Assembly: GCF_006345805.1 (NCBI RefSeq)
Contig: NW_021824951.1
Coordinates: forward strand, 1 to 17,146
DNA from: Octopus sinensis
Taxonomy: Eukaryota
Length of the DNA stretch: 17,146 nt
Direction of reading: 5' to 3'
Shown one piece after another: positions 1 through 17,146 of the stretch (positions within the stretch are counted from its first letter, which is position 1; each line of letters starts with the position of its first letter). Made by a program: the position numbers and the translations under genes. The notes below the pieces were generated by a model. The model did not search any database, was not told the origin of the DNA, and worked only from the letters and a program-made list of their open reading frames with translations.

Positions 1-247
1 ACACACCAGCATCGTTTGTCAAGCAATGCTAGGAGGACAAACACAGGCACACAAACACACACACGCATATATATATATATATACAACGGACTTCTTTCAA
101 TTTCCGTCTACCAAATCCACTCACAAGGCTTTGTTCGGCCCGAGGCTATAGTAGAAGACACTTGCCCAAGGTGCCACGCAGTGGGACTGAACCTGGAACC
201 GTGTAGCTGGTAAACAAGCTACTTACCACACAGCCACTCCTGCGCCT
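1..247 (-). mobile_element. tRNA-derived CORE-type SINE (family A, octopus OR-like); 3' part runs off the left edge of the window
   Basis: Minus strand reads GGCGCAGGAGTGGCTGTGTGGTAAG..., with A-box TGGCTGTGTGG (226-236), B-box GGTTCAGTCCC (183-193), CORE-like CCTTGGGCAAGTGTCTTCTACTATAGCCTCGG and an internal TA/TG microsatellite. Near-identical to 12900-13177. Confidence 0.88.
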
Positions 248-804
248 ATGTTTCAAGATGTTTCAAAAAGAAAATAGAAACTACACGTGGAAAAGATATG
301 GTGAAAGTAAGAAGAAAATAAGCGAAGATGCACATTGAATATAAAAAAACTAAAGACTTTTTTTAATGAAAAGTAGCGATAAATAAATACAATTAGATGA
401 ACTGAGGTAGAATTAAGAAGAATGAAATTCATTATTTTCAATCAAAAAATTCAAAGTCAGACCGGTATCATCATTGCTGTTCACTGGCTTTGAATGTAAA
501 TATATGTATATATATATAATATATATGGAGCTAGCTATGTATGCAGCGCAATTTTGTGTCCCAGTTCTCATACGTATGTGTTGTTAGTTTTAGACCTCAA
601 GTCAGTCCTGGTTACGTGGATCTGTAATTAAAAGGCATTTCACTCATAGCAAGCTTTTATATTTTCATATTTACGATGATAGTTTTCCCTGCACTTTATT
701 TTAAACATCGGGTTGGGATCTGAGAATTTGTGTCCTATTTGTAACTGATCGACCCACAACATTCAGGTACCGTCTTGACACATGTGCTTGTACATGTAAA
801 CCTG

Positions 805-883
<79 letters not shown>

Positions 884-902
884 TATACATATATAATTTA
901 TA

Positions 903-941
<39 letters not shown>

Positions 942-954
942 GATATATATATAT
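805..954. repeat. (TA)n microsatellite
   Basis: About 150 bp of nearly pure TA. Confidence 0.97.
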
Positions 955-1367
955 CTTCCTTTCAGTTTGAACGGCAGTTTTTTCTAGCGGTGTCATATGA
1001 ATTGTCACCCATAATTATGACCCTAGTATCGATCTATTGCATTTCAATCTGTTTTAGAGTTAGGGTTAGAGGTGGGGGGAAGGGTATCCTTTTTCTTCAG
1101 AAATGTAAATAAACCCAATCTGTTTCTTAAACGAGGGACATGTTCATACGGCACAGAATGTTTTCACTTCAATAGACGTCATTGATTGGTTGAAATTGCA
1201 GAAATTGAAGAAAAAACAACGACAAATATCTTACAAACTATAGAATTTTCTCAATACAGCCAAGAGAAAAAGATGTTTTATAAACACATTCTACCAGTAT
1301 ACGAAGTTTAAAGTGTTTAGTTACGTGGAAATTATTTAAAAAAATTGCCGTTCAAACCGAAAAGATC
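955..1367. mobile_element. Non-autonomous DNA transposon / MITE with ~24-bp terminal inverted repeats (superfamily unassigned)
   Basis: TTTCAGTTTGAACGGCAGTTTTTT (960-983) pairs with AAAAAATTGCCGTTCAAACCGAAA (1339-1362) with 2 mismatches. Lies between TA tracts; no ORF. Outer ends uncertain by several bp. Confidence 0.7.
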
Positions 1368-1384
1368 TTATAGAATTATTATTG

Positions 1385-1385
<1 letters not shown>

Positions 1386-1423
<38 letters not shown>
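1386..1423. repeat. (TA)n microsatellite, Helitron target
   Basis: Pure TA run abutting the CTAG end of the Helitron. Confidence 0.95.
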
Positions 1424-1424
<1 letters not shown>

Positions 1425-1822
1425 TAGCAGTATCGCCCGGCGTTGCTCGGGTTTGTAAGGGAAATAACTATATAAGCGTTTTAGAGAGTTGTAGCCAAAA
1501 AAATAGCAAAAAGAATGCATTAAAAATGGAAAAAAAATGATGGTAAATTTTTTTTTTAATCGTTGACTCATCGTAAACATTTTTAGAGAGTTACTTCCCT
1601 TATATAATAGCGAAAAAATGCATTAAAATGGAAACAAATGATGGTAAATTATTTTTAAAATCGTAGACTCATCGTAGACGCGCACTAATACCCAGAAGGG
1701 CTTGATATGAATCACGACTATAAGATACCCGGTTTTGGTTAAACTGCACCGCAAAATGTGGGAGTAGTTAGGAATCTAAATCGTAGGAGACAGACACACA
1801 ACTTGACTTTTATATATAAAGA
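1424..1822 (-). mobile_element. Non-autonomous Helitron (399 bp)
   Basis: On the minus strand: 5' A|TCTTTATATATAAAAG (TC at 1822-1821), GC-rich imperfect hairpin CCCGAGCAACGCCGGG (1451-1436) 8 nt before the terminal CTAG|T (1427-1424). Inserted between A and T with no TSD, the canonical Helitron signature. Confidence 0.82.
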
Positions 1823-1855
1823 TATATACATATATATATGTGTGTGTGTGTAGAG

Positions 1856-1892
<37 letters not shown>
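1823..1892. repeat. Compound (TA)n-(TG)n-(GA)n microsatellite
   Basis: Direct inspection. Confidence 0.95.
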
Positions 1893-1896
<4 letters not shown>

Positions 1897-2412
1897 AAAG
1901 TCTTATGCATAAATTCGATGAAAATGTAATAAGTGAAACTGATTTTCTTTATAATAATCCTGTTCTTGCTGTTTGAGTAATACCCATCCTGGCTTGATTA
2001 ATCGGTTCAACATGGTAGCACAGTAGCGCCGTCTGCATTGTTCTCATTTCTGTTGTCACAAATATGAACTTTATTAATTATTTCTTTTGTTAACGTTTAT
2101 CATACAGGTTGCCTTCCATGTCTTACCAGGCTTTGACATCGTCTTCTTAAAACATTTTCTCTCCTCTGTCCTTTCAAATATGCGATGACAATCCTTCTCT
2201 TCGTCTCTCCAAAACGGTATTCATCTACATCGTTCAGAAATATTCCCCGCCTCCATTGGTCCTTCATGAAGCTGCTGAAATGCAGTGGTTGTATTTCCTG
2301 ATATTGCTGGGTATTCTTTACCTTCGGCTGTCTTCTCAAAGGTCGTCCTTCTCTGTCACCACAAGAACTTCGCCCAAATACCTTCGTTCGTAAAATCCAT
2401 TATAACTTAACC

Positions 2413-2610
2413 CAGTTGTTCCCAAACTATGAGTCGCGACCCACAGATGAGTCGCGAACGGAATCTTAGTGGGTCGCAAAAAGTTATAAAATTACGCATT
2501 AATTTTGATTAACTGCTGTCTATCGAGATAGTTCAGTAGAGTTAAGTGGGTCGTCATAAACTGGTGTGATAAATAGTGGGTCGCGACTCTAAAAAGTTTG
2601 GGAACCACTG
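2413..2610. mobile_element. hAT (Charlie-like) MITE, 198 bp
   Basis: 16-bp TIRs CAGTTGTTCCCAAACT (2413-2428) and AGTTTGGGAACCACTG (2595-2610), 1 mismatch. Degenerate 8-bp TSD ACTTAACC / GCTTAACT (6/8). Subterminal (GG)GTCGCGAC repeats. Confidence 0.85.
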
Positions 2611-2663
2611 GCTTAACTCATTGACTTTGCAGATAACATCCACCTTAGTTTACCATTATTACT

Positions 2664-2896
2664 TATTTCTTTACTACACACAAGGGGCTAAACACAGAGG
2701 GGATAAACAAGGACAGACAAACGGAATTAGTCGATTACATCGACCCCAGTGCGTAACTGGTACTTAATTTATCAACCCCGAAAGGATGAAAGGCAAAGTC
2801 GACCTCGGCGGAATTTGAACCCAGAACGTAACGGCAGACGAAATACGGATATGTATTTTGCCCGGCGTGCTAACGTTTCTGCCAGCTCGCCGCCTT
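2664..2896 (-). mobile_element. tRNA-derived SINE, family B (Meta/MESC-like central domain), full length
   Basis: Minus strand GGCGGCGAGCTGGCAGAAACG...GGTTCAAATTCCGCC (B-box), then GAGGTCGACTTTGCCTTTCATCCTTTCGGGGTTGATAAATTAAGTACCAG and tail ...GTAAAGAAATA. Multiple homologous copies in the window. Superfamily name is from recall. Confidence 0.88.
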
Positions 2897-4282
2897 CATT
2901 TACCATTATTACTGACAAGCTGGTGACTACCTGGGAAGCCCTTTCACCTCATAAATTGACAGAGGCCGCCATTGTTCTGCTATTTGTGCATTACAAGATT
3001 GAGATAGAAGAAAAATATTCATTAAATATTTGAATAACGAATCAAGAATTCTTTAGAAGATAATAATACACCTGAAGCAGGTGCATTATGCCTTAATTAA
3101 AAATGTTTTAGCCCGAAGGCCGCGGCCATGCTGGGGCACTACCTTTTATTTCTTTTCTTTCAAAACTTGCCGGCGTGCTCGCCTTCTCAGCAATTCTAAC
3201 AGCAAAAGATTCATACTGGCTACATTTGTGCCAACATAACGCCCATAAATGTTCCTGAATGTATTACGTGGAGATTCCATCATCATAAGTTTGGCTATTC
3301 CAGGGCAATGACCGTCAATGCAACCCTTTTTTTCAACCCCATTATACACCTGGGAAATCAAGAGAATTCTTCACAATTAAATTATCTAACATCTTCCTGG
3401 ACGGTTTGGTTTCCTGTTTCACCATGTGTAACTTTTTCATCGATTAAATGGCAATTTCTAAATCACCATAACCAGCTGTCAATAGTTGCGAAAGTTTTTG
3501 TCGCCATAAATGCTGAGGTGGCTTAGCAGCCTTACTTTGAAATTCCGCGACGTACGTTGCTTCCACCGGATCGTTGATGGATAAACACATCGTCTCTACT
3601 TCCTCAAGATTTTGTATCTTTTGTAATTTTCACGCCCTTTCTTGTGCCAACAGGTGATGAATAAGAATTTGTGTAAGTATTCTATTTGGAGAGAAACATA
3701 GGTCTGTGCTTAGTCTTACATATATTCAAAATTGTTTGCCTTTTATTTTCACACACTGCAAAATCACTCGCCACCGAAAGAACAGCTTCTAACTTTAGGT
3801 TTCTGGTTAAGAGATAGGGTATTATATATTTCTTTTGATTATTGCTCTCCCTTGAAGACAGAATATGAAAGACAAGACTGGAAGACGCATTGTCATTTAT
3901 ATAGCATTGAAAATTATAGGACAACAGAGATTATGTTGTATTCCGTATGGTGCTTCTACTCATTGTGCCCTGGGCTGCCGTGTTAAGCTAGCATAAGTAA
4001 TATTCAAACTGCAAAAACAGAACTATTGTAAAGAAAATCAATTTCAGTAGATAAATTTTTATCGAATTAATAAAACTTTTACCACGAAAGTGTAATGTCT
4101 ATAATAGAGGAGTGTGATTGAAAATAAGATTGAGGAAGTCATATTTAACAAATTGAATATAGATGGAAAAAAAATAGGGAAAAGGAGTAAAGGAAATCGA
4201 ATAGAAGGCGACTTAGGGCATTGGTTAGGCGTGTATGCAGAATGCCATAAAGGAAGTAAAATTCTTTAGACAGAAGGATTTA

Positions 4283-4506
4283 GGCGGATAGAAACGTTAG
4301 CACGCCGGGCGAAATGCGTAGCCGTATTTCGTTCGCCGTTACGTTCTGAGTTCAAATTCCGCCGAGGTCGACTTTGCCTTTCATCCTTTCGGGGTCGATA
4401 AATAAAGTACCAGTTACGCACCGGGGTCGATGTAATCGACTTAATCCCTTTGTCTGTCCTTGTTTGTCCCCTCTATGTTTAGCCCTTTGTGGGCAGTAAA
4501 GAAATA
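4283..4506 (+). mobile_element. SINE family B, near full length (5' head degenerate)
   Basis: Colinear with 9828-10064; B-box GAGTTCAAATTCC; ends GTAAAGAAATA. Confidence 0.9.
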
Positions 4507-4513
4507 TATATAG

Positions 4514-4709
4514 TTCTTTTTTGCTCACAAGGGGCTAAACATAGAAAGAACAAACAAGGACAGGCAAAGGGATTAAGTCGATTACATCGACCTCAGTGCG
4601 TAACTGGTACTTATTTAATCGACTCCGAAAGGATGAAAGGCAAAGTCGACCTCGGCAGAATTTGAACTCAGAACGTAGCGGCAGACGAAATACCTGTTTT
4701 TTTACTGCC
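4514..4709 (-). mobile_element. SINE family B body lacking the A-box head, preceded by a remnant tail of another unit
   Basis: Reverse complement of the family B body from GGTATTTCGTCTGCCG (4694) to the tail. 4695-4709 reads GGCAGTAAAAAAACA on the minus strand, a degenerate tail (GGCAGTAAAGAAATA). Confidence 0.88.
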
Positions 4710-4710
4710 T

Positions 4711-4995
4711 CTTTTAGTCGAGCAAATCAACCCCAGCACTTATTCTTTGTAAGCTTAGTACGTATTATATCGGTCTCTTTTGCTGAATCGCTAAGTCACG
4801 GAGACGTAAACACACCAGCATCCGTTGTCAAGCGATGGTGCGGTAACAAACACAGACTCACAAACATACACACACCCATGTATATATACGTATAAATACA
4901 CATGTATATATATACGACAAGCTTCTCCCAGTTTCCGTCTACCAAATCCACTCACAAGGCTTTGGTCCGCTCGAGGCTATAGTAGAGGACACTTG
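4711..4995 (-). mobile_element. CORE-type SINE family A, fragment truncated at both ends
   Basis: Colinear with about 12835-13100, including the internal microsatellite. Confidence 0.85.
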
Positions 4996-5306
4996 AGGAT
5001 AGACCTAAATCGCCAGCCATTATAATTTCACCACATAACATCTTGGGTAACTTCAACGTGGTCCCCTATGTTGTATGTATTCAGGCCAGGTCTTGGGTTC
5101 CAGAACACCTTTGTCCATCTCGTCAACAGTTTAAGAGATGCTGTAAAAGGCAGGGAACACCTGCTTTAACGCCTGATTAAAATATGAAGAAAAAAAAAAA
5201 CTGAAAAGCAAAATGGTTTGGTGACCGTGAAAAGCAACAGGGCCGCGGCCCTTAAATTATAAATCAAGTGTTGCATATTTGCAAGGTAAGGGAAACACGA
5301 GGACCT

Positions 5307-5650
5307 AGAGAAGATGATTTAGAGATGATGATGATGAGGATAGGGCGGGAAAGAATGAGGAAGATGGCATGGCGGGGTGGGAATAAGAGAGATGGGATTT
5401 AGAGATTTGTAGATATAGGAAGAGTAAGAGAGAGAGAGAGAGAGGAGGAGGGAGAGGTGAAAGGGAGAAAGTGAGACAGGGAAAAGAAAGAGAGAGGGAG
5501 AGAGAAGGAGCGAGAGAGAGGTGAAAGGGTGACGGTAAGACAGGAAAAGAGAGGGGTGGGAGGTAGTAAGAAGTGAGTGAGAGAGAAATTGAGAAAAGAG
5601 AGAGGGGGAGAGAGGTGGGAGAGAGGGGGAGAGAGGGGGAGAGAGAAAGT
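5307..5650. repeat. Purine-rich (GA/GGA) low-complexity tract
   Basis: Almost all A/G on the + strand. Confidence 0.85.
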
Positions 5651-5702
5651 CGTGTGGCGGGAAAGATATAGCTGTAGAGCAATATTACTCGTTGGAAGGA
5701 GA

Positions 5703-5713
5703 CGTTGTTGTTG

Positions 5714-5751
<38 letters not shown>

Positions 5752-5786
5752 GGCGGTTGTGGTGGCGGTTGCGGCGGCGGTGGCGC
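5703..5786. repeat. Graded trinucleotide tract (GTT)n-(GGT)n-(GCG)n
   Basis: Direct inspection. Confidence 0.92.
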
Positions 5787-5898
5787 TTCCAGATGGTTAC
5801 AAAAGCAACAGCAATGTGATAACGGCAAGAGATAACACTTAATATCTACTTAACATCTACGCATAGGAACCGTGGTAGAGAAAACACGTAACGCCGCC

Positions 5899-5942
5899 AC
5901 CGTCGTCATCATCATCGTCATCATCATCGTCATCATCATCAT

Positions 5943-5989
<47 letters not shown>

Positions 5990-6150
5990 ACAACAACAAC
6001 AACAACAACAACATTGTAATAACAACTAGACTGTTAGAAGAACAAAAAGAACATTATTACAAGTGTGTGAACACCCAGAAAAAAAAAAATCAATTTCAAC
6101 AGCAGCAGCAACAGCAGCAGTAGTAGTAGCAACAGCAGCAGTAGTAGCAG
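5899..6150. repeat. (CAT)n-(CAA)n and (CAG/TAG)n trinucleotide tracts
   Basis: CAT/CAA run at about 5899-6012; CAG/TAG run at about 6098-6150. Confidence 0.92.
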
Positions 6151-6583
6151 TTTAATTGCAGTTGAAACAACAACAAAACATTACCATAAAAACAGAAAAA
6201 TAATCAACTTCAAGTCAGCGAGGGAGGGTTTTACGTGGTTGCTTTGACTGCTAGAAATAACAACCGAATCTCTCCTAATTTGATTGACTTGGAGAAAGAA
6301 AGGTCGCAATAAAGAATGCAGTTCTACGGAGTAGAATAAAGAGGGAATTATCATTGGTAGAGATTCTTTTCATTATTATTATTATTATTATTATCTTAGG
6401 GGGCTGGCTTTGAAGCCGTATACAGAACTGACATGGGCTAAGCAACAACAGAAAGTTTAAACAAAACCCTTGTATTATCATTATATAGGTTTCCTGGTAA
6501 CGGAGCAGGAGAGGAAACCGTCGGTGTTATCCACCCCAGTCTATGACTGGTACCTTATCGACAGAGGAAGGATGATGGCAAAA

Positions 6584-6651
6584 ACTACTACTACTACTAC
6601 TACCACCACCACCACCACCACCACCACCACCACCACCACTACTACTACCAC
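6584..6651. repeat. (CTA)n-(CCA)n-(CTA)n trinucleotide tract
   Basis: Direct inspection. Confidence 0.93.
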
Positions 6652-6667
6652 AATAACCCTTTGCATT

Positions 6668-6777
6668 ATAGGCACAAGGGCTGAAATTTTGGGGGAGGGG
6701 GATAGTCGATTACGTCGATCCCCAGTACTAAATTGGTACTTATTTAATCATATCCTCCTCCACCCCGAAAGGATGAA
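6668..6777 (-). mobile_element. SINE family B variant with a different 3' tail, 5'-truncated
   Basis: Shares TTCATCCTTTCGGGG...TAAGTACCAA...GGGGATCGACGTAATCGAC, but continues CCCCCTCCCCCAAAATTTCAGCCCTTGTGCCTAT instead of the family B tail. Confidence 0.7.
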
Positions 6778-7118
6778 CGGCGTTTTCTGCTCATTTCTGG
6801 GTGACATTGCACACGCTGCGCGTCATCTCGTCCCAGTTCTTCTCCATTTGGAGGTCTGGACTAAACCAGGCCGCTAGCAATTTAAACAGCCCGTCCTTCC
6901 AGCGCCACATAACGCTGTCGAGCAATATGGACCTGTCTTTCCAGTCGAGCTGCAGGCTTACAATCATTTCTTGGTTGCTATTTGCTGTCCATTAGAACGT
7001 TGCAGATCACCTCGGTGTACCTGATACCGGATACTATGACGATGACGTCATCGACTAGCAGGACTTGATATTCTCCCAATTGCCAAGAGGTACCCAGTCA
7101 AGCCTGACATTTAAAAGT
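6778..7118 (-). mobile_element. Decayed L1/Tx1-clade LINE ORF2, RT catalytic region and downstream (3' piece)
   Basis: Minus-strand translation gives VLLVDDVIVIVS (VDDV at 7044-7055, equivalent to the YADD RT motif). After a frameshift it gives LQLDWKD...WRWKDGLFKLLAAWFSPDLQMEKNWDE (6827-6868), matching the Tx1-type 'W.DGP.K.LG.WFGPDL..EKNW' pattern. Contains stops and frameshifts. Confidence 0.78.
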
Positions 7119-7246
7119 TGTTGTGTGGGCGCCCCTAGACGATGAAGTAGGCTAGCCCAATACGTATATATAGATGGAGAAGTCTAGACGTCGAGAGAGA
7201 AGTAGAGTTAAGTTGAGTTGAGATCATCCGAACGTGCGACATTACA
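7119..7246 (+). repeat. TRIM 5' LTR (128 bp)
   Basis: 108/118 aligned identities to the 3' LTR plus a 10-bp tandem-type indel. Termini TGTTGTG/CATTACA; TATA-like TATATATAG inside. Confidence 0.92.
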
Positions 7247-7247
7247 G

Positions 7248-7295
7248 TGGCGACGAGATGAGATTCGAACTCACGCAGGAATAACCCAATGGATT
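7248..7295 (+). other. Primer-binding site, extended antisense copy of mature tRNA-Ser 3' half (CCA to about A37)
   Basis: Reverse complement is AA TCCAT TGGGTTATTCCTGC GTGAG TTCGAAT CTCAT CTCGTC G CCA: anticodon 3' stem, long variable arm, T-arm, acceptor strand, discriminator G and CCA. The acceptor strand matches tRNA-Ser(GCU) (…CCTCGTCG) minus one C. Confidence 0.85.
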
Positions 7296-7466
7296 TATGG
7301 TATGATTTGTTCCAGGTCCCAGAACCACAAGCAAAAGCAGAACCGCCACATAGGTCGAACAGGAAGAGAAAACCTACAGAAATGATGGAAATTTACGCTA
7401 AGAGAAAAAGATATGTCAGTTTCTCACCGAGGAAATAAAATTGATAAATTCGGGTTTAAAAAACTC

Positions 7467-7478
7467 AAAAAAGGGAAG
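7467..7478 (+). other. Polypurine tract (PPT) of the TRIM
   Basis: AAAAAAGGGAAG immediately 5' of the LTR2 TGT. Confidence 0.88.
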
Positions 7479-7596
7479 TGTTGTGTGGACGCCCCCAGAC
7501 GATGAAGTAGGCTAGCCCAATACGTAGATATAGAGGGAGAGGTCTAGACATCGAGAGTGAAGTTGAGTAGAGGTCATCCGAACGTGCGACATAACA
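7479..7596 (+). repeat. TRIM 3' LTR (118 bp)
   Basis: Direct repeat of 7119-7246; ends CATAACA followed by the TSD AAAGT. Confidence 0.92.
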
Positions 7597-8230
7597 AAAG
7601 TAAAGTTCACAGAGCAGGTCATCCAAACCAGGTGATTTATTCGCCTTGTGTTCGGTTTTTCGCAACGCAGCAGGCCATCGAGGTAAGCCCTGAAATCCAT
7701 CCTGCGTTCCGGCCTGCCATTCTTCTTGAACAGTCAAGCAAAATGCTGCTGAAAAGCCGCATATATTTACTTGGGGCTGAGTAACGTGGCCCGTTGTGGT
7801 CAATCGAAACCGTGTTGTGGCTTTGTTGCCATGTCGTATGTCTGCAACTCGGACACATCGACCAGCTTTCGTCCTCACTTTTCAATCACACACCTTAGCT
7901 CTGACATTGAAGAATTGGTCGAAAGCGAATCTCACCGTGGACGCGTCTGTTGCGATGCCTTTCATAAGTGACTCTTCTAAGGTTTCAACACAATTTCCTT
8001 CTATTCTTGCTAAACTTTACTAAAGCCTTTCCCCGAACTCTTCGTTGTTGGTGACTGCTCTGTAACCGCCTGCCTAACTGATTCACCAATCCGCTTTCGT
8101 TAAGCTTGGCACACCGGCGATAAAGCATTTAGTTTCCAGTAAGCGGGTCCCTGACAACGAAGCATATATAAGTCAACCGTAAAGATCGCAAATATGTGGT
8201 CCATGCAGCCGAATACCATACATTGTTGAC
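7597..8230 (-). mobile_element. Decayed L1/Tx1-clade LINE ORF2, end of AP endonuclease to pre-RT region (5' piece)
   Basis: Minus strand: MDH (8196-8204, like the SDH end of the APE domain), GPAYWKLN (8127-8150, the G.G.WKLN motif), DFRAYLDGL and KSPGLDDLLCELYF (7597-7638, the KSPG.DGL..E.Y motif). Multiple frameshifts and stops. Left-right order is consistent with ORF2. Confidence 0.82.
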
Positions 8231-8594
8231 AATCATTGCTTTCTTTATATACAGACCCACAAAATACTGAAGACCAGGAGATACCTATTTCTTTATTACG
8301 TTGTAAAAGCTGATACTATCACTGGTGGTGGTCGTGTGAGGATGCGAATGACGGAGGTGGCGGCGAAGGTTGGATGCGTATAGGGATAAGTGTTTTGATT
8401 GAGTGTATACACGCGTGTGGAGTCAGCTGCACACTTCCAGGAGGTGGCGGATGGGGGTCGTAGCATATTTATGTGTATACTGGCACGCGCACTTGTATGT
8501 GTGGTGTTAGAAAAAACAATGGATGACAATGTAATTGTATATACAAGCATGCATGCGTGTTAATATTTACTTCGGGTTGGGCGTAAGTAATGAT

Positions 8595-8629
8595 ATATAT
8601 ATATGTGTGTGCGGCGCGTGTATCAATAT

Positions 8630-8678
<49 letters not shown>

Positions 8679-8718
8679 TATATATATATATATATATATA
8701 TAGATATATATATATATA
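8595..8718. repeat. (TA)n-rich microsatellite
   Basis: Direct inspection; explains the IY-repeat ORFs. Confidence 0.95.
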
Positions 8719-8925
8719 TTAATCCAAACAAGAAGCACAAAAAAACACAACACGCGAGGACGTGGAACAAATATAGTATATTTGACGCTCAGGAAAAAAG
8801 GAAAGAAGGAGGGTTAACGTTTCGAGCGGAGTTCTTCGTCGGAAACATAGGAGAAGGAAAGATCCAGAGAAGGGAAGACAGAGGGAAAAAAATCGCCAAC
8901 GGTACACACGAGGTCACATTTTGAA

Positions 8926-9354
8926 ATATATATATATATATTTGTGTGTGTGCGTGTGTGTGTGTATCTATATAAACATATATGTGTGTATATGTATGTA
9001 TATGTGTGTGTATATATACATATGTGTATGTATAATATATATATGTGTGTGTGTATGCTTGCGCGCGCGTGTGTGTATGAATATATACATATATATGTAT
9101 ATGTATGCATCTATAATATATAAACATATATGTGTCTATGTATATATATATATATATGTATATATATATGTATGTGTATGCATGTATATGTATATATATA
9201 TACATATATGTGTATATATAATATGTGTGTGTGAGTGTGTGTATATATAATAAATATTAATTCTGATCAGTTTGGGTTAAAGCTTTCTCCATAATTACAT
9301 GTGTGTGAATGCGCATGTGTATCTATGTATATATGCATAGACACTCACACCTGT

Positions 9355-9394
<40 letters not shown>

Positions 9395-9420
9395 ACACTA
9401 CTCACACATGTATGTGTGTA
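8926..9420. repeat. Degenerate TA/TG/CA microsatellite field
   Basis: Direct inspection. Confidence 0.93.
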
Positions 9421-9827
9421 TTAGAAAACTACGAAATAACAAGAGTTAGATGCCTCAAGCAGAATTTCTTTTTGTTAATGACTTTCTCAAAACGTCATAA
9501 TTATTTCATTTGCATTCTTAATTGATAAAACGTCTCGGCAGCTTCGAGCACAAAATATGCTTGTCGCTGTAGTGTACGTCACAGAAGGACAACTTTTCGT
9601 TTTTACGAGCTACAGTTTGTTCATCACACGCTGCTCATTGTCGCACGGGATTCTAGGATGCCGATGTTTCGACGTGTTGGGACTCTTCAGCCTGAACCAA
9701 ACTATTAGATTTGCTTATACCTTCAGCGGACAAATTGTTTGCTGATCGCTGCTTGTATCTGTCAACCGACAAATTATCGTTATTTGCACCAACGTCTATA
9801 GCAAGACCAGAATATATATATGTGGAA

Positions 9828-10432
9828 GGCGGCGAGCTGACAGAAACGTTAGCACACCGGGCGAAATGCTTAGCGGTATTTCGTCTGCCGTTACGTTCTG
9901 AGTTCAAATTCCGCGCAGGTCGACTTTGCCTTTCTTCCTTTCGGGGTCGATAAATTAAGTACCAGTTACGCACTGGAGTCGATATAATCGACTTAATTCG
10001 TTTGTCTGTTTTTGTTTGTCCTCTCTATGTTTAGCTCCTTGTGGGTACTAAAGAAATAGAAATAGGTATTTCGTCTGCCGTTACGTACTTAGTTCAAATT
10101 CCGCCGAGGTCGACTTTGCCTTTCATCTTTTCGGGGTCGATTAAATAAGTACCAGTCACGCACTGGGGTCGATGTAATCGACTTAATCCCTTTGCCTGTC
10201 CTTGTTTGTCCCCTCTGCGTTTAGCCCCTTGTGGGTAGTAAAGAAATAGATATTTCGTCTGCCGTTACGTTCTGAGTTCAAATTCCGCCGAGGTCGAATT
10301 TTCCTTTCATTTTTTCGGGGTCTATTAAATAAGTACCAATTAATCACTGGGGTCGATGTAATCGACTTAATCCGTTTGTCTGTCCTTGTTTGTCCCCTCA
10401 GTGTGTAGCCCTTTGTGGGCAATAGAGAAATA
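9828..10432 (+). mobile_element. SINE family B head-to-tail trimer: full unit 9828-10064 plus headless units 10065-10248 and 10249-10432 (184 bp each)
   Basis: Three colinear bodies, each with the B-box (GAGTTCAAATTCC or a close variant). Only unit 1 has the GGCGGCGAGCTG head. Units 2 and 3 start at the same internal site, G(G/A)TATTTCGTCTGCCG. Confidence 0.92.
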
Positions 10433-10618
10433 AATATATGTATGTGGTGTGTGTGAGTGTGTGTAAGAAATAAATGAAGTTGATAATGCTGAGAGAGTAT
10501 ATATGAAGAATTATCAAAATTAATACACTTAAGCGATTTCCAATTTGCCTGATTTTCAAAAGAGTTTCTCACAAGAAACGTGCAACACAGCCGCACGTCT
10601 CTCAAAAATAAAACTTAT

Positions 10619-10759
10619 AAGACGCCCGTCGTATATGTGTATGTGTGTTTGTATGTTTGTGTGTGTGTGTGTGTGTTGTGTGTGTGTGCGTGCGTGTGTG
10701 TGGTGTGTGTGTGTGTGTGTGTGTGTGTTTGTGTTTGTCCCTCTACCACTGCTTGACAA
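10619..10759 (+). mobile_element. CORE-type SINE family A, internal fragment
   Basis: AAGACGCCCGTCG + TA/TG repeat + TGTGTTTGTCCCTCTACCACTGCTTGACAA, matching 13562-13574 and 13760-13872. Confidence 0.7.
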
Positions 10760-11309
10760 ATGTGAAACCGTTTAGATGTATTTATTTTAAAATTTCAATA
10801 AATCATAAATATTTTTACTTTCCATTCATTTCTTCTGTTCGACAATTTATATGGATTAGTAACGAAACACACATACACACATACATACACACACACACAC
10901 ACACACGCACACACACATTGTTATTAATTGTTATTAATCTCAGCTGTATCTCTCAAAAAAACAAAACCCAAAAACGCCCCTTAGTTTTCAATAATATTTC
11001 TAGCTGCCATAGACTTCCTCTTAGTATATAGAAAATCTCTCTTGAAAGACCAATGTTGTATAGTATAAGCAATAATTGCTCTATGTTCAGTAATAGCAGG
11101 AAGGCTAATAAACTATTCATTTTTTCCCAAATAAGCGCCTAGAGCAGCTGGTAATGTTGCTAATTACATCAATTCAAGTGACTAACATTAAAACATTAAG
11201 AAACGGTTTTATATTTACAATAATGAAGCTACGTTGTCGCAGTGTTTTGCGTTTACAATCTATATAATAATCTGCTTGTTCGTTCGCCCATTATGCTTTA
11301 GTTAGTCAG

Positions 11310-11720
11310 AGATGTTGAGGTGAAGTGAGTGAGAGGTGGAGTAAGAATGAGAGAGAGGGAGGAATGTGGGTTGAGAAGAAAGAAGTGAGGAAGACGTACA
11401 GAAAGATGTCTAAAAGGCTAAATGCGTTACGTGGTTAGTTAAAGGGAGAGGCGAAGAGCGAGGGGGGAAAACGGTGAGAGAAAAGAGGGAGAAGGAAGTG
11501 TTAACGACGTTCTGTAAGGTGGGGAGGGAAAGTTAAAAAGAAAGAGATATGTTTGGGATACAATATTTAGCAGAGGGTGATGTTCGGATGGTGAGATTAA
11601 AGAAAGGTAAATAGAGATGGACAGGGGAGGCAGTTACATTGAGAGAGAGAGAGAGAGGGGTGGGGGGTGTAGAGGGTTGCGTGTAGCATTTATATTATCA
11701 AAGTAGAGATAGATCGACAG
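11310..11720. repeat. Purine-biased low-complexity region with (GA)n
   Basis: Strong A/G bias; (GA)n at 11641-11657. Confidence 0.6.
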
Positions 11721-12369
11721 AAAGAAAAAGTATATATAAACAATCAGCTGGGTTGAAATGAAATGAGCTTTGTTACTGATGATGGTGGTGTGTGGATAGT
11801 GAAAAGTAATTTTTTTTATTGAACTAAATCTATAATATTATTCTTCTATCTGTTCGTTCACACTTTACGATTTAGCTTGCTAGAGAGGAGGAGGTGGAGG
11901 AGGAGGCGGTGGATTGAAAGAGAGAATGTGAGAGTGAATGAGAGAGCAGATAGCCAGCCGATGCATTATGCTACCAATCACGTGGTTTGTGGAAGTGAGA
12001 AGTGACGTGAAAGAGAGACATGTTAAAGACATGAAGATGGGAATTACATGGTTAAAAAGTTTGTTGAAGAAGTAGAAAGAAAAATAAAATAAAGTGCTTT
12101 GAAGAAGGAAATTTGAGGAAGGATTTTGACTGGAAGTGAAATAATTTAGCAAAGCAAAAATGAAAATGCAGATCATTCTTATATAACTTTTCTCAATCTT
12201 TTTCTGTGAAATTTCCATGGCTTCCACTCATACAACTTTATAAACTAAGAGACTATTCAACGCTACTTCGTCGGTCCTTCATTTCGCCTTTGCTCCTAAT
12301 TTATTTTGGGTGTAGAGTTGTAATAATCGAAAAGAACCTTATTTAAACGTCTTGTATAAAATTTATAAA

Positions 12370-12750
12370 ACGCTTGGCCGCATGGATAAGGAGTTCACTT
12401 TGAAACCACGTGGTTTTGGGTGTGGCCCCAATGCGCATCTCTTTTGTGCAAGCGTCTTCTATAACCCCAAACCAACAAGGGCCTTGTGAGTGAATTTCAT
12501 TGAGATAAACTGTGCGGAAGGCGTCGTATACGAATATGTCGCTGAGTGTATATGGCTGTGTGTCTCTATGTCTGTGTTTGTTCTCCTCTCACAGCAGGTT
12601 TGTTTACAGCTCCGTAATTTAGCGGAGTGATAGAATAAGTACCAGGCTTTAAAAAAAATACCAAAAAACTAAGGTCGATTTGTTCGACTAAAACCCTTCA
12701 AAGCGGTATCCCAACGTGGTCGTAGTCCAATGACTGAAACAAGTAAAAGA
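12370..12750 (+). mobile_element. Old, diverged full-length CORE-type SINE family A
   Basis: Degenerate head TGGCCGCATGGATAAG; core GCAAGCGTCTTCTATAACCCC...GCCTTGTGAGTG; tail GGTCGATTTGTTCGACTAAAACCCTTC...CAATGACTGAAACAAGTAAAAGA. Confidence 0.72.
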
Positions 12751-12765
12751 AGATTTAAGCATGCA

Positions 12766-13177
12766 TTTACTCATTCTTATTTACTCATTTGCTTGTTTCA
12801 GTCATTTGACTGCGGCCATGCTGGAGCACCGCCTTTAGTCGAGCAACTCGACCCCGGGACTTATTCTATTTAAGCCCAGTACTTATTCTATCGGTCTCTT
12901 TTGCCGAACCGCGAAGTGACGGGGACATAAACACACCAGCATCGGTTGTCAAGCAATGCTAGGGGGAAAAACACAGACACACAAACCAACACGCACACAT
13001 ACATATATATACATATATACGACGGGCTTCTTTCAGTTTCCGTCTACCAAATCCACTCACAAGGCTTTGGTCGGCCCGAGGCTATAGTAGAAGACACTTG
13101 CCCAAGGTGCCACGCAGTGGGACTGAACCCGGAACCATGTGGTTGGTAAGCAAGCTACTTACCACACAGCCACTCCT
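12766..13177 (-). mobile_element. CORE-type SINE family A, near full length, well preserved
   Basis: Head AGGAGTGGCTGTGTGGTAAG (13177), B-box GGTTCAGTCCC, CORE segment, internal microsatellite and tail CAGCATGGCCGCAGTCAAATGACTGAAACAAG. Confidence 0.9.
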
Positions 13178-13440
13178 AAATTTCTAACAACGGGTGTCGT
13201 TGTTTGTTTCACGCCTGAGCTTAATCGTTGATAAATTAAGTTCTACTGATACTTCTGGCTCCATATTTATTTCTGGTTGTGTTTGGCACGTGCTAAAATC
13301 TTAGATGAAAACACTTAAACATGCGGTAGGGCCTGCATCTATTGAGACGATGATCCATTGCATTCTCCGTACGCACTTCACAATTTCTTTAATGGAGGTT
13401 CGTTAATGAAGTCGTTATCATGTAGCAGTGTCCTTCCGTT

Positions 13441-14052
13441 AGTTCTTCCCAACCTCATGGTTACAGATTCAGTCCCACTGTATGGCACTTCGGCAAATGT
13501 CTTCTACTATAGCCCCAGGCTGATCAAAGCCTTGTGACTGGCTATGGACGCCGGAAACTTAAAGACGCCCGTCGAGGTCGACTAAATTCCGTCGAGGTCG
13601 ACTAAAAACCGCCGAGGTCGACTTTGTCTTTCATCCTTTCGGGGTCGATAAATAAAGTACCAGTTATGCACTGGGGTCGATGTAATCGACTTAATACCTA
13701 TGTCTGTCCTTGTTTGTCCCCTCTATGTTTAGCCCCTTGTGGGTAGTAAAAAGAAATACGCATATGTGTATGTGTGTTTGTGTGTGTGTGTGTGGTGTGC
13801 GTGGTGTGTGTGTTGTGTGTGTATGTGTGTGTGTCTTTGTGTCTGTGTTTGTCCCTCCACCACTGCTTGACAACCGGTGCTGGTGAATTTACGTTCACGT
13901 AACTTAGCAGTTCGGCAAAAGACATCGATAGAATAAGTAACAGAATTTAAAAAGTAAGTACTGGGATCGATTCTTTCTAACAAAACAAATTGTTTAAGAC
14001 GGTGCCCCAGCATGGCCGCAGTCTAATGACTGAAACAAGTAAAAAAAAAAAT
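13441..14052 (+). mobile_element. CORE-type SINE family A interrupted by a nested family B SINE
   Basis: 5' part about 13441-13574 (GATTCAGTCCCACTG...AAGACGCCCGTCG); 3' part 13759-14052 (TG repeat ... CAGCATGGCCGCAGTCTAATGACTGAAACAAGTAAAA). Confidence 0.82.
13575..13758 (+). mobile_element. 5'-truncated SINE family B nested in the family A copy
   Basis: Starts in a triplicated 20-mer (13569-13623), continues CTTTCATCCTTTCGGGGTCGATAAA and ends GTAAAAAGAAATA. Confidence 0.87.
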
Positions 14053-14590
14053 AGAAGGGAAAAGATGATCTCCATACATTTCAGACATTTTTGCACCTTC
14101 AATTCAAGGTAGGTGAACTTAGGTCTCACCTTTTACTTACAACATAAAATTAACATTTTCTTTGGTTTTTCTCTGTGTTGAAGGATGGGATAATAATGGT
14201 AGACAGGTGGTGCTTAGGTCAATGGTTTCTTTACAGTTTTACCAATTCTTTCTATGGTAGTTTAAGGTTTGTTTCGGAAGTCTTTCATTAATATGATTGA
14301 TATTTCAGCGGTTGGAAGGACAGCTGCTGTATGGGGCAGCCATTTCTTTGGAAATGATCGATACATGTTGACGGAGACATTTAGCCGCGAAATGGTTCCA
14401 TTTTTGGCGGATTATCGACTTCGTCACCGTAATTCTTTAAGCGATTCGTTTTCGAGAATAGAAGAATGCTATCAGGATTTATTTTATAGCACTGGAATAA
14501 ATCTGGATATTGGAGAAAACACAAAAAGTAGTTATAGAAATGCTGACGTCGTCTTCGATGCGCTGAAAGACGTGTCTTCCCTTGATGTTA

Positions 14591-14592
<2 letters not shown>

Positions 14593-14653
<61 letters not shown>

Positions 14654-14667
14654 TTGTTGTTGTTGTT
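14593..14667. repeat. (GCT)19-(GTT)6 trinucleotide tract
   Basis: Direct count. Confidence 0.96.
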
Positions 14668-14770
14668 GGCACTATGTCGGTATTCACAGAATCGAAATTG
14701 AACGAAGTTTTATTTTGGGGATTCAGTCTAAATAGCGTTAACTAGTCGAATATAGAAGCAGCTCTTATAA

Positions 14771-15206
14771 TACATACATACATTCATACATACATACCTA
14801 CACCCACATACATACATATACATACATACATATACATACATACATACACACGTACATACATACATACACACACACATACACACATACATACACATACATA
14901 CATACACACACACACATACATACATACATACATACATGCATACATACATACATACATACATACATACATACATACATACATACATGCATACATACATACA
15001 TACATACATACATACATACATACATACATACACACACACATACACACATACATGCATACATACATACATATACACACACATACACACACATACATACATA
15101 CATACACACATACATACATACATACACACATACATACACATACACACACACATACATACATACATACATACATACATACATACATAGATACACACATACA
15201 TACATA
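14771..15206. repeat. (TACA)n tetranucleotide array with CA variants
   Basis: Direct inspection. Confidence 0.97.
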
Positions 15207-15267
15207 GACTTGTCACTTTGTTAACAACCGGCTTGAACTCTATGAAGAACTTAAATAAAGCTCAAAG

Positions 15268-15305
<38 letters not shown>

Positions 15306-15413
15306 CAAATTATTGACCTAAGCTATATAAGATCGGTACAATTGGCGAGAAGACATATTCAGGCATATGAAACAGTCTACTAGTCTTCACGTCGGCTTAT
15401 GAAGGCGCCATTG

Positions 15414-15825
15414 CATGTATGTATGTATGTATGTATGTATGTGTATGTATGTATGTATGTATGTATGTATGTGTGTGTGTATGTATGTATGTATGTATGT
15501 ATGTATGTATGTATTATGTATGTATGTACGTGTGTATGTATGCATGCATGTATGTCTGTATGTATTTGTGTATGTATGTATGTATCTATGTATTACGTGT
15601 GTATGTATGCATGTATGTATGTATGTATTTGTGTATGTACGTGTGTATGTATGCATGCATGTATGTATTTGTGTATGTACGTGTATATGTATGCATGCAT
15701 GTATGTATGTATGTATTTGTGTATGTATGTATGTATGTATGTACGTGTGTATGTATGCATGCATGTATGTATTTGTGTATGTACGTGTATATGTATGCAT
15801 GCATGTATGTATGTATGTATTTGTG

Positions 15826-15859
<34 letters not shown>

Positions 15860-16162
15860 TGTATGTATGTGTGTGTGTATGTATGTATGTATGTATGTAT
15901 GTGTACATATGGGCAGATATACGTATGTATGGTAGATATATGCACGTTTGTATGTATATACATGTCTATCAATGTTCGTAAATACATAAGTATGCATGAA
16001 CGTACATACGTATATAAGCATGTATGTATGTGTGTACGTATATACGTATGTATGTACGTATATACGTACATATATATGCATGTATGTAGGTATGTACGTA
16101 TGTATATATGCATGTATGTACGTATGTATATATGTTTGTATGTATGTACTTACGTACGTACG
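15414..16162. repeat. (TATG/TGTA)n tetranucleotide array with higher-order substructure
   Basis: Direct inspection; reverse-complement orientation relative to 14771-15206. Confidence 0.97.
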
Positions 16163-16377
16163 TCACTCTAAAGATGAAGGTCAGATCTATCCAATTACTA
16201 TTTGCTTCCATTATTGATTGCATATTTTGGCGAACTACATCTGACAACATTATGGAGTAACTCTGAGCCCCCAGAAACAGCTGTCGGACTTGTAACACCT
16301 TACTTCTATAACTCTACTGAATATTCGTTGTCTGAAAATTTTTAATCTTTTCATTTCTCTATTTACATGTATACATG

Positions 16378-16411
<34 letters not shown>

Positions 16412-16607
16412 TAATATCTATATATATATATATATATATATATTTAAGTAGTTGAATGAATTATCTTATTAAGGATAATTCGAAAGATAACCGATACCTG
16501 GGTAGCAAATTCACATCAGAAAGAACACGGTTGAAGCTACGTCCCTAGGGCATAGACACGTGCTTCGTGCGGAAAGGAAATTTGTATGTTTATTTTAAAA
16601 TTATAAG

Positions 16608-16811
16608 TATATGAAAGAATGGAGTTGAACGACTAGTTAACAAATATCCTTTATTCTCGACATATGTTTCGAAGTCTGCATATTCCTAATTCCGAAGGAA
16701 TAAGGAGTACATATTGCAGATTTCTCGGAATTAGGAATATGCAGCCTTCGAAACATACGTCGAGAATAAAGGATATTTGTTAACTAGTCGTTCAACTCAT
16801 TCTTTCATATA
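16608..16811. mobile_element. 204-bp foldback / palindromic MITE-like element
   Basis: Arms 16608-16695 (88 nt) and 16725-16811 (87 nt) are reverse complements with 2 mismatches and one 1-nt indel. 29-nt spacer; TA at the ends. Confidence 0.75.
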
Positions 16812-17146
16812 TATATATATTATATATTGTATACCAAAATCAAGCAGTTTTATTTCTTTATTCTGTATTTATGTAGGCATATATATTATAATTATATAAT
16901 ATATATATTATATATATATATATATATAGATGGAGATATGTATGTAGGCAATTATGTCTGTATGTTAAAAATTATGTGTGTATACATTATACGTTCATGT
17001 ATGCATGTACCTATGTGTGTATGCCTCAAGTATTTTCTGTATATATAGGTGAGTGGATAGGAAGGGAGAGAAATACGTATGTTTGATTTATGCACGCATG
17101 TATATACACATCCATGCATATATGCATACATGAATGTATATTTGTA
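16803..17146. repeat. TA/TG-rich low-complexity sequence
   Basis: Direct inspection. Confidence 0.7.

What the first reader, a model, noticed from the sequence alone, without database searches (positions are those of the whole stretch)
7114..7601. Structurally complete 478-bp TRIM in an apparently cephalopod genome
Seen in sequence: two short direct repeats (128 and 118 bp, 108/118 identical) with TGT...ACA ends, a PBS 1 nt after LTR1, a 12-nt PPT abutting LTR2, a perfect 5-bp TSD (AAAGT) and only 232 bp inside. Established: this is the TRIM architecture. TRIMs are best known from plants, with scattered animal reports, and are easily missed by LTR finders with minimum-length filters. Inference: short LTRs, a 5-bp TSD and a tRNA-Ser PBS suggest a Ty3/Gypsy (possibly Mag-like) autonomous partner. 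I am not aware of a described octopus TRIM family but cannot check. About 8% LTR-LTR divergence means this copy is not recent.
Basis: partly seen in the sequence, partly recalled or inferred. Interest (0 to 1): 0.82.

Follow-up and report, generated by a model that had tools for sequence, protein, structure and literature searches.

The report
Miniature LTR retrotransposon, long tRNA-Ser footprint
A 478-base miniature retrotransposon copy (two short terminal repeats, a tRNA primer site, a purine tract and a 5-base target duplication) really is there and is ordinary in kind; I could not check whether it belongs to a multi-copy family, and its one odd trait is a primer site that copies about 48 bases of a serine tRNA instead of the usual 18.

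Summary
There are two direct repeats (7119-7246 and 7479-7596) with 108/118 identities and one 10-nt indel. They have TG..CA ends. A PBS starts 1 nt after LTR1, and a 12-nt PPT abuts LTR2. The 5-bp duplication AAAGT is perfect, and 232 nt lie inside. This is an integrase-made insertion of a non-coding LTR retroelement with TRIM dimensions.

The decisive question is whether this is a multi-copy TRIM family or a one-off mini-derivative of a full-length element. It could not be tested. None of the reachable collections holds cephalopod non-coding DNA, and all DNA and protein searches came back empty.

The Gypsy/Mag partner is not supported by anything testable here. A 5-bp duplication and a tRNA-Ser PBS are not diagnostic.

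One new point emerged. The tRNA complement runs 48-49 nt (7248-7296), from CCA through the T arm and variable arm to the anticodon loop. It looks like a fossil of plus-strand read-through into the primer.

The LTRs carry CCAAT and TATA motifs and no tRNA or 5S module, so the element is not Helenus, Ajax or Cassandra. LTR divergence is K=0.09, roughly 12 My.

Animal TRIMs are already known, so at best this is a new member of a known kind.

The parts
7114..7118 (+). Left copy of the 5-bp target-site duplication, AAAGT
   Evidence: Read directly. Identical to 7597-7601.
7119..7246 (+). 5' LTR, 128 nt, TG..CA ends
   Evidence: Direct-repeat families D2 and D3. Global alignment gives 108/118 identities plus a 10-nt indel. 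blastn E=4.5e-36.
7157..7173 (+). CCAAT (7157-7161) and TATATATAG (7165-7173) inside the 5' LTR: a putative RNA polymerase II promoter. The 3' LTR has CCAAT at 7517-7521 and a mutated TAGATATAG at 7525-7533.
   Evidence: Motif positions. Promoter function is inferred, not tested. No tRNA or 5S match in the LTRs.
7248..7265 (+). Canonical 18-nt primer-binding site, complementary to the 3' end (CCA, G73, acceptor strand, start of the T arm) of tRNA-Ser. It has a 1-nt deletion relative to the tRNA after the first 11-12 nt.
7266..7296 (+). Extension of the tRNA-Ser complement beyond the usual stop. It covers the rest of the T loop, the 5' strand of the T stem, a variable-arm hairpin (GGG/TTAT/TCC in tRNA sense) and the 3' strand of the anticodon stem (TCCAT), and ends at about tRNA position 36-37.
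   Evidence: Alignment score 46 against shuffles 13.2 +/- 2.4. 26 of 28 aligned columns (T arm, acceptor, CCA; window 7248-7274) match the tRNA-Ser(GCT) of L003. The Rfam model RF04351, whose consensus reads as the antisense of a plastid trnS, aligns to 7251-7297 on the + strand with E=0.05-0.07.
7297..7466 (+). Remaining internal domain, about 170 nt, non-coding and of unknown origin (presumed leader of the parent element). Contains AATAAA at 7434-7439.
   Evidence: No protein similarity in any of the six frames. No repeat elsewhere in the window. RNA fold not better than shuffles, z=-0.03.
7467..7478 (+). Polypurine tract AAAAAAGGGAAG, abutting the 3' LTR
7479..7596 (+). 3' LTR, 118 nt
7597..7601 (+). 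Right copy of the target-site duplication, AAAGT

Best explanation
This is an old, inactive copy of a non-autonomous LTR retrotransposon of TRIM architecture.

Inferred life cycle: an RNA started downstream of the CCAAT/TATA motifs in the 5' LTR. It was packaged by the proteins of an unidentified autonomous LTR element and reverse-transcribed from a tRNA-Ser primer annealed at 7248 onward. Plus-strand synthesis was primed at the purine tract 7467-7478. That element's integrase inserted the product and duplicated AAAGT.

The 48-49-nt tRNA complement includes the post-transcriptionally added CCA, so it was copied from a mature tRNA and not from a tRNA gene. It most likely records a cycle, in this copy or an ancestor, in which plus-strand strong-stop synthesis ran past the usual stop at position 58 and on to the anticodon loop. 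The extra sequence was then fixed next to the PBS.

Shown: the anatomy, the tRNA-Ser identity, the length of the complement, the absence of coding capacity, and the LTR divergence (K=0.09). Inferred: the promoter, trans-mobilisation, the read-through origin, family status, and an age of about 12 My.
For: Anatomy and target duplication.

Repeat significance.

tRNA-Ser complement: with weak support.

No protein similarity in six frames against 5.8 billion proteins.

No tRNA or 5S module in the LTRs.

The dimensions fit the TRIM definition quoted in PMC10886601: under 1000 bp, two LTRs, PBS and PPT at the ends of the internal region, no proteins.

In a documented case, a TRIM's internal part equals the 5' 198 bp plus the 3' 12 bp of an autonomous element's internal region (PMC10886601). 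That is the layout seen here: PBS, about 170 nt, then PPT.

m1A58 acts as the plus-strand strong-stop signal, and without a stop synthesis continues further into the tRNA (PMC8599865).

A random genomic deletion that keeps both the PBS and the PPT while removing several kb is a narrow target. This favours a replicative origin (my inference).
Against: Only one copy has been seen. There is no second copy, solo LTR or partner in the window or in any collection searched.

Those collections evidently lack cephalopod non-coding DNA. Even the window's abundant SINE found a single 543-nt contig. Absence is therefore uninformative in both directions.

The PBS has a 1-nt deletion after 11-12 nt. No canonical poly(A) signal lies in the LTR. 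The leader shows no significant RNA structure.

[quoted passage not shown] Fixation of the extension must therefore have been a rare event.
Confidence: 0.58

Rival explanations
1. This is a one-off mini-derivative of a full-length LTR retrotransposon. It arose in one of two ways. Either a single aberrant reverse-transcription product was integrated directly: plus-strand strong-stop DNA read into the tRNA primer as far as the anticodon loop, then switched template to the region just upstream of the PPT. Or a normal insertion later lost its interior by genomic deletion. In both cases it never formed a family.
For: Only one copy is known.

The long tRNA read-through is exactly what an aberrant reverse-transcription event would leave, and PMC8599865 describes such read-through as normally a dead end.

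The 170-nt remainder has no significant structure that would suggest a conserved packaging signal.
Against: The terminal repeats are short (118-128 nt) and the size falls in the classic TRIM range.

A post-insertion deletion sparing both PBS and PPT within 232 nt is a narrow target.

No gag or pol remnant is detectable, although 170 nt is too short to make that decisive.
Confidence: 0.33
2. The tRNA-like stretch is not a primer footprint. It is an antisense fragment of a tRNA-derived SINE or tRNA retro-pseudogene that happened to insert next to the LTR.
For: The window is full of tRNA-derived SINEs.
Against: The stretch is in exact register with a PBS: the CCA complement starts 1 nt after the LTR end, and it has no flanks or target duplication of its own.

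It has no similarity to the window's SINE families.

It ends inside the anticodon loop and lacks the box A half of the tRNA.
Confidence: 0.03
3. It is a TRIMp3-type element (Helenus, Ajax or Cassandra), transcribed by RNA polymerase III from a small-RNA module in its LTRs.
For: Helenus occurs in molluscs (bivalves), and some bivalve Helenus families use a tRNA-Ser primer (PMC10886601).
Against: ARAGORN finds no tRNA. Rfam finds no tRNA or 5S match in the LTRs even at E<=1. The LTR instead carries CCAAT and TATA motifs. The tRNA-like part here is antisense and internal, not in the LTR.
Confidence: 0.02
4. It is a chance or segmental tandem duplication with no retroelement origin.
For: None beyond the presence of two direct repeats.
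Against: TG..CA ends, a PBS in register, a PPT abutting the second repeat and a perfect 5-bp flanking duplication all coincide.
Confidence: 0.01

Closest known systems
TRIMs (terminal-repeat retrotransposons in miniature) as defined in plants and later found in ants, taeniid cestodes and bivalves (summarised in PMC10886601)
   Same: Total length under 1 kb, terminal direct repeats of about 100-250 nt, PBS and PPT at the two ends of a short non-coding interior, a 5-bp target duplication, and presumed trans-mobilisation.
   Different: Family status is unproven here, since only one copy was seen. The tRNA complement is 48-49 nt instead of about 8-18. The source is probably a cephalopod, for which I found no published TRIM.
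biv-TRIM of bivalve molluscs (Satovic et al. 2019, PMC6934838)
   Same: A molluscan host and a miniature LTR architecture with a PPT.
   Different: biv-TRIM has repeats of 202-218 bp, a 77-80 bp interior, a 7-bp PPT (GGGGAGA) and no identifiable canonical PBS. The present element has 118-128 nt repeats, a 232-nt interior, a 12-nt PPT and an unusually long canonical PBS.
Helenus, Ajax and Cassandra (TRIMp3; Kojima 2024, PMC10886601)
   Same: Non-autonomous miniature LTR elements. Helenus is present in molluscs, and some of its families are primed by tRNA-Ser.
   Different: Those elements carry a sense tRNA-like or 5S-like pol III promoter module inside the LTRs. Here the LTRs carry CCAAT and TATA motifs and no small-RNA module. 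The tRNA-derived stretch is antisense, internal and contiguous with the PBS. Animal Helenus makes 4-bp duplications; this element made 5 bp.
Complementarity to the primer tRNA beyond the 18-nt PBS in retroviruses and Ty1
   Same: PMC8599865 reports retroviral genome-tRNA-Lys complementarity continuing to just before position 54. Ty1 is described as having an 'extended PBS' (abstract of PMC3681743). The concept of primer contacts beyond 18 nt is therefore known.
   Different: In retroviruses the extension is about 4 nt, reaching just before position 54; from my memory, Ty1's extra contacts are discontinuous boxes. Here it is one contiguous antisense copy of about 48 nt that reaches the anticodon loop.

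Membership tests
TRIM (non-autonomous miniature LTR retrotransposon) | Two terminal direct repeats of roughly 100-250 nt, with the whole element under 1000 bp | tested here: met
   128 and 118 nt, 478 nt in total.
TRIM (non-autonomous miniature LTR retrotransposon) | PBS complementary to a tRNA 3' end just downstream of the 5' repeat | tested here: met
   TGG starts 1 nt after LTR1. The match to tRNA-Ser is shown.
TRIM (non-autonomous miniature LTR retrotransposon) | Polypurine tract just upstream of the 3' repeat | tested here: met
   AAAAAAGGGAAG at 7467-7478.
TRIM (non-autonomous miniature LTR retrotransposon) | Target-site duplication flanking the element | tested here: met
   AAAGT on both sides.
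TRIM (non-autonomous miniature LTR retrotransposon) | No coding capacity for gag, pol or other mobilisation proteins | tested here: met
   Six-frame translations found nothing at E<=0.1 among 5.8 billion proteins. The longest start-to-stop ORFs lying within the element are 49-55 aa.
TRIM (non-autonomous miniature LTR retrotransposon) | Multiple dispersed copies of similar size with different target duplications, and often solo repeats or tandem arrays | not testable with these tools
   There is no other copy in the window. The DNA and protein collections lack cephalopod non-coding DNA.
TRIM (non-autonomous miniature LTR retrotransposon) | An autonomous partner sharing LTR ends, PBS or leader | not testable with these tools
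   Exact-match scans with five patterns from the LTR, the LTR/PBS junction, the PBS and the leader found no related retroelement.
Helenus (TRIMp3 with a tRNA-derived LTR module) | A sense tRNA-like sequence with box A and box B inside each LTR | tested here: not met
   ARAGORN found 0 genes. There is no tRNA match in Rfam at E<=1. The LTR has CCAAT and TATA motifs instead.
Ajax / Cassandra (5S-derived LTR module) | A 5S rRNA-derived promoter segment in the LTRs | tested here: not met
   No 5S match in Rfam at E<=1.
biv-TRIM | Repeats of 202-218 bp, an interior of 77-80 bp, PPT GGGGAGA, and the conserved TGATCCCAAAGGAC core | tested here: not met
   The dimensions and PPT differ. The conserved core motif does not appear in the internal sequence printed.
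Ty3/Gypsy (Mag lineage) dependent element | Sequence similarity of LTR, PBS or leader to a Mag-lineage autonomous element | not testable with these tools
   No partner was found. A 5-bp duplication and a tRNA-Ser PBS are not specific.

The most novel reading that the evidence does not exclude
The 48-49-nt contiguous antisense copy of tRNA-Ser (from CCA to the anticodon loop) may be a heritable feature of a cephalopod LTR-element lineage rather than an accident of this copy.

In that lineage, plus-strand strong-stop synthesis would routinely pass position 58 of the tRNA-Ser primer and halt only at the heavily modified anticodon loop. The matching long PBS in the genomic RNA would keep such products competent for strand transfer.

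A related reading is that the mini-element was born in one step from such a read-through product followed by a template switch. That would be a concrete mechanism for how TRIMs originate.
Probability: 0.2. Interest if true: 0.55.

Novelty: new member of a known kind. Interest (0 to 1): 0.3.

Why it matters
If a family exists, it would extend TRIMs to cephalopods. Their large, repeat-rich genomes are annotated with LTR finders that tend to miss elements this small. That would be a modest gain for annotation.

The more interesting point is mechanistic. A PBS that continues as one uninterrupted tRNA copy to the anticodon loop is a natural record of how far a retrotransposon reverse transcriptase read into its primer. 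Across many copies, and in the autonomous partner, it could show whether the position-58 stop operates for tRNA-Ser in this host, and how miniature elements arise.

As a single copy it has no evident effect on the host. It sits in non-coding, SINE-rich and microsatellite-rich DNA.

Tried and rejected
1. Protein-level hunt for other copies. The -0 frame and the other five frames of the element were searched against 5.8 billion proteins. Nothing was found. Exact look-up of ten window ORFs showed that none is in the collection.

2. DNA pattern scans.
- The LTR core 21-mer was absent from the metagenome collection and the viral collection.
- In the prokaryote genome collection it gave one hit. That hit is a 25-nt chance match inside a bacterial coding region (L001) and was rejected.
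- The LTR-end/PBS junction pattern found nothing.
- Two leader 20/21-mers found nothing.
- The gapped PBS pattern (extending into the T arm) hit only a phage tRNA-Ser gene (L003). This served as a tRNA reference but is not a retroelement.

3. Test of whether the databases contain the host at all. A profile of the window's abundant SINE peptide found a single protein on a 543-nt ENA metagenome contig. The negatives above therefore say nothing about copy number.

4. Target context. Pfam on the flank frames found nothing credible. An exhaustive HMMER search of the 93-aa flank ORF gave only two repeat-inflated spurious hits. The insertion site is non-coding and unique within the window.

5. Rfam tRNA model on the truncated antisense stretch gave no tRNA call. 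Only the plastid antisense-trnS model hit, at E about 0.05.

6. RNA folding of the leader and of the tRNA-sense stretch was not better than shuffles.

7. Literature searches using sequence strings returned only unrelated papers or none.

8. A 12/14 similarity between the LTR (GGTCATCCGAAC) and the right flank at 7617-7628 was judged probably chance.
Full report
**Observation**

The region was read directly and analysed for repeats and by global alignment. Two direct repeats lie at 7119-7246 (128 nt) and 7479-7596 (118 nt). They share 108 of 118 aligned positions and differ by one 10-nt indel in an AG/T-rich stretch. Both begin TGTTG and end ACA.

AAAGT lies immediately outside on both sides (7114-7118 and 7597-7601). 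The interior is 232 nt (7247-7478). It begins, after one spacer base, with TGGCGACGAG, and ends with AAAAAAGGGAAG abutting the second repeat.

Within the window the repeat pair gives blastn E=4.5e-36. Nothing else in the 17 kb resembles either the repeats or the interior, apart from microsatellite noise. The co-occurrence of TG..CA ends, an in-register PBS, a PPT and a perfect target duplication excludes chance or a simple tandem duplication.

The complement of the tRNA does not stop after the usual 18 nt. In tRNA sense, 7296-7248 contains, in order:
- the last bases of an anticodon loop;
- the 3' strand of the anticodon stem (TCCAT);
- a short hairpin in the place of a long variable arm (GGG/TTAT/TCC);
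- a T arm (GTGAG / TTCGAAT / CTCA);
- the acceptor 3' strand, G73 and CCA.

Its score is 46, against 13.2 +/- 2.4 for 500 shuffles. tRNA-Leu matches only the T arm, and tRNA-Lys does not match.

There is also a reference that does not depend on memory. A scan for the PBS pattern (extending into the T arm) found a phage-encoded gene that ARAGORN calls tRNA-Ser(GCT). Its T arm, acceptor strand and CCA agree with the window at 26 of 28 columns, with one gap and one mismatch.

Rfam's model RF04351 has a consensus that is visibly the antisense of a tRNA-Ser 3' part. It aligns to 7251-7297 on the plus strand at E=0.05-0.07.

The 5' strand of the anticodon stem, the D arm and box A are absent. Relative to the tRNA there is a 1-nt deletion at the junction of T stem and acceptor, so the uninterrupted PBS is 11-12 nt in this decayed copy.

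**What the LTRs contain**

Each LTR carries CCAAT. Eight bases on from where CCAAT starts, LTR1 has a TATA motif (TATATATAG); LTR2 has a mutated version (TAGATATAG). ARAGORN finds no tRNA in the window. Rfam at E<=1 reports no tRNA or 5S match in the LTRs. The element is therefore not a Helenus, Ajax or Cassandra type, which are defined by a sense small-RNA promoter module in the LTRs (PMC10886601). No canonical poly(A) signal lies in the LTR. The only AATAAA is internal, at 7434-7439.

**Coding capacity and context**

All six reading frames of the element were searched against 5.8 billion proteins, with no hit at E<=0.1. The flanks have no credible Pfam match. The 93-aa open stretch to the right of the element gives only two repeat-inflated spurious hits in an exhaustive search of 1.84 billion representatives.

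The surrounding window has no credible gene. It is dense in microsatellites, in two SINE families and in two foldback elements. The insertion sits in unique non-coding DNA, next to a SINE fragment at 6699-6781.

**Is it a family?**

- The LTR core, the LTR/PBS junction and two leader words are absent from the metagenome and viral collections.
- The one hit in the prokaryote genome collection is a 25-nt chance match inside a bacterial gene.
- As a control, I searched a profile of the peptide encoded by the window's most abundant SINE. It found one protein, on a 543-nt ENA metagenome contig that carries both of the window's SINE families.

The reachable collections therefore hold essentially none of this host's non-coding DNA. 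The negative results carry no weight about copy number.

**Mechanism**

The anatomy is what tRNA-primed reverse transcription and integrase-mediated insertion produce (summarised in PMC10886601).
- Shown: LTRs, PBS, PPT, target duplication, lack of coding capacity.
- Inferred: pol II transcription from the CCAAT/TATA region, packaging and reverse transcription by proteins of an autonomous element, and integration.

The long tRNA complement includes CCA, which eukaryotic tRNA genes do not encode (established knowledge). It is in exact register with the PBS. It was therefore copied from a mature primer tRNA, not captured from a gene or a SINE.

Plus-strand strong-stop DNA normally ends one base before m1A58. 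Without a stop, synthesis continues further into the tRNA, and the product no longer matches the other strand after transfer (PMC8599865). The footprint here ends in the anticodon loop, where tRNA-Ser carries bulky modifications at positions 37 and 32 (established knowledge; not tested for this host).

My reading is that a read-through product was, rarely, fixed next to the PBS. Once present in the RNA genome, such an extension would make later read-through products complementary again, so it could persist. Whether this happened in a family ancestor, in the autonomous parent, or only in the event that made this copy is unknown.

**Rival**

The main rival (about one third) is a one-off: either an aberrant reverse-transcription product (read-through followed by a template switch to just upstream of the PPT) integrated directly, or a later genomic deletion of a full-length insertion.

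I favour the family reading slightly, for three reasons. The repeats and total size are squarely in the TRIM range. A deletion that spares both PBS and PPT within 232 nt is a narrow target. Documented TRIM interiors are precisely the 5' leader plus the 3' PPT of an autonomous element. Against it, only one copy has been seen.

**Partner**

In Kojima's survey the Gypsy-dependent animal Helenus families make 4-bp duplications and the Copia-dependent ones 5-bp. tRNA-Ser primers occur in bivalve Helenus families. Gypsy (including the Mag lineage and CsRN1), Copia (GalEa, Hydra) and BEL/Pao elements are all reported from cephalopods (PMC6238403).

**Age**

The ten substitutions (5 transitions, 5 transversions) give JC K=0.090. 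The calibration implied by the 2026 O. vulgaris repeat paper is JC 0.09 = 25 My from consensus, or about 0.0036 per site per My. LTR-LTR divergence of 0.09 then corresponds to about 12 My, if the host is an octopus and gene conversion is ignored.

**Host**

I recognise the SINE at 1-241 from memory as the common octopus SINE. No tool result confirms the taxon.

**Comparison and novelty**

TRIMs are known in plants, ants, taeniid cestodes and bivalves, and Helenus TRIMs in six animal phyla. biv-TRIM differs in every dimension and lacks a canonical PBS.

No paper in the searchable library combines the TRIM term with 'cephalopod'. Recent octopus repeat annotations list no TRIM class. Repbase and Dfam could not be consulted.

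At best this is a new member of a known kind. The contiguous 48-nt primer footprint is the only unusual trait. I found no description of one in two literature searches, which is weak evidence of novelty.

**Verdict**

Interest is 0.3.

Noticed in passing
window 2660-2897, 4284-4709, 9825-10451, 13609-13758, 6699-6781: A SINE family is present as single copies, as an inverted pair forming a 370-nt palindrome (89.7% identity) and as a head-to-tail array of three units (period 184-190). The inverted pair produces sub-threshold, spurious matches to plant miRNA families in Rfam.
   Followed up: partly
window 1-241, 4713-4995, 12931-13177, 13445-13574: A second SINE family ending in a (TA)n/(TG)n tail. 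I recognise it from memory as the common octopus SINE, and this is the only basis for the cephalopod attribution. Both SINE families also occur together on one 543-nt ENA metagenome contig (L002, ERZ23499442).
   Followed up: partly
window 16602-16817 and 12629-12892: Two foldback, MITE-like palindromes. The first has 74-nt arms that are 97% complementary with 29 nt between them. The second is an older 264-nt palindrome.
   Followed up: no
window 7617-7628 versus 7572-7583 (and 7222-7233): The right flank, 20 nt beyond the element, contains GGTCATCCAAAC, a 12/14 match to the LTR's GAGGTCATCCGAAC. My rough corrected probability is about 0.04, so it is probably chance.
   Followed up: partly
window 7165-7173 versus 7525-7533: The TATA motif is intact in the 5' LTR (TATATATAG) but altered in the 3' LTR (TAGATATAG). 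Which state is ancestral cannot be told from one copy.
   Followed up: no
L003 4096-4189 (IMGVR_UViG_3300032038_000305): A phage contig with seven tRNA genes. Its tRNA-Ser(GCT) has a T arm, acceptor strand and CCA nearly identical to the animal-type tRNA-Ser footprint in the window (26 of 28 columns).
   Followed up: partly
window 14770-15206 and 15415-16148; also 5900-6150 and 6575-6660: Very long (ATAC)n and (ATGT)n tetranucleotide arrays and several trinucleotide arrays. These generate most of the long 'ORFs' in the window.
   Followed up: no
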